Origin: an uncultured Propylenella sp.
GTDB taxonomy: Bacteria; Pseudomonadota; Alphaproteobacteria; Rhizobiales; Afifellaceae
NCBI GenBank assembly: GCA_964440525.1
Contig: CAYTTC010000005.1
Span: forward strand, 22,594-86,593
Length of the DNA: 64,000 nucleotides
Direction: 5' to 3'
The notes under the pieces were generated by a model. That model saw nothing but the letters and a program-made list of their open reading frames with translations, had not been told where the DNA came from and did not search any database. A program made the position numbers and the translations under genes. Every line of letters starts with the position of its first letter. The stretch's first letter is position 1. Below, piece after piece: positions 1 through 64,000 of the stretch.

Positions 1-39
1 ATCGTGGCGCTGAGCCTGGCCGAAATCCTCGCGGCATGA
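1..39 (+). CDS. 3' end of an unidentified upstream CDS (truncated by window)
   Basis: Open frame from nt 1 to TGA at 37-39 (..IVALSLAEILAA*). The stop overlaps the puuE ATG (ATGA). Too short to identify. Confidence 0.3.
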   Translation: MVALSLAEILAA

Positions 40-950
40 CCTATCCGCGCGACATGGTCGGCTACGGGCGCAACCCGCCCGATCCGAAATGGCCGGGCGG
101 GGCCCTCGTCACCGTGCAGTTCGTCATCAACTACGAGGAAGGCGGCGAGAACAACATCCTGCACGGCGACGCTGCCTCCGAGGCTTTTCTCTCGGAGATC
201 GTCGGCGCTCAGCCGTGGCCGGGCAAGCGCCACATGAACATGGAATCGATCTACGAATACGGATCGCGCGCCGGCTTCTGGCGGCTTTGGCGCGCCTTCA
301 CGGAGCGCGACATTCCCGTCACCGTCTACGCCGTCGCGACGGCGCTCGAGCGGAACAAGGAGGCGGTCGCCGCCATGCAGGAGGCGGAATGGGAGATCGC
401 CTCGCACGGCCTGAAATGGATCGACTACAAGGATTTTTCCAAGGACGACGAGCGCGAGCACATGCGCGAGGCGATCCGCATCCACACGGAGGTGACGGGC
501 GAGCGGCCGCTCGGCTGGTACACCGGGCGCACCTCGGTCCACTCGCTCGAGCTTGCGATGGAGGACGGCGGCTTTCTCTACACGTCCGACGTTTACGCCG
601 ACGACCTCCCCTATTGGCTCGCCGGGCCGAAGGGGCTGTTTCTTGCCATCCCCTACACGCTCGACGCGAACGACATGCGCTTCGCCACGCCGCAGGGATT
701 CAATTCCGGCGATCAGTTTTTCAGTTATCTCAAGGACAGTTTCGACACGCTCTATGCCGAGGGCGAAGCTGGTGCGCCCAAGATGATGTCGGTCGGGCTC
801 CATTGCCGCCTTGCCGGCCGCCCCGGCCGCGCCGCCGCACTCCTGCGCTTCCTCGACTACGTGAAGAGCAAGGAGCGAGTCTGGCTGCCGCGCCGCATGG
901 ACATCGCCCGCCACTGGATCATGCACCACTGGCCTGAACGGCGGGGCTGA
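36..950 (+). CDS. puuE: Allantoinase, PuuE type (polysaccharide-deacetylase fold)
   Basis: 304-aa ORF, collinear with remembered PuuE motifs: YPRDMVGYG.NPP, NYEEGGE, HGD..SEAFLSE, YEYGSRAG.WR, PLGWYTGR, IPYTLD.NDMRF, GLHCRL.GRP. Lies next to urate-degradation genes. Confidence 0.88.
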   Translation: MTYPRDMVGYGRNPPDPKWPGGALVTVQFVINYEEGGENNILHGDAASEAFLSEIVGAQPWPGKRHMNMESIYEYGSRAGFWRLWRAFTERDIPVTVYAVATALERNKEAVAAMQEAEWEIASHGLKWIDYKDFSKDDEREHMREAIRIHTEVTGERPLGWYTGRTSVHSLELAMEDGGFLYTSDVYADDLPYWLAGPKGLFLAIPYTLDANDMRFATPQGFNSGDQFFSYLKDSFDTLYAEGEAGAPKMMSVGLHCRLAGRPGRAAALLRFLDYVKSKERVWLPRRMDIARHWIMHHWPERRG

Positions 951-1041
951 TCGGAGCGGCTTGCTCCGGCTCCGGTTGACAGGCTTCGGTGGCGCAAGCA
1001 ATGTTTGACCCTCGAACAAACCTCCCCGCCTAGAGGGAGGA

Positions 1042-2532
1042 GTGACGCGGCCAGGGCAGGCGGAGCCGACTTCCATGTATCTCGGGATCGATATCGGCAC
1101 CTCATCGGTGAAGGTGGTGCTGATAGACGCGGATCAGCGGATCGTCGCGTCGCGCAGCGAGCCGCTCAGCGTCGAGCGCCCGCATCCGGGCTGGTCGGAG
1201 CAGGATCCGGAGAGCTGGGTCGCGGCGACGTCAGGCGTGATCGACGCGATCTGCCGCGACCAACCGGAAGCGCTGAAGCGCGTGCGAGGCATCGGCCTCT
1301 CCGGCCACATGCATGGGGCGACACTCATCGACAAAGCCGGCCGGCCGCTCCGTCCCTGCATTCTGTGGAACGACGGGCGTTCGGCGAAAGAGGCGGCGGA
1401 GCTCGACGCCGATCCGCGCTTCCGTGCGATCACCGGCAACATCGTCTTCCCCGGCTTCACGGCGCCGAAGCTCGTATGGGTGCATCGCCACGAGCCAAAA
1501 ATCTTCGGCAAGGTGGCGAAGGTTCTGCTGCCGAAGGACTATGTGCGGCTCTGGCTTACCGGCGACTATGCTTCCGACATGTCGGACTCCGCCGGCACAT
1601 CGTGGCTCGATGTCGCCAGGCGCGACTGGTCGGACGAGCTGCTCGTCGCGACGCATCTCGAACGCGATCAGATGCCGGAGCTGTTCGAGGGCACGGAGGC
1701 GACCGGAAAGCTCCGCGCCGTGCTTGCAACTCGCTGGGGCATGAAAGAGGCGCCGGTTGTCGCCGGCGGCGCCGGCGACAATGCGGCCTCAGCCTGCGGC
1801 GTCGGAACTGTCGCACCCGGCTCGGCCTTCGTCTCGCTCGGCACGTCGGGTGTGCTCTTCGTCTCCAACGAGAAATTCCGCCCGAACCCCGCGAGCGCGG
1901 TCCACGCTTTCTGTCATGCGCTCCCAAAGACCTGGCATCAGATGGGCGTGATCCTCTCCGCCGCCTCCTCGCTCGAATGGCTTGCCGGTGTGACCGGGTC
2001 GAGCGCCGGTGAGCTCGACCGGTTCGTGGAGGATACGCCGGCGGGCGAGGAGCCGCTTTTCTTCCTGCCTTATCTCTCCGGCGAGCGGACGCCGCACAAC
2101 GATGCGAGCGCGCGCGGCAGCTTTGTCGGCCTCTCGCACCAGACGGATCGTGCGGCACTTGCGCGCGCCGTCATGGAGGGCGTTGCATTCGCCTTCGCCG
2201 ATTCCATCGAAGCGCTTCGGGTTGCCGGCACCAAAGTCGAGCGGGCGACCGCAGTCGGCGGCGGCTCGCGCTCGCGCGCCTGGCTAAAAATCATCGCGAA
2301 CGTCTTGAACCTGCCGATCGACATCCCCGCGGAGGGAGATTTCGGCGCTGGGCTTGGCGCGGCGCGGCTCGGGCTCATCGCTGCCGAGGGCGCCGATCCG
2401 ATCGCCGTCTGCCGGCCGCCGGCGGTGCAGGAATCGATCATGCCCGAGCGCGGCGCAGCAGATGCCTATCGCGCCGCCTTCCAGCGCTATCGCGCGCTCT
2501 ATCCCGCCATCAAGGAGGCTCTCAAGTCATGA
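1042..2532 (+). CDS. xylB: Xylulokinase (FGGY family)
   Basis: 496-aa ORF with [17 protein letters not shown]-terminal kinase motif and GGGSRS near the C-terminus. ATGA overlap with xylA. GTG at 1042 or ATG at 1075 (MYLGIDIG) may be the true start. Confidence 0.88.
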
Positions 2533-3839
2533 GCACCGGCTTTTTCGGCAACCAGAAGCCTGTCCGCTACGAGGGACCGGAAAGCCGCAACCCCCTCGCC
2601 TTCCGCGTCTACGACCCCGACCGGATCGTGCTCGGCAAGCGGATGGAGGACCACTTTCGCTTCGCCGTCTGCTACTGGCACAGTTTTGCTTGGCCGGGTA
2701 CCGATCCGTTCGGCGGTCCGACACTCCTTAGGCCCTGGTTCGGTGAGGGCATGGAGAAAGCGCGGCTCAAGGCCGATGTCGCCTTCGAGATGTTCGAGCT
2801 GCTCGGCGTCCCCTTCTTCAGCTTTCACGACCGCGACATCGCGCCGGAAGGAGCGTCGCTCGCGGAATCGAACCGCAATGTGCGCGAGATCGCCGATATC
2901 TTCGCGAAGAAGATGGAGACCGCGAAGGTCAAGCTTCTCTGGGGAACCGCCAACCTCTTCTCCAACCGCCGCTTCATGGCGGGCGCCGCGACCAATCCCG
3001 ATCCCGAGGTCTTTGCCTATGCCGCCGCGCAGGTGAAGAACGCGCTCGACGTCACCCATGAGCTAGGCGGCGCGAACTACGTGCTCTGGGGCGGACGCGA
3101 GGGCTACGAGACGCTTCTCAACACCGACATGAAACGCGAGCTCGCGCAGCTCGGCCGCTTCCTGACCATGGTGGTCGAGCACAAGGAAAAGATCGGCTTC
3201 AAGGGCACAATCCTGATCGAGCCGAAGCCGAAGGAGCCCACAAAGCACCAGTACGATTTCGACGTCGGCACGATTTTCGGGATGCTGAAGGCCTACGACC
3301 TCGAGAAAAAGGTGAAGATCAATATCGAGCAGAACCACGCGATCCTGGCCGGTCACTCGTTCCAGCACGAGATCCAGCTCGCCGCGGCGCTCGGCATTTT
3401 CGGCTCGCTCGACCTGAACCGCGGCGACGATCTCCTGGGTTGGGACACCGACCAGTTCGCCATGAGCGGGCCGGAACTGACGCTGATGATGGTGGAAGTG
3501 CTGCGCGCCGGTGGCTTCACGACCGGCGGCATGAATTTCGACGCAAAGATCCGCCGCCAGTCGATCGAGCCTGACGACCTGCTCCACGCGCATGTCGGCT
3601 CGATGGATGCGACCGCGAAGGCGCTACTGAACGCCGAGGCGATCATGAAGGACGGCGCGCTGCAGAAATTCGTCGACGACCGCTATTCGGGCTGGAACGG
3701 CGCGCTCGGCAAGGACATGCTTTCGGGCAAGAAGAGCCTCGACGACCTCGCCACCTACGTGGCGGAGAAGAAGCTCGACCCGCAGCCGAAGAGCGGAAGG
3801 CAGGAGTATTTGGAAAACCTGGTCAATCGGTTTGGGTGA
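2529..3839 (+). CDS. xylA: Xylose isomerase
   Basis: 436-aa ORF with [17 protein letters not shown] and [16 protein letters not shown] motifs. The size is typical of class II XylA. Confidence 0.95.
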
Positions 3840-3865
3840 GCACAGTCGCGAGTGTAATGCAATGC

Positions 3866-3894
3866 TTGACACCCGTCGCGCGCTCCTTTACACG
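3866..3894 (+). promoter_or_regulatory. Candidate sigma70-like promoter for higBA
   Basis: TTGACA (3866-3871), 17-nt spacer, TACACG (3889-3894), ending about 6 nt before the higB ATG at 3900. This implies a near-leaderless mRNA. The -10 is weak. Confidence 0.25.
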
Positions 3895-3899
3895 CTTCG

Positions 3900-4178
3900 A
3901 TGATTAGGAGCTTCCGGAACCGTGCTCTCCGACAACTTTGGGAAACCGGGTCCGCAAGCAGGATCGACAGGCGTATGCACGCCAGGCTCCTACGTCGGCT
4001 GGATGTCATTGATCGGGCAACCGTTCGCGAGGACCTGAATGTCCCCGGGTTCGACTTCCATCCGCTTCGTGGGTTCGGCCCGGTTCGCTACTCCATCCAC
4101 GTGAACGGCCCCTGGTGCATCACGTTCGAATTCGAGGATGGCGATGCAAGTGGTGTGGATTTCGAGCAGTACCATTGA
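3900..4178 (+). CDS. higB: HigB-type toxin (RelE/ParE superfamily, plasmid-maintenance killer protein)
   Basis: 92-aa ORF with killer-protein pattern (..PGFDFHPLRG...YSIHVNGPWCITFEFEDGDASGVDFEQYH). The toxin-first order with a downstream HTH antitoxin is typical of higBA. Confidence 0.8.
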   Translation: MIRSFRNRALRQLWETGSASRIDRRMHARLLRRLDVIDRATVREDLNVPGFDFHPLRGFGPVRYSIHVNGPWCITFEFEDGDASGVDFEQYH

Positions 4179-4228
4179 TGCAGCGGCACTCCAGGCGTCG
4201 GACTTTCCCTGCAAAACGGAGACGATAG

Positions 4229-4549
4229 ATGCAGCGAGCGTATGAGGCACATCGGCCCTCGCGTCCGCCTACGCATCCCGGGGCGGTGCTCCGCGAGGAC
4301 GTTCTGCCGGCCCTTCGCATGAGCGTCACCGACGTTGCGGCGCATCTGCGGGTCAGTCGCCAAACGCTCCACCGGATTCTCGCGGAAAAAGCAGCCATCA
4401 CGCCCGAAATGGCGGTCCGGCTGGGAAAATTCTGCGGGAACGGACCGGGTCTTTGGCTCCGGATGCAGCAGGCTCACGATCTATGGCACGCCGAGCGGAC
4501 GCTGAAGGACGAGGTCAAGGCCATCCCCACGGCGCAGGAGGCGGCGTAG
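4229..4549 (+). CDS. higA: HigA-type antitoxin (XRE-family HTH)
   Basis: 106-aa ORF; HPGAVLREDVL...SVTDVAAHLRVSRQTLHRILAEKAAITPEMAVRLGKFCGNGPGLWLRMQ matches the HigA/VapI HTH pattern. Confidence 0.8.
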   Translation: MQRAYEAHRPSRPPTHPGAVLREDVLPALRMSVTDVAAHLRVSRQTLHRILAEKAAITPEMAVRLGKFCGNGPGLWLRMQQAHDLWHAERTLKDEVKAIPTAQEAA

Positions 4550-4554
4550 AAAAC

Positions 4555-5748
4555 CTACCTTGCCTTCGCGCCCTGCTCGATCCAGGCGCCAAGCCTCGCG
4601 CGCTCTTCCCTCGTCATACCCGTGGTATTGCCGAGCGGCATAATGTCAGACAGCACGGTCTGCTGCTCGATCTTACTCGCGTAGAGTCGGATCTCTTCCA
4701 GCGTATCGAGCGCTACGCCCTTCGGCGCCGCAGGATAATCCTTGTTCGCCGGCGTCGCGGAGTGGCACTGGATGCAATGCTTTTCGATGATCGGATGGAT
4801 GTCGGCGAAGGAAGCGCCGCCCGTAATGGGCGCCGCACCGGGGCGATAGGCGGTGATCATGATCAGCACAATCACCACCGCGACCGCGGCAGGGATCGAA
4901 GCGAGCGCAACGGTGGTCAGGATCCCGTGATTGGTGACGTTGAAGAAATGGCGGATCAGGCCACCGACGACCACGATTCCGAGCGCGATCAGCGGGCTCC
5001 AGGGATGCCCGAACATGATCGGATAATGGTTGGAGATCATCATGAAGATGACGGGCAGCGTCAGATAATTGTTGTGGAGCGAGCGCTCCGCCGCCTCTTT
5101 TCCGAGCGCGGGATCTGGCTTCCGCCCAGCAATCAGGTCGGCCACCACGATCTTCTGGTTTGGAATGATGACGAAGAACACGCTTGCGGCCATGATCGTG
5201 CCGATCAGCGAGCCGACGTGCAGGAACGCCGCGCGGTCGGAAAAGACGCCGTGGTAGAAGAAGGTAAAGGCCGCGATCTCGATGAAGAGCGCGACGGCGA
5301 GCGGCCCGCGTTTCTGACCGAGCGGCGACTTGCACAGGCCATCGTAGATGAACCAACCGGCGGCCAGCGATCCAGCCGAGAGGACGATTGCCCAGGCTGG
5401 GTCGAGCGGGATTTTTTCTTTGTCGATCAGAAAAGCGTCGGCGCCGAAATAGTAGATAACGGCAAGCAGCAGGAAGCCGGTGATCCAGGTGAAATAGGCT
5501 TCGTATTTGAACCAGTGCAGCTCGTCGGGCATTCGGTCGGGCGCGACCGCGTATTTCTCGGCGAGATAGAAGCCGCCGCCATGCACCATCCAGGTCTCGC
5601 CGGCGATGCCCGGGTCCTGGCCGTCGCGCTTCTTCAGGCTCGCCTCCAGCCAGATGAAGAAAAACGACGTGCCGATCCAGGCGATGCCGGTCATGACATG
5701 CGCCCAGCGCAGCACCGCGTTCAGCCATTCGAGGATCGCCGCGCTCAT
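4555..5748 (-). CDS. puuD: Membrane urate hydroxylase PuuD (polytopic domain plus C-terminal cytochrome c)
   Basis: Multi-TM ORF with a C-terminal CIQCH haem-c motif, in the urate catabolic cluster. ATG at 5748 is preferred; the GTG at 5787 would overlap guaD by 34 nt. Confidence 0.78.
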   Translation of the reverse strand: MSAAILEWLNAVLRWAHVMTGIAWIGTSFFFIWLEASLKKRDGQDPGIAGETWMVHGGGFYLAEKYAVAPDRMPDELHWFKYEAYFTWITGFLLLAVIYYFGADAFLIDKEKIPLDPAWAIVLSAGSLAAGWFIYDGLCKSPLGQKRGPLAVALFIEIAAFTFFYHGVFSDRAAFLHVGSLIGTIMAASVFFVIIPNQKIVVADLIAGRKPDPALGKEAAERSLHNNYLTLPVIFMMISNHYPIMFGHPWSPLIALGIVVVGGLIRHFFNVTNHGILTTVALASIPAAVAVVIVLIMITAYRPGAAPITGGASFADIHPIIEKHCIQCHSATPANKDYPAAPKGVALDTLEEIRLYASKIEQQTVLSDIMPLGNTTGMTREERARLGAWIEQGAKAR

Positions 5749-5753
5749 CGAGG

Positions 5754-6233
5754 TCAGTACTGAACCTTGTCGGGCTTTTTCTGCCACTCGGCGAAGACGG
5801 CCTCAGCCTCCGGCAATTCGAGCTTCACCGTCGGGATGGTGCGGGCGTCGATCGGCTTCGATACCTCGTCGTAGATGAGCGCATCGTCGAAGCCGATCGC
5901 AGCGGCGTCCTCACGGGAGTTGGCGAAGAAGATGCGGTCGATCCGCGCCCAATAGATGGCGGCGAGGCACATCGGGCATGGCTCGCAGCTCGTGTAGATG
6001 TCGCAGCCGACAAGCGAGAACGATCCGAGCGTTGCACAGCCGCCGCGGATCGCCGTCACCTCGGCGTGCGCCGTCGGATCGTTCGTCGAGGTGACCTTAT
6101 TCCAGCCTTCGGCGATCACCTTGCCGTCCTTGACGATGATGGCGCCGAATGGCCCGCCGGCTCCTTCCCGCATGCGCTCCGCCGAGAGTTTTACGGCGCG
6201 GCGCATGAATTCGCGATGCGGCTCAGCGTCCAT
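5754..6233 (-). CDS. guaD: Guanine deaminase (CDA-fold nucleoside/guanine deaminase)
   Basis: 159-aa ORF with zinc motifs HAE (..PTAHAEVTAIR) and PCPMC. Lies between xdhC and puuD. Substrate is assigned from context only. Confidence 0.7.
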   Translation of the reverse strand: MDAEPHREFMRRAVKLSAERMREGAGGPFGAIIVKDGKVIAEGWNKVTSTNDPTAHAEVTAIRGGCATLGSFSLVGCDIYTSCEPCPMCLAAIYWARIDRIFFANSREDAAAIGFDDALIYDEVSKPIDARTIPTVKLELPEAEAVFAEWQKKPDKVQY

Positions 6234-7212
6234 GCAGCACCGAGGCGGTGGCGCGTAACAGGTTCCGCTCGCGGCGCATCAACAGGTCGGCGGCAAAGGA
6301 AGCGGCGATCGCGGTGGGCTCCTTGCTCTCGATGTCGGGGAGGCCGATCGGGCAAGTCAGGCGCGCGAGCTGCTCGCGCGAAATGCCGGCCTCGCCGAGC
6401 CGCTTGACGAAGCGGGCGCGTTTCGTAGGAGACCCTATCAGGCCGAGATAGGCGAAGTCGTCGCGCCGCAGCACCGCCTCGCAGACAGCTTCGTCGAGCG
6501 GATGGCTGTGCGTCATCACGAGAAAGATCGTATCCGGCGGCGCTTCGTCGACCACAAGCTCGGGCATGGCAAGCGCAAGGCATTTCACGCCGGCAGGCGC
6601 CGGCTCGGGAAACTGCCCGGCGCGTCCGTCGATCCACGTAAAGGCGAAACCGAGAGGCGCCACCGCATACGCAATTGCGCGCCCGACATGGCCGGCACCG
6701 AAGAGCCAGAACGCCTGGGCCGGTGGATTGACGCGCTCGCGAACGATCGCCCGACTGCCCGCGAGGGTCGCGACGAACGCGGCTTCCTTTTGCCCGCCGC
6801 CGGCGCTCCAATCGCGACGAAAACCTCCCGCGTCGTCGAGCCGGACCGTCCGGAAAATCGGCGTCGGCTCCTCGGCGGCTCGCATCAGCTTCTTGAGCCA
6901 GGCGAGATCGGCCGGCGCGAAGGGCTCGAAGGCAAGCATCACCGACCCGCCGCAGCATTGGTTGAGCTCGGGCCCGAGCGCCAGGCGAAGGAGCCCTGCC
7001 CCGCCAGACTGCAGAAGCTCGCGCGCCTTCCGCATCGCGGTATGTTCAAGCTCGCCCCCGCCGATCGTGCCCGCAATCGTGCCTTCGGTGACGAGCATCT
7101 GCGCCCCGACCTCGCGCGGGCCTGAGCCCCTCAGCTCCACGACGTGCACGAGCGTCGCGGCATCGCCGCGTTCAAGCGCCTCCGCGAGGGCTGCGAGCCA
7201 GAACCGCATCAA
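6223..7212 (-). CDS. xdhC: Xanthine dehydrogenase accessory/maturation protein XdhC
   Basis: 329-aa ORF with XdhC/CoxI layout: N-terminal domain (LVHVVELRGSGPREVGAQMLV) and Rossmann-like LFGAGHVGRA. Downstream of xdhAB. Confidence 0.8.
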   Translation of the reverse strand: MMRFWLAALAEALERGDAATLVHVVELRGSGPREVGAQMLVTEGTIAGTIGGGELEHTAMRKARELLQSGGAGLLRLALGPELNQCCGGSVMLAFEPFAPADLAWLKKLMRAAEEPTPIFRTVRLDDAGGFRRDWSAGGGQKEAAFVATLAGSRAIVRERVNPPAQAFWLFGAGHVGRAIAYAVAPLGFAFTWIDGRAGQFPEPAPAGVKCLALAMPELVVDEAPPDTIFLVMTHSHPLDEAVCEAVLRRDDFAYLGLIGSPTKRARFVKRLGEAGISREQLARLTCPIGLPDIESKEPTAIAASFAADLLMRRERNLLRATASVLHGR

Positions 7213-7226
7213 CCGCTGCTCCCAAT

Positions 7227-7370
7227 GTTTGTCATCCCGGTTTGGCCGTCAGGCCAAGACCGGGACCCATGAACACAGGTCAAGAAACTAAAGCAGGGGC
7301 TCCACCTCATCCGGTCCTCTTCGGTGTTCGTGGGTCCCGGCCCTCGCTTCGGTCGGCCGGGATGACAAAC
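7227..7370. repeat. REP-like family A, head-to-head pair
   Basis: Unit GTTTGTCATCCCGG-N~20 (own hairpin)-CCGGGACCCAYGAACAC at 7227-7276 and inverted at 7324-7370. The same units recur at 29789-29940. Confidence 0.85.
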
Positions 7371-9763
7371 TTTGAGGTGGAGTCCGTCCCGCGGGCGCGC
7401 ACATCTTCGACCGCGAAGAGGATTCTTTCGGGGGTCGCCGGCGTGTCGAGATGCGGGAAGACGCGATGGTCGCCGGCCGCGGCGACGGCGTCGGTCAGCG
7501 CCGAGAAAGCGGAGAGCGCCAGCATCAGCGGCGGCTCGCCCACCGCCTTGGAGCGGTAGATGGTGGGCGAGCGGTTCACGCCCTTCTCCCAGATCGCGAT
7601 ACGCATGTCGTCGGGGCGGTCGTTGGCGGTCGGGATCTTGTAGGTGGAGGGGGCGTGCGTCATCAGCCGGCCCTTCTCGTCCCACCACAATTCCTCGGTG
7701 GTCAGCCAGCCGACCCCCTGGATGAAGCCGCCTTCGATCTGACCGAGATCGACGGCCGGATTGAGCGAGCGTCCGACGTCATGGAGGATGTCGGCTCGGC
7801 GCAGTCGGTTTTCGCCGGTCAGCGTGTCGATGACCACTTCACTCACCGCCGCGCCATAGGCGAAGTAGAAGAACGGTTTTCCGCGCGCTTTTTCGCGGTC
7901 GTAATGGATGTCGGGCGTCGCGTAGAACCCGGTCGAGGATAGCGAGACGCGCCCGAGATAGGCCTCCGCCACGAGATCGGAAAAGGCCATCTCCTCGTTT
8001 CCGACGCGCACGCGGTTCGGCAGGAAGACGATCTGCTCCTCGGGCACCTTGTATTTCCTGGCCGCAAACGCGACGAGCCGGCCCTTGATGGTCTCGGCCG
8101 CGGCCTTCGCCGCCATGCCGTTCATGTCGGAGCCGGAGGATGCGGCGGTCGCCGAGGTGTTCGGCACCTTGGCAGTGGTCGTCGCGGTGATCTTCACCCG
8201 GTCGAGGTCGATCTGGAATTCTTCCGCGACCACCTGCGCGACCTTGACGAAGAGCCCCTGTCCCATCTCCGTCCCGCCGTGGTTCAGGTGCACGGACCCG
8301 TCCTTGTAGACGTGCACCAGCGCGCCGGCCTGGTTCAGATGCGTCGTGGTGAAGGAAATGCCGAATTTCACCGGCGTCAGCGCGATGCCTTTCTTCAGGA
8401 TTGGGCTCTTGGCATTGAAGGCGCGGACGGCCTCGCGGCGCGCGCGATAGTCGGAAGAGACTTCGAGCTCGTCCACCATCTCGGCAATGACGCAATCGGT
8501 CACCTCCATGTGGTAGGGGGTGATGCCGCCGCCTTCGGCCGGATAGAAATTCGCGCTCCGCACATCGAGCGGGTCGCGGCCGAGCGTGAAGGCGATCTCG
8601 TCGATCGCCCGCTCGATCCCGAGCATCCCCTGTGGGCCGCCGAACCCGCGAAAGGCAGTGTTGGAGACGGTGTGCGTCTTCATCCGCCGGGAACGGATGA
8701 GGGCATTGTGAAGCTCGTAGGCATTGTCGGCGTGGAACATGGCGCGGTCGGCGATAGCCGCCGAAAGGTCCGCCGAATAGCCGCAACGCGCCGCATGGTC
8801 GAAGCGGACGCCCTGGATCACGCCTTCATCGTCAAATCCCACATCGTAATTGATGCGAAAATCGTGCCGCTTGCCTGTCATTTCCATGTCGTCGTCGCGG
8901 TCGAGCCGGAGCTTTGCCGGCCGCCCCGTCTTCCCCGCGACGAGCGCGGCGATCGCCGCGAAGAGCGCCGGTTGGCTCTCCTTGCCACCGAAGCCGCCGC
9001 CCATCCGCCGCACTTCCACCGTCACGGCATTGTCGGAGAGGCCGAGCACCTTTGCGACGGTGTGCTGCACTTCCGCCGGATGCTGCGTGGAGGAATGGAC
9101 GAGCATGTCGCCCGCCTCGCCCGGGATCGCATAAGCGACCTGGCCCTCGAGATAGAAATGGTCCTGCCCGCCGATGAAGATGCTGCCCTTGATGCGGCGC
9201 GGCGCGCGAGCGAGAGCGGCATCGACATCGCCGAGACGCATCTCGTGCACCGGCAGCAAATCGGCATCGGCCGCGAGCGCGTCGTCGACCGAGATCAGCG
9301 CCGGCAGATCCTCGTATTCGACCCTGGCGAGCTTTGCCGCCGCGCGCGCAGCCTCGACACTCTCCGCCGCCACGGCGAACAGCGACTGGCCAACATACTG
9401 AACCTCGTCCTCGGCGAAGACCGGATCGTCGTGCATGACCGGGCTCGCATCGTTCTCGCCGGGAATATCCTTCGCTGTCAGCACGCAGACGACGCCTGGC
9501 GCAGAGCGGACGGCGGAAACATCGACAGACACGAGCCGCGCATGCGCGCGCTCGCTCATCGCGACATAGATCTGCAGCGTGCCGGGAAGCTCCGGCACGT
9601 CGTCGACATAGACCGCCTCGCCGGAAACGTGCAGCGCTGCGCTGTCGTGAACAACGGGCCGAGCCACACCGCCGCGGATGTTTTCGTCGTGCCGCGGAGG
9701 CTCGTGCGGCACAGAGGTGATCGTGCCCGCGCCGCTCCGGTCCTGGATGAGGGTCTCATCCAT
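7307..9763 (-). CDS. xdhB: Xanthine dehydrogenase molybdopterin-binding large subunit
   Basis: 818-aa ORF with GGGFGGKE and aldehyde-oxidase/XDH hammerhead and MoCo domains. TGATG overlap with xdhA. The last ~22 codons run into repeat A2. Confidence 0.9.
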   Translation of the reverse strand: MDETLIQDRSGAGTITSVPHEPPRHDENIRGGVARPVVHDSAALHVSGEAVYVDDVPELPGTLQIYVAMSERAHARLVSVDVSAVRSAPGVVCVLTAKDIPGENDASPVMHDDPVFAEDEVQYVGQSLFAVAAESVEAARAAAKLARVEYEDLPALISVDDALAADADLLPVHEMRLGDVDAALARAPRRIKGSIFIGGQDHFYLEGQVAYAIPGEAGDMLVHSSTQHPAEVQHTVAKVLGLSDNAVTVEVRRMGGGFGGKESQPALFAAIAALVAGKTGRPAKLRLDRDDDMEMTGKRHDFRINYDVGFDDEGVIQGVRFDHAARCGYSADLSAAIADRAMFHADNAYELHNALIRSRRMKTHTVSNTAFRGFGGPQGMLGIERAIDEIAFTLGRDPLDVRSANFYPAEGGGITPYHMEVTDCVIAEMVDELEVSSDYRARREAVRAFNAKSPILKKGIALTPVKFGISFTTTHLNQAGALVHVYKDGSVHLNHGGTEMGQGLFVKVAQVVAEEFQIDLDRVKITATTTAKVPNTSATAASSGSDMNGMAAKAAAETIKGRLVAFAARKYKVPEEQIVFLPNRVRVGNEEMAFSDLVAEAYLGRVSLSSTGFYATPDIHYDREKARGKPFFYFAYGAAVSEVVIDTLTGENRLRRADILHDVGRSLNPAVDLGQIEGGFIQGVGWLTTEELWWDEKGRLMTHAPSTYKIPTANDRPDDMRIAIWEKGVNRSPTIYRSKAVGEPPLMLALSAFSALTDAVAAAGDHRVFPHLDTPATPERILFAVEDVRARGTDSTSKFVIPADRSEGRDPRTPKRTG

Positions 9764-11211
9764 CAGGCAAGCTCCAGCACGCGGGTTGCCGGTCGCGCGC
9801 CGCCCGCATTTTCCAGGTGGAAACGCCGCAGCAGATTCTGCGCAGCCTTCAGCCTATAGGCGGCGGAGGCGCGCATGTCGGTGAGCGGGGTGAAATCCTC
9901 GGCGAGCGCCGCGATGGCGCGCGCGACGGCCGCCTCATCGAAGGCGCTGCCAATCAGCGCTGCCTCGGCCGCGAACGCGCGCTTCGGCGTCGCCGCCATG
10001 CCGCCAAAGGCGATCCGTGGCTCGCTCACCTTGCCGCCATCAAGCTTCACCGAGAACGCGCCCATGACGGCGGAAATGTCCTGGTCGAAGCGTTTCGAAA
10101 GTTTGTAGCAGGCGAAGCGACAATCGGATGGCAGCGCCGGCACAAACACGCTTTCGACAAATTCGCCCGGCGCCCGGTCCTGCTTGCCATAGGCGATGAA
10201 GAAATCTTCCAGCGGAATTTCTCGCCGCTCGACGCCGTGGCGGAGCGTCAGCCGCGCGTCGAGTGCAATCAGCGCCGGCGGCAAGTCGCCGATCGGCGAG
10301 CCGTTGGCGATGTTGCCCCCAACGGTCCCGGCATTGCGAATCTGGATCGAGGCGAAACGGCGCAGAAGCTCGCCGAGATCAGGGTGCAGGCGCGCCAGCG
10401 CCGCCGTCGCGTCGCGATGGCTGAGCGTGGCGCCGAGAGTGAGCCCTTCCTCGGATTCATCGACGGCGGAAAGGTCTCTTACGCGCGTGACATCGATCAA
10501 GGTCTTCACGCGCCGATGCTGCTTGGTGACCCAGAGCCCGACGTCAGTCGCACCGGCGACCAGCACTGCGTCGGGATACTCCAGATAAATTTCGGCGAGC
10601 TCGTCGGCCGAGCGCGGCGCGAAGACCTGGGCCTCGCCATGCGTGAGATGCAGCATGGCGCCCTCGGAGAGCTTATCGAGCCGCTTCGCCGTCCGCGCGG
10701 AAGCGGCGGGGTTGGGGCCCGGCGCCTCGCCGGCCTCCAACCCCGCATCGATGATCGGGCCATAGCCGGTGCAGCGGCATAGATTGCCGGCGATCCAGTC
10801 CTTGACCCTCTGCCGGCCGGTCAGCTCGCCCTCGAGCCAGCCGGCATAGAGCTGCATGACGAAGCCCGGCGTGCAAAAACCGCATTGCGAGCCGTGATGC
10901 TCGACCAGCGCCTGCTGCACCGGATGCAGCTTCCCGTCCGGCGCCCTCAGGTCCTCGACCGTCGTGAGCTGCCGTCCGTGCAGCACCGGCACGAACTGGA
11001 TGCAGGAATTGACCGCGCGATGCTTCAGGCCGCCCTCTCCGTCGAGCTCGGAGATGACGACGGTGCAGGCGCCGCAGTCACCCTCGGCACAGCCCTCCTT
11101 GGTGCCCATGCGGCGTTCGTGCCGGCGCAGATATTCGAGCACCGTCAGCGTCGGCGAGACGCCGTCGAGCGTGCGCTCCTCGTCGCCCAGGAGAAAGCGA
11201 ATCGCGGCCAT
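9763..11211 (-). CDS. xdhA: Xanthine dehydrogenase small subunit (2Fe-2S plus FAD-binding)
   Basis: 482-aa ORF with [11 protein letters not shown] and CRCTGY iron-sulfur motifs, then an FAD-binding domain ([14 protein letters not shown]). Confidence 0.9.
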
Positions 11212-11227
11212 CAGTATTCCCGGCCCA

Positions 11228-11578
11228 TCAGCTTCCCCGATAGGTCGAGTAGCCGTAGGGCGAGAGGAGAAGCGGCACGTGATAATGCGCGTCGGGATCG
11301 TCGATGCCGAAGCGGATCACCACCTGGTCGAGAAATTTCGGCGTCGGCAGCGAAAGGCCGAGCCGGTCGAAATAAGCGCCCGCGTCAAAGACGAGCTCGT
11401 ATGTTCCAACGCCCATCGTCTCGCCTTCGAGGAGCGGCGGGTGCACGCGACCCTCCGCGTTGGTGACCCCCGTTGCAATCGCGGTGCCATGCTTGCCTGC
11501 CAGGCGGAGGCTGATTGCCAGTCCGACGGCAGGTTTTCCAAGCGCGGTGTCGAGCACGTGCGTGGTCAGCCGGCCCAA
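11228..11578 (-). CDS. uraH: 5-hydroxyisourate hydrolase (transthyretin-like)
   Basis: 116-aa ORF starting [10 protein letters not shown] and ending with the [18 protein letters not shown] signature. Confidence 0.9.
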
Positions 11579-11743
11579 TTGTCGCTCCCGATCAAGATAT
11601 GGTTCTTCCCGTAACGCATTTCAGCATAATGCCGTGTGAGCGCGCCCGGAGCAAAGCCTCCGGCCAGCACTCTGCCGTAGCCAAGGAGCGGAACGATGGC
11701 TCGAGCACCTGGTTCGAGGCGGTTCGACCCACCGCCTCGCAAT

Positions 11744-12232
11744 ATGGGGCGGGCTGAATTCGTCGGCAAATTCGGCGGAGTCTACGAGCATTTTCCGGAG
11801 ATCGCCGAGCGCGCCTGGGAAAAAGGCCTGACCGACGCCACCGGGACGCCCGAAGGCCTCGCCGCCGCGCTCGCCGAAATCGCCGCTTCGCTCGACCAGG
11901 CGTCGAAGCTAAGACTCATCCGCAATCACCCGGACCTCGCCGGTCGGGCGGCTATCGCGGGCAAGCTGACGGCGGCCTCCAAGTCCGAGCAGGCGGGCGC
12001 CGGGCTCGACCAATGCTCGCCCGAGGAATTTTCGTGTTTCCAAGCACTGAACGAGACTTACAAGCAAAAGTTCGAGTTTCCGTTCATCCTGGCGGTGGCC
12101 GGAAAGAACCGCCACGACATCCTCGCCGCCTTCGAGTCGCGGATCGGAAACGACTGCGAGACGGAGTTCCGCACAGCGCTCGCCGAAATTGACAAGATCG
12201 CGCGCATCCGACTGGAAGCGCTGGCGGGGTGA
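11744..12232 (+). CDS. uraD: OHCU decarboxylase
   Basis: ORF with GGVYEHFPEIAERAW, NHPDLAG and FPFILAVAGK motifs. ATG at 11744 is preferred over 11696. Divergent from uraH. Confidence 0.8.
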   Translation: MGRAEFVGKFGGVYEHFPEIAERAWEKGLTDATGTPEGLAAALAEIAASLDQASKLRLIRNHPDLAGRAAIAGKLTAASKSEQAGAGLDQCSPEEFSCFQALNETYKQKFEFPFILAVAGKNRHDILAAFESRIGNDCETEFRTALAEIDKIARIRLEALAG

Positions 12233-12391
12233 CCGCCGTCGGAGTTTTCGCTGCGGCGTCGCGTGTCGCATTCTGCGTGGCGCAATCCTGGGTCTGCGGC
12301 CGATAAGCACGGCTTGGGGATCGCACATTTGAGCCGTTGACCGGGCATGGCGCTCCGGGTTCGGATGGCGCCAGGTTTCTCGCGAGGCTCG

Positions 12392-13651
12392 ATGGCTGAA
12401 TATTCGATCTTTTCGGTGCTCCGCCATGGCCTCTCCGGCAACAAAGGCTGGCGGCCGACCTGGCGGAAGGCGGAGCCGAAGCCGTCCTATGACGTGATCG
12501 TCGTGGGCGGTGGCGGCCATGGTCTCGCCACCGCCTTCTATCTCGCCAAGGAGCACGGCATCCGCGACGTCGCGGTGGTGGAGCGCGGCTGGCTTGGCCA
12601 GGGCAATGTTGGGCGGAATACGACGATCGTCCGCTCCAACTACCTGCTCGACGAAAACCAGAAATTCTACGAGTGGAGCATGAAACTCTGGGAAGGGCTC
12701 AGCCACGTCCTCGACTACAACGTGATGTTTTCGCAGCGCGGCGTCTTGAACCTCGCGAACTCGCCCACCCAGCTCGACCAGTACGCCCAGCGCGGCAACG
12801 GCATGCGCCTGAACGGCATCGACGCCGAGCTGTTGATGCCGGAGGACATCGCCAAGCTCTGCCCCGGCCTCGATCTTAGCGCCTCCGCGCGCTTTCCGGT
12901 CGTGGGCGGCCTCTTCCAGCCCCGCGGCGGTACCGCTCGGCACGACGCCGTCGCCTGGGGCTATGCGCACGCCGCCGACCGGCTCGGCGTCGACATCATC
13001 GAGAATTGCGAAGTGACCGGTTTTCTCCAGGAGCGCGGGCGCGTGGTCGGCGTCACCACGAGTCGCGGCACGATCCGCGCGCCGAAGATCGGCGTGGCGG
13101 TCGCCGGGATGACCTCGGAGGTGATGCGAAAAGCCGGCATCGAAAAGCTGCCCATCGAAAGCCACGTGCTGCAGGCCTTCGTCACCGAGCCGCTGAAGCC
13201 GCTCATCAACTGCGTCGTCACCTTCGGCGCCGGCCACATGTACGTCTCGCAGTCCGACAAGGGCGGCCTCGTCTACGGCGGCAACCTCGACTACTACAAT
13301 TCCTACGCCCAGCGCGGGAACCTGCCGATCGTGCACGAGGTGGCGGCGGAGCTTCTCGCCGTCTTCCCGAATGTCGGCAAAGTGAGGCTCGTCAGGAGCT
13401 GGGGCGGTCTCGTCGACATGTCGATGGATGGGAGCCCGATCATCACGCCGGGACCGCTGCCTGGCATGTATCTGAATGCCGGCTGGAACTACGGTGGCTT
13501 CAAGGCGACGCCGGCTTCCGGCTGGTGCTTTGCATGGACGATCGCCAGCGACGCGCCGCACGCCTTGAACGCGCCGTTCACGCTCGAACGCTATCACCAG
13601 GGCCGGCCGATCGACGAACGGGGCTCCGGCCCGACGCCGCGGCTGCACTGA
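12392..13651 (+). CDS. soxB: Sarcosine oxidase beta subunit (operon 1)
   Basis: [22 protein letters not shown] dinucleotide fold and GGTARHDAVAWGY (region of the FMN-linked His). The start MAEYSIFS at 12392 matches SoxB N-termini; the ORF track extends to 12347. Confidence 0.9.
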   Translation: MAEYSIFSVLRHGLSGNKGWRPTWRKAEPKPSYDVIVVGGGGHGLATAFYLAKEHGIRDVAVVERGWLGQGNVGRNTTIVRSNYLLDENQKFYEWSMKLWEGLSHVLDYNVMFSQRGVLNLANSPTQLDQYAQRGNGMRLNGIDAELLMPEDIAKLCPGLDLSASARFPVVGGLFQPRGGTARHDAVAWGYAHAADRLGVDIIENCEVTGFLQERGRVVGVTTSRGTIRAPKIGVAVAGMTSEVMRKAGIEKLPIESHVLQAFVTEPLKPLINCVVTFGAGHMYVSQSDKGGLVYGGNLDYYNSYAQRGNLPIVHEVAAELLAVFPNVGKVRLVRSWGGLVDMSMDGSPIITPGPLPGMYLNAGWNYGGFKATPASGWCFAWTIASDAPHALNAPFTLERYHQGRPIDERGSGPTPRLH

Positions 13652-13926
13652 TGCTGATCCCCTGCCCCATCTGCGGCCAGCGCGATCAGAGCGAGTTCAC
13701 CTATGGCGGTGACGCGACCACCGTCAGGCCCGAGATCTCCGACGGCGATGCCGCGCGCTGGGCGGCCTACGTCTACGATCGCGCCAATCCGCGCGGGCCG
13801 CACCAGGAATATTGGCATCACGTGCATGGCTGCCGGTCGTGGCTTGTGGTGGCGCGCAACACCGAGACGCACGACGTCTCCGGCGCGCGGCTGATTGGCC
13901 CCTGGGCCAGCAGGGTGAGCGACTGA
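13651..13926 (+). CDS. soxD: Sarcosine oxidase delta subunit (operon 1)
   Basis: 91 aa with MLIPCPICGQRD...HVHGCRSW zinc-type motif. TGATG overlap with soxB and TGATG overlap with soxA. Hidden inside a longer out-of-context ORF (13006..13926). Confidence 0.85.
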   Translation: MLIPCPICGQRDQSEFTYGGDATTVRPEISDGDAARWAAYVYDRANPRGPHQEYWHHVHGCRSWLVVARNTETHDVSGARLIGPWASRVSD

Positions 13927-16913
13927 TGCCCGGCACCCGCCTGCCGCGCGGCGGCACCCGCATCGACAGGACGCTGCCGCTCGCCTTCACCTTCGATGGC
14001 GCTTCGGTCCACGGCTTCGCCGGCGACACGATCGCGTCCGCACTGATCGCGTCCGGCCGAACGCTCGTCGCGCGCTCGTTCAAATATCACCGCCCGCGCG
14101 GAATCTATTCCGCCGGCCCGGAGGAGCCGAATGCGCTTGTGAGCCTCGGCGAGGGCCCCGGGACCGAACCGAACACGAAGGCGACGGTCGTCGAGGCTCG
14201 GGACGGCCTCCGCGTCAGGAGCCAGAACGCCTGGCCGTCGCTCGCCGTCGATTTCAGCGCCATCAATGGCCTCTTCGCGCCGTTCTTTGGCGCGGGTTTT
14301 TACTACAAGACGTTCATGGGTCCGGGCCGCGCCGGCTGGATGCTCTACGAGCCGTTCATCCGCCGCGCCGCCGGCCTCGGCAAGGCGAGCTTCGAGCCCG
14401 ATCCGGACCGCTACGACACGGCGCACGCCTTCTGCGACGTGCTGGTCGTCGGCGGTGGGCCCGCGGGCCTTTCGGCGGCGCTCGCCGCGGGGGGCGCCGG
14501 CGCCCGCGTGATCCTCTGCGAAGAGAGTCCCGTGCTCGGCGGTGGGCTCGATCTGGAAGAGCGGATAGGGGACGGTGACCCGGCGGACTGGCTTTTCACT
14601 ACGCAATCGGCGTTGAACGGTCTCGCCAACGCTCGCACGCTCACGCGGACCAGCGTCTACGGCTATTACGACGACAACGTGCTCGGCGCGGTCGAGCAGG
14701 TCTCGGACGCCGCCGACAGGGCCCGCCAGCGCCACTGGCGGATCGCGGCGCGGCATGTCGTGCTCGCCACCGGCGCGATCGAGCGCCCCTTCGTTTTTCC
14801 CGGCAACGACACGCCGGGCGTCATGCTGGCCGGCGCCGCGCTCGCCTATGCGCGGCGCTACGGCGTCGCCGTCGGCGGCGACGTAGTGCTCTTCACCAAC
14901 CACGATGGCGGATGGCAGAGCGCTGTCGCTCTCTCGCGGGCGGGCGTGCCGGTCCGCGCCGTCGTCGATCCGCGGCCGCGTGCGCCAGCGAGCGCCGCGA
15001 GCGAGCTCAGCGAGACAGGAACGGAATGCCTGCCCGGCCATGTCGTCACGGCGGCGCGCGGCGGTAAGACTCTGAAGTCAGTCAGGGTCGAAGTTTTCGA
15101 TGCCGCGGCTGGCCGCGTTTCCGGCGCAGCGCGCGATCTGAAATGCGACGCTCTTGGTGTTGCCGCGGGCTGGGTCCCGCTCGTCCATCTTGCCAGCCAA
15201 GCCGGCGGTCCGCCGATCTATTCGGACTCGATCCATGCCTTCGTGCCGGGCGAGCCGCGCGAGCGGTGGATCGCAGCCGGCGCCATCCGCGGCACGTTCG
15301 ACGCTGAGGAAGCCGCGGCCGAAGGCGCGCGGGCCGGCGCCGTCGCGGCAAAAGCGCTTGGATTCAAGGCTTTATCTGACGACGCTCAGGGGTCTGACGA
15401 AGCGTCGCGAGGCGTGGAGCGACCTCACGGCGATATGCTGCCGCTCTTCGAGATCCCCGCAAAGGGTAAGGCCTTCGTCGACCTGCAGAACGACGTGACG
15501 GCGGCGGATGTGCGGCTCGCGCGGCAGGAAGGGTTCGAATCCGTCGAGCATCTGAAGCGCTACACCACGCTCGGCATGGCCGCCGACCAGGGCAAGACCT
15601 CGAACCTGAACGGCCTCGCCATCCTCGCCAAGGCGCGTGGTCTCGCCATCCCCGCCGTGGGCACGACGCGCTTCCGTCCACCCTACAATCCGGTCAGCCT
15701 CGGCGCGCTCGTCGGGCGTGCGCGTGGCGGACATTTGGCGCCACTTCGCCGCACTCCGCTGCACGACTGGCACGTGAAGGCCGGCGGAGAGATGATGAAT
15801 GTCGGGCCCTGGCAGCGGCCGCGCGCCTACGCGAAGGATGGCGAGACGCTGCAACAAGCCTACATCCGTGAGGCGCGGGCGGTACGTGCCTCCGTCGGCA
15901 TCACCGATGTCTCGACCCTCGGCAAGATCGACGTTCAGGGCCGGGACGCGGCGACCTTTCTCGACCGCGTCTACACCAACACCTTCTCCACGCTCCCGGT
16001 CGGCAAGGCGCGCTATGGACTGATGCTCCGCGACGACGGCTTTCTCTACGACGACGGCACCACCTGGCGGCTCGGAGACAACCGCTACCTGATGACGACG
16101 ACGACGGCCAACGGAGCGCTCGTCTATCAGAATCTGGAGATGCTGCTCGCCATCGCGTGGCCGGAGCTGAAAGTCTCGCTCGCCTCGCTGACCGACCAAT
16201 GGGCGGGCGCCGCCGTCGCCGGACCGAACAGCCGCGCGCTCCTCGCCAAAGCGCTCGACGACGTCGACCTGAGCGATGCAGCCCTCCCCTTCATGGGCGT
16301 GAAGGCGGGACATCTCGGGGGGATCGCGGTGCTCGTCGCGCGGCTCTCCTTCTCCGGCGAGCGCGCCTACGAGGTGTATTGCGGCTCCGACCATGCGCTC
16401 GCCGTCTGGGAACGGTTGCTTGCGGCGGGAAGCGAGTTTTCAGTGGTGCCCTACGGGCTGGAGGCGCTCGGCGTGCTCCGCATCGAGAAGGGCCATGTCA
16501 CCGGCGCGGAGATCGACGGGCGCACCAGCGTCCACGATCTCGGACTCGAAAAGATGTTTTCGATGAAGAAGGATTTCGTCGGCAAGCCGCTCGCGCTCCG
16601 GCCCGCGCTGACCGATCCCAACCGTAAGCAGCTCGTCGGCGTCAAGACGCTCGACGGCAAGCCAATCGCTTCCGGCGCGCATCTCGTCGGCGGCGCCGAG
16701 GCAAAGGAGCCGGGCCGCAGCCAGGGCCACGTCACTGCGATGTGCTACAGCCCGGCGCTCGAGACCTATATTGCCCTGGCGCTGCTGGAGCGCGGGCGGG
16801 CGCGGCATGGCGAGACGCTTTACGCCGCCGATCCGCTGCGCGGTGCGCATGGTCCGGTGGAGATCGTGGATCCGTGCTTCGTCGACAAGGACGGGAGCCG
16901 CATGCATGGCTGA
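13926..16913 (+). CDS. soxA: Sarcosine oxidase alpha subunit (operon 1)
   Basis: About 995 aa starting MPGTRLPRGGTRIDR. Has the FKYHRPRG motif, a VVGGGPAGLSAAL NAD fold and a C-terminal GcvT-like folate domain. Confidence 0.9.
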   Translation: MPGTRLPRGGTRIDRTLPLAFTFDGASVHGFAGDTIASALIASGRTLVARSFKYHRPRGIYSAGPEEPNALVSLGEGPGTEPNTKATVVEARDGLRVRSQNAWPSLAVDFSAINGLFAPFFGAGFYYKTFMGPGRAGWMLYEPFIRRAAGLGKASFEPDPDRYDTAHAFCDVLVVGGGPAGLSAALAAGGAGARVILCEESPVLGGGLDLEERIGDGDPADWLFTTQSALNGLANARTLTRTSVYGYYDDNVLGAVEQVSDAADRARQRHWRIAARHVVLATGAIERPFVFPGNDTPGVMLAGAALAYARRYGVAVGGDVVLFTNHDGGWQSAVALSRAGVPVRAVVDPRPRAPASAASELSETGTECLPGHVVTAARGGKTLKSVRVEVFDAAAGRVSGAARDLKCDALGVAAGWVPLVHLASQAGGPPIYSDSIHAFVPGEPRERWIAAGAIRGTFDAEEAAAEGARAGAVAAKALGFKALSDDAQGSDEASRGVERPHGDMLPLFEIPAKGKAFVDLQNDVTAADVRLARQEGFESVEHLKRYTTLGMAADQGKTSNLNGLAILAKARGLAIPAVGTTRFRPPYNPVSLGALVGRARGGHLAPLRRTPLHDWHVKAGGEMMNVGPWQRPRAYAKDGETLQQAYIREARAVRASVGITDVSTLGKIDVQGRDAATFLDRVYTNTFSTLPVGKARYGLMLRDDGFLYDDGTTWRLGDNRYLMTTTTANGALVYQNLEMLLAIAWPELKVSLASLTDQWAGAAVAGPNSRALLAKALDDVDLSDAALPFMGVKAGHLGGIAVLVARLSFSGERAYEVYCGSDHALAVWERLLAAGSEFSVVPYGLEALGVLRIEKGHVTGAEIDGRTSVHDLGLEKMFSMKKDFVGKPLALRPALTDPNRKQLVGVKTLDGKPIASGAHLVGGAEAKEPGRSQGHVTAMCYSPALETYIALALLERGRARHGETLYAADPLRGAHGPVEIVDPCFVDKDGSRMHG

Positions 16914-17481
16914 ACGCCTCTCCGCCCTCGCGCATCATTCGGCAACCGCGGCCGGCGACGCTCGCGTCAGTCTTTCGGAAGCTCGTCCGGGATCGATCCT
17001 CCAGGTCGAGGCGTGGCCGGACACGCTCGACACCGTTCGCCGTGTCATCGCGGAAATGCTCGGCGTCGGGGCGCCGACGGTCGGGCGGGCGGCCACCGGC
17101 TCCGGCGCCACCGTCGCGGCGATCGCGCCGGGCCGATTTCTCATCGCCGCCGAGGCCGGCGACCTGCTTCAGCGCTTCGAGGCGGCGCTTCCCTCTGGCG
17201 ACGCGGCCGTGGCCGATCTTTCGCACGGCCGCGTCATCCTGAAGCTCGAAGGCGAGGCGGCGGCCGCCGTGCTTTCAACTTCGGTGGCCCTCGATCTCGA
17301 CCCTTCCACCTTTCCCGTCGGGCGCGTCGCGCAGACGATGATCCACCATGTCGACGTGGTCATTCATCGCCGGGCGGAAACATACTTCGAGCTTTGGGTG
17401 CTCAGGAGCTTCGCGGGGGCGCTGGCGGAGTGGTTGCTCGACGCAAGTGCCGAGTCTGGGATCGCATTCGCCAGGACGTAG
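16906..17481 (+). CDS. soxG: Sarcosine oxidase gamma subunit (operon 1)
   Basis: 191 aa starting MAERLSAL, with an 8-nt overlap with soxA. Position and size fit SoxG. Confidence 0.78.
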   Translation: MAERLSALAHHSATAAGDARVSLSEARPGSILQVEAWPDTLDTVRRVIAEMLGVGAPTVGRAATGSGATVAAIAPGRFLIAAEAGDLLQRFEAALPSGDAAVADLSHGRVILKLEGEAAAAVLSTSVALDLDPSTFPVGRVAQTMIHHVDVVIHRRAETYFELWVLRSFAGALAEWLLDASAESGIAFART

Positions 17482-17508
17482 TTCACGCCAGGCGCCGATG
17501 AGCGGTCG

Positions 17509-17799
17509 CTAGACGATGTCCCGAAGATCGCGCGCCCCGTGCACGACGCGGACAATGTCGACCCTATCCTTCCGCAGCCTGTAGAGTACGAGATAGCTTC
17601 CGGCCGACAGGATGCGGATGCCCGGTCCGATGTCGTCGCGTGCCGGGCCGATCGCAGAGTGGTCGGCAAGCATGCTGCATTTCTCTTCGATCGTGTTGAG
17701 GAGCCGGTCAGCGGCGGAGACGCTGTCCCGAGCAATGAAGAGCCAGATTTCGAGTAGGTCGTCGTCGGCTTTTGGATGCCGCCAGACCCGAACGCTCAC
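17509..17799 (-). CDS. parE: ParE-family toxin
   Basis: 96-aa ORF with the pattern ...ADDDLLEIWLFIARDS...A.RLLNTIEEKC..LADHS.IG..R.DI..G.R.L..GSYLVLYR...D.V.IVRVVHGARD. 4-nt overlap with the upstream antitoxin. Confidence 0.8.
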   Translation of the reverse strand: MSVRVWRHPKADDDLLEIWLFIARDSVSAADRLLNTIEEKCSMLADHSAIGPARDDIGPGIRILSAGSYLVLYRLRKDRVDIVRVVHGARDLRDIV

Positions 17800-18080
17800 C
17801 CCTTCGCTCTTTTTTGGCTCGCGTTGAGCCTGCGGCGACCCTCACGTTTGATGGATTCAATGTCGAGCGGCGCAGCCGGGCCACTTGCGATCCCCTCATC
17901 CCAGAGCCGCCGCAGCTCGGCGATCGACTCGCGCTTTCGCTCGCGCCGCTCCTTCCAGTCGCGAAGCGCCTCGCGAATGACTTCGCTTGTCGAAGCGTAG
18001 TCGCCGGCAGAGACCGCGTCCTGGACGAGATCGCGGAGTTCGGGTGTCAGCGCGACGCTAACTTTCGCAACGCCAGCCAT
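17796..18080 (-). CDS. parD: ParD/CopG-type antitoxin
   Basis: MAGVAKVSVALTPELRDLVQDAVSAGDYASTSEVIREALRDW ribbon-helix-helix pattern. ATG at 18080 is preceded by GGAGA; the ORF track start at 18134 is likely too long. Confidence 0.75.
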   Translation of the reverse strand: MAGVAKVSVALTPELRDLVQDAVSAGDYASTSEVIREALRDWKERRERKRESIAELRRLWDEGIASGPAAPLDIESIKREGRRRLNASQKRAKG

Positions 18081-18143
18081 CAGGGATTCTCCATTCTGGT
18101 AGGAAGAAGTAGGACTGACCTCAGGCCACCGCAAGGCCGAAAA

Positions 18144-18779
18144 TCAATCTGCGATAGTCAGCCTCTCGCCCTTCATCGGCACCTGCTCTGGCACGCCCCA
18201 TTCGCGCCCGGCATCGGCGACGAGGCACCAGAGATAGTCGGCCATCGACCAGCGGATGAAGAGGCGAAAGACCGGCCCGCCTACCTCCGTATCATCGCCC
18301 TTTTGCCAGATCATGGCGTTGGCGCGGCCAAAGATCGATCCCGTCACCATGCCCGCCTTGAAGGCGCGTGAATGCAAATCGAGCGGCGTCAGCTTCATCA
18401 ATGCCTCGCGCGCTTTCGGCCCGGCAACCTCGATGATCGTGTAGTAGTCGCCAACGTCGACGAGCTGATGATGCATTCCCGCTAGCGCCGCCCGCGCGGC
18501 AGCCGAACGCTCCGCGGCATCGGCCGGTGCGGTCACCAGCATCCATTCGTCCGGGCCCATCCAGAGAAGCGATGTCGCGCCGAAGGTCGAGCTAGTAAGC
18601 GGATCGAGCGGCAGGCCGAGCCCGAGCGCCCCACGCAGCCGCTCCGCCGCCTCGTGTGGATCGGCGCGGAGGATGAACTTGCCGAGGAACGGCTGTTCCT
18701 CGATGCGGAGGGCGCCTCCCTCGTCCTGGATTGGCGGGCGGTGAAAGAGCGGCGAGCGGCGAACCGGCGCGTCAGCCAT
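18144..18779 (-). CDS. soxG: Sarcosine oxidase gamma subunit (operon 2)
   Basis: Start MADAPVRRSPL at 18779, giving the same 8-nt overlap with soxA as in operon 1. SoxG-like size and position. Confidence 0.78.
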   Translation of the reverse strand: MADAPVRRSPLFHRPPIQDEGGALRIEEQPFLGKFILRADPHEAAERLRGALGLGLPLDPLTSSTFGATSLLWMGPDEWMLVTAPADAAERSAAARAALAGMHHQLVDVGDYYTIIEVAGPKAREALMKLTPLDLHSRAFKAGMVTGSIFGRANAMIWQKGDDTEVGGPVFRLFIRWSMADYLWCLVADAGREWGVPEQVPMKGERLTIAD

Positions 18780-21700
18780 CGGCCTTCCCCCGCGCCGCCA
18801 GAAAATCCGTTCCCGTGACCGTGACCGGTATCGGGGCGCCGTCACGGCGCGACGCCCAGAGCCGCTCGCCCACGCGGCGCCGCCCGCCTTTGACCAGCGC
18901 CATGGCGATCGAACGATTGAGGTTCGGGCTGAAATAACTGGATGTGACATAGCCGAGCATCGGAACGGGCGGCTCGCTTTCCGCTTCGCTGCCGATCAGC
19001 TGCGTGCCCTCCATGAGAACGACCGTCGGATCCGCCGTCAGCAGCCCGACGAGTTCTCTACGGTCGGCGCGCATGGTGTCGGCGCGAAAGAGCGAGCGCC
19101 GGCCGACAAAATCGCCGCTCTTCTTCACCATGCCGCCGAGGCCAAGATCGACCGGCGTCACCGTGCCGTCGGTCTCCTGACCGACAATGATGAAGCCTTT
19201 TTCGGCGCGAAGCAGATGCATCGCCTCCGTGCCGTAAGGCGTGATCCCGAATTTCGCGCCCTTTTCCATCACCTCTTCCCAAAGCCACAGGCCGTAGGTT
19301 GCGGGGATGTTGATCTCGTAGGAGAGCTCGCCGGTGAAGGAGATGCGAAAAACGCGGACCGGCACGCCGCCGATATGCGCGTCACGAAAACTCATGAACT
19401 CAAAGTTTTCGGGATTCGCGTCGAGGTCGTCGCAGAGGTCCGTCACCAGCTTGTGGCATTCCGGCCCGCATAGCGAAACGACAGCCCACTCTTCAGTGAT
19501 GCTTGTCAGGAAAACCTTCAGGTCCGGCCATTCGGTCTGCAAATAGTCTTCGAGCTTGCCGAGCACGCGCGCGGCGCCGCCGGTCGTCGTCGTCATGTGA
19601 AAATGGTCGTCGGCAAGGCAGGCGGTGACGCCGTCGTCAATCACCATGCCGTCCTCGCCGAGCATCAGCCCGTAGCGCGCCTTGCCCGCCGCGAGCTTCG
19701 TCCAGGCATTAGTGTAAACGCGGTTCAATAATTCGCGCGCATCGGGGCCGCGGACGTCGATTTTTCCCAGGGTCGAGGCGTCGAGCACGCCGATTGCCGC
19801 CCGCGCGGCCTTTGATTCCCGCTGCACGGCATCATGAAAACTCTCGCTGGCCTTTGGATAGGCGCGCGCTCGCAGCCAGTCGCCGACCGGCTCGAAAACC
19901 GCGCCATGCGTCCGGTGCCAGTCGTGCATCGGGGTGGTCCGGCGGGGCGCGAAGAGGTCGCCGACATGCTGGCCGGCCAGCGCGGCGAAGGTCACCGGCT
20001 TGTAGGGCTGGCGGAAAGTGGTGGTGCCGATCGCAGGAATCGTCTCGCCTCGGACAGAGGCGAGGAAGCCGAAGGCGTTCAGGTTCGCGACCTTGCCCTG
20101 GTCCGTCCCCATGCCTGCAGTCGTGTAGCGCTTGGCGTGTTCGACCGAGCGGTAGCCCTCCTTCACCGCAAGGCCAAGGTCCTTCGTCGTCACATCGTCC
20201 TGCAGGTCGATGAAGGCGCGCACCTTGTGTTTTGGTCGGTTGGAGGGAAGTTCCGGGATGACGCGGATCGGCCCCTGCCCGATCTGGCCGCTTGCCGGCA
20301 CGCTCGGAAGTTTTGGCGGCGTCGCGTCGAAGCCTGCCTTACGCGCGGCCCCGATACCGGCGCGCGCGCCTTCCGCAAAGCATTCCGCCATGCCGAAATA
20401 ACCGTTCGCCGCGCCCGCCGAACGCTCGTGCTGCCAGGAGCGGCCCGGCCGAAAAGCCTCGATCTGATCGTCGTAGCGGAGTTTTCCGCGAGATTGCGCG
20501 AAGAGCGCCACGTTCGGCGCCCAGCCGCCGGCAACGGCGAGGAGGTCGCAGTCGATCTCCACCGGCTTGCCGCCCGTGGCCTGCGCCGTGAGCGGCCGGA
20601 CCGCGATGCGGCTGATCCGGTGCCGGCCCTCGGTTCCGACGATTGTCGCGTTGCCGTAGATCGCGATGCCCCGCCGCGCCGCCTCGGCGAGATGCGCGTG
20701 CGCCATCTCGGAGCGGAGGTCGACCACGGCCGCGACCTCGCCGCCGGCCCGCGCCATGTCGAGCGCCGCGTCCCAGCCAGAATCGTTGTTGGTCGCGACG
20801 ACGATGCGCTTCCCCGGCAGCACCCCGTAGCGATGCATGTAGGTCCGCACCGAGCCGGCGAGCATGATGCCGGGCCGGTCGTTCTCGTGGAAGACGAGTG
20901 GCCTTTCGATCGAGCCGGCGGCGAGCACCACCTCCTTCGCCCTGACGCGCCAGAGTTTTTGGTGCGGCAAGTGCTCCAGTCGTGCCGCTTGCGGCAGATG
21001 ATCGGTGACCCGCTCCCACAGCCCGACGAAATTGTGCGAGTAGTATCCGAAGGCGGTGGTTCGGTTGAGCAGCGTGACTTCCGGCATCGCCTCCAGCTCG
21101 GTGCGGATTCCTGCCACCCAGTCGACCGGCGTCTTACCGTCGAGCAACAGCATTTCGGGATCGCGCGACAGGAGTGTTCCGCCAAGCTCGGCGGTTTCTT
21201 CCGCCAGGATTACGCGCGCCCCGGCGCGGCCGGCAGCGAGCGCCGCCATCAGGCCAGCCGGACCGCCGCCGACGACGAGAACGTCGCAGTGCCGGTTCGC
21301 CACCTCGTAGCGGTCGGGATCGAGGAGAGCGGGCGCGCGGCCGAGGCCCGCGGCGCGCCGGATGAGCGGCTCGAACGCCATCCAGCCCGGCCAACCCTTA
21401 AAAGTCTTGTAGTAGAAACCGGCGGGAATGAAGGGGGCGATCAGGTCGTTCAGCGCGCCGAGATCGAATTTGAGCGTCGGCCAGCAATTCTGCGGGCGCG
21501 CCTTCAGCCCGTCAAAAATCTCCTGCTCGGTGACGCGGCAATTCGGATCGCTGCGGGCGCGATCTCCGCCGATCTCGACCAGCGCTGCCGGCTCCTCGCT
21601 GCCGGCTGAGAGAATACCGCGCGGCCGGTGATATTTGAACGAGCGCGCCACCATGTGCTCGCCATTCGCGAGCAGCGCGGAGGCAAGCGTATCGCCCGGA

Positions 21701-21795
21701 TGGCCGGCGAGATTGCGACCGCCGAAAGAAAAACGAAGCGTCCGCGCACGATCGATGCGGCCCCCCTTCGGCAGGCGATAGAGTTGCTTACTCAT
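18772..21795 (-). CDS. soxA: Sarcosine oxidase alpha subunit (operon 2)
   Basis: 1007-aa ORF with FKYHRPRG, VVGGGPAGLMAALAA and a C-terminal GcvT-like domain. Diverged paralog of 13926..16913. Confidence 0.9.
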   Translation of the reverse strand: MSKQLYRLPKGGRIDRARTLRFSFGGRNLAGHPGDTLASALLANGEHMVARSFKYHRPRGILSAGSEEPAALVEIGGDRARSDPNCRVTEQEIFDGLKARPQNCWPTLKFDLGALNDLIAPFIPAGFYYKTFKGWPGWMAFEPLIRRAAGLGRAPALLDPDRYEVANRHCDVLVVGGGPAGLMAALAAGRAGARVILAEETAELGGTLLSRDPEMLLLDGKTPVDWVAGIRTELEAMPEVTLLNRTTAFGYYSHNFVGLWERVTDHLPQAARLEHLPHQKLWRVRAKEVVLAAGSIERPLVFHENDRPGIMLAGSVRTYMHRYGVLPGKRIVVATNNDSGWDAALDMARAGGEVAAVVDLRSEMAHAHLAEAARRGIAIYGNATIVGTEGRHRISRIAVRPLTAQATGGKPVEIDCDLLAVAGGWAPNVALFAQSRGKLRYDDQIEAFRPGRSWQHERSAGAANGYFGMAECFAEGARAGIGAARKAGFDATPPKLPSVPASGQIGQGPIRVIPELPSNRPKHKVRAFIDLQDDVTTKDLGLAVKEGYRSVEHAKRYTTAGMGTDQGKVANLNAFGFLASVRGETIPAIGTTTFRQPYKPVTFAALAGQHVGDLFAPRRTTPMHDWHRTHGAVFEPVGDWLRARAYPKASESFHDAVQRESKAARAAIGVLDASTLGKIDVRGPDARELLNRVYTNAWTKLAAGKARYGLMLGEDGMVIDDGVTACLADDHFHMTTTTGGAARVLGKLEDYLQTEWPDLKVFLTSITEEWAVVSLCGPECHKLVTDLCDDLDANPENFEFMSFRDAHIGGVPVRVFRISFTGELSYEINIPATYGLWLWEEVMEKGAKFGITPYGTEAMHLLRAEKGFIIVGQETDGTVTPVDLGLGGMVKKSGDFVGRRSLFRADTMRADRRELVGLLTADPTVVLMEGTQLIGSEAESEPPVPMLGYVTSSYFSPNLNRSIAMALVKGGRRRVGERLWASRRDGAPIPVTVTGTDFLAARGKADG

Positions 21796-22172
21796 GCGCG
21801 CGAACCGCCTCCGGCTTCGCCCGGCAAAAGCACTTTCGCGGCGTCGTTACCGGAGCCGATCGAAGCTTCGCCGCTCGGCGTTGCGGGCAGGTTGGCGCTG
21901 ACCTCGGGGCGCGGCTCGCCGAGCCTGTAGACGGCGAGGATGTCGTCGGTCGCTGTATTGCGGAGCATGTTGAACCAGCGGCGGCAGCCGGCCTGATGGT
22001 TCCAGCGCTCGGCGATGATCCCCTTCGGGTTGGAGCGCAGGAAGAGATATTCCGCCCATTCCGTGTCGCTGAGCGCCTCCGAATTCGTCGGGCGCGCGAT
22101 ATGCGCCTCGCCCCCATGCGCGAATTCGGAAATGTCGCGCTCGCCGCACCAGGGGCAGCGGATCAGGAACAT
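21792..22172 (-). CDS. soxD: Sarcosine oxidase delta subunit (operon 2), with C-terminal extension
   Basis: MFLIRCPWCGERD...NHQAGCRRW motif. ATG at 22172 has GGAG 9 nt upstream (alternative ATG at 22187). About 35 extra C-terminal residues relative to the operon-1 SoxD. Confidence 0.8.
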   Translation of the reverse strand: MFLIRCPWCGERDISEFAHGGEAHIARPTNSEALSDTEWAEYLFLRSNPKGIIAERWNHQAGCRRWFNMLRNTATDDILAVYRLGEPRPEVSANLPATPSGEASIGSGNDAAKVLLPGEAGGGSRA

Positions 22173-22204
22173 TGGATGCCGCTCCATCTTGCACCCACAT
22201 TTCC

Positions 22205-22336
22205 TGTCGTCATGGCAGGGCTTGACCCTGCCATCCATTCCGTAACGTCCCACACAATCCGCGACCACAACGGAATGGATCGCCGGATCAAGTCCGGCGA
22301 TGACGACAAACGTTGTGCCTGTGTCGTCATCCCGCC
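22205..22336. repeat. REP-like family B, head-to-head pair plus partial third unit
   Basis: Unit TGTCGTCAT-arm-CTTGAYC-arm'-ATCCATTCCGTAACG at 22205-22247 and inverted at 22271-22308. A truncated unit start (GTGTCGTCATCCCGCCC) lies at 22321-22336. All of this sits between soxB and soxD of operon 2. Confidence 0.85.
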
Positions 22337-22337
22337 C

Positions 22338-23588
22338 TCAATGCGCCACGGCCGCAGCGCCGTGCTCGGCAACGAGTGCGCCGGTCGAAAATCGCTCCAG
22401 CGAAAACGGCGCGGCGATTGCGTTCGGCTCGTCGCGCGCGACGAGATCGGCAAAAACGTGGCCCGAGCCCGGCGTCGCCTTCCAGCCGCCGGTTCCCCAG
22501 CCGCCATTGATGTAGAACCCCTTCACCGGGGTCTTGGAGATGATCGGACTCGCATCCGGACAGACGTCCACGATGCCGGCCCATTGCCGCATCATGCGAA
22601 GCCGTGAGACGATCGGAAAAAGCTCGATCAACGCCGCCATCTGATGCTCGATGATGTCGAGCGAGCCGCGCTGCGTGTAGCTGACATAGGGGTCGATGCC
22701 GGCACCGATGACGAGCTCGCCCTTGTCGGACTGGCTCACATAGACGTGGACGGCGTTCGACATCACGACGCAGGGAAGAATCGGCTTCACCGGCTCGGAG
22801 ACCAACGCTTGCAACGGATGGCTTTCGATCGGCAGCTTCAATCCCACCATTTTTGCGATGACGCTGGTGTGGCCGGCGGTCACGCACCCCACTTTGCCCG
22901 TGCGGATCATGCCGCGCGTCGTCGCGACGCCGGTAACCGCGCCGTTTTCGGTCAGGATCTTCGTCACCTCGCATTGCTGAAGAATGTCGACGCCCATCGA
23001 ATCCGCCGCCCGCGCATAGCCCCAGACCACGGCGTCGTGCCGGTTGGTGCCGCCGGAGCGCTGCAAGGTCGCGCCGATCACCGGATAGCGGGCGGTCGGA
23101 GAAATGCTGATCGGTGGGCAGAATTCCTTCACGCCCTCCGGCTCGAGCCATTCGGCATCGACGCCGTTCAGCCGGTTCGCCTCGACGCGCCGGCGGAGCT
23201 GCCGCGCCTCGCCTTCGTCATGCGCGAGGTTCAAAACGCCGCGGTGGCTCATCATGATGTTGAAGTCGAGCTCGCGGCCGAGATTTTTCCAAAGGTCGAG
23301 CGCGTGCTGGTAGATCGCGGCGCTCTCGTCGTTCAAATAGTTGGAGCGGATGACGCTCGTGTTGCGACCGGAATTGCCGCCGCCGATCCAGCCTTTTTCG
23401 ATCACCGCGATGTCGCGAAGGCCGTGCTCCTTGGCGAGATAGTAGGCGGTCGCGAGGCCATGCCCTCCCCCGCCGATGATGACGGCGTCGTAGTTCTCCT
23501 TCGGTTCCGGAAAACGCCAGGCGGGCTGCCAGCCGGTATGGCCTCGAAACCCCTCGCGGATGAGCGAGACGATATTGTAGCGCTGCAT
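22338..23588 (-). CDS. soxB: Sarcosine oxidase beta subunit (operon 2)
   Basis: 416-aa ORF with [21 protein letters not shown] and [13 protein letters not shown]. By eye roughly half the residues are identical to the operon-1 SoxB. Confidence 0.9.
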
Positions 23589-23750
23589 CGCTCCGGTTTA
23601 GGGGGGAGGCGGGAGGCGGGCAATCGCGGAAGCGGCGGGGCGGTGTCGCAGGATGGGCGAATTCTCAGGGGTGTACGACGCGGACTTTCGCGCCCCAAGA
23701 CGCAAGATTCGGGCGGTAGAGCGGGCGCGAAGATGCTAGGTGAAACCATC

Positions 23751-24302
23751 ATGACGGCACTTGGCTACACCCTCTTCGAAACGCCGATCGGTCCCTGCGG
23801 CATCGTGTGGGGCGGGCGCGGAATTGTCGGCCTACAGCTCCCCGAAGCGGACAAATCGCGGGCGCAAAAGCGGCTTGTTCGGCGCTTTCCGGACGCGCTC
23901 GAGGTCGCGCCGCCGCCAGAAATTCAGCGGGCGATCGATCGCATCGTCACCCTGCTCTCGGGCGAACAGGTCGACCTGTCCGATGTTGCTCTCAATATGG
24001 ATCGCATCGCTCCGTTCGAGAAGCAGGTCTATGAAATCGCCCGGAGCATCCGGCCAGGCGAAACGCTCACCTATGGCGAGATCGCCGCGCAGCTCGGCGA
24101 CAAAGCCTTAGCGCGCGACGTCGGCCAGGCGATGGGCAAAAACCCGTTTCCGATCGTCGTCCCCTGCCATCGCGTCGTCGCGGCGAACGGCAAGCTCGGC
24201 GGCTTCTCCGCACCGGGCGGCTCAAGGACGAAACTCAGGATGCTGGCGATTGAAGGCGCCGCGGTGGGGGATCAGACCGACCTGTTCGCGACATCGCCGT
24301 AG
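23751..24302 (+). CDS. ogt: Methylated-DNA--protein-cysteine methyltransferase
   Basis: C-terminal 183 aa of track ORF 22644..24302, with LTYGEIAAQLG and active-site PCHRVV motifs. The upstream part of that ORF is antisense to soxB. Alternative ATG at 23733. Confidence 0.85.
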   Translation: MTALGYTLFETPIGPCGIVWGGRGIVGLQLPEADKSRAQKRLVRRFPDALEVAPPPEIQRAIDRIVTLLSGEQVDLSDVALNMDRIAPFEKQVYEIARSIRPGETLTYGEIAAQLGDKALARDVGQAMGKNPFPIVVPCHRVVAANGKLGGFSAPGGSRTKLRMLAIEGAAVGDQTDLFATSP

Positions 24303-24496
24303 ATTGGGAAGCCGCCCGTGGAGTGAAACGGTATCTCACGACGCAAAATGTGCACGGAGCCGCAGAACGCGCACGGCTGCCCGTATGCATCTTCTTCTGA
24401 AAGATCACCGCACGCCCTGAAGTGGCATTTCGGCTGGACTCTCCTTCAATCTTAGGTTTAGCTTTGAGATTGCCAGCATCGAAGGGGAACCTCACC

Positions 24497-24733
24497 ATGG
24501 AACATGGACGTGACCCGGCGGTCCACGAGGACGAAGACGACGCGGAAGGCTGCAGCCTCGATTTTCGCGAGGACGAAACACCAGATTGGGATCTGCCGGC
24601 GGCGGCAGGTGGCGTTGAACTGGCGCAACACGACGACCCCGATGACGATACCGATGGGTGTGAGCTCGACTTTGGCAACAGCGACCCAACCACAGACGAA
24701 GAGTTGCCGGTCGCAATAGGGGGAGTTGCGTAA
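24497..24733 (+). CDS. Hyper-acidic 78-aa protein with internal tandem repeat (unknown function)
   Basis: ATG at 24497 is preceded by GAAGGGGA. It has two repeats of D-x-x-G-C-x-L-D-F...[D/E]-x-L-P-x-A-x-G-G-V. About 30 of 78 residues are D/E and there is no signal peptide. Its stop lies 1 nt before the amidase ATG. Confidence 0.55.
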   Translation: MEHGRDPAVHEDEDDAEGCSLDFREDETPDWDLPAAAGGVELAQHDDPDDDTDGCELDFGNSDPTTDEELPVAIGGVA

Positions 24734-24734
24734 C

Positions 24735-25502
24735 ATGGCCTTCTCACTGACTTGGTTGCCAGAGGTGCTGGAGGAGGCTGGCCTCAAGGTCGCCGAGCAG
24801 ACCGGCTGGCGGACGCGTGGACATGGCGATGTCGGCTCTATCAAGGGCGTCATCTGCCACCACACCGCCGGAGGCAAGACAGGAAACATGCCCAGCCTTG
24901 GCGTCGTGACTCACGGCCGACCCGGCCTCAGCGGTCCGCTCTCTCAGCTTTGCCTCGGGCGCGACGGTACATGGTTCATCGTTGCGGCGGGCCGGGCAAG
25001 CCACGCGGGCAAGGGCGAATGGCAAGGAATAAAGACTGGTAACTCGAGCTTCATCGGAATTGAAGCCGAGAATACCGGGCTTGTCGATGATCCTTGGCCG
25101 GCGGTCCAAATGGATGCGTACCACCGGGGCGCTGCGGCCATCCTCCAGAGGATCAAGGCAAAGGAGAACATGTGCTGTGGGCACAAGGAATATGCTCTTC
25201 CAAAGGGCCGCAAACCCGATCCACTCTTTGACATGGATGCCTTCCGCGCGGCAGTGAAATCATTCATGGACGGCACCGCGCCGCCGCCCACCCCGATACC
25301 TGCGATTGATTCGGCAGGACGTCCGACCCTAAGACGCGGTGCAAGGGGCGACCTGGTCAGGCAGCTCCAGGCGAAGCTGGGCGTTATCGCTGACGGCATC
25401 TTTGGCGCCAACACCGAAGCGACTCTGCGGCAGTTCCAGCGGGACAAAGGCCTTGTTCCCGACGGGATCGCCGGCCCAAAAACCTGGGTCGCACTGAAGT
25501 AG
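24735..25502 (+). CDS. N-acetylmuramoyl-L-alanine amidase (Amidase_2/PGRP) with C-terminal PG_binding_1 domain
   Basis: VICHHTAGG, SHAGKG, IGIEAENTG and CGHKEY motifs. The C-terminus has LRRGARGDLVRQLQAKLG..DGIFGANTEATLRQFQRDKGLVPDGIAGPKTW. No signal peptide. ATG at 24735 with GGGGAG upstream. Confidence 0.85.
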   Translation: MAFSLTWLPEVLEEAGLKVAEQTGWRTRGHGDVGSIKGVICHHTAGGKTGNMPSLGVVTHGRPGLSGPLSQLCLGRDGTWFIVAAGRASHAGKGEWQGIKTGNSSFIGIEAENTGLVDDPWPAVQMDAYHRGAAAILQRIKAKENMCCGHKEYALPKGRKPDPLFDMDAFRAAVKSFMDGTAPPPTPIPAIDSAGRPTLRRGARGDLVRQLQAKLGVIADGIFGANTEATLRQFQRDKGLVPDGIAGPKTWVALK

Positions 25503-25663
25503 TAAAAGGGGTCATCCGCAGTAGCGCAGATCATGATGCGTTGCCGCGGTGGAGATGCTGCAATCGGCGGACGACTCTGAGCGTGGGCCTGCTGGCGTCC
25601 GCTCTGAACCTACCGCGTTCGAGCCGAACTCCTCGTCCAGGGAAGATCGGCGGCAGAGGGCGG

Positions 25664-25968
25664 TTAGAACAACCCCTGCACCAGCCCGCCCTCGTCCAGC
25701 CCAATCGTCTCCGCCGCGGGCACCTTCGGCAATCCGGGCATGGTCATGATCTCTCCGCAGATCGCCACCACGAAGCCGGCGCCGGCCGCGAGCCTGACCT
25801 CGCGGACCGGCACAACGTGATGGGTCGGCGCGCCGCGCAAATTCGGATCGGTGGAGAACGAGTACTGCGTCTTCGCGATGCAGATCGGGAGCTTCTGATA
25901 GCCCGCTCTGTCCCATTCGTGCAGCTGGTCGCGGATTTTCTTGTCGGCGACCGCCTCCTCGGCGCGAT
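25664..25968 (-). pseudogene. fhs: Duplicated 3' fragment of formate--tetrahydrofolate ligase (about 101 C-terminal codons plus stop)
   Basis: Aligns without gaps to 26894-27198 of intact fhs. I counted about 28 mismatches by eye. It encodes ..[37 protein letters not shown]. There is no upstream fhs sequence. Confidence 0.85.
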
Positions 25969-26008
25969 ACTGCTTCGCACCGGGGAACCTGGGTCGGGCT
26001 TGGCCTAG

Positions 26009-26782
26009 CTAACTGACGGTTCCCACCTTCCGCAGGAGCTGGGGAAGCTTATTCAAGTTCACCCCCTGTACAGTTCTAAACGCAAACGTAATTGATCCTC
26101 CAGATTTTTCGAAATAAGCTTCCAGCACGTACACGTTAAACAGGATAACGGCGTCGTCTCCTTGAATTTGTTCTACGCCGCTGCCGGTCAAGGTAACGTC
26201 CACGGTCGCGTTTCCAACCTGGACTGGGAAGCTGGCTCCGCTTTTGATCTCATTGTCGATAGCAAGCTGTAGCTGGTCGCCGAAGGTTACGTCCCTCACA
26301 AGGAGATAATATATGGTCCTATTTCCTTCGATTGCAGATGGAATCCCCCATTCATGGGCTATTCCCTCATTTGCGCGTCCGTTTATAGCTTCCGAAATCC
26401 TAGTATAAACTCGACTGGTAGCGAGTCTCTTGGCGTCCTCGACGATGAATGTAGACCTACTTTGTATCGCGGCTTCAAGCGCCAACTTTTGCACCAGTGA
26501 GAGTTCGGCGTTTAAAGTTATCCCGGCTTCGTAGCTCGTTTTCTGGCGCACGCCATTTGCGCCTTCCGGTGGAGCAGTTGGGAAGCCCGGGATTTCGCCG
26601 AGATATGCGAGTGAGCCGAGGTCAAAGTCCCATCGAAAGAAAGCACCGGCCTTGTACGCACCCGAGTTAATGAAGCCCAGATTAGTCTTGGCAAAATCCA
26701 CGTTTAGGTCGACTGAGGAAGTTTCGCAGCCTGCCAAGGATAAGAAGCATCCAATCGCCAAGACGATCCTCGCCCGCGCCAT
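26009..26782 (-). CDS. Orphan lipoprotein, beta-rich, unknown function
   Basis: 257-aa ORF with lipoprotein signal MARARIVLAIGCFLSLAG|C (lipobox LAGC). GC is visibly lower (about 50% by eye) than the flanks. I recognise no motif. Confidence 0.7.
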   Translation of the reverse strand: MARARIVLAIGCFLSLAGCETSSVDLNVDFAKTNLGFINSGAYKAGAFFRWDFDLGSLAYLGEIPGFPTAPPEGANGVRQKTSYEAGITLNAELSLVQKLALEAAIQSRSTFIVEDAKRLATSRVYTRISEAINGRANEGIAHEWGIPSAIEGNRTIYYLLVRDVTFGDQLQLAIDNEIKSGASFPVQVGNATVDVTLTGSGVEQIQGDDAVILFNVYVLEAYFEKSGGSITFAFRTVQGVNLNKLPQLLRKVGTVS

Positions 26783-26893
26783 TTATTGCGCCCCCAAAGA
26801 AATTGCCGAACCGGCAAGGGAAACTCTACAAGGACGGGTCTCTCAGCGCAATTGAAGGTTGCCCGATGCGCTCAGTACGCGATAGCGCGTCGC

Positions 26894-28576
26894 TCAGAAC
26901 AGCCCCTCCACCAGCCCGTTAGCGTCGAGCCCGATCGTCTCCGCCGCCGGCACCTTCGGCAGGCCAGGCATGGTCATGATCTCCCCGCAGATCGCCACCA
27001 CGAAACCGGCGCCGGCCGCGAGCCGCACTTCACGGACCGGCACGACGTGATGGGTCGGCGCGCCGCGCAAATTCGGGTCGGTGGAGAATGAGTATTGCGT
27101 CTTCGCGATGCAGATCGGGAGCTTCTGATAGCCCGCTTTGTCCCATTCGTGCAGCTGATCGCGGATTTTTTTGTCGGCGACCGCCTCCTCGGCGCGGTAG
27201 ATGCGGGTGACGATCTGGGTGATTTTTTCGAAGAGCGGCAGCTCGATATCGTAGAGCGGCGAAAATTGCGCGGCGCCGGATTCGGCAATCTTCACGACCG
27301 CAGCGGCGAGCGCCTCGGTTCCTTCCGAGCCCTTCGCCCAGTGTTCGCAGAGGATCGCCTCCACACCGTGTGAGCCGGCGAATTCCTGCACGGCACCGAT
27401 CTCCTCCTTCGTGTCGGAGGTAAAATTGTTGATCGCCACCACCACCGGCACGCCGAACTGTTTTACGTTGTCGATGTGGCGGCCGAGATTGGCGCAGCCC
27501 TTTTTCAGCGCCTCGACATTCGCCTTGCCGAGCCCGTCCTTGGCGACGCCGCCATGCATTTTTAGCGCGCGCACTGTCGCTACGATGACGGCGGCGGAAG
27601 GCTTCAGCCCGGCCGCGCGGCATTTGATGTCGAAGAATTTCTCCGCGCCGAGATCCGCTCCAAAACCGGCTTCGGTCACCACGTAGTCGGCGAGTTTCAG
27701 CGCCGTCTTCGTCGCCATCACCGAATTGCAGCCATGCGCGATGTTGGCGAAGGGCCCGCCATGGATGAAGGCCGGATTGTTTTCGAGCGTCTGCACGAGG
27801 TTCGGCTGCATCGCCTTCATCAGGAGCACGGTCATCGCGCCATCGGCCTTCAGATCACGGGCCGTCACCGCGCTCTTGTCGCGGCGGTAGCCGATCACGA
27901 TGTCTCCGATGCGCTTCTGCAGGTCGGCGATGTCGTTGGAGAGGCAGAGGATCGCCATGACCTCCGAGGCGACGGTGATATCGAACCCAGTCTCGCGCGG
28001 AAAACCGTTCGCGACCCCGCCGAGCGAGCAGATCATCTCTCGCAGCGCCCGGTCGTTCATGTCCATGACGCGCCGCCAGACGATGCGGCGGGAATCGAGG
28101 TCGAGGGCGTTGCCCCAATAGAGATGGTTGTCGATCATCGCCGACAAGAGATTGTGGGCGGCGGTGATGGCGTGAAAATCCCCCGTGAAGTGGAGGTTGA
28201 TGTCCTCCATCGGCACGACCTGCGCATAGCCGCCGCCGGCCGCGCCCCCCTTCATGCCGAAGCACGGGCCGAGCGAGGGTTCTCTGAGGCAGATCGCGGC
28301 GCGCTTGCCGATGCGGTTCAGCGCGTCGCCGAGGCCAACCGTGGTTGTGGTCTTCCCCTCGCCGGCCGGCGTCGGGTTGATGGCGGTGACGAGGATCAGT
28401 TTTCCGTCCGGCCGCGAGCTCAGCGATTTGATGAATTCGGCGGAGACCTTCGCCTTGTCGTTGCCGTAGGGCTCCAGGCTTTCGGCGGGGATGCCGAGTT
28501 TTTGGCCGATCTCCAGGATCGGCCGCTTCTTTGCAGCGTGCGCGATCTCGATATCGCTCTTGACCTTCGCACTCAT
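26894..28576 (-). CDS. fhs: Formate--tetrahydrofolate ligase
   Basis: 560-aa ORF with [16 protein letters not shown]-loop and the conserved C-terminus ..[14 protein letters not shown]. Confidence 0.95.
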
Positions 28577-28692
28577 CCCGCTCCCCTCCCCCGTGGCCCG
28601 CAGGCTTCCGGGCTCAGCCCGTGCTGTTCCCTCTGCGACAATCGTCTCATGCCCACTTGGCAGGCACGCCCGAAGGCACTAGCGTTTTTCCA

Positions 28693-29751
28693 ATGACACA
28701 AGTGCTCCAGTTGCGACATGGCCAGGAGCGGAATCGGACAGGCGCGGAAGCGCCTGCAAAACCCGAGGCCGTGCGCGAGCGGCATTTCTACTTCGTGCTC
28801 CTGCCGAATTTCACCATGATCGCCTTCGCGATGGCGATCGAGCCGCTCCGGATCGCCAACCGCATGGCCGGAAAGCAGGCTTATCGCTGGTCGCTCGTTT
28901 CGCTCGACGGGCTGCCTGCCGCGGCGTCGAACGGCATCCGCCTCAACGTCGACATGGCGCTCAAGGAGGCGCGCGAGAGAGTGCGCGGCGGCGAACGGCC
29001 GGATCATGTCTTCATCTGCGGCTCGCTTGGCGTCGAGCGTTTCCACGACCGCAATTTGAATTCCTGGATCGCTTCGCTCGACCGCCAAAAAATCGGCATC
29101 GGCGCGCTCGACACCGGCGCCTGGGTTCTGGCGGACGCCGGAATACTGGATGGCCGCCGCTGCGCCATCCATTGGGAATCGCTGCCGGCTTTTTCGGAGC
29201 GTTTTCCCGAGGCGCAGGTCTATGCTGATCTCTTCGAGGTCGACGGCAATTGCTACACCTGCGCCGGCGGCACCGCCTCGCTCGACATGATGCTGCATCT
29301 GATCGGTGAGCATCTCGACGAGTCGATTGTCACGAAGGTCTGCGAGCAGGCGCTGACCGACCGCATGCGCTCGCCGACCGACCGCCAGCGGCTGCCGCTC
29401 CGCGCCCGGCTCGGGCTGCAGAACACAAAGCTGCTCTTCATCATCGAATTGATGGAGGCGAACATTTCCGAGCCGCTGTCGCTGGTCGAGATCGCCAAAT
29501 ATGCGGGGCTTTCACGGCGGCAGATCGAGCGGCTTTTCCGCCGCAATCTCGGTCGCTCGCCAGCGCGCTATTACCTCGAAATCCGGCTCGATCGTGCGCG
29601 CCACCTCTTGATCCAATCAGACGCGGCGATCGTGGAAGTGGCGGTCGCCTGCGGCTTCGTCTCCGCCTCGCATTTTTCCAAATGCTACCGCGAGCTCTAC
29701 GGCCGCTCCCCGCAGCAGGAGCGTCAGGGAAGAGAGAAACTGCTGGCGTAG
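28693..29751 (+). CDS. GlxA-family transcriptional regulator (DJ-1/PfpI-like domain plus AraC HTH), GbdR/SouR-like by context
   Basis: FYFVLLPNFTMIAFAMAIEPLRIAN N-terminal domain and C-terminal AraC HTH (..VACGFVSASHFSKCYRELYGRSP). Divergent from fhs. ATG at 28693 is preferred over 28621. Confidence 0.85.
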   Translation: MTQVLQLRHGQERNRTGAEAPAKPEAVRERHFYFVLLPNFTMIAFAMAIEPLRIANRMAGKQAYRWSLVSLDGLPAAASNGIRLNVDMALKEARERVRGGERPDHVFICGSLGVERFHDRNLNSWIASLDRQKIGIGALDTGAWVLADAGILDGRRCAIHWESLPAFSERFPEAQVYADLFEVDGNCYTCAGGTASLDMMLHLIGEHLDESIVTKVCEQALTDRMRSPTDRQRLPLRARLGLQNTKLLFIIELMEANISEPLSLVEIAKYAGLSRRQIERLFRRNLGRSPARYYLEIRLDRARHLLIQSDAAIVEVAVACGFVSASHFSKCYRELYGRSPQQERQGREKLLA

Positions 29752-29761
29752 GCGAGCGCTT

Positions 29762-29940
29762 CACCCCTCAGTTTGTCATCACCCCTCAGTTTGTCATCCC
29801 GGTTTGGCCGAAGGCCAAGACCGGGACCCATGAACACTGAAGAGTGACGAACACCCCGCCACGGTCGCCTCTCACTCCACCACTCGTGTTCATGGGTCCC
29901 GGACAGCGCCGCGTGCCGCGACGCTTCCGGGATGACAGAC
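29762..29940. repeat. REP-like family A head-to-head pair with adjacent 18-nt tandem duplication
   Basis: CACCCCTCAGTTTGTCAT occurs twice in tandem (29762-29779, 29780-29797). Family A units lie at 29789-29837 and inverted at 29886-29940. Confidence 0.85.
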
Positions 29941-29967
29941 TTGAGAAGTTAAATACGCCTCCCCGGA

Positions 29968-30546
29968 CTACGCCTTCTCACGCGCGGTCTTCAGCGCGTT
30001 CGTCCACCAGACGAGCATGTCGAGCATGTCCTTGGCGCCCTGCACCAGGTCGGGAAAATCGTTGAGGCTCTTCCCTTCCTTCAGCACACCTAAATAGACC
30101 GGAATCTGGATATGGACGCCGGCGCGCGTCGGCGCCATCTGCAGCTCTACGCAGTTCAGCCGCAGCTGCTCCACCGCGCGGGCGCCGCCGACGCCGCCAT
30201 AGCCGACGAAGGCGACCGGCTTCTTGTTCCATTCGCTGTAGGCGTAATCGAGCGCATTCTTCAGCGAGGCCGGCGGTCCGCGATTATATTCGGAGGTGAC
30301 GATGATGAAGCCGTCGAGCGAGGCGACCTTTTTCTGCCAGCGCAGCGCCACTTCGTTCTTCGACGGTCCCCAGGCCGGCGAGACCTCTTCGTTGAAGAAG
30401 GGCAACGGCCAGTCGCGAAGATCGAGAAGCTCGACCTCGAATTCATCGCGCTTGCCGGCGACCTCGTGGATCCATTTCGCCGGATGATCCGCAAAGCGGC
30501 CCGGCCGCGTGCTGCCGACGATGATTCCAATTTTTGGCTTGGCCAT
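29968..30546 (-). CDS. NAD(P)H-dependent FMN reductase family oxidoreductase
   Basis: KIGIIVGSTRPGRF and TSEYNRGPPASLKNALD motifs. ATG at 30546 (MAKPKIG) is preferred over 30561. Confidence 0.8.
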   Translation of the reverse strand: MAKPKIGIIVGSTRPGRFADHPAKWIHEVAGKRDEFEVELLDLRDWPLPFFNEEVSPAWGPSKNEVALRWQKKVASLDGFIIVTSEYNRGPPASLKNALDYAYSEWNKKPVAFVGYGGVGGARAVEQLRLNCVELQMAPTRAGVHIQIPVYLGVLKEGKSLNDFPDLVQGAKDMLDMLVWWTNALKTAREKA

Positions 30547-30598
30547 GACCCCACCTTTCACTGGTTAGTGGTATAGATCGGTGCGTTGCTCTATATGA

Positions 30599-31081
30599 GT
30601 GACTACCCAAAGGCCGCAAGGAGGCACTTTTTTGAAACCAAAGCACCCCGTTCTCACCCCGGAATGCCGCCCGATCAGCGAGCTGCTGGCGCGCGTCGGC
30701 GACAAGTGGACCGTCCTCGTCGTGGGGCTTCTCGGGGATGGGCCGCTCAGGTTCAGCGCGCTTCGCCGCATGATCGCCGGCATCTCGCAAAAGATGCTGA
30801 CGACGACGCTAAGGAGCCTGGAGCGCGACGGATTCGTCACCCGCACCGTGTTCCCGACAACGCCGCCGAGCGTTTCTTACGAGCTCACGGCGCTTGGGCG
30901 CGATCTTCTGGTTCCGGTCGGGGCGCTCGCCAAATGGGCGACCGAGAACCAGTCGCGTGTCGATGCGGCGCGGGAAAAGTTTGATGGGCGCCACACAGAC
31001 GGCTCGGCCGTCAGCCCTTCGAGCTTGCATGTTCAGGCCCCGCCCGGGGAGGACGCCGACCGGCTTAGCTCGCTACGTTGA
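30599..31081 (+). CDS. HxlR-family transcriptional regulator
   Basis: CRPISELLARVGDKWTVLVVGLL..GPLRFSALRRMIAGISQKMLTTTLRSLERDGFVTR winged-helix pattern. Divergent from the FMN reductase gene. Alternative TTG start at 30632 lies 8 nt after AAGGAGG. Confidence 0.85.
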   Translation: MTTQRPQGGTFLKPKHPVLTPECRPISELLARVGDKWTVLVVGLLGDGPLRFSALRRMIAGISQKMLTTTLRSLERDGFVTRTVFPTTPPSVSYELTALGRDLLVPVGALAKWATENQSRVDAAREKFDGRHTDGSAVSPSSLHVQAPPGEDADRLSSLR

Positions 31082-31096
31082 GCACGATCTTGCCGA

Positions 31097-32452
31097 CTAT
31101 CCCGGTAGGATGTTCACGTTCAGATGGAACACGTTCTCCGGATCGTAGCGTTTCTTCAGCTGCCGCAGACGAGTTAGATTCGGGCCATAGGCCGCAACCG
31201 CCGCCCCATCGGCCTCATCATCGGGACCGAGGTAGTTCATGTAGCGGCGCGGGCCAACGAAGGGCTGCATCGCCGCGAACGACTCGCGACACCACGAGGT
31301 CGCCACGTCGCCATGCGCGGGATCCTTCCATAGGCCGAGCATGACGATGTTGAAGCCGCTGTCGCGGAGCGCATAGGCCGTGGCGTCGACCGGGACGCGT
31401 GACGCCGCGCCGTGAAAATTCTCCACGAGGATCTGACTGGTCGGCAACGGGCAGCGCTCGTATGCCGCGACGAGCGCATCGATCGCCGTGTCGTCGAGCG
31501 TGTGGATGAACGCCGATTTCCAATAGTTCAGCACGCCCGGCGGGTTTCCTGCATCGAGCATGACGTTCAGCGCGCCGTACGGAATCGGGCCCATCGCGTC
31601 CATGACAAGCGTTCCAAAGGTCTTGATTTTCGCCGCGGCGGCCTGACCGTCCTCCGGCGACCCGCAATGGCAGGCAACTACGGCAACGATCCTCTTCCCC
31701 GATCCGTCCGGCGCCGTGCCCATCAGGGCCACGAGCATCAATTCGTCGGGCGCCGCGGTCACCATGTCACGCCATGCGCGCAACACCTGCCCGGCTTCCT
31801 CGAAAGGAAACGCCACGAGGCCGCCGGTCACCATGGGCCCCACGGGATGCAGGCGAAATTCGAACGAGCTCGCCACGCCAAAATTTCCGCCGCCGCCGCG
31901 CACCGCCCAAAAGAGGTCGGGATGATCGTCGGCACTGGCGCGGACGACCGATCCGTCCGCGAGCACAAGGCTCACCGCCAGGAGATTATCCAGCGCCAAG
32001 CCGTACTTTGCCATCAGCCAGCCGAGATCGCCGCCGAGCGTCAATCCGGCGACGCCCGTGGTCCCGACGACGCCTCCAGTGGTGGCAAGTCCGTAGAGCT
32101 GAGCCTCGCGATTGAACTCCTTCCAAAGCACGCCGCCATCAACGATCGCGGTCTGCGCCGCGGGGTTCACGTGGACACCTTTCATTAGCGAAAGATCAAC
32201 CATCAACCCGTCATCGACGACGGCGCGCCCGCCAACGTTGTGGCCACCTCCGCGCACGGAGATTTCAAGTCCGCGAGAGCGGGCGAAGCGCACCGCATCG
32301 GCGATATCGCCCATTCCCCTGCAGCGCGCGATCAGCGCCGGGCGTTTGTCGATCAGCCCGTTGAAGACTTTTCGCACATCGTCATATGTAGCCGCGCCCG
32401 GAAGCACGATTTCGCCGAGAAACGTCTGAGCGAGTTCCGTCGCGCCTTCCAT
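31097..32452 (-). CDS. FAD-linked oxidase (PCMH/BBE-type)
   Basis: 451-aa ORF with RGGGHNVGG, a GGNFGV-type motif and a C-terminal BBE-like YMNY...LRQLKKRYDPENVFHLNVNI. Confidence 0.85.
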   Translation of the reverse strand: MEGATELAQTFLGEIVLPGAATYDDVRKVFNGLIDKRPALIARCRGMGDIADAVRFARSRGLEISVRGGGHNVGGRAVVDDGLMVDLSLMKGVHVNPAAQTAIVDGGVLWKEFNREAQLYGLATTGGVVGTTGVAGLTLGGDLGWLMAKYGLALDNLLAVSLVLADGSVVRASADDHPDLFWAVRGGGGNFGVASSFEFRLHPVGPMVTGGLVAFPFEEAGQVLRAWRDMVTAAPDELMLVALMGTAPDGSGKRIVAVVACHCGSPEDGQAAAAKIKTFGTLVMDAMGPIPYGALNVMLDAGNPPGVLNYWKSAFIHTLDDTAIDALVAAYERCPLPTSQILVENFHGAASRVPVDATAYALRDSGFNIVMLGLWKDPAHGDVATSWCRESFAAMQPFVGPRRYMNYLGPDDEADGAAVAAYGPNLTRLRQLKKRYDPENVFHLNVNILPG

Positions 32453-32467
32453 CCTGCGTCTCCTCTC

Positions 32468-32573
32468 CTGTCGTCATTGCCGGACTTGATCCGGCAATCC
32501 ATTCCGTAACGAAAGCAACGATCACGACGGTCACGGAATGGATGCCATGGTCAAGCCATGGCATGACGACAAC
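32468..32573. repeat. REP-like family B head-to-head pair
   Basis: Units at 32468-32511 and inverted at 32531-32573. They fill the gap between the FAD-oxidase start and the stop of the dimethylglycine-dehydrogenase-like gene. Confidence 0.85.
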
Positions 32574-32579
32574 GGGACG

Positions 32580-35117
32580 TCACGCCCTGAGCCGCACGTT
32601 CTCCGGATCGTAGGGGCTCTCCAGCAGGATCGTGGCGCGCTTGCGCTCGCCGAGGATCTGAATCTCCAGCTCGCTGCCGATTTCGCCGTGCTCCGGCCTA
32701 ACCATGCCGAGCGCCAGCGATTTTCCGAGCCGCCAGCCATAGCCGCCGTTCGTCGCGCGGCCGATGAGCTCACCGCCTTTCCACAGTGGCTCGGAGCCGC
32801 GTGAGTCCGCGTCGGCGACGTCGTGCACCTCCATAGTCACGAACTTCCATTTGTCGCCCTCGGCATGCGCCTTCACCAGCGCATCGCGACCAAGGAACGC
32901 GCCTTTGTTCGGATGCACGAAGCGGTCGAGCCCTGACTCGTAGGCGGTGTATTCGATCGAAAGCTCGCGCGGGATGAGGCGATAGGATTTCTCGATCGAC
33001 ATCGCGATCATCGCGCGGATGCCGAATGGCTTGATGCCAAACTCCTTGCCCGCCTCCATCACCGCATCGAAAATGGCGTTCTGCATCTCGATCGGGTGAT
33101 GCAGTTCCCAGCCAAGCTCGCCGACGAAGTTGACGCGGAGCGCATGCGCCGTCGCCGTACCGACATTGATCTCCCTGCCCGAGAGCCAAGGAAAAGCGGC
33201 ATTCGACAGATCGGCGTCGGTGATTTTTGAAAGCACCTCGCGCGAGCGCGGGCCGGCCAGCACCAGCACCCCCCAAGACGTCGTGACCGGGAACATCCGC
33301 AAGCTGCCGTCGGCCGGCATCAGCTTCGTCAGCACGTCGTGGTCATGCCGCTCGAAGGCGCCGGCGGAGACTAGGTAATAGCCACGTTCGCGGGACTTGT
33401 AGACGGTGAATTCCGAGCGCACGCCGCCATGCTTGGTCAGCAAATGGCAGAGGTTCACGCGGCCGACCGTCTTTGGCACGCGGTTTGCGAGAATCGAGTC
33501 GAGCCACGCCTCGGCGCCCGGCCCGGCTACATAGCATTTGGCGAAGGCTGACATGTCGAGCAGCCCGACATGCTCCGCCACGTGCCGGCACTCGTTGCCG
33601 ACATGCGGAAAATAGTTCGAGCGGCGGAAGGACCAGCGCTCGCGCACTTTTCCTGTCCAGTCGGCCGGGGCGTGATTGTGATTCAGGAGCACGTCGTCGG
33701 TGCCGAGCTCGCTCTCCGGCACGAAATAGTTTTCCGGCGCGAACCAGTTCGGTCGCTCCCAGCCATAGATCGATCCGAAGATCGCCCCGAGCTTCTCCAT
33801 GCGTCCGTAGCAGGGCGCGGTCTTCAGCGGCCGCGCCGCGGCGCGTTCCTCGTCGGGATAGTGCAGAGTGAAAACATTGGCGTAGGTCTCTTCGTTCTTC
33901 GCCTTGAGATAGCCGCGCGTCGCATAGGGGCCGAAGCGGCGCGGGTCGACGCCCATCATGTCGATCGTCGGCTCGCCCTCGACGATCCATTCGGCAAGCT
34001 GCCAGCCGGCGCCGCCCGCCGCCGTCACGCCGAAAGAATGCCCTTCGTTCAGCCAAAAGTTCTTGAGCCCCCAGGCCGGGCCGACGATCGGCGAGCCGTC
34101 AGGCGTATAGGCGATCGCGCCGTTATAGATCTTCTTGATGCCGACCTCGCCGAAGGCCGGCACGCGCGCAATGGCCGTCTCGATATGCGGCATCAAGCGC
34201 TCCAGATCCTCCTGGAAAAGCTCGTACTCCGCCTCCTCCGAAGGCCCGTCGACATAGCAGACTGGCGCGCCCTTCTCGTAGGGGCCGAGCAGCAGCCCGC
34301 CCGCCTCTTCGCGCATGTACCAGGAGGAATCGGCCTCGCGGAGCACGCCCATTTCCGGCAGGCCCTGTTGCCGGGGCTCCTGGATTTTGGGGTGCGCCTC
34401 AGTGACGATGTACTGATGCTCCACGGGGATGACCGGCACATCGAGCCCGACCATCGCGCCGGTGCGCCGCGCAAAATTCCCGCTCGCCGAAACCACGTGC
34501 TCCGCGACGATGTCGCCCTTGTCGGTCTTCACCAGCCATTCGCCGGACGGCTTTTGCTCGATGCCCAATACCTTGGTGTTGCGATTGATCTCGGCGCCTC
34601 GCGACCGCGCGCCACGCGCCAGCGCCTGCGTCAGGTCGGCGGGCTGGATGTAGCCGTCGTCGGGATGCTGGATGGCGCCCAAAATCCCGTCGGTCACGCA
34701 GAGCGGCCAGATTTCCTTCAGCTGCTCCGGCGTCAGCACGTTGACGTTGACGCCGATCGTCTTCGCCACGCCGGCATAGTACATGAACTCGTCCCAGCGA
34801 TCCTTGGTGCGCGCGAGGCGGATGTTGGAGCAGACCGAAAAGCCGACGTTCTGCCCGGTCTCCGCTTCGAGCGTCTTGTAGAGCGCGACGGAGTATTTGT
34901 GGATCTGGCCGACCGAGTAGCTCATGTTGAAGAGCGGCAGCAATCCCGCCGCGTGCCAGGTCGAGCCGGAGGTCAGCTCCTTTCGCTCGACCAGCATGAC
35001 ATCCGACCAGCCTTTTTTGGCGAGATGATAGAGCGTCGAGACGCCGACGACGCCTCCGCCGATCACCACCACGCGCGCGTGCGACCTCATCGACGTCTCC
35101 CCGCCACCCTCCGACAT
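32580..35117 (-). CDS. Dimethylglycine/sarcosine dehydrogenase-family enzyme (FAD oxidoreductase plus GcvT-like folate-binding domain)
   Basis: 845-aa ORF with VVVIGGGVVGVSTLYHLAKKGW and GSTWHAAG (site of the covalent-FAD His in this family). The C-terminal half is aminomethyltransferase-like. Confidence 0.85.
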   Translation of the reverse strand: MSEGGGETSMRSHARVVVIGGGVVGVSTLYHLAKKGWSDVMLVERKELTSGSTWHAAGLLPLFNMSYSVGQIHKYSVALYKTLEAETGQNVGFSVCSNIRLARTKDRWDEFMYYAGVAKTIGVNVNVLTPEQLKEIWPLCVTDGILGAIQHPDDGYIQPADLTQALARGARSRGAEINRNTKVLGIEQKPSGEWLVKTDKGDIVAEHVVSASGNFARRTGAMVGLDVPVIPVEHQYIVTEAHPKIQEPRQQGLPEMGVLREADSSWYMREEAGGLLLGPYEKGAPVCYVDGPSEEAEYELFQEDLERLMPHIETAIARVPAFGEVGIKKIYNGAIAYTPDGSPIVGPAWGLKNFWLNEGHSFGVTAAGGAGWQLAEWIVEGEPTIDMMGVDPRRFGPYATRGYLKAKNEETYANVFTLHYPDEERAAARPLKTAPCYGRMEKLGAIFGSIYGWERPNWFAPENYFVPESELGTDDVLLNHNHAPADWTGKVRERWSFRRSNYFPHVGNECRHVAEHVGLLDMSAFAKCYVAGPGAEAWLDSILANRVPKTVGRVNLCHLLTKHGGVRSEFTVYKSRERGYYLVSAGAFERHDHDVLTKLMPADGSLRMFPVTTSWGVLVLAGPRSREVLSKITDADLSNAAFPWLSGREINVGTATAHALRVNFVGELGWELHHPIEMQNAIFDAVMEAGKEFGIKPFGIRAMIAMSIEKSYRLIPRELSIEYTAYESGLDRFVHPNKGAFLGRDALVKAHAEGDKWKFVTMEVHDVADADSRGSEPLWKGGELIGRATNGGYGWRLGKSLALGMVRPEHGEIGSELEIQILGERKRATILLESPYDPENVRLRA

Positions 35118-35242
35118 CGGATTGGGCAGCTCCGTTCTATCGGCCGGATCGGCAATCGTCGCGCGCTAAAGGCGACACGGGATTGCCCAAGTGAGGCATG
35201 TGGGCGGAGCCTTCGCGGCTTTGGCGCGTTCCCCCCTGCCCC

Positions 35243-36472
35243 ATGACCGGCCCCATCATCACCGAAAAGCGCGACCTGCGCACCGGCCGACCGGTCTGGC
35301 TCGATTCTTCGGGTATTCGTGTCGCCTGCCGGGAGAGCTTCGCGCGCGAGCGCTTCGATACCGTCATCGTCGGCGCAGGAATTTCAGGCGCAATGCTCGC
35401 CTACCGCCTCCGACGCAAGGGTGCGAAGGTGCTGGTCGTCGACCGCCGGCCGCCGCTCCATGGCAGCACGGCGGCGAGCACGGCGCTGCTGCAATTTGAG
35501 ATCGACACGCCGCTTTTCGAGCTTGCGGAAAAGATCGGACGCGACAAAGCGGAACGCGCGTGGTTGCGCTCGGTAAAGGCGGTCGGCGACCTCCGCCGCC
35601 TCGTGAAGCGCGAGCGGATCAGCTGCGGCTGGCGCGACGCGAACACGCTTTATCTTGCCGGCAACGCCTACGGATATCGCGCGCTGCGGAGGGAGATCGA
35701 AGCGCGGGAGGCGCCCGGCATTCCCGGCGCCTATCTGAAAGCCCTGGAACTCGGGGAGCGCTACGGCGTCGATCGCACCGGTGCGATCGTAAGTCCCGGC
35801 TCCGCGCAGGCCAACCCAGTGCAACTCGCCGCCGGCCTTTTTCGCCGCGCGGCGAAGAGCGGCGTGCGCATCTGCTCGCCGGTCGCGATCAAGGCGATCG
35901 CCGCCGATAAGATGGGCGTGATCCTCACCACCGACGACGACGTCGAGATTTCGACACGCCACGCCGTCTTCTGCACGGGCTACGAGATCCTGAAGCCGAT
36001 TCCCGACCAGGGGCATTCGATCAAGTCGACCTGGGCCTTCGCCTCCGCGCCGGGCGCCGTCGCGCCGGGCTGGCTCGAAGACCACCTCATCTGGGCAGGC
36101 GCCGACCCCTACCTCTATCTCCGCCGCGCGCATGACGGCCGCATCGTCGCCGGCGGCGAGGACGAGCCCTATTCAAAGGCACATGCGGACGTGCGCCTCA
36201 TGCGGGAAAAGACCGACACGATCGCCGAGAAGGTTCGCGCGCTGATTCCCGGCCTGACGTTCAAAATCGCCCATCGCTGGGCGGGCGCCTTCGGCGAGAG
36301 CGAGACCGGGCTACCCTTCATCGACCGCGTGCCCGGCCATCCGAACTGCTACGCGGTGATGGGCTTCGGCGGCAACGGCATCACCTATTCGATGATCGCC
36401 GCCGAAGTCGTCTCGCGCCTCATCGCCGGCCGCGACGACCCGGACGCTGATCTTTACCGGTTTCCGATGTGA
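35243..36472 (+). CDS. FAD-dependent oxidoreductase (DAO family)
   Basis: FDTVIVGAGISGAMLAYRLRRKGAKVLVVD dinucleotide fold. The start is uncertain (35198 in the track; ATG at 35243 gives MTGPIITE). Confidence 0.75.
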   Translation: MTGPIITEKRDLRTGRPVWLDSSGIRVACRESFARERFDTVIVGAGISGAMLAYRLRRKGAKVLVVDRRPPLHGSTAASTALLQFEIDTPLFELAEKIGRDKAERAWLRSVKAVGDLRRLVKRERISCGWRDANTLYLAGNAYGYRALRREIEAREAPGIPGAYLKALELGERYGVDRTGAIVSPGSAQANPVQLAAGLFRRAAKSGVRICSPVAIKAIAADKMGVILTTDDDVEISTRHAVFCTGYEILKPIPDQGHSIKSTWAFASAPGAVAPGWLEDHLIWAGADPYLYLRRAHDGRIVAGGEDEPYSKAHADVRLMREKTDTIAEKVRALIPGLTFKIAHRWAGAFGESETGLPFIDRVPGHPNCYAVMGFGGNGITYSMIAAEVVSRLIAGRDDPDADLYRFPM

Positions 36473-36561
36473 AGCTTGGATCTCAGGTGGATTGAAACAT
36501 GAGTCTTGCAGTGCGTTAGCGCACGATGCAAGTGATCGTACCGTCTATTGGAGAATTCGCA

Positions 36562-36813
36562 ATGCGCCACGTGCAAGCATCCGACGCGGCCACCCAGCTT
36601 TTTGGATTGCTCGATGAGGTTGAGCGCGGAGAAACCATCGTGATTATCCGGAACGACCGCCCAGTTGCCCGAATCATTCCTGACCCTGAGTTCAGGCGGA
36701 AGAGAACCGAAGCGGCGATGGCAGGTATCAGAAAACTTCGGGAGAAGGATGGCCGCATTACACTAGAGGAGCTTTTGTCGGCTCATCGAGAAGGTCACAA
36801 AATTCTGGGGTAG
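36562..36813 (+). CDS. Phd/YefM-family antitoxin, apparently orphan
   Basis: MRHVQASDAATQLFGLLDEVERGETIVIIRNDRPVARIIP... then ..GRITLEELLSAHREGHK, typical of Phd-type (VapB-like) antitoxins. No intact toxin ORF follows. Confidence 0.7.
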   Translation: MRHVQASDAATQLFGLLDEVERGETIVIIRNDRPVARIIPDPEFRRKRTEAAMAGIRKLREKDGRITLEELLSAHREGHKILG

Positions 36814-36850
36814 GTTCATATTTGCACGCAGGGCCTGATAAGCGCGGGCA

Positions 36851-37200
36851 ATGGAGTCAGAGATAGAGACGGTGACGCTTTGGCGACCCGTCGGCCCCGC
36901 GGAGCTTGAGTTGATCCGCAATAGTGGGATGCGACGGTTTCCACCGCGACTACCTGAACAGCCGATCTTCTATCCCGTGTTGACGACTACGCGGTTCAGA
37001 TCGCGCGCGACTGGAACGTGAAGGCAAGCGGCTCAGGGCACGTCCTTCGGTTCCGGGTGAGGAAGGATTTTCTCGATCAGCACCAGGTGCATGAAGCCGG
37101 GAGCCGGGCACACCGAGAATACTGGATTCTGGCCGAGCAACTCGAAAAGTTCAACGATGCGATCGTCGATGAAATCGAGACGTGCGGTCATTTCCCTGAG
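36851..37200 (+). pseudogene. Frameshifted conserved-hypothetical gene
   Basis: ATG at 36851 gives MESEIETVTLWRPVGPAELELIRNSGMRRFPPRLPEQPIFYPVL, then a stop. The sequence continues in another frame as DDYAVQIARDWNVKASGSGHVLRFRVRKDFLDQHQVHEAGSRAHREYWILAEQLEKFNDAIVDEIE (track ORF 37018..37326). There is an apparent 1-nt loss near 36981. Family identity is only from my recollection of similar hypothetical proteins. Confidence 0.55.
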
Positions 37201-37201
37201 T

Positions 37202-38137
37202 TCAGGCGGACGCGCCGATCCCCGCGCCGATTTCCGCTCTACCCGCCTTCCGCGCCGCCGCGATCACCGTATTCGCCATCAGCATGGCGATCGTCATTGG
37301 GCCGACGCCGCCGGGAACCGGCGTGATCCATCCCGCCACGCGCGATGCCGCCGCAAAATCCACGTCGCCGACAAGCTTGGTCTTCCCCTCGCCCTTTTCC
37401 GGCGCGGGCACGCGGTTGATGCCGACGTCGATGATGCAGGCGCCGGGCTTCACGAAGTCGCCCTTCACCATCTCCGGCCGACCAACCGCCGCCACCAGGA
37501 TGTCGCCGCGCCGGCAGACGCTCGCGAGGTCGCGTGTGCGGCTATGGCAGATCGTGACCGTGCAATTTTCGGCGAGGAGCAGCTGCGCCACCGGCTTGCC
37601 GACGATGTTGGAGCGGCCCACCACCACGGCCTCGAGACCCGAAAGATCGCTGCCCAATGCGTGCTTCACGAGGATGACGCTGCCGGCCGGCGTGCAGGGC
37701 ACCAGCGCCTGATCGCGGGCGCCCGACGCGAGCCTCCCGACATTGACTGGATGAAACCCGTCCACGTCCTTGTCGGGGTCGATGGCAAGAAGCACCTTCG
37801 ACTCGTCGATGTGTTTTGGCAGCGGCAGCTGCACGAGGATGCCGTGGATCGCCGGATCGGCGTTGAGCTTTCCGACAAGTCCCAGGAGTTCGGCCTCGGA
37901 GGTCTCCGCGGGCAAAGTATGCTGCTCAGAATGAAAGCCGCATTCCTCCGCCGTTCGGCTCTTGCTTTTGACATAGATCGCGCTCGCCGGGTTTTCGCCC
38001 ACCAGCACCACCGCGAGACCGGGCTTCACGGCGAGTTCCGACATGAGGCGGTCGCGCGCGTCCTTGACGTTCTCGATGACCGCCGCGGCGACCCGCTTTC
38101 CGTCGATCAGCCGCGCCGAGGTTGCCGCTTGATCCAT
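37202..38137 (-). CDS. folD: Bifunctional methylenetetrahydrofolate dehydrogenase/methenyl-THF cyclohydrolase
   Basis: 311-aa ORF with [48 protein letters not shown] and PGGVGPMT motifs. Confidence 0.95.
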
Positions 38138-38243
38138 TTACCTCTCCCGCTCCCACCGCAATCGCTTCTAACAGCAGGTGCGCGCTCGACATGTCAGTTT
38201 GCGACAACGGACAGCCGACCCGCTTGAACGCCGTCGTTCTCCG

Positions 38244-38266
38244 CTATACGTATTCAATACGTATAG
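38244..38266. promoter_or_regulatory. Perfect palindrome, candidate operator of the mazEF-like module
   Basis: CTATACGTA-TTCAA-TACGTATAG (9-bp arms), ending 10 nt before the antitoxin ATG at 38277. Confidence 0.4.
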
Positions 38267-38276
38267 GAACACGTCG

Positions 38277-38507
38277 ATGTCAAAGAAGCTCACAATCACC
38301 GTTGACGACGAAGTCTACGAGGGTCTCCACGCCCGGATCGGCCGACGACGCATAAGCCGATTCCTCAACGATCTCGCGCGTCCGCATGTTTCTGATCGGG
38401 ACCTCGAGGAAGGTTACAGAGCCATGGCGGCGGACGAAGAAAGGGAGCGCGAAGCTCTCGAGTGGATTGAGGGTATCGTCGAGGACATCGCTGATGACCC
38501 GAGATAG
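38277..38507 (+). CDS. Antitoxin of the MazF/PemK module (RHH-like)
   Basis: 76 aa starting MSKKLTITVDDEVYEGLHARIGRRRISRFLNDL, with an acidic C-terminus. 14-nt overlap with the downstream toxin. The track start at 38178 is likely too long. Confidence 0.7.
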   Translation: MSKKLTITVDDEVYEGLHARIGRRRISRFLNDLARPHVSDRDLEEGYRAMAADEEREREALEWIEGIVEDIADDPR

Positions 38508-38832
38508 GTGGCCGCGACGGGGCGAGGTTTGGTGGGTGACGTTCGGGGCGTCGATCGGCGGCGAGATCAAGAAAACGAGGCCGGCGGTCATAATCAGCCG
38601 TGACAACTCCAACCAAAGCCTAAATCGAGTCCAAGTCGTGCCACTCACAAGCAGCACGGACCGTCTCTTTCCCTCCGAAGCCTACGTCACATTTCGCGGC
38701 GGACGACACAAGGCTTTGGCCGACCAGCTAGGCTCGGTCAGCAAGCTTCGGCTTCGAGAGATGATCGGCAATCTTGATCGCGAGGACGTCGCCGCCGTCG
38801 AGCGCGCTGTCCGCGTACAGTTGGATCTTTAG
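38494..38832 (+). CDS. MazF/PemK-family toxin
   Basis: MTRDRWPRRGEVWWVTFGASIGGEIKKTRPAVIIS...VVPLTSS pattern typical of PemK/MazF. ATG at 38494. Confidence 0.8.
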   Translation: MTRDRWPRRGEVWWVTFGASIGGEIKKTRPAVIISRDNSNQSLNRVQVVPLTSSTDRLFPSEAYVTFRGGRHKALADQLGSVSKLRLREMIGNLDREDVAAVERAVRVQLDL

Positions 38833-38967
38833 ATGAGCGGAATCGTGCTGCGGCGGCTTGCGCCAACAGTATGCAGGCACCGTGGATCGGGCGAGCAGCG
38901 CTGACATCCGGACAAGCGCGAGCCGCCGGCCTTTCGACCGGCAGCCCGCAATGCCCCGGCGAACCGG

Positions 38968-39138
38968 CTACACGGCTCGGCCGCGCATCGCTCCCGCGAC
39001 GGCCGAGATCAGGAACAGCACGATCGCGACAAAGAAGATGATCTTGGCGATACCGATCGCCGTGCCGGCAATGCCGCCGAAGCCGAGCAGCGCCGCGATC
39101 AGCGCGATGATGAGAAAGGTGAGAGCCCAACCCAACAT
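38968..39138 (-). CDS. UPF0391/DUF1328 small membrane protein
   Basis: [47 protein letters not shown] matches the UPF0391 pattern. ATG at 39138 (alternative 39150). Confidence 0.75.
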
Positions 39139-39238
39139 GAAAGCCTCCATGTCTTCGACGCGCAAAAGCGCGTCGTTTGCGGGTGAACGCAAACGAAGAC
39201 ATTTGGTTTCATCGCAGTCTTCTGCTGGGGTGGCGCGG

Positions 39239-39682
39239 CTACGGAAGAATGCCGGAAACATAACCGCCGCCTTCCGGCGGCAACGTCAGCGTCTCGCCCC
39301 GCATTCGCGGATTGAAGCTGAGATGCACCCACCGCCTTTTCTCGTGAATCAGCTGATCGAACTTGATTGCGGAAGCTTTGATCGCCTGGCAGATGTCGAA
39401 CGGCGTTCCGAAGAGCGGGCTCACAAAATCAACAGCCCAGCCCAAGGCGTGATCGGAATTCGACACTCCGTTCACCGCCGCGTTGAGCGTCGGGTTGCGA
39501 TAGCCCGACGAAATCTTCATGGGCTGTCCGAGGAGCGTGCGCACCGGCTCCAGCGCGATGGCGAGTGCCTCAAGATTGAGGAGATGCTCCGGTGTCGGCG
39601 TATTGTCGATGCCCTGGCTTTGCGCCGTGTCCGACGCGATGAACTCCTCGAGCGTGAAATGCGGACTGAGCTGTTGCGGCAT
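39239..39682 (-). CDS. Peptidase M15-family (D-Ala-D-Ala carboxypeptidase-like, phage-lysin type) hydrolase
   Basis: 147-aa ORF with [20 protein letters not shown] and a later H, matching the metal-ligand pattern of the M15A/M15_3 family. No signal peptide. Confidence 0.72.
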
Positions 39683-39814
39683 GGTCTGGCTCCCTCGTCA
39701 GATCGCATCTGAGCCCCGCTTGCCCGACTACGATCGCAACCAGAGGTATACCACATGACAAGAAATGGAGCACCCAATTCTCAACGAGCACGCGTCCCCG
39801 CGCCGGGCGCTACG

Positions 39815-40402
39815 CTAGGGCGACTCCAACTCCTCCAGCATCAGGCGCTGCACGATTACGAGCGTCTTGGCATCCTCGATCGTACCCTGCCGCGCCATGT
39901 AGAAAAGCTCGGGAAGCGTCAGTTCCACGACTTCGATGTTCTCGCCCTCATGCAGATTGCCACTGCCTTGCTTGCGCAGGTCGCCGGCCGAAACCTCGGC
40001 GACATAGAGATAGATGCGTTCGGTCAGCGTACCGGCGGAGGGGAGGATGCTGCCGAGGCTCCTGAGTCCGCCGATAGTGACGCCGATCTCCTCTTCCGCC
40101 TCGCGTCTCGCGGCGTCTTCCGGCGTCTCTCCCGGATCGAGGATGCCGGCGCAGGCCTCGAGGAGATAGGGGTCGGCGCCCCGCCCGAGCAGCCCGGCGC
40201 GCCACTGCCGCACCAGGATAGCGACGCCTCGGCCGCGGTCGATCACCAGGACGGCGGCCGCATGGCCGTGATCGATGACCTCGCGCGTGTGCCGGCGGAG
40301 CGTGCCGGCGGCATCGGCCGCCTCCACCGTCACGATGTCGAGGGTGTTCCAGCCGTTGTAGATGCGCGTAGTCTCAACGACGCGCGGAAACTCGCCTTTC
40401 AT
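39815..40402 (-). CDS. NUDIX hydrolase (ADP-ribose pyrophosphatase-like)
   Basis: Nudix box GILDPGETPEDAARREAEEEIGV. Confidence 0.85.
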   Translation of the reverse strand: MKGEFPRVVETTRIYNGWNTLDIVTVEAADAAGTLRRHTREVIDHGHAAAVLVIDRGRGVAILVRQWRAGLLGRGADPYLLEACAGILDPGETPEDAARREAEEEIGVTIGGLRSLGSILPSAGTLTERIYLYVAEVSAGDLRKQGSGNLHEGENIEVVELTLPELFYMARQGTIEDAKTLVIVQRLMLEELESP

Positions 40403-40473
40403 GCGCTTTGAAGCCCCATCGCCATTCGATACATCTGAGGGATCGGCATGCGGGCGCGCACGTCAACAGCGGA

Positions 40474-41406
40474 TCACGCAGCGGCCGCGTCCTGACCGCG
40501 GAAGTTATCCACGATGTGGCTCTCGAGCGCATCGAACAACGGTCCGATCGCGCTGGGGGAGCGCTTGAGCTCGATCTCCAGGTAGCCGAGTTGCGGCAGG
40601 TTCACGTCCTCTCCGAATATCTTCAGCTCGCCTTGCACGGCCGAGCGCGGGAACGGCGCGATGGCCAGACCTCCCATCACGGCGACGAGCTGGCCGACAT
40701 AGTGCTGGCTGGAATAGGCGATGCGGTAGGGAATCCCCTCGCGGTCGAGCGCGCTCAGCGCCTGCCTCCGCCAGCAGCAGCCGACGTGGGAGAGGGCAAG
40801 CGGAAGCGGGCTCTTCTCATGTGCGCATCCATGTCGGAGTCCCGCCCAGACGAGCGGTTCGCGGTGCACGGTCATACCGGCCGGTTGCCCATGGCCGGCA
40901 CTCACGAGCGCGATATCGATCGTGTTGTGGTCGAGCCTGTTCAGCAGCTCGCTGCTCGACTGGCACGAGATATCGACCTCGACGTCGGGGTGGCTCGCAG
41001 CGAAGCGAGCAAGGATCTTCGGCAGGTACTGTGACGCGTAGTCGTCGGGCATGCCAAGGCGGATCGTGCCCTGGATTTGCGGTGCGCGGAATCGCTGCAA
41101 CGCCTCGTCCGCGAGCTTCAAGATCCGTCGCCCGTAGCTGACCAGCGCCTCGCCGTCGGGCGTCAGGATCACCGAGCGGCCGTCCTTCGCAAAAAGCGGG
41201 CGCGCCACCTGCTCCTCGAGCTTCTTCATCTGCATGGAAACCGCCGACGGCGTGCGGAACACACCGCGCGCCGCGCGACTGAAGCTGCCCGTATCGGCGA
41301 TCGCCACCAGCGTGCGCAGAAGGTCGAGCTCAAGGCCGGCGCCGCCGCGGAATTCAAGGCTCGTCTCACTCTCCTGCAACTTCGAATTCAATGCCACAAC
41401 GCTCAT
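40474..41406 (-). CDS. LysR-family transcriptional regulator
   Basis: LDLLRTLVAIADTGSFSRAARGVFRTPSAVSMQMKKLEEQV HTH plus a substrate-binding domain. ATG at 41406 is preceded by GGAGG. The N-terminal 164 aa of the track ORF were rejected. Confidence 0.85.
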   Translation of the reverse strand: MSVVALNSKLQESETSLEFRGGAGLELDLLRTLVAIADTGSFSRAARGVFRTPSAVSMQMKKLEEQVARPLFAKDGRSVILTPDGEALVSYGRRILKLADEALQRFRAPQIQGTIRLGMPDDYASQYLPKILARFAASHPDVEVDISCQSSSELLNRLDHNTIDIALVSAGHGQPAGMTVHREPLVWAGLRHGCAHEKSPLPLALSHVGCCWRRQALSALDREGIPYRIAYSSQHYVGQLVAVMGGLAIAPFPRSAVQGELKIFGEDVNLPQLGYLEIELKRSPSAIGPLFDALESHIVDNFRGQDAAAA

Positions 41407-41581
41407 TTCGGCCTCCGGCGGATCGTTCAACCGTATTGACCGTATAGATAAGATCAATTCGCTTGATTGAGCAATAGAGAATTGGCAAATATGCGTCACG
41501 AGCCAGGCCCACCCGACCTGACCCCTGCAAGAGATGGACGATCCAACGCTGGGCAGTTCCAGCGAACGAAGGAGATTTGTC

Positions 41582-41857
41582 ATGCGCAACGCTGCATCAT
41601 TTATCGCCAGCCAGAGCCGATCGGCCGAGGCTGGAGTCCTGCAAACCGTCCTTCGGAAGGCCCACGCGACGATTGAGGCGTGGAAGCAACGCAAGCAGAT
41701 TCGGGCGCTTGTCGATTTCGACGACCACATGCTCGCCGATATCGGCCTCAGCCGGCGGGACGTTCGCGAAGCTCTCGAGCTCCCCTTCTCCCATGATCCG
41801 GGCCGCGAGCTGCAATTGCGGGCGTCGCACAGTCGATCGCGCGGATGGAACATTTGA
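41582..41857 (+). CDS. DUF1127 domain protein
   Basis: ..RALVDFDDHMLADIGLSRRDV.. signature. ATG at 41582 follows AAGGAG. Divergent from the LysR gene. Confidence 0.75.
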   Translation: MRNAASFIASQSRSAEAGVLQTVLRKAHATIEAWKQRKQIRALVDFDDHMLADIGLSRRDVREALELPFSHDPGRELQLRASHSRSRGWNI

Positions 41858-41942
41858 CCGGGCGGCCAGCTCCCGCGACAGCGCGGGCAAGGTTCCAACC
41901 GCGAGCGAACATGCTATCGGGGCTCCCTCAAAAGGAGCCCCG

Positions 41943-44588
41943 ATGCGCACCGAGACCCCTCCCCTCATCCGCCTCGAAGATTATCGCCCGACCGACTACC
42001 TGATCGACGCGGTCGATCTCGATATTCGCTTGGCGCCGGAGGCCGCGCGCATCGTCTCGAGACTTTCCGTCCGACCCCGCGAAGCCACTCCCCCACATAC
42101 GCCGCTCGTGCTCGCCGGCGACGGCCTCGTCCTCAAGAACTTTTCGCTCGATTCAAGTGTCCTTGCAGATGACGCCTACGAGGCGACTCCCGATCGCCTG
42201 ACCCTTCACGCGCCGCCGGCCGGTCCATTCGATCTTGAGATCGTGACGGAGGTGAACCCGGCGGCAAACAGCGCGCTGATGGGGCTCTATCTCTCAAACG
42301 GCATCTACACGACGCAATGCGAGGCGGAAGGCTTTCGCCGCATCACCTATTTTCTCGACCGACCGGACGTCCTCTCCGTCTATACGACGCGGATCGAGGC
42401 CGATCAGCGCGAGGCGCCGATCCTCCTCTCCAATGGCAATCCGATGGAGGTCGGCGCCATCGAGGGCAGCGGCCGTCATTTCGCGGTCTGGCACGACCCT
42501 TTTCCGAAGCCGAGCTATCTCTTCGCGGTCGTCGGTGGCGCGCTCGCCTCGATCCACGACACCTTCACGACGCGCTCCGGGAAAAAAGTGCGGCTCGGCA
42601 TCTACTGCGAGCCGGGCAAGGAGGAGCGCTGCCGCTATGCGCTCGACGCGCTGAAGCGCTCAATGCGCTGGGATGAAGAGCGTTTCGGGCTCGAATACGA
42701 CCTCGACGTCTTCAACATCGTCGCCGTCTCCCACTTCAACATGGGCGCGATGGAGAACAAGGGCCTCAATATCTTCAACGACAAATACGTGCTGGTCGAT
42801 CCGGAGACCGGCACCGATCAGGACTACGCCCATGTCGAGGGTGTCATCGCCCACGAATATTTTCACAATTGGACCGGCAACAGAATCACTTGCCGCAACT
42901 GGTTCCAGCTCTGCCTGAAGGAAGGTCTGACGGTTTTTCGCGACCAGGAATTCACCGCCGATGTCCGCTCGCGCGCGGTCGAGCGGATCGCCGACGTGGC
43001 GGGCCTGCGCCAGCAGCAGTTCCCAGAGGACGCCGGCCCGCTTGCTCATCCGGTCCGCCCGACGAGCTACCGCGAGATCAACAACTTCTATACCGCCACC
43101 GTCTACGAGAAGGGCGCCGAGGTCTGTCGCATGCTGCAGACCTTGCTCGGCCGCGACGGTTTTCGCGCCGGCATGGATCTCTATTTCGAGCGGCACGACG
43201 GCGAAGCGGCGACTATCGAGGATTTTCTCGCCTGTTTCGCCGACGCGACCGGCACCGATCTCACGCAGTTCGCGCTTTGGTACCATCAGGCGGGTACACC
43301 GACGATCACATTCGCTCACCGCTACGAGCCGGAAAAGGAACGGCTGACGCTGGAGGTGAAGCAGGATCTGCCGGAAACGCCTGACCGTAATCCGAAGCTG
43401 CCTATGCACATTCCGATCGCCTTCGGGTTGGTCGGGCCTGACGGACAGGATCTGAGTTTTTCGAAAGCGAGCGGCGCCGCCGTGGAGGGTGGCGTTATCC
43501 ACCTCATCAAGGGGCGCCAGGAGATCGTCTTCGACGGCGTGCGTGCGCACGCGATCCCCTCGCTCTTCCGCGAATTCTCCGCGCCGGTACAAGTGCAATC
43601 GGATTTGACGCCGGAGGAACGTCTCTTCCTCATCGGCCGCGATCCCGATCCATTCAATCGCTGGGAGGCGGCGCAGCAGGTCGCGCTCGGTATGCTCGAA
43701 CGCGCGACGGCGGCGCTCCGCGCCGGAGCGACGCCCGAATTCGATCCCCGCTTTGCGGAGGAGCTTCAGCGCCTCGCCGACAATGACGAGCTCGATCCGG
43801 CTTTTCGCGCGCTCGCGCTGCAGGTTCCGAGCGAGATCGATATTGCCCAGGCGATTGCCCGCGACATCGATCCCGATGCAATTTATCGAGCGCGCCTAGC
43901 GCTGCAGGCCTCGCTCGGCCAGGCGATCGGGAACGCGGTGGCGGAGGCCGCGGACCGGGCGGCCCCGAGCCGTCCCTATTCGCCAGACGCCGACAATGTC
44001 GGCCGCCGGTCCTTCGCGCATGCCGCCTGGAATCTCCTTGTGGCAAGCGGGACGATGGCCGGCGCCGACCTCGTTGAGCGACACGCGCAGGCGGAGAATC
44101 TCACCGACCGCCTCGCCGCGCTCCGCCTGCTGGTGCATTACGGACTTGCCGGCGCCGACGAAGCGCTCGACCAGTTTCACGCGCGCTATCGCGATAACCC
44201 GCTGGTGCTCGACAAATGGTTCGCCGTGCAGGCGGCTGCGCCGAGCCGTTCCGCGCTCGACCGGGTCGAGGCGCTCACAAAACACTCCGCCTTCTCATTC
44301 AAGAATCCGAACCGCGTCTACGCGCTTATCCGCTCCTTCGCCGCCTTCAACCCGGTCGGCTTCAACCGGCCGGACGGCGCCGGCTATCGCTTCGTGGCGG
44401 GCGTGATCTCCGACCTCGACCGGCAGAACCCTTCGGTCGCTGCGCGCATCGCAACGGCATTCCGCTCTTGGCGCATGCTCGAGCCGACGCGGCGCGGCGA
44501 GGCCGAGAGCACGCTGCGAAAAATGCAGCAATCGGAGCCTCTGTCGCGCGATCTCGGGGACATCCTGACGCGCACGCTCGAAGGCTGA
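41943..44588 (+). CDS. pepN: Aminopeptidase N
   Basis: GAMENKGLNIF and HEYFHNWTGNR..(18)..E zinc motif. ATG at 41943 follows AAAGGAG. The upstream part of the track ORF was rejected. Confidence 0.9.
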   Translation: MRTETPPLIRLEDYRPTDYLIDAVDLDIRLAPEAARIVSRLSVRPREATPPHTPLVLAGDGLVLKNFSLDSSVLADDAYEATPDRLTLHAPPAGPFDLEIVTEVNPAANSALMGLYLSNGIYTTQCEAEGFRRITYFLDRPDVLSVYTTRIEADQREAPILLSNGNPMEVGAIEGSGRHFAVWHDPFPKPSYLFAVVGGALASIHDTFTTRSGKKVRLGIYCEPGKEERCRYALDALKRSMRWDEERFGLEYDLDVFNIVAVSHFNMGAMENKGLNIFNDKYVLVDPETGTDQDYAHVEGVIAHEYFHNWTGNRITCRNWFQLCLKEGLTVFRDQEFTADVRSRAVERIADVAGLRQQQFPEDAGPLAHPVRPTSYREINNFYTATVYEKGAEVCRMLQTLLGRDGFRAGMDLYFERHDGEAATIEDFLACFADATGTDLTQFALWYHQAGTPTITFAHRYEPEKERLTLEVKQDLPETPDRNPKLPMHIPIAFGLVGPDGQDLSFSKASGAAVEGGVIHLIKGRQEIVFDGVRAHAIPSLFREFSAPVQVQSDLTPEERLFLIGRDPDPFNRWEAAQQVALGMLERATAALRAGATPEFDPRFAEELQRLADNDELDPAFRALALQVPSEIDIAQAIARDIDPDAIYRARLALQASLGQAIGNAVAEAADRAAPSRPYSPDADNVGRRSFAHAAWNLLVASGTMAGADLVERHAQAENLTDRLAALRLLVHYGLAGADEALDQFHARYRDNPLVLDKWFAVQAAAPSRSALDRVEALTKHSAFSFKNPNRVYALIRSFAAFNPVGFNRPDGAGYRFVAGVISDLDRQNPSVAARIATAFRSWRMLEPTRRGEAESTLRKMQQSEPLSRDLGDILTRTLEG

Positions 44589-44708
44589 ACTGTGGTCAAT
44601 AACGACCAGAATGAAATATCGAGAGAGATGTAGACAAGCTGATTCCTCCTGATTCAAATGGAGGTGATTCGGCGGCGGTGCCCCGATCGGAATTAGAGGA
44701 GGCACGGC

Positions 44709-47051
44709 ATGACGCGGCCACGGGGGGCCATCGCGTCGGCTCTTCGGCGCATACCCGACTTCCAGCACTTGAACAGTGCGGCCCTGGCCGGCCATGCCCG
44801 GCTTTTCATCCATCCGGCCTATGCGCGGCTCGTCAACAGCGAACCCTACGTCAAGCGATTGATCCCGATCCTCATCGTCCTCTTCGTCGTAGCGCTCGGG
44901 ATCATGCGCGTCGTTGCGCTCTACCAGGCGCATAGCGAGGCGCAGGCGAGCGCCGAGCTGCGGCTGTCGCTGGTAGCCAAGGCGGTCGTCAGCGAGCTCG
45001 CGCAATCCCGCCTGCCGCTTTCCCTGACCGAACCGTCGGAAATGCTGCAGGGCCAGCTCGAGAACGCGCTGCCGCCGCTCGCGACCGACCTTGGCCGCCA
45101 GATCCTCGTGATGGATCCTCAGGGCATGGTTGTCGCCGAAAGCCCGCGCGAGCCGCAAAGGGTCGGCCGCTATATCGACGAGATCCTCGGGCCGAGCCAG
45201 CCGCTGACGACGCTCGGCGAACGGGCCGGCGTGCTAAAACTGACTCTCGCCTCCGACGAAGAGGTGATCGCCACCGTCCATCACAATCTCGACGGCGTCG
45301 GCGCGATCGCCGTGCTGCAACCGGCATCGGGAGCCTTTGCCGAATGGCGGCGGACCGTCTCGCGCGAGGCGACCGTCTTCGTGGCGACGAGCGTGGTGCT
45401 GGTCATCCTCGGCTTTGCCTATCACGCACAGACCGCCCGCTCGCATGAGGCGGACTTCATCTATACGGCGACGCAGACCCGCGTCCACACGGCGCTGCGC
45501 CGCGGCCGCTCGGGTCTATGGGAGTGGGATCTGTCGCGCGGCGCGATCTTCTGGTCGCAGTCGATGTTCGAGATTCTCGGCCTTGAGCCGCAGAACCGCT
45601 TGCTCTCGGTCAGCGAGGTTGCCGAGCTGACGCATCCCGACGACGCCGACCTCGTCGAGCTCGCCAATGGATTGATCCGGACCGGAGAAAGTCACCTCGA
45701 CCGCGAATTCCGCATGCGGCACGCCGACGGGCACTGGATCTGGATCCGCGCCCGCGCCGAGGTCGTCGCCGACGCCGAGGACGAGCCGCATCTCGTGGGC
45801 ATCGCCGTCGACGTCACCGAGCAGCGGCGGCTCGCGGAAGCTTCGCGCACCGCCGACATCCGTCTCCGCGACGCCATCGAGGCGATCTCGGAAGCCTTCG
45901 TGCTGTGGGACGCGGGGAACCGGCTCGTGCTGTGCAACAGCAAGTATCAGCAGCTCTATGGCCTTCCCGACGAGCTCGTCCAACCCGGAACCGCCTACGA
46001 CGAGATCGCGCGGAGCGGGCGCCGGCCGATCATCTCGAACACTTTTCCGATCGCCGAGGAAAGCACCGGCTCGCGCTCGGTCGAGGCGCGCGTCGAGGAC
46101 GGCCGCTGGCTGCAGATCAACGAGCGGCGGACCGACGACGGCGGCTTCGTCTCGGTCGGCACCGACATCACGGCGCTGAAGGAGAACGAGGCGCAGCTCC
46201 TGGAGAACGAGAGGGCGTTGACCGAGACGGTGGCCGATCTGCGGCGCTCGCGCCAGCAGCTCGAAAAGCAGGCGCAACAGCTCGTCGAGCTCGCCGAGAA
46301 ATACGCGGTGGAGAAGGACAAGGCGGAGGACGCCAACCGCATCAAGTCGGAATTCCTGGCCAATGTCTCGCATGAGCTCCGGACGCCGCTCAACGCCATC
46401 ATCGGCTTCTCCGAGCTGATGCTTTCCGGCGCCTTCGGCCCGCTCGGCGACACGAAATACGACGGCTATTGCCGCGACATCAACGAGGCCGGCACGTTCC
46501 TGCTCAGGGTCATCTCCGACATTCTCGATATGGCGCGGCTCGAGGCCGGGCGGATCGAAATCGACCGCGAGCCGATGGACCTCGATCTGGCGGTCGCCGA
46601 CACGCTCAAAAGCTTCGAGGCGGAAGCCGAGCGGAGCCACATCGCGATCGTCGCCGACATAACGGCGGGGATCACGCTCACCGCCGACAAGGAGGCCGTG
46701 CGCCAGGTGCTCGCGAACCTCGTCTCGAACGCCGTCAAGTTCACGCCAGAGGGCGGCGCCATCACGATCCGGACAAGTAGCGGCCGCAATGGCGTGACCG
46801 TGACAGTTGAGGATACCGGCATCGGCATCCCGGCTGCGGCGCTGGAAAAACTCGGCCGGCCGTTTGAGCAGGTGCAGAGCCCGCTGACCCGCAGCCACAA
46901 GGGCTCCGGCCTCGGCCTTGCGATTTCGCGCTCGCTCGTCGTGCTCCACGGCGGCGAGATGAGCATCGTCTCCAACGAGGGCGCCGGCACGACGGTCAGC
47001 GTGTTCTTCCCATTCCGCCCCGCCAGCGCTTCAACGGCGACGGCGGCGTGA
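44709..47051 (+). CDS. PAS-domain sensor histidine kinase (PleC/DivJ/PdhS-like)
   Basis: 780 aa with an N-terminal TM/periplasmic region, PAS repeats, HELRTPLNAIIGFSELM H-box, ..DILDMARLEAGR.. and an HATPase domain (GTGIGI, GSGLGLAIS). AGAGGAGG lies upstream. Confidence 0.85.
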   Translation: MTRPRGAIASALRRIPDFQHLNSAALAGHARLFIHPAYARLVNSEPYVKRLIPILIVLFVVALGIMRVVALYQAHSEAQASAELRLSLVAKAVVSELAQSRLPLSLTEPSEMLQGQLENALPPLATDLGRQILVMDPQGMVVAESPREPQRVGRYIDEILGPSQPLTTLGERAGVLKLTLASDEEVIATVHHNLDGVGAIAVLQPASGAFAEWRRTVSREATVFVATSVVLVILGFAYHAQTARSHEADFIYTATQTRVHTALRRGRSGLWEWDLSRGAIFWSQSMFEILGLEPQNRLLSVSEVAELTHPDDADLVELANGLIRTGESHLDREFRMRHADGHWIWIRARAEVVADAEDEPHLVGIAVDVTEQRRLAEASRTADIRLRDAIEAISEAFVLWDAGNRLVLCNSKYQQLYGLPDELVQPGTAYDEIARSGRRPIISNTFPIAEESTGSRSVEARVEDGRWLQINERRTDDGGFVSVGTDITALKENEAQLLENERALTETVADLRRSRQQLEKQAQQLVELAEKYAVEKDKAEDANRIKSEFLANVSHELRTPLNAIIGFSELMLSGAFGPLGDTKYDGYCRDINEAGTFLLRVISDILDMARLEAGRIEIDREPMDLDLAVADTLKSFEAEAERSHIAIVADITAGITLTADKEAVRQVLANLVSNAVKFTPEGGAITIRTSSGRNGVTVTVEDTGIGIPAAALEKLGRPFEQVQSPLTRSHKGSGLGLAISRSLVVLHGGEMSIVSNEGAGTTVSVFFPFRPASASTATAA

Positions 47052-47063
47052 GCACGTTCCTAC

Positions 47064-47183
47064 ATCTGTGATTGTCGTCATGCCATGGCTTGACCATGGC
47101 ATCCATTCCGTAACGGTCGCGACCGCTTTGGGGTGACAGAGTGGATTGCCGGATCATCCCCCGGTTTAACCGGGGGTCCGGCA
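47064..47183. repeat. REP-like family B head-to-head pair (second unit is a variant with nested hairpin)
   Basis: Units at 47064-47106 and inverted at 47132-47183 (ATTGCCGGA..CCCCCGGTTTAACCGGGGG..TCCGGCAAT), in the convergent gap between the kinase gene and glnE. Confidence 0.8.
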
Positions 47184-47209
47184 ATGACGACACGTGTTTT
47201 GTGCCCGTC

Positions 47210-50155
47210 CTAGCTCACCGGCACGCCGAGCACGCTCTCGAGCGCCGCGCGGGTCCGCGCCTGAATCTCCACCAGCCGCGCCTCCAGCTCCGCGAATGAT
47301 GCGACGCCGGTCCGCTCCGTGCCGACGCCGGCATTCCTGAGCGCATCGTCGGCGACCCCGACCATCAGCCGCTTCAGCGCCTCCGGCGCCTGGTCGGGCG
47401 AAAAACCCTTCGGGTCGGCGACGCGCTCGATCTGCAGGAGCGCGCTCTGCAAAGCGGCGGAGAGGATGAGGCGTTCGCCCTCCGCCAGGGCCGGGCGCCC
47501 TGCATCGGCGGCGCGCTGCAGCGTCTCCAACGTCGTCTCGCCCGGCACGCGGCCGAGCCCGCTCAGCACGAGGAATTGTGCGGCAAATTCGCAATCAATC
47601 AATCCGCCCCGCGCGAGCTTCACGTCGAACGCGCCCGCCGCCGCCTTTTCACGCTCGACGCGGGCGCGCATCGACGCCACGTCGGCGGCGAGTTTTCCTG
47701 GGTCGCGCTCCTTTGCAACCAGCGCGTCGAGCACGCCGGATACGCGTGTCATAAGCTCCGCGTCGCCGGCGATGGCGCGGCCGCGCGACATGGCCATGTG
47801 TTCCCAGGTCCAGGCCTCGCTCAATTGATACGCCGCGAATGCTTCGATGTGCGTGGCGAGCGGTCCCGCCCGGCCGGAGGGCCTCAGCCTCAGATCGACC
47901 TCGTAGGCAATCCCCTCCGCGGTCGGCGCTGCGAGAGCCGCGACGAGGCGCTGCGTCAGTCGCGCATAGTATAGCGAGGGAGCAAGTGGGCGCTCTCCGT
48001 CGGAGACGGAATCCGGCTCGTGGTCGTAGACGACGATCAGGTCGAGATCGGACCCCGCGGTCATTTCGCGGCTCCCGAGCCGCCCGAAAGCGACGATCGC
48101 GGCTCGCCCATTTGGCAGACGCCCGTGCCGCCGCGAAAACTCCTCTTCCGTTCGCCGCAGAAGCGCCCGCACGATCGCCTCGGCAAGGTCGGAGAACGCC
48201 TTCCCGACGTCGGACGGGGCGAGCGTGCCGTTCAGCAGCCCGACAGAAATCAGGAAGCGCCGCTCGGCGACGAAGAGCCGCGCGCGGTCGAGCACGTCCT
48301 CGTAGCTTCGCGCCTCCACCAAGCTTCGCTCGAGCGCCTCCGCAAGCTCGCTGGGTCCGGCGGCATCGCCGGCGAGCCTTGGACCTAGCAGCGCGTCGGC
48401 GACGTGCGGCCGGCGGGCAAAAATCTCGGCAAGCCGCGGTGCGGCGCTCAAGACGGTGGCGAGGAGATCGAGGAGGTCGGGATTGTTCCTGAGCAGCGCG
48501 AAAAGCTGCGCGCCGGTCGGCTGCGCCTTCAGGAGGCTGTCGAAGGCGCGGACCGCGGCGTCGGGATTGCCGGCGCGGGAGAAAGCCTTCAGGAGCGCCG
48601 GCGTGATTTCGGTCAGGCTCTCGCGCGCGGCGGTGGAGCGCATCGCGGCGAAGCGCCCAAAATGCCAGCCGCGAACCGTCTCTGTCACATTCTCCGGCGT
48701 TGCGAAACCGAGCCCCCTGAGCGTCGCCAGCGTCTCCGGATCGTCCTCGCCGCCAGTGAACACGAGGCTTCCGCCTCCCGACGAAAGCTCCTGCGCGCTT
48801 TCGAAAAGCTCCGAATAGCGCCGCGCCACGGTCTCCAGAATGCGGCGAAAGTCGGCTTCGAAGGCAGCCGGATCAGCGTAGCGCATGAGGCGGGCGATCC
48901 GCGCCAGCTCGGCTCGGTCGCGCGGCATGGCATGCGTCTGCTCGTCGCGCACCATCTGCAGCCGATGCTCGACGTTGCGCAGCACGCAATAGGCTTCGTC
49001 GAGCTCCTTTCGCGCCGCCTCGTCGATCCATCCCTTCTCGGCGAGTTTTGCCAGCATGTCGCGGGTTCTGGTGCCGCGCAGCTCCGGGTCGCGACCGCCA
49101 GCGATCAGCTGCTGCGTCTGCACGAAGAACTCGATCTCGCGAATACCGCCGCGCCCGCGCTTGATGTCGTGGCCGAGCACGCGGACCGTCGCGTGGCCGC
49201 GATGCGCATGCACCTGCCGCTTGATGGAATGGATGTCGGCGATTGCCGCGAAGTCGAGATATTTCCGCCAGATGAACGGCGCCAGCGCGCCGATGAAGGC
49301 CTCGCCGGCGGCGATGTCTCCGGCGACTGCGCGCGCCTTGATGAACGCGGCGCGCTCCCAGTTCTGCCCCATGCTCTCGTAGTAGAGGAGCGCCGCCTCC
49401 GCCGAGATCGCCACGCGGGTCGCGCCGGGATCGGGCCTGAGGCGCAAATCGACGCGGAAGACATAGCCGTCGCCGGTCCGCTCCTGCAGCAGCGTGACGA
49501 TCTGGCGCACGATCTTGACCCAGAAGGCGGAAGCCTCGCTGCCATCGGCGGGGCCGGGCGCCCCCGGATCGAAGAGCGCGATGATGTCGATGTCGCTCGA
49601 ATAGTTGAGCTCGCCGGCGCCGTATTTTCCCATGCCGAGGATGAAGAAGCCGCGCGGCTCTTTCCCCCCGATCCATCGGCCAGCGCGCGCCGCATCGGCG
49701 AGCGCGAAGCGGAGCGCGGCCGAAAGCGCCGCGTCGGCGAATTTCGTGAGCAGCGCGGTGACCGCTTCCAGCTCGATCGCGCCGGCGAGATCGGCGAGGC
49801 CGAGCGTCAGCGCCGCGTCCTGCTTGGCGCGTCGAAGCGCCGTCATCGCGCCAGCGCGCGTCGGCCAATCCGCCGCCGCAAGCTCGGCATCGATCCGCTC
49901 GATACGCGCTGCCGGGGCATCGGCGAGGATCGCAACGAGCCGCGCAACATCTCTCGCTGCGAGATCGAGAAGGTACGGACAGTCGCCAAGCGCATTCCCA
50001 AGAAACCCGGCGACGAGCGGATCGGCGAGAACGCTGTCGAGGCTCGGGCGCGCGGCCTGGTTTTCGGCGGCATCCTGAAGACGCTCGATCGCGATGGTGG
50101 AAGCGGGCGAATCGGGCAGCGCCGCGATGCGGCTCGCGAGCGGCTCAGGCCGCAC
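47210..50155 (-). CDS. glnE: Bifunctional glutamine synthetase adenylyltransferase/adenylyl-removing enzyme
   Basis: 981-aa ORF with two nucleotidyltransferase domains (GMGKYGAGELNYSSDIDI and FGRLGSREMTAGSDLDL). Confidence 0.9.
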   Translation of the reverse strand: MRPEPLASRIAALPDSPASTIAIERLQDAAENQAARPSLDSVLADPLVAGFLGNALGDCPYLLDLAARDVARLVAILADAPAARIERIDAELAAADWPTRAGAMTALRRAKQDAALTLGLADLAGAIELEAVTALLTKFADAALSAALRFALADAARAGRWIGGKEPRGFFILGMGKYGAGELNYSSDIDIIALFDPGAPGPADGSEASAFWVKIVRQIVTLLQERTGDGYVFRVDLRLRPDPGATRVAISAEAALLYYESMGQNWERAAFIKARAVAGDIAAGEAFIGALAPFIWRKYLDFAAIADIHSIKRQVHAHRGHATVRVLGHDIKRGRGGIREIEFFVQTQQLIAGGRDPELRGTRTRDMLAKLAEKGWIDEAARKELDEAYCVLRNVEHRLQMVRDEQTHAMPRDRAELARIARLMRYADPAAFEADFRRILETVARRYSELFESAQELSSGGGSLVFTGGEDDPETLATLRGLGFATPENVTETVRGWHFGRFAAMRSTAARESLTEITPALLKAFSRAGNPDAAVRAFDSLLKAQPTGAQLFALLRNNPDLLDLLATVLSAAPRLAEIFARRPHVADALLGPRLAGDAAGPSELAEALERSLVEARSYEDVLDRARLFVAERRFLISVGLLNGTLAPSDVGKAFSDLAEAIVRALLRRTEEEFSRRHGRLPNGRAAIVAFGRLGSREMTAGSDLDLIVVYDHEPDSVSDGERPLAPSLYYARLTQRLVAALAAPTAEGIAYEVDLRLRPSGRAGPLATHIEAFAAYQLSEAWTWEHMAMSRGRAIAGDAELMTRVSGVLDALVAKERDPGKLAADVASMRARVEREKAAAGAFDVKLARGGLIDCEFAAQFLVLSGLGRVPGETTLETLQRAADAGRPALAEGERLILSAALQSALLQIERVADPKGFSPDQAPEALKRLMVGVADDALRNAGVGTERTGVASFAELEARLVEIQARTRAALESVLGVPVS

Positions 50156-51557
50156 GGCCGGATGCCGCTCCTGGCACGGTGAGGACAGCAGCGAGGCCGG
50201 GCCTGTTGTCGGTCAGGACGAGCTTGCCGCCATGCAGTTGCGCCACCGCGGAAACGAGGCTCAGACCGAGGCCGGCGCCAGGCTTCGAGCGGCTCTCCTC
50301 GAGCCGGACAAAACGCTCGGTGACCCGCGGCCTGTCGGCTTCCGCGATGCCGGTGCCGTTGTCGGCGACGCGGAAGGTCACCACGCCTTTATCCTCGCTG
50401 ACCGAGATGGTCACTTGCGGCTTCTCGTTGCCCTCGTCGGCATATTTGATTGCGTTGTCAACGAGGTTGGCGAGCGCCTGGCTGACCAGCTCGCGATTGG
50501 CGCGAACCATCACCGGGCCGGCGCTTTCGAGCCGCAACCCAACGCCTGCTTCCTCGGCGACCGGCTCGTAAAGCTCGAGCACATCGCGGGCGACCCGCGA
50601 GGCGTCGAAATCCGCGAACTCGGTCTCGGGGGCGCCCGCTTCCGCGCGCGCAATCAGGAGGAGCGCGTTGAAGGTGCGAATCAGCTGATCGGCCTCTTCG
50701 ATGGTCGCATGCAGCGCGTCGCGAAGATCCGGCTCCGTCCGTCCCTGCACGAGCGCACGCTCGACGCGATTGCGCATCCGGGTGAGCGGCGTCTTCAGGT
50801 CGTGGGCGATATTGTCGGAAACCTGCTTCAGGCCCAGCATGAGGCGCTCGATCCGCGCCAGCATGGTGTTCAGGCTTTCGGCAAGCCGGTCGAACTCGTC
50901 GCCGGTTCCGGTGACCTCCAGGCGGCCCGAAAGATCGCCCGCGACGAAGCGTTGGCTCGTCTCGGCGATCGAATCGATCCGCTTTAGCACCCGTCGCGAG
51001 ACGAAGATCCAAGCGGCGAGAGCGAGCACCACCATCAGCGCGGCGGTCAGGATCAGCGAGCGCTGGACGACGCGGATCAGCGCGTCGCGCTCGCTCACGT
51101 CGCGGCCGACCAGCACTCGCACGCCGTCGGGAAACTCGATGACGCGGACGAGCGCCGTGTGGGGCCGCTGCGAGCCGGCTTCGTCGCGCCACATATAGGG
51201 GACGACCTGCGCGGCCGAGCCGGTCTGATCGAGGATCGCGGCCGGCACCGTCTCCACATTACCGGCGATCCGATCGCCATCGGCATCGGTGACGAAATAG
51301 AGGCTGGCGCCCGGCTGGCGGCTCCTGAGATCGACGACGCGCGCTAGCCACGGCATGCCGCCGCGCTCGTACTGGAGCGAAATGGCGCGCAATTCGGCGT
51401 CGACCGCCGCGCGCATCTGCGTCTCCAGGATGCCGCTCATGTTCCTCGCGATCGTGCCGATGAGGAACACGGCAAAGATCGTGAAGACAGCAAGAAAGAT
51501 GGCCGTGAGCTTGAAGGCGGTGGTGCGGAACAGACGAAGGGAGGGCGGACTAGGCAT
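50145..51557 (-). CDS. Sensor histidine kinase (two TM, HAMP, HisKA, HATPase)
   Basis: 470 aa with H-box SDNIAHDLKTPLTRM and GAGLGLSLV. 8-nt overlap with the upstream response regulator and 11-nt overlap with glnE. Confidence 0.85.
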   Translation of the reverse strand: MPSPPSLRLFRTTAFKLTAIFLAVFTIFAVFLIGTIARNMSGILETQMRAAVDAELRAISLQYERGGMPWLARVVDLRSRQPGASLYFVTDADGDRIAGNVETVPAAILDQTGSAAQVVPYMWRDEAGSQRPHTALVRVIEFPDGVRVLVGRDVSERDALIRVVQRSLILTAALMVVLALAAWIFVSRRVLKRIDSIAETSQRFVAGDLSGRLEVTGTGDEFDRLAESLNTMLARIERLMLGLKQVSDNIAHDLKTPLTRMRNRVERALVQGRTEPDLRDALHATIEEADQLIRTFNALLLIARAEAGAPETEFADFDASRVARDVLELYEPVAEEAGVGLRLESAGPVMVRANRELVSQALANLVDNAIKYADEGNEKPQVTISVSEDKGVVTFRVADNGTGIAEADRPRVTERFVRLEESRSKPGAGLGLSLVSAVAQLHGGKLVLTDNRPGLAAVLTVPGAASGRAA

Positions 51558-52227
51558 CGTCCCGCATCACATAACCGGAGCCCCGCACGGTATGCAGCAG
51601 CACTCGGTCGAAGCCCTTGTCGATCTTGGCTCTGAGCCGCGACATGTGGACGTCGATGACATTGGTCTGCGGATCGAAATGATAGTCCCAGACTTTTTCG
51701 AGAAGCATGGTCCGCGTCACCACGGTCCCGGCGTTCTTCATCAGATATTCGAGCAGGCGGAATTCGCGCGGCTGCAGGACGATCGGCTCGCCGCCGCGAT
51801 GCACTTTTCGCGCCAGCCGATCAAGCTCGAGGTCGGCGACGCGATAGACGGTCTCCGCCTCCTTCGGTGCGCTCCGCCGGCCAAGAACCTCGACGCGCGC
51901 CAGAAGCTCCGAAAAGGCATAGGGTTTTGGCAGATAGTCGTCGCCGCCGGCCCTGAGGCCTGTAACACGGTCATCGACCTGGCCGAGCGCCGAGAGGATC
52001 AGTACGGGGACCCGGTTGCCGGCCGCCCTGAGTTCGGCGATGAGCGAAAGGCCGTCGCGCTTCGGCAGCATGCGGTCCACGACCAGCACGTCGTAGTCCT
52101 CCGCCGTCGCCAGCTCGAACCCGGCCTGCCCGTCATTTGCGCTGTCGGCGACATGGCCGGCCTCGCCCAGCGCCTTGACCAGGTAGTTCGCCGTCTCGCG
52201 ATCGTCTTCGATGACCAGGATGCGCAT
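51550..52227 (-). CDS. OmpR-family response regulator
   Basis: MRILVIEDD receiver domain and a winged-helix C-terminus (..IDVHMSRLRAKID...TVRGSGY). ATG at 52227. Confidence 0.9.
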   Translation of the reverse strand: MRILVIEDDRETANYLVKALGEAGHVADSANDGQAGFELATAEDYDVLVVDRMLPKRDGLSLIAELRAAGNRVPVLILSALGQVDDRVTGLRAGGDDYLPKPYAFSELLARVEVLGRRSAPKEAETVYRVADLELDRLARKVHRGGEPIVLQPREFRLLEYLMKNAGTVVTRTMLLEKVWDYHFDPQTNVIDVHMSRLRAKIDKGFDRVLLHTVRGSGYVMRDDA

Positions 52228-52277
52228 GAGAATGAGATAACCGGCTTCAGTGTGCTCCGCCAGTTCGGCTCCTTGCA

Positions 52278-52376
52278 GCATGATCCCGAAAAGTGGGAAC
52301 CGCTTTTCGGAAAAGATCATGCTCAAACAAAACGATAGAGCCCCATTCTGATTAGATCAGAATGGAAAGGCTCTAC
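52278..52376. repeat. Two adjacent nested palindromes upstream of the response-regulator gene
   Basis: The first is GCATGATC-CCGAAAAG-N9-CTTTTCGG-AAAA-GATCATGC (52278-52322). The second is AGAGCC..CCATTCTGAT-TAG-ATCAGAATGG..GGCTCT (52336-52376). The + frame translates as ..DPEKWEPLFGKDHAQTK.., which I recall as a common intergenic repeat translation in Rhizobiales. Confidence 0.5.
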
Positions 52377-52404
52377 GACAAAGCGGGCCGCTTGCGCGGC
52401 CCGC
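52376..52404 (-). terminator. Rho-independent terminator after degP
   Basis: On the minus strand: GCGGGCCGC-GCAA-GCGGCCCGC followed by TTTGTCG, about 70 nt after the degP stop. Confidence 0.6.
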
Positions 52405-52471
52405 CTGCTGAGGTCCGGACGTACTGGGGGCGACCTACTAAACCGTCCGGTTCAGTTCATCGCAGGCCGGC

Positions 52472-53989
52472 TCAGCCGCGCTCGAAGGGCACGCCCACGA
52501 ACCTCGTGCCGTTCTCGCCCTGGACGCGGAAGAGCACCGCGTCACGTCCGCGATCCTGCGCGGCGGCAACGCCTTCTTCGACGTCGGCGATGCTGGTCAC
52601 CGGCTTCGAGCCGACGGCGACGATGACGTCGCCCGCCTGCAGGCCCTTGTCGGCGGCCGGGCTTTCCTCGTCGACGCTCGCGACGCGGACGCCCTCGCCG
52701 TCGGGGTTCTGCTCCAGCTTCAGGCCGAGAGCTTCGAGCGAGCCGGGCGTCGCGTCCGGGGCCACTTCGGGCTGATCGGCGCTCGCCTGCTGCTGCTCAT
52801 CGAAGTCGTTCAGATTGCCGAGCGTGACATCGAACTCCTGCTCGCTGCCGTCGCGCATCACTGTCACCGTGATCTTGGCGCCCGGCTCGATCTTGGCGAT
52901 CGTCTCGGAAAGCTCCTTCGGGCTCGCCACCGCGTTGCCGTTCACCTTGGTGATGATGTCGCCGGTGCGGATGCCGGCGCCCTGGGCCGGGCCATCGGCG
53001 GTCGCATCGGCAACGATCGCACCCTTGGTGTCTTCAATGCCGAGGCTCTCGGCGATGTCTTTGGTGACCGGCTGGATCTGAACGCCGAGCCAGCCGCGTG
53101 TGACGACGCCATTGTCCCTGAGATCGCTGATCACCTCGGAGACGATGCTCGCCGGAATTGCGAACGCGATGCCGACATTGCCGCCGGACGGGGAGAAGAT
53201 GGCGGTGTTCACGCCCACCACTTCGCCATGCACGTTGAAGGTCGGGCCGCCGGAATTGCCGCGGTTGATCGGCGCATCGATCTGCAGGAAGTTGTCATAA
53301 GGGCCGGAGCCGATGTCGCGGCCGTTGGCCGAGATGATGCCGGCCGACACTGAGCCGCCGAGGCCGAACGGATTGCCGACCGCCAGCACCCATTGCCCGA
53401 CCTTGGGCAGGTCGGTGGCGAAGCCGACATATTTGAAGTCGTTGCCATCGACCTTGAGGAGGGCGAGGTCGGTGCGCTCGTCGGTGCCGATCAGCTTGGC
53501 GTCGAGCTCGCTGCCGTCACTCATGGTGACGGTGTATTCCGTGCCATCCGCCACCACATGCGCATTGGTGACCACGTAGCCGTCATCGGTGATGAAGAAG
53601 CCGGAGCCCTGGCTCATCCCGCGACGCGGATGGAACGGCTCGCGGCCGCTGCCGTCCTCTTCGCCGCGCGGGATGTCGAAGCGGCGGAAGAACTCCTGCA
53701 GGCCGGGGGGGAGATCCTCGAACCCTTCCGGCGCGTCGCGGTTGGCGACCGCGGCGACCTCGGTCTTCACCTGCACGCTCACCACGGCCGGCGTCACCTG
53801 CTCGACAACCGCCGAGAAGTCTGCCGGAGCCGCGGCATCGACCCTGACGGGTTCGGCAAGCGCAACATGGCTGTTGGTGACGAGAACACCGGTGCCGGCG
53901 GCACCGACGATGCCGAGGGTAAAGACACTGGCGAGCAGCGCATTACGGATGCGCCGGGCTCGGGTATTTGAATTGGGGACGTTCGTCAT
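52472..53989 (-). CDS. degP: Periplasmic serine endoprotease DegP/HtrA (trypsin domain plus two PDZ)
   Basis: Signal-like N-terminus, TNAHVV, ..D.ALLKV.. and GNSGGP catalytic motifs, two PDZ regions. ATG at 53989. Confidence 0.9.
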   Translation of the reverse strand: MTNVPNSNTRARRIRNALLASVFTLGIVGAAGTGVLVTNSHVALAEPVRVDAAAPADFSAVVEQVTPAVVSVQVKTEVAAVANRDAPEGFEDLPPGLQEFFRRFDIPRGEEDGSGREPFHPRRGMSQGSGFFITDDGYVVTNAHVVADGTEYTVTMSDGSELDAKLIGTDERTDLALLKVDGNDFKYVGFATDLPKVGQWVLAVGNPFGLGGSVSAGIISANGRDIGSGPYDNFLQIDAPINRGNSGGPTFNVHGEVVGVNTAIFSPSGGNVGIAFAIPASIVSEVISDLRDNGVVTRGWLGVQIQPVTKDIAESLGIEDTKGAIVADATADGPAQGAGIRTGDIITKVNGNAVASPKELSETIAKIEPGAKITVTVMRDGSEQEFDVTLGNLNDFDEQQQASADQPEVAPDATPGSLEALGLKLEQNPDGEGVRVASVDEESPAADKGLQAGDVIVAVGSKPVTSIADVEEGVAAAQDRGRDAVLFRVQGENGTRFVGVPFERG

Positions 53990-54154
53990 GGCTCTTGGAA
54001 ACTCCGGTTGATCAAAGTGGTCCGCCCCGATCAAGCGGGGCGGACCGGAGGTCTGCGCCGGGGGCGATGGGGGGCAAAGCACCACCTGCGCATTCCTCAG
54101 ATACGGTGTGTCGCCTTACGACGCAGTGTCCGTCGCGTTAATTATCGGTAAGGT

Positions 54155-54589
54155 TCAGGTATCTGGCGCAGCGGAATGACGCCTCATCATCAGGAAGGCA
54201 TATTCCTTGATGTAGGTCTCCGTCAGTGCTCCGATGCGCGGCGTCTGATAGCCGGTCCAACATCCAAAGAACTCGCTTGTCCATGGAAGCACGGCCGTGT
54301 TGTCCAGGTCGAAGCGCGTCGCTCGTGCCAACCCTATTTGGTCGAGGTCGACGGCGTTCTGAATGATCAGGTCGAGATGTTGTCGATGAATGATCTTCAG
54401 CGACGTGGTTCCATACGCGACCCGGCAAGCAAAGCTAGACGACTCCTCGTCGCGAAGGACTACTGTTACCAAACAAGGTCGAAGTTTGGGCTCGGAAGCA
54501 AGTCCGCCGCGATCCGGGTACCAACAAGCCACTATGTCGTATGCCGACGGAGGGAAGCGAACCCAGGCCGGCTCACTTCTTTCCGGCAT
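54155..54589 (-). CDS. Hypothetical 144-aa protein with distant MazF/PemK-like sequence pattern
   Basis: By eye it aligns to the MazF layout: P.AYDIVACWYP......PKLRPCLV, then ..YGTTS.., then GLARATRFDLDNTAV, then a C-terminal helix-like IGALTETYIKE. Lower GC than flanks. Its ATG is embedded 17 nt inside the upstream ORF. Confidence 0.45.
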   Translation of the reverse strand: MPERSEPAWVRFPPSAYDIVACWYPDRGGLASEPKLRPCLVTVVLRDEESSSFACRVAYGTTSLKIIHRQHLDLIIQNAVDLDQIGLARATRFDLDNTAVLPWTSEFFGCWTGYQTPRIGALTETYIKEYAFLMMRRHSAAPDT

Positions 54590-54782
54590 AGCCGTCCACG
54601 ACGACCCATTTCCCCTTTTTCAAGATCTTGTTTGCCCGATCCTGGACAGATTTGACGACCTTCGGGCTCACATCGTCATGGTCGTCGAACGCTTCTGGTG
54701 GAAACGTGCGGCCAGAACGCAACGCCTTAGCGCTCCCTTCATTCGAGGTGGTAGCGCTGCTTTGCTTGCGGCGAACGCCCAT
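54573..54782 (-). CDS. Small 69-aa protein (up to 82 aa), unrecognised; putative partner of 54155..54589
   Basis: ATG at 54782 has GAGG 8 nt upstream (alternatives ATG 54803, TTG 54821). Sequence MGVRRKQSS...FDDHDDVSPKVVKSVQDRANKILKKGKWVVVDGYAGKK. Overlaps the downstream ORF by 17 nt. No motif recognised. Confidence 0.4.
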   Translation of the reverse strand: MGVRRKQSSATTSNEGSAKALRSGRTFPPEAFDDHDDVSPKVVKSVQDRANKILKKGKWVVVDGYAGKK

Positions 54783-54934
54783 GGCCCGAACCTCGCTCGT
54801 CATCTTAGTGCAGGCGCGCAATCTGCCACATTACAAGCGAAAAGGCACGCCTACTCTTGCTCCCGGAGGATGCGCGCAAGTCAAGCCTCTCCTCCTCCGC
54901 GCCGGAAAGCGCGGCTTGATCGGCGGCCGGCCGC

Positions 54935-55139
54935 TTGAAGCGCAGCATCGCGACGACGCCTCCCGCGACCAGCACCGCAAGCGGCGTCAACCGACGATCG
55001 GCTTCGAGGCGGAGGCGGCGACCAGGCGCTCGTCCCGCCAGCGGCCCGAGGAGCGGCACGCTCGACTGGACGAGCATCAGTGCAAGCGCCAGCCGAGAGC
55101 ACCGTGCCCGACCTCGGCGACGGAGAGCGCGCCCATCAT
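54935..55139 (-). pseudogene. ccmF: Probable decayed 5' remnant of ccmF (cycK)
   Basis: Directly after the ccmE stop: ATGATGGGC..AEVGHGAL, then in shifted frames LALALMLVQSSVPLLG and GRWRDERLVAASA. This resembles CcmF N-termini (..AE.GH.AL.LAL..AL.QS.VPL.GA.R.D..LM..A) and needs at least 2 frameshifts. Homology is lost by about 54.93 kb. Confidence 0.45.
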
Positions 55140-55141
55140 TG

Positions 55142-55591
55142 TCATTGAGCTGCCCCCTCGCCTTCTTTCCAGACGCCTTGCGCCTTCAGCGCGTCCACCA
55201 CCTCTTTCGGCATGTAATTCTCGTCGTGCTTGGCGAGCACAGTCTCGGCGCTGACGCTCCCTGCCGCAGTGAGCACGCCCTCCGTCACGATGCCCTGCCC
55301 TTCGCGAAAAAGATCCGGAAGGACGCCGCGAAAATCTACCTTTGTGCTGTTCGCCGTGTCGGTGATGGCGAAGCTGACGCTGCCGTCGTTGGCGCGGACG
55401 ACAGAACCCTCTACGACCAGCCCGCCGAGGCGGACGCGGGTTCCCGGTGCTAGCGCCTTCTCGGCGAGCTCGGTCGGCGAATAGAAGAAGACGATCTGGT
55501 CGCGCAACGCCACGAGAACGAGCGCCGCCGCCACGACGAGCACCGCCCCGGCGCCGCCGATCATGCTGAGCCGCCGCTGTTTCCGGGTCAT
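55142..55591 (-). CDS. ccmE: Cytochrome c maturation haem chaperone CcmE
   Basis: 149 aa with an N-terminal TM anchor, [16 protein letters not shown] and the C-terminal [13 protein letters not shown] haem-binding His motif. Confidence 0.9.
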
Positions 55592-56748
55592 GGCGTTGCC
55601 ACTCCGGCGGGCGTCACCCCGAGGTCGGCGATCAGCGCCTCGACCTTTCCGCGATCGGCCGCGTCGACGCCGTCAAGCGCCGAGCGGGCGGCCTCCGCAG
55701 CTGCATCCGGCCGGCCGAGAACCACGTAGGAACGGATCAGCCGGAGCCATCCCTCGACGTCGTCCGGTTCAGCTTTCAGCCGCTCGGCGAGCCCGCTCAC
55801 CATACCTTCGATCATGGCGGCCTGATCGCTAGGCGGCAAGCTTTGCGCGGCGGCGACCTCTTCGTCCGTCGGACCGGGCTCAGCGCCGTCTGGCTCGAGT
55901 CGCGCCAACGCCTCTTCGATTGCTGGGCGCCACGACGCGCCGGCGGGCGCGTCCGACAGGAGCGCCCGCAACATCTGCGCAGCCTCGTCGGACTTGCCCT
56001 CCTGCTCGGCGGCGAGCGCGAGAACGAATCGCGGACCCGGCGCGGCGGGATCTAAAGCATTCGCCGCCTCGAACGCGGCGCGCGCCTCGGCGGTCACGAT
56101 GCCGCCTTGCGACGCCAGGATCGCCTCGCCGAGCCCGCTTTGGCGCGCCGCAGTCGCGCCGAGAAGACGGATCGCTGTCCGGTAGGCCTGTTCGGCGTCC
56201 CCGGCCCGCCCGAGGCGAAGGTAGATCGGCGCGATCACATCCCAGCCACGGCCGTCTTCGGGCTTCAGCGCAAGATGCTCTTCGACCTTTGCCACCAGCA
56301 GCTCGACGTTGTCGGGAATCAGCGGCCCGGAAAGGCGCGCGGCAAGCGGCGCGCCCGGCAGGTCCGGTGCGCCGAGGCCGAGATAGAGGGCAAGCGACAG
56401 GATGGGGATGCCGAGGAGGGCGACGAGGGCAGTCGCCCGGCGGACGTTCGGACTGCCGCCGACATGCGCCGCCGCGCCGGCTTCTGCGCGCGCCTCCCCC
56501 TCCGCTTCCGCGCGTACCTCATTGTCGACCGCGATCAGGCGGCGGGCGATCTCGGCGCGCGCCGTGTCGGCTTCGCTGGCGCTGATGCGGCCCTCCGCCT
56601 TGTCGCGTTCGAGCTCGTCGAGCTGGTCGCGGTAGACGCGGCCGGCATGCGCGGCCGAAGCGCCGCCGGTCGGGGCGCGCGCCAGCGGCGCCAGAACGGC
56701 GAGAATTGCCGCGGCGGTCAGAAGCGCGATGAGAATCCAGAGCAGCAA
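55588..56748 (-). CDS. ccmI: Cytochrome c-type biogenesis protein CcmI (CycH)
   Basis: 386 aa with N-terminal [42 protein letters not shown] motif and a TPR-like C-terminus. 4-nt overlap with ccmE. Confidence 0.85.
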
Positions 56749-56852
56749 TTCGGCCGAAGGTCCCTTGACCAGGCCGATCTAGCCATGCCGAGGGCGTCGC
56801 GGCAATGCGATGCATCAACACGCGGCCTGCCGAAGGTCTGCGAGCGCCCGCC

Positions 56853-57302
56853 TTACCCCACGATCCGCCACACCCCATCCGGCTCGCGGCAGGCGGTGCC
56901 GCGGACGACGCGGAGGCGCCCGCCGATCCAGACATTGTGGGTGTATTCGCGGCAGTCGAGGCGGTTCACCTGATAGCCCGAGCCGACCGCGATCTCGCCG
57001 TGATTGTCGCCGGACCGGCCGCGCCAGACTGTCGGCTGCCCGGGACGGCCGTATTCGAGCGCCTCGTATTCGGCCTTGAGCGCGATCGCGCGATCCGCGT
57101 CCTCGAGCGAGCGGCCGACATCGGCGCCCGTCAGCCCGCCCTCGATCGCCCCAATCGGCGCCTCGCCGGCGCCGGCACCGACTGGGCTACCGACCACCGT
57201 GCCGGGATTGGCTCCGGGAATCGCGCCGGTCGTGATCTCAGGCTTGCCCGAGCAGCCGGCCAAAAGTAGCGCAGCCGCCGCGATGACGATCGCCCTGTTC
57301 AT
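56853..57302 (-). CDS. Surface-antigen-like lipoprotein (17-kDa antigen-like pattern)
   Basis: MNRAIVIAAAALLLAG|C lipobox, and a C-terminal ..W....G..G.I.....Y......CREY......GG......G.ACR..DG.WR pattern. ATG at 57302 follows GGGAGA. The longer track ORF was rejected. Confidence 0.7.
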   Translation of the reverse strand: MNRAIVIAAAALLLAGCSGKPEITTGAIPGANPGTVVGSPVGAGAGEAPIGAIEGGLTGADVGRSLEDADRAIALKAEYEALEYGRPGQPTVWRGRSGDNHGEIAVGSGYQVNRLDCREYTHNVWIGGRLRVVRGTACREPDGVWRIVG

Positions 57303-57408
57303 GAAATCTCCCGAACGATCCCAAGGCCGCGGTTCTTTTCGACTCGTGGCCCGCCGGAGAACCGATGGCGGAAACATCGTCGCTTGGCAATCATCCGCCG
57401 CGCGAAGC

Positions 57409-58788
57409 TCATTCACCCGCGGCGGGAAGCCGGAGCCGCGCACTGAGCCCCCCGAGGTCGGACGCCTCCAGCGTAAGCGCTCCGCCATAGACTCGCGCCA
57501 GCTCCAGCACGATCGAAAGCCCGAGGCCCGCGCCCGGCTTCGTCTCGTCGAGGCGGCCGCCGCGCGACAGCGCCGCCGCGCGGTGTTCAGGCGGCAGCCC
57601 CGGCCCGTCGTCGTCGATGGCGAGTGTGATGAACGGGCGGCGCCCGCTGTCGTCGCGCGCTGCAGAGATACGAACGTGCGATTTCGCCCATTTGCAGGCA
57701 TTGTCGAGGAGGTTCCCGGCCATTTCCTCGAAATCCTGTTTTTCGCCGCGGAAACGCAGCCCCGGCGGCAAGTCGATCGCGATCGCGAGGCCGCGCGCCT
57801 GATGCACCTTTTCCATCACGCGCGCGAGCGCCGCGATGGCCGGCTCGATCGGCGTCACCGCGCCGAGCACGTTCGCTTGTGCGGCGATGCGCGCGCGGTT
57901 CAGGTGATGCTCGACCTGGCTCCGCATGATCTCCGTTTGCTCGGCGACCTTCGCCGCCAGCGGTTCGTGCGAACGCGCCGTCTCGTTCTGCAGGACGGCG
58001 AGCGGGGTCTTCAGCGCATGCGCGAGATTGCCGACATGGGTGCGCGCACGCTCGATGATCTCGCGGTTGGTATCGATCAGGGCATTCAGGTCATGCACCA
58101 GCGGCTCGATTTCGCTTGGGTAATCGCCCTCGAGGTGCTGAATGTCGCCCTCGCGGATTTTTCGCAAATCGCCGCTCACCTGGCGGAGCGGTCGCAATCC
58201 CCAGCGCATCAGGAGCGCGATACCGATGGCGATGAGCACGGCAAGCCCGCCGAGCCACCAGACGACGGAGTTGCGGAAGCTGCCGACATCGCTGACCATC
58301 GGGTCGGTGTCGCCGGCGACGAGGAGCGCGAAAGTGTGCCCGGGCGCCAGCGTGACAAGTTGTTCGAGGGCGCGCAGCTCGCGCCCGCCGCTGGCTAGTA
58401 TCGTGAAGGTGCGTGAGGAATTTTCGGCGGTTGGGAAATCCTTGACCGGCAGGATGTCGAATTGCAGCGACGGCGACCAGTCGATGACCTCGGTGGTCAC
58501 CGGATCGCGGGTCTGCCAGTACCAGCCGGAAAGCGGGCGCGAAAAGCTTCCACCGCTTTGCCCTTCCACTGCGTTTTCGTCGACCTCGCCGTTCAGATCG
58601 GTGGCAGCGATCAGCGTCAGCAGCAGCGTTTCGAGGCGCGCGTCGAAATTCCGTTCCACCGCATTGGAGAACTGAAAGATGAACACGGCGCCCGCGACGA
58701 TCAGCGCAAGGGCGCTCCCCCCGGCGGCGATCAGCGCGACGCGGAGCGAGAGTGATCTAGTCCACATGCCCCCTCGAACCCGGATCAA
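57409..58788 (-). CDS. Sensor histidine kinase (HAMP-HisKA-HATPase)
   Basis: H-box VGNLAHALKTPLAVL and GAGLGLSIV. TTG at 58788 overlaps the regulator stop by 4 nt; alternative ATG at 58767. Confidence 0.85.
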   Translation of the reverse strand: MIRVRGGMWTRSLSLRVALIAAGGSALALIVAGAVFIFQFSNAVERNFDARLETLLLTLIAATDLNGEVDENAVEGQSGGSFSRPLSGWYWQTRDPVTTEVIDWSPSLQFDILPVKDFPTAENSSRTFTILASGGRELRALEQLVTLAPGHTFALLVAGDTDPMVSDVGSFRNSVVWWLGGLAVLIAIGIALLMRWGLRPLRQVSGDLRKIREGDIQHLEGDYPSEIEPLVHDLNALIDTNREIIERARTHVGNLAHALKTPLAVLQNETARSHEPLAAKVAEQTEIMRSQVEHHLNRARIAAQANVLGAVTPIEPAIAALARVMEKVHQARGLAIAIDLPPGLRFRGEKQDFEEMAGNLLDNACKWAKSHVRISAARDDSGRRPFITLAIDDDGPGLPPEHRAAALSRGGRLDETKPGAGLGLSIVLELARVYGGALTLEASDLGGLSARLRLPAAGE

Positions 58789-59474
58789 CCGGAACCGGGG
58801 TCGGCCGAACCTGGATCGGTCGGCCCGATCCGATAACCCATGCCGCGCACGGTTTCGATCAGATCGACGCCGAGCTTTTTTCTGAGCCGGCCGACGAACA
58901 CTTCGATCGTGTTGGAATCGCGGTCGAAGTCCTGATCGTAGAGATGCTCGGTGAGCTCGGTGCGGGAAATCACTTTGCCGGGATGGTGCATCAGATATTC
59001 GAGCACCTTGTATTCATGCGCGGTGAGCTTGACCGGAGCGCCGCCGACCGTCACCCGGTTCGCCTTCAGATCGAGGCGCACGGCTCCAGAGCTGATCGTA
59101 TTCGACGCGTGCCCGGCGGCGCGCCGCACCAGCGCCCTGACACGCGCCAGCACCTCCTCGATATGAAATGGTTTTGCGACGTAATCGTCGGCGCCCGTAT
59201 CGATCCCCTGCACCTTGTCGGACCAGCGGTCGCGCGCGGTTAAGAGCAGCACGGGCATCGTGCGCCCGTCGCGGCGCCACTGCTCCAGCACGCTGAGCCC
59301 GTCGAGCCGCGGCAGGCCGATGTCGAGAACCACGGCGTCATAGGGCTCGGTATCGCCGAGGAAGTGTCCCTCCTCGCCGTTGAATGCGTAGTCGACGATG
59401 TAACCGGCGTCGCGCAGCGCCTGGCTCAGCTGCTTGTTCAGGTCCCGGTCGTCCTCGACAACGAGTATGCGCAT
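58785..59474 (-). CDS. OmpR-family response regulator
   Basis: MRILVVEDD receiver plus winged helix (..IEVFVGRLRKKLG...TVRGMGY). Confidence 0.9.
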   Translation of the reverse strand: MRILVVEDDRDLNKQLSQALRDAGYIVDYAFNGEEGHFLGDTEPYDAVVLDIGLPRLDGLSVLEQWRRDGRTMPVLLLTARDRWSDKVQGIDTGADDYVAKPFHIEEVLARVRALVRRAAGHASNTISSGAVRLDLKANRVTVGGAPVKLTAHEYKVLEYLMHHPGKVISRTELTEHLYDQDFDRDSNTIEVFVGRLRKKLGVDLIETVRGMGYRIGPTDPGSADPGSG

Positions 59475-59507
59475 TCCTCTCCCCGCCCTCTCCGTGCATG
59501 GCTCCGC

Positions 59508-59789
59508 TCAGTTGGCGGGAATGCTGACCGAAGTCACCTGCCCGTCCTGAAGGACTTGCACCACGTAGACGAAACCGCCGCCCGACTGGCAGAGTTGTGG
59601 GTCGCCGGCTAGCTGGTTGGGAGAGATCCCGGCGCGGCGAATGGCCTCGGGAAAGGGAACCGCCTGCCCCTGCTCCAGGAGTTGCCGCGCTTCCTGGCCG
59701 GAAACGCAGCTTTGCGCCAGGCTTGGCGACGGCGCGCCGGCCGTGGCGAGGAAAAGCGCCACGATCGCGATGACGGGGAGCTGGCACAT
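59508..59789 (-). CDS. Small secreted PepSY-like protein
   Basis: Signal peptide MCQLPVIAIVALFLATAGAPSPSLA, then ..A..IL....G.V..V.L......Y.V.VL..G.V..V.I.A-like pattern. Immediately upstream of the two-component pair. Confidence 0.55.
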   Translation of the reverse strand: MCQLPVIAIVALFLATAGAPSPSLAQSCVSGQEARQLLEQGQAVPFPEAIRRAGISPNQLAGDPQLCQSGGGFVYVVQVLQDGQVTSVSIPAN

Positions 59790-59911
59790 GCCGGCTCGAT
59801 ACACCCGTTCGAATGAACCGCCGCTGAACGGCATGAGCCGCCATTTCTCCCGGTTGAGGCTCCCGGTGAGAGCGGACGGTAGAGCCTCCGTCCGCCGCCG
59901 TCCACCGCAGC

Positions 59912-60094
59912 TCAGCTCCTTTGGCCGACCGCGGTCGTGGTCACCGAGCGCAGCACCATGTTGGCGAGTCCGACGCCGGTGACGATCCATCCCGCCGACG
60001 AGCTCGCCCCGAGCACATCGGTCCAGTTCGTGGCCTGTGCGACGCCTAGAAACGCCACTGCCGCATTCAGCCCGAGGGTTCTCCAGCCTTTCAT
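59912..60094 (-). CDS. 60-aa two-helix membrane protein (holin-like)
   Basis: MKGWRTLGLNAAVAFLGVAQATNWTDVLGASSSAGWIVTGVGLANMVLRS.. The ATG at 60094 follows AGGAGA and lies 20 nt after the hydrolase stop. Confidence 0.5.
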   Translation of the reverse strand: MKGWRTLGLNAAVAFLGVAQATNWTDVLGASSSAGWIVTGVGLANMVLRSVTTTAVGQRS

Positions 60095-60113
60095 GTCCTT
60101 CTCCTTTGCTTTT

Positions 60114-60848
60114 TCATGCTTCGTTGGTCGAAAAAGAGCCCGCCCCCGCGACCACGGTCGCGCCGCCCTCCGGCGTCGGCGCGGTTGCCGGCCAGCGGGC
60201 GCCGAGGAGCCGCGTCTTGGCGACGCGGGCGATCGATACGGAATCCGATTGGTTGCCGCCGAGGACATGGAACGCAGCCGCATCCTCGCCGGCATAGAAG
60301 CCGACATGGCCCTGTGCGCTTGATCGCGACCCGCGCCAGAAAACCATGATCGCGCCGAGTGTCGGTGCGACCGCGACGCCGAAGCGGAGCCAATTGCGCG
60401 CGCCGAGCGGGTTTGAGGGCAGCGGCTCGTCCGGCAGGGCAGTGGCGATGCAATGGGCGGTGAAGAGCCCGCACCAGGCGGTTGAATCGTGCTGATAGGC
60501 GAGCCCGAACCGCTTCGCCCAGCGGAGGATTGTCGGATTGTCGGCGCGTCCCGCCCCTTCCTTCGTGCCCTTCAACCTCAACGCTTCCTCGTACCAGGGG
60601 ATCGCGGACGCGCTCCCCTCTCCCCTTGCGGGAGAGGGTGGCGTCCGGCCTTGGCCGGATGCCGGGTGAGGGAGAGCGCCCGCCAGCGCCGCGCCGGTCT
60701 GCGGTCCGGCAAGGCCGTCCGGCGCGAGGCCGTTCGCGGCCTGAAACGCCTTGATGGCGCGGATGGTGAGACGTCCCCGGACGCCGTCGAGCGGGCCCGG
60801 ATCGAAGCCGAGCGCGGCGAGCCGCCGCTGGATCTCCAGTGTCGTCAA
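60114..60848 (-). CDS. PG_binding_1 plus TIGR02594-like (CHAP/NlpC-like) cell-wall hydrolase
   Basis: N-terminus IQRRLAALGFDPGPLDGV.G..T..AIKAFQ...GL..DG..GP.T. The C-terminus has WC(G)LF...HVGFY.. pattern with conserved Cys and His. No signal peptide. Confidence 0.8.
   Translation of the reverse strand: MTTLEIQRRLAALGFDPGPLDGVRGRLTIRAIKAFQAANGLAPDGLAGPQTGAALAGALPHPASGQGRTPPSPARGEGSASAIPWYEEALRLKGTKEGAGRADNPTILRWAKRFGLAYQHDSTAWCGLFTAHCIATALPDEPLPSNPLGARNWLRFGVAVAPTLGAIMVFWRGSRSSAQGHVGFYAGEDAAAFHVLGGNQSDSVSIARVAKTRLLGARWPATAPTPEGGATVVAGAGSFSTNEA
60616..60659. repeat. Hairpin-rich REP-like element lying in frame inside the hydrolase linker
   Basis: CCCTCTCCC-CTTGC-GGGAGAGGG (60616-60638) followed by TCCGGCC-TTG-GCCGGA (60643-60659). 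The opposite-strand reading SPLPLRERV.. is a translation I recall from intergenic repeats in Rhizobiales. Confidence 0.55.
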
Positions 60849-60951
60849 GGTCGTCTCCTTTGATCGTGCTGACCGGCTTCGCCGCTATCGGCCGGGCGAC
60901 CTCACCAGTGCGGGCATGCTTCAGGTTGAGGAGGAATCCGTTCTGATATAG

Positions 60952-61150
60952 TTGAGGCCCATCACTGGGAGAGCGGGCCCGATGGACGTGGCGGTCTCAG
61001 ACCGAATGGTGCGTAACGGCCGGCCGTATTTCGGTGGATTGCACGACAGCTTTTTCGAGCTGCTGCCCTTTCTCCCGGCAGGCCGAATGCTCGATGTGGG
61101 CGCCGCCGTCGGCCACTTCACCACCGTCATGCGGAGGTTCAGCCCGACCT
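60952..61150 (+). pseudogene. Possible 5' fragment of an FkbM-type methyltransferase gene
   Basis: MVRNGRPYFGGLHDSFFELLPFLPAGRMLDVGAAVGHFTTVMRRFSP parallels the N-terminus of the intact FkbM gene (IIQNGRAAFGYLEHSIYSWLPDRPPGLIVDAGAAAGYMTLAALKNSP). Similarity stops where the convergent 440-aa gene ends. Confidence 0.4.
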
Positions 61151-62472
61151 CACCGGTGCGCCAAATAGGCTTCGATCTCGGTCTGCATCGCGACCGCCAT
61201 TTTTCCCCACTTCTCGGCCCAGAGTCGCAGATACGAGATGTGCCGGACACGTTCGTCGGGGTCGTCGGCGCCAAGCCATGGACGCCGCTCGATAGAGAGC
61301 CACTCAGGATTGCTCTTCCGATCTGCGAAGAGCGGCAGGCTCCGGGCAAGGTAGTCCGCCGCCGTGCTGACATTGTAGAGAGCGGTATCGCGGTCGTCGG
61401 AAATTCTCTCGCACAAGTCTGGATGCGCCTCGCAGCCAAGGCGCACCGCCTTCACTAAGCCCGCCAGGCTGGTGGCTTTGAAGCCGAATGGAATCTCATG
61501 CGGCTCGCCTTTCCCGCTGTCGTCGAGCCTGACAAACACCAATGGTCGGCGGGTAGAGATCGAGAACGTTATGGCGGAGGACGAGCTGTCGGTTACGCAT
61601 ACTGCTGCTTCGCGCTGAAAATCGGCGCCTGTTGCGGTGAGATCAAGAACCAGCCGACCATCGTGCCGCAATTCGCTGACCAGGCCTCGCCCAAACTCCA
61701 CGTCCTGCGACGTCGGGTACGGCCGAAAAGCAATGCGATAGTCCGGCAGATGCTGAAGCAGAGCGGCGAGAATTTTCGCTGGGTCGGGCTTCAAACGTGC
61801 AGCGGCCGCACCGCTGAAGGTGGGCGAATAAATAACGACTCCAAGTCGACCCTGGCGCCCGCCGAGCACCCGCTCCGAATACTCGATCTTCGGATAGCCA
61901 GCGGGAACAATGTCCAGCTTGGGACGCCGATCGCCCAAGAACGCCGGGGGGTAGACGCCGCCGACGAAGGAATAGTTCTCGGCGGTCCAGTGTTTCGGCT
62001 TCTGCCGGACCGCGACCGCAAGATAGTCGAGCGAGCGTATTATCGTCGGAACACGTTGGACGAATCCCTTGTAGTTGACCGAAACCCCGGCGGCGGACAG
62101 CCCCGCGTCAGGGATCGAATGCACGATGCCAACTGTCGCGGCTCCTTGCGGAGCCACATCGTTCGTGACCTCGGAGGAAAAGAAAACGTCGATGCCGCGC
62201 AGAGCTCGGATGTCCTCACGCGTGAGGAGAGCTAGCGGCAGGTCTTCATATCCGACCCGCTCCGAGTCCGTGAGCGTGGGCGCCTGCCCGCAAACGATGA
62301 TCGGAAGGTACCCATGGTCCATGATCGCCCTGCCGAGGGCAAGATGGGTTCCAAGCCTGGGTTGCGTCTCCGCGAAGAGAAGGGCCGCTATTCTGCTTCC
62401 CTTCCGGGCGATCTCGGCCTTGAGCCACTTGGCATCGCGAAAATTCATGACTGGGCTTTGGCTCACGGACAC
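61150..62472 (-). CDS. Glycerophosphotransferase (TagB/TagF)-like polysaccharide biosynthesis protein
   Basis: 440-aa ORF. VVIYSPTFSG resembles the (I/L)YAPT(F/W)R motif. AAVCVTDSSSSAITFSISTRRPLVF resembles the LITDYSS..FD....KP(I/V)IF motif. Confidence 0.5.
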   Translation of the reverse strand: MSVSQSPVMNFRDAKWLKAEIARKGSRIAALLFAETQPRLGTHLALGRAIMDHGYLPIIVCGQAPTLTDSERVGYEDLPLALLTREDIRALRGIDVFFSSEVTNDVAPQGAATVGIVHSIPDAGLSAAGVSVNYKGFVQRVPTIIRSLDYLAVAVRQKPKHWTAENYSFVGGVYPPAFLGDRRPKLDIVPAGYPKIEYSERVLGGRQGRLGVVIYSPTFSGAAAARLKPDPAKILAALLQHLPDYRIAFRPYPTSQDVEFGRGLVSELRHDGRLVLDLTATGADFQREAAVCVTDSSSSAITFSISTRRPLVFVRLDDSGKGEPHEIPFGFKATSLAGLVKAVRLGCEAHPDLCERISDDRDTALYNVSTAADYLARSLPLFADRKSNPEWLSIERRPWLGADDPDERVRHISYLRLWAEKWGKMAVAMQTEIEAYLAHR

Positions 62473-62614
62473 AAGCCGACGTCAAGTCCATGCGCCCTCA
62501 GGATCACGAATGCCTCGCGGTGCTATCCGGCGGTCGGACCTCATAGGTTCTCAGTAAGGAAAATGCTTGGCGAGGTTGCGGCGGTCGACCAAGCAGGCTA
62601 ATCCGCCAACGGTA

Positions 62615-63424
62615 ATGCGTCGCATCATCCAAAACGGCCGTGCGGCTTTCGGGTACCTGGAGCACAGCATCTATTCCTGGCTCCCGGACCGACCCCCGGG
62701 CTTGATCGTTGATGCCGGCGCCGCGGCCGGCTATATGACGCTCGCGGCGCTGAAGAACAGCCCGCAGAGTCGCGCGATCGCCTTCGAGCCATTCCCCGGC
62801 AACTGGCCGCACCTTGACAAGAATCTGGGCGGCCGCGGCAACGTCACCATTGTCAAGGCAGCGCTCTCCGATCACGTCGGAGAGGCTGATTTCTATGTGA
62901 AATCGACAGTCTCGCCCGAGCAGAACTGGAACGGCATGCCGGGCTATTCTTCGGTCGGCCGTATCGTGGAGAAGATTGCTGATCCGGGGAAGACAATTCG
63001 TGTGCCGACTACTACTATCGACACGCACGTTTCTGAGCCGGCGCTGTTCCTGAAAATCGATGTGCAAGGGCACGAGCTGCAGGTGCTGAAAGGAGCAATC
63101 CGAACGTTCGAGCGGGGCGTCACCGCCGCGCTCATCGAGTACAAGGGCGACCCGGCGATCCTCGAGTTTCTCTTTGCGCGTGGCTTCGCGGTCTATGACA
63201 GCCCCTATCTGCTGGTGCCTTCACCTGCACTCACCGCTCCACCCGATCTTTCGGGCTGGGAGATCGTGAAGACGGGCACGTCGTCGACCGGACACCCCGT
63301 GAAGTCAGCATGGCCACTGCGTCACGCATCGGACCCAGCGGAGTTCTGTGCGCAGTTCCGGTCCGTGCGCGGCGTGTCGATCTGGACCGACCTGATTGCG
63401 ATCGCGCGGGGAGTTGAAGCATGA
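62615..63424 (+). CDS. FkbM-family SAM-dependent methyltransferase
   Basis: IVDAGAAAGYMT, AFEPFPGNW, ALSDHVGEADFY and LKIDVQGHELQVLKGA motifs. ATG at 62615 is preferred over 62567. Confidence 0.8.
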   Translation: MRRIIQNGRAAFGYLEHSIYSWLPDRPPGLIVDAGAAAGYMTLAALKNSPQSRAIAFEPFPGNWPHLDKNLGGRGNVTIVKAALSDHVGEADFYVKSTVSPEQNWNGMPGYSSVGRIVEKIADPGKTIRVPTTTIDTHVSEPALFLKIDVQGHELQVLKGAIRTFERGVTAALIEYKGDPAILEFLFARGFAVYDSPYLLVPSPALTAPPDLSGWEIVKTGTSSTGHPVKSAWPLRHASDPAEFCAQFRSVRGVSIWTDLIAIARGVEA

Positions 63425-64000
63425 CGATCAACCCGGCACTCAGGAAACGAATCGAAGCGCAGAAATGGTTTCACGCTATCGACTTCGGCGAATTTTCAGT
63501 GCCGTCCTTCGTAGCGAGGCCCGGCGTGCCTCCGAACGGTCACCTCTATCCAGCCTTCCAGTTCTTCTCCGAGATGTCTCTTGCAGAGCACCGCTGTCTC
63601 GACATGGGCACCTTCGACGGGCTCACCGCCTTTGTGCTCGACCGCATGGGCGCGGGCCGTGTCGACGCGACGTGCCAGCATGACCTGAAGCGCTTTCGCC
63701 TCGCCAAGGAAGCGCTGCAGGCCGACCGCGTCGTCTACCATCCGCAGACGCAGATCGAGGAGCTGATCGACCGCTTCGGCGAGGGCTCGTTCGACTTGGT
63801 GGTTCTCACTGTCGCCCTGCACCATCTTATGCTGCCGCAGGAGGGGCTATTCATCTGCAGGCGATTGTTGAAGCGGAACGGCCTCTTTGTGCCCGAGGCG
63901 GGCGTCTTCGCCGACCCGGAACCGGTCGTCTACCTGAACCCAGAGTTGGAGCACCCGATCTATGGGTGCCCCACCGTCTGGATCCCGAGCGCCACAGGGC
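63421..64000 (+). CDS. Class I methyltransferase-like protein (5' partial, runs off window)
   Basis: ATGA overlap with the FkbM stop. My translation (MTINPALRKRIEAQKWFHAIDFGEF...CLDMGTFDGLTAF...FDLVVLTVALHHL...LKRNGLF) is open to nt 64000. The KWFH.IDF start is typical of DUF1698/TIGR04290-like methyltransferases. Not in the ORF track because no stop is reached. Confidence 0.55.
   Translation, partial: MTINPALRKRIEAQKWFHAIDFGEFSVPSFVARPGVPPNGHLYPAFQFFSEMSLAEHRCLDMGTFDGLTAFVLDRMGAGRVDATCQHDLKRFRLAKEALQADRVVYHPQTQIEELIDRFGEGSFDLVVLTVALHHLMLPQEGLFICRRLLKRNGLFVPEAGVFADPEPVVYLNPELEHPIYGCPTVWIPSATG

Follow-up and report, generated by a model that had tools for sequence, protein, structure and literature searches.

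A decayed cycHJKL (ccmIEFH) operon, probably shaped by insertion of a toxin-antitoxin-like cassette and a separate, later microhomology deletion

In Bradyrhizobium japonicum, Rhizobium leguminosarum and Sinorhizobium meliloti, the genes cycHJKL (ccmIEFH) are contiguous and followed by degP. In the window, by which we mean the whole 64-kb stretch of DNA analysed here, gene calls and Pfam matches give the minus-strand order ccmI, ccmE, a gap of about 1 kb, degP, a response regulator gene (RR), a histidine kinase gene (HK) and glnE (Table 1), just as an earlier note on this DNA had read it. This raises the question of what became of ccmF and ccmH, and whether the lower-GC DNA in the gap took their place, as that note had supposed. 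The window resembles the rhizobial operon in its flanks (RR-HK-small protein-ccmI-ccmE on one side and degP-RR-HK-glnE on the other), in the overlap of the ccmE stop with the ccmF start (ATGA), and in the intact state of ccmI and ccmE, which show the TPR and haem-binding His features expected of a System I ccmIEFH locus. It departs from the rhizobial operon in what is left of ccmF (55 frameshifted codons) and of ccmH (the last ~45 codons), in the loss of 2,150 bp, and in a toxin-antitoxin-like cassette that separates the ccmH stop from degP. We consider it probable (about 85%) that this is a decayed cycHJKL operon shaped by two separate events, the insertion of the cassette and a later deletion at a microhomology.

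The ancestral state of the locus was taken from relatives. A one-genome-per-species scan with the CcmE protein returned 80 loci, in about 70 of which a full-length ccmF lies directly downstream of ccmE; most of the others are on contigs that end within or before ccmF. The Hyphomicrobiales loci in this set have the order ccmI-ccmE-ccmF-ccmH-degP, and the arrangement that the earlier note had described for rhizobia, cycHJKL followed by degP, is seen in L001 and many other loci as well as in the collinear relatives. The closest of these, L084 (GCA_038211615.1, found via CcmI), encodes proteins 73–95% identical to those of the window in the order RR-HK-149aa-ccmI(386)-ccmE(149)-ccmF(668)-ccmH(149)-degP(509)-RR-HK-glnE, and the only genes in this series without a full counterpart in the window are ccmF and ccmH; its CcmI and CcmE are equal in length to those of the window. 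L086, L087 and L093 are also collinear and have the intact operon in the same order, so that comparison with close relatives, the check that the earlier note had named, places ccmF and ccmH between ccmE and degP. The nearest named relatives are Propylenella MAGs (65% CcmI identity) and Afifella (66% CcmE identity), and a metagenome DNA scan for closer relatives found only two, at ~73% identity.

Table 1. Features of the degraded ccm locus and its flanks (positions in the window).
Feature	Positions	Strand	Description
ccmI (cycH)	55588-56748	minus	Intact, 386 aa; Pfam TPR_CcmH_CycH; 73% identity to L084
ccmE (cycJ)	55142-55591	minus	Intact, 149 aa; haem-binding motif (haem-binding His) present; Pfam CcmE E=3e-32; 84% identity to L084
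ccmF stub (pseudogene)	54989-55145	minus	Codons 1-55 only; nucleotide alignment to L084 11661-11814
Deletion junction	54989-54992		GGTT; ccmF stub abuts ccmH stub
ccmH stub (pseudogene)	54851-54992	minus	Last ~45 codons, ~140 bp; C-terminal transmembrane helix and LSxxEEExL tail
Two-gene cassette	54160-54850	minus	691 bp, 57.0% GC; between ccmH stop and degP leader
Antitoxin-like gene	54573-54782	minus	69 aa from ATG; alternative TTG at 54821 gives 82 aa
Toxin-like gene, predicted MazF/PemK fold	54155-54589	minus	144 aa; AlphaFold2 model and Foldseek
degP leader/promoter region	53990-54159	minus	Conserved; perfect 11-bp stem-loop at 54019-54046
degP	52472-53989	minus	HtrA-type serine protease; Trypsin_2 and two PDZ domains (Pfam); 82% identity to L084 DegP
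Response regulator (RR)	51550-52326	minus	
Histidine kinase (HK)	50145-51557	minus	
glnE	47210-50155	minus	

Alignment of the window with L084 delimits the loss. Positions 56767-54989 of the window align with L084 9982-11814, which covers ccmI, ccmE and ccmF up to codon 55, and homology to four independent relatives (L084, L086, L087 and L093) breaks at 54989-54996. The next 2,150 bp of L084 (11815-13964), comprising ccmF codons 56-668 and ccmH codons 1-103, have no counterpart in the window. The ccmH stub aligns over 54992-54860 with L084 13965-14092 (ccmH codons 104-146), as well as with L086 and L094, and homology resumes at 54159-52400 with L084 14123-15890, that is, with the degP leader and then degP. 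At the junction, the ccmF side has GGTT or GGCT in the relatives and the ccmH side has GGCT, which amounts to a 4-nt microhomology.

The ATG of the ccmF stub overlaps the TGA of ccmE. Compared with the intact L084 gene over aligned codons 4-55, the stub has lost 1 bp at one point and 2 bp at another, and these deletions account for its three-frame pattern and early TGA. The three frames after the ccmE stop read AEVGHGAL, LALALMLVQSSVPLLG and RWRDERLVAASA, the third also being given elsewhere as RWRDERLVAASASKPIVG. The earlier note had seen in them a CcmF N-terminus broken by frameshifts, and this reading is borne out by the nucleotide alignment to L084, by the score of the frame-repaired peptide against an HMM of 70 CcmF N-termini (23 bits, E=6e-6) and by a database match. 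Of 51 residues of the repaired peptide, 40 (78%) are shared with L084 CcmF. Searched as a 53-aa query against a collection of 5.8 billion proteins, it gave a single match, a CcmF fragment (71%, E=3e-13), and no near-identical intact CcmF N-terminus among 5 candidates, in a search that is insensitive for so short a query. The distribution of the stub over three frames hid it from a full-length CcmF HMM run on six-frame fragments of the window, and an N-terminal CcmF HMM on the raw frames gave E=2.4, significance being reached only with frame repair and nucleotide alignment. A full-length CcmF (~660 aa, with Cytochrom_C_asm and CcmF_C domains) is absent from the 64-kb window, which has no CcmF match beyond the stub. 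A literature search for natural ccmF pseudogenes found nothing relevant.

The ccmH stub is the best match to a CcmH HMM in the entire window (E=0.023). It keeps its native TAG at 54853-54851, after ...LARILREQE, in yet another frame, and has at least one frameshift. The LRCxxC thiol-redox motif of CcmH is absent, since the region aligned with the CXXC is deleted, and there is no further CcmH signal in the 64 kb. A 90-aa ORF at 55077-54805, called as a gene on the independent contig described below, was considered as a functional gene and rejected as a chimera of the frame-shifted ccmF stub and the ccmH stub. Judged by their sequences, the functions of ccmF and ccmH have been lost from this locus, both stubs being non-functional pseudogenes. 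The earlier note, which had put the missing DNA at about 2.5 kb, was right in this respect. It had similarity end after the CcmF start; a CcmF stub is indeed found there, but the ~140 bp of the ccmH 3' end had been missed. With its 4-nt junction and the small frameshifting indels building up in its stubs, the locus is like pseudogenes formed by microhomology-mediated (illegitimate) deletion, and it differs from the usual cases only in its target, the haem lyase core of the sole ccm locus visible.

Errors of metagenome or long-read assembly, or of sequencing, might in principle mimic such a deletion or such frameshifts, the more so as the source contig has no close sequenced relative and frameshifted genes abound in L086, a related long-read assembly. 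However, an independent Logan contig from run SRR6868923, on which a literature search found nothing, is 100% identical to the window over 54095-55240 (1,146 bp), including both junctions, all indels and the cassette. Furthermore, all other window genes examined have full-length reading frames, and a 4-nt microhomology cannot cause a k-mer misjoin. We therefore regard an artefact as very improbable.

The drop in GC content that the earlier note had reported between the ccmH stop and the degP leader is real, with 57.0% over 54160-54849 compared with 65–72% in the flanking genes; the window as a whole has 64.9%. The note had taken this stretch for replacement DNA. Instead, its 691 bp are filled by two overlapping minus-strand ORFs, which are real, conserved genes and make up a cassette of MazF-like toxin-antitoxin type, with GC3 values of 0.63–0.70 as opposed to 0.80–0.87 for the host genes. 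The cassette sits cleanly between the ccmH TAG and TGAACCTTACC; in L084, L086 and L093, from which the cassette is absent, the ccmH stop is followed by TGAACCTTACC within 2–18 nt. No terminal inverted repeats, target-site duplication or attC site were found at 54160/54850, flanking repeats do not exceed chance, and the cassette has no transposase or integrase gene. Its classification as an IS element, transposon or integron cassette was rejected on these grounds.

Two JGI contigs from samples 3300043331 and 3300056388, which encode the toxin-like protein P0003, have the same cassette at this site, and so does L094. In the JGI contigs, whose toxin-like protein is 66% identical to that of the window, the order is ccmE-ccmF(663 aa)-ccmH(129 aa)-44 aa-142 aa-next gene. 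L094, a Logan contig with a toxin-like protein 78% identical to that of the window, has the C-terminal 97 aa of CcmH intact (E=1e-41) and, after them, the antitoxin-like and toxin-like genes; it is collinear with window positions 54904-54184, and nucleotide homology is unbroken through the ccmH stop into the upstream region of the cassette. Because relatives carry the cassette at this site after an intact ccmH, its insertion is older than, and independent of, the deletion. The deletion lies wholly upstream of the cassette, with the ccmH tail and native stop between them.

These findings bear directly on the proposal that ccmFH were replaced by about 0.8 kb of lower-GC DNA, in which a single event, for instance the arrival of a mobile element, would have inserted foreign DNA and removed ccmF-ccmH at the same time. 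The junction and the cassette are just 140 bp apart, and elsewhere the cassette family adjoins IS elements, prophage or gene transfer agent (GTA) genes and defence genes, which would suit such an event. Yet the position of the cassette, to the same nucleotide, behind intact ccmH in L094 and the JGI contigs, the ccmH tail and stop that separate it from the junction, and the want of inverted repeats, target-site duplication, transposase or integrase all speak for two events, and we regard replacement in a single step as very improbable. The impression that foreign DNA displaced ccmFH is thereby corrected: the locus is a clean, well-dated case of operon decay, in which ordinary gene decay took place beside a resident cassette.

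We propose the following history for the two events. A horizontally acquired two-gene toxin-antitoxin cassette of 0.7 kb would first have landed between the ccmH stop and the degP leader, in an ancestor common to a sub-clade of the relatives, leaving ccmFH intact. Later, and only in the lineage of the window, illegitimate recombination at the 4-nt microhomology (GGYT) would have cut out the 2,150 bp that lie between ccmF codon 55 and ccmH codon 104 and fused the 55-codon stub to the 45-codon stub. The stubs would then have gained at least three frameshifting indels, the haem-handling core of CcmF and the CXXC of CcmH being gone. Transcription from the ccmI-ccmE operon would now run through the stubs into the cassette. 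The evidence shows how the locus is built, in what order the two events came, and that the toxin-like protein has the MazF fold described next.

The 144-aa cassette protein has 123 homologues (41–78% identity), which are called 'hypothetical' or 'uncharacterized' wherever their sources name them, none having a precomputed Pfam domain. Neither cassette protein has a match in Pfam (E<=0.1), NCBIfam (E<=1), PADLOC, PHROGs or PDB sequences, and by sequence the 144-aa protein is not a member of PemK_toxin (PF02452) or of the NCBIfam MazF models. Its AlphaFold2 model, built with 61 homologues, has a pLDDT of 89.2 and a pTM of 0.84, and its 50 best Foldseek matches in the PDB consist solely of MazF-type toxins and close homologues, YdcE, MoxT and an mRNA interferase among them, from M. 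tuberculosis, S. aureus, Bacillus (including B. subtilis) and E. coli (best E=2.7e-5, probability 1.00, TM (target) 0.66–0.74). The predicted structure thus shows the MazF-type SH3-like barrel fold of MazF/PemK (CcdB/MazF superfamily). Across the 61 homologues R37, P38 and G60 never vary and T61 hardly does, and R37-P38 and G60-T61 may fall at the MazF positions of the RPxxV arginine and the catalytic threonine; an hhalign comparison of the 144-aa profile with B. subtilis MazF placed RPcLV on the MazF RPvLV only, at a probability of 1.9%, which is not significant.

The upstream, antitoxin-like ORF overlaps the start of the toxin-like gene by 17 nt. An ORF of 44–98 aa also overlaps the toxin start in all loci examined (L082, L083, L089, L090, L094 and the JGI contigs). 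In L083 and L094 this ORF conserves the C-terminal motif FPPEAF..DDV.P..V....A...L....W.VVDG, to which that of L082 keeps more loosely. At other loci the pair is found beside a Prim-Pol/TIR/DUF4238 island, phage portal and terminase genes or an IS1595 transposase, and in Hoeflea alexandrii between a GTA tail gene and the RR-HK-ccmI block. Such scattered occurrence is what one expects of a mobile toxin-antitoxin module, and the cassette likely functions as a toxin-antitoxin pair. It is similar to MazEF and PemIK (Kid-Kis) in its small upstream gene overlapping a downstream gene for ~140 aa, in the match of the predicted fold to MazF structures, in the invariant Arg-Pro before a hydrophobic strand followed by a conserved Gly-Thr, and in its patchiness and association with mobile elements. 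In contrast to MazF, the toxin-like protein is ~25–30 aa longer, has a C-terminal helix and lacks detectable sequence similarity to PF02452, and unlike MazE and PemI its partner has no recognisable AbrB or RHH DNA-binding domain and a variable N-terminus. The cassette may represent a sequence-orphan, unannotated family of MazF-fold toxins whose small partner is of a new kind. The MazF-fold family that it defines is widespread, with more than 120 homologues, and being unrecognised by Pfam, NCBIfam, PADLOC and PHROG models it is useful for the annotation of toxin-antitoxin and defence systems.

The age of the deletion can be gauged from the stub. Compared with L084, the repaired ccmF stub has a dN/dS of 0.20, within the range of the intact neighbouring genes (0.06–0.25, with 0.25 for ccmI and 0.13 for ccmE), and the split from L084 has a dS of ~0.7. 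Most of the divergence of the stub therefore built up under selection, before the gene was inactivated, and on the scale of that split the deletion is recent. After a recent deletion, intact ccmI and ccmE could also simply be genes that have not yet decayed.

How haem would be attached in this organism is a separate question. At least three frameshifting indels have accumulated in ~300 bp of stubs and none in the 1,611 bp of ccmI and ccmE, a distribution with a probability of ~0.004 under uniformity by our own calculation, (300/1911)^3. This contrast suggests that ccmI and ccmE are still maintained, and neither gene is farther from the outgroup than its orthologues in genomes with intact ccmFH, so that their rates show no acceleration. 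By the known biology of System I, maintained ccmI and ccmE make sense only if CcmF and CcmH function is present elsewhere in the genome. Because ccmI and ccmE are intact and under purifying selection, a second copy of ccmF and ccmH, elsewhere in a genome of which 64 kb are visible, could perhaps supply the haem lyase function.

The locus may alternatively mark a genuine loss of the System I haem lyase, in a strain or population that is naturally deficient in cytochrome c, relies on quinol oxidases for respiration and has kept ccmI, ccmE and its cytochrome c genes intact only by virtue of the short time since the loss. Rhizobial cycHJKL mutants made in the laboratory are able to grow aerobically, the stub still retains most of its identity to L084 CcmF at a low dN/dS, as expected of a recent inactivation, and neither the rest of the window nor the protein collection, within the sensitivity given above, yielded another ccmF or ccmH or a near-identical CcmF N-terminus. 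However, the confinement of indels to the stubs and the unaccelerated ccmI and ccmE argue against it, as does the CXXCH motif, still intact, of a PuuD-type urate hydroxylase encoded in the window, and the portion of the genome seen is 64 kb only. We regard such a loss as a serious alternative, though less likely than not. A full genome with no other ccmF or ccmH would point to a natural member of the Hyphomicrobiales without c-type cytochromes or to a novel route of haem attachment. Very unlikely, in our estimation, is a genome with no CcmF or CcmH in which ccmI, ccmE and c-type cytochrome genes, such as that for the PuuD-like CXXCH protein, are nevertheless kept under purifying selection; were it so, haem would be attached downstream of CcmE independently of CcmF/H, or CcmE and CcmI would have a second role.

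An Rfam search of the locus gave nothing relevant, a promoter scan no match and a terminator scan one match at background level. The degP leader is unaffected by either rearrangement: it is 83% identical to those of L084 and L086 over 170 nt, and its first base marks the exact end of the cassette. The open frame of degP extends upstream to 54085, and its homologous start is M33, at 53989.

The 144-aa protein of the putative toxin-antitoxin cassette clearly belongs to a family with a MazF fold. It has 123 homologues, none of which matched Pfam, NCBIfam, PADLOC or PHROG entries. Both cassette proteins represent a widespread family that carries no functional annotation (loci L082, L083, L088-L091 and L094). 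In Hoeflea alexandrii (L083), the pair is located between a gene transfer agent (GTA) tail gene and the block encoding the response regulator, the histidine kinase and ccmI; the chromosomal neighbourhood is shared with the window, whereas the intergenic site is different.

A PG_binding_1 protein is encoded to the right of the response regulator-histidine kinase pair of the window (see table). Its counterpart in the collinear relatives L084 and L086 and in Hoeflea comes after an RcGTA-like tail cluster (GTA_TIM, Phage-tail_3, Rcc01698_C and DUF2793), and a GTA cluster may therefore border the window on its right side.

Features discussed in this part, with positions in the window
Feature	Position	Strand	Remark
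PuuD-type membrane urate hydroxylase	4555-5787	minus	Urate_ox_N, E=4e-121
degP leader	53990-54159		
Stem-loop in degP leader	54019-54046		perfect, 11 bp
Cassette gene pair	54155-54782		
90-aa ORF	54805-55077	minus	called in Logan contig L081
PG_binding_1 protein	60114-60848		compared with L084 1-6833

The degP leader is conserved on a par with coding DNA. Nucleotide comparison with L084 and L086 gave 83% identity, and the first ~55 nt, TGAACCTTACCGATAATTAACGCGACGGACACTGCGTCGTAAGGCGACAC, are nearly identical in these two relatives. The stem-loop, GGTCCGCCCCG-N6-CGGGGCGGACC, is also found in L084, L086 and L093, a third cassette-less relative. The leader probably serves degP as a promoter or as a regulatory element in the 5'-UTR. 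Almost all genes of L086 (ERZ25039547 contig_50662) are fragmented, including ccmF, degP, glnE and the histidine kinase gene, which looks like the outcome of uncorrected long-read indel errors rather than biology. In the window, by contrast, frameshifts are confined to the ccmF and ccmH stubs.

Across these stubs, gene calling on the Logan contig reported a chimeric ORF that joins the ccmH stub to the ccmF stub, the latter being read in a shifted frame. Its product would have two transmembrane-like segments. We rejected the ORF as a functional gene; most likely, it arose spuriously when the two pseudogenes were fused.

In locus L050 (MAG OH_PBrB_31), ccmF, ccmH and ccmI are all absent within 10 kb on each side of ccmE (~10001-10426). 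Among the 80 related genome loci, counting those with ample flanks, it is the only one with a ccmE lacking all three genes, and may represent a natural stand-alone ccmE arrangement. Within the window, the PuuD-type urate hydroxylase has a CXXCH motif near its C-terminus (residue 338); as a c-type haem protein, it would need the Ccm system.
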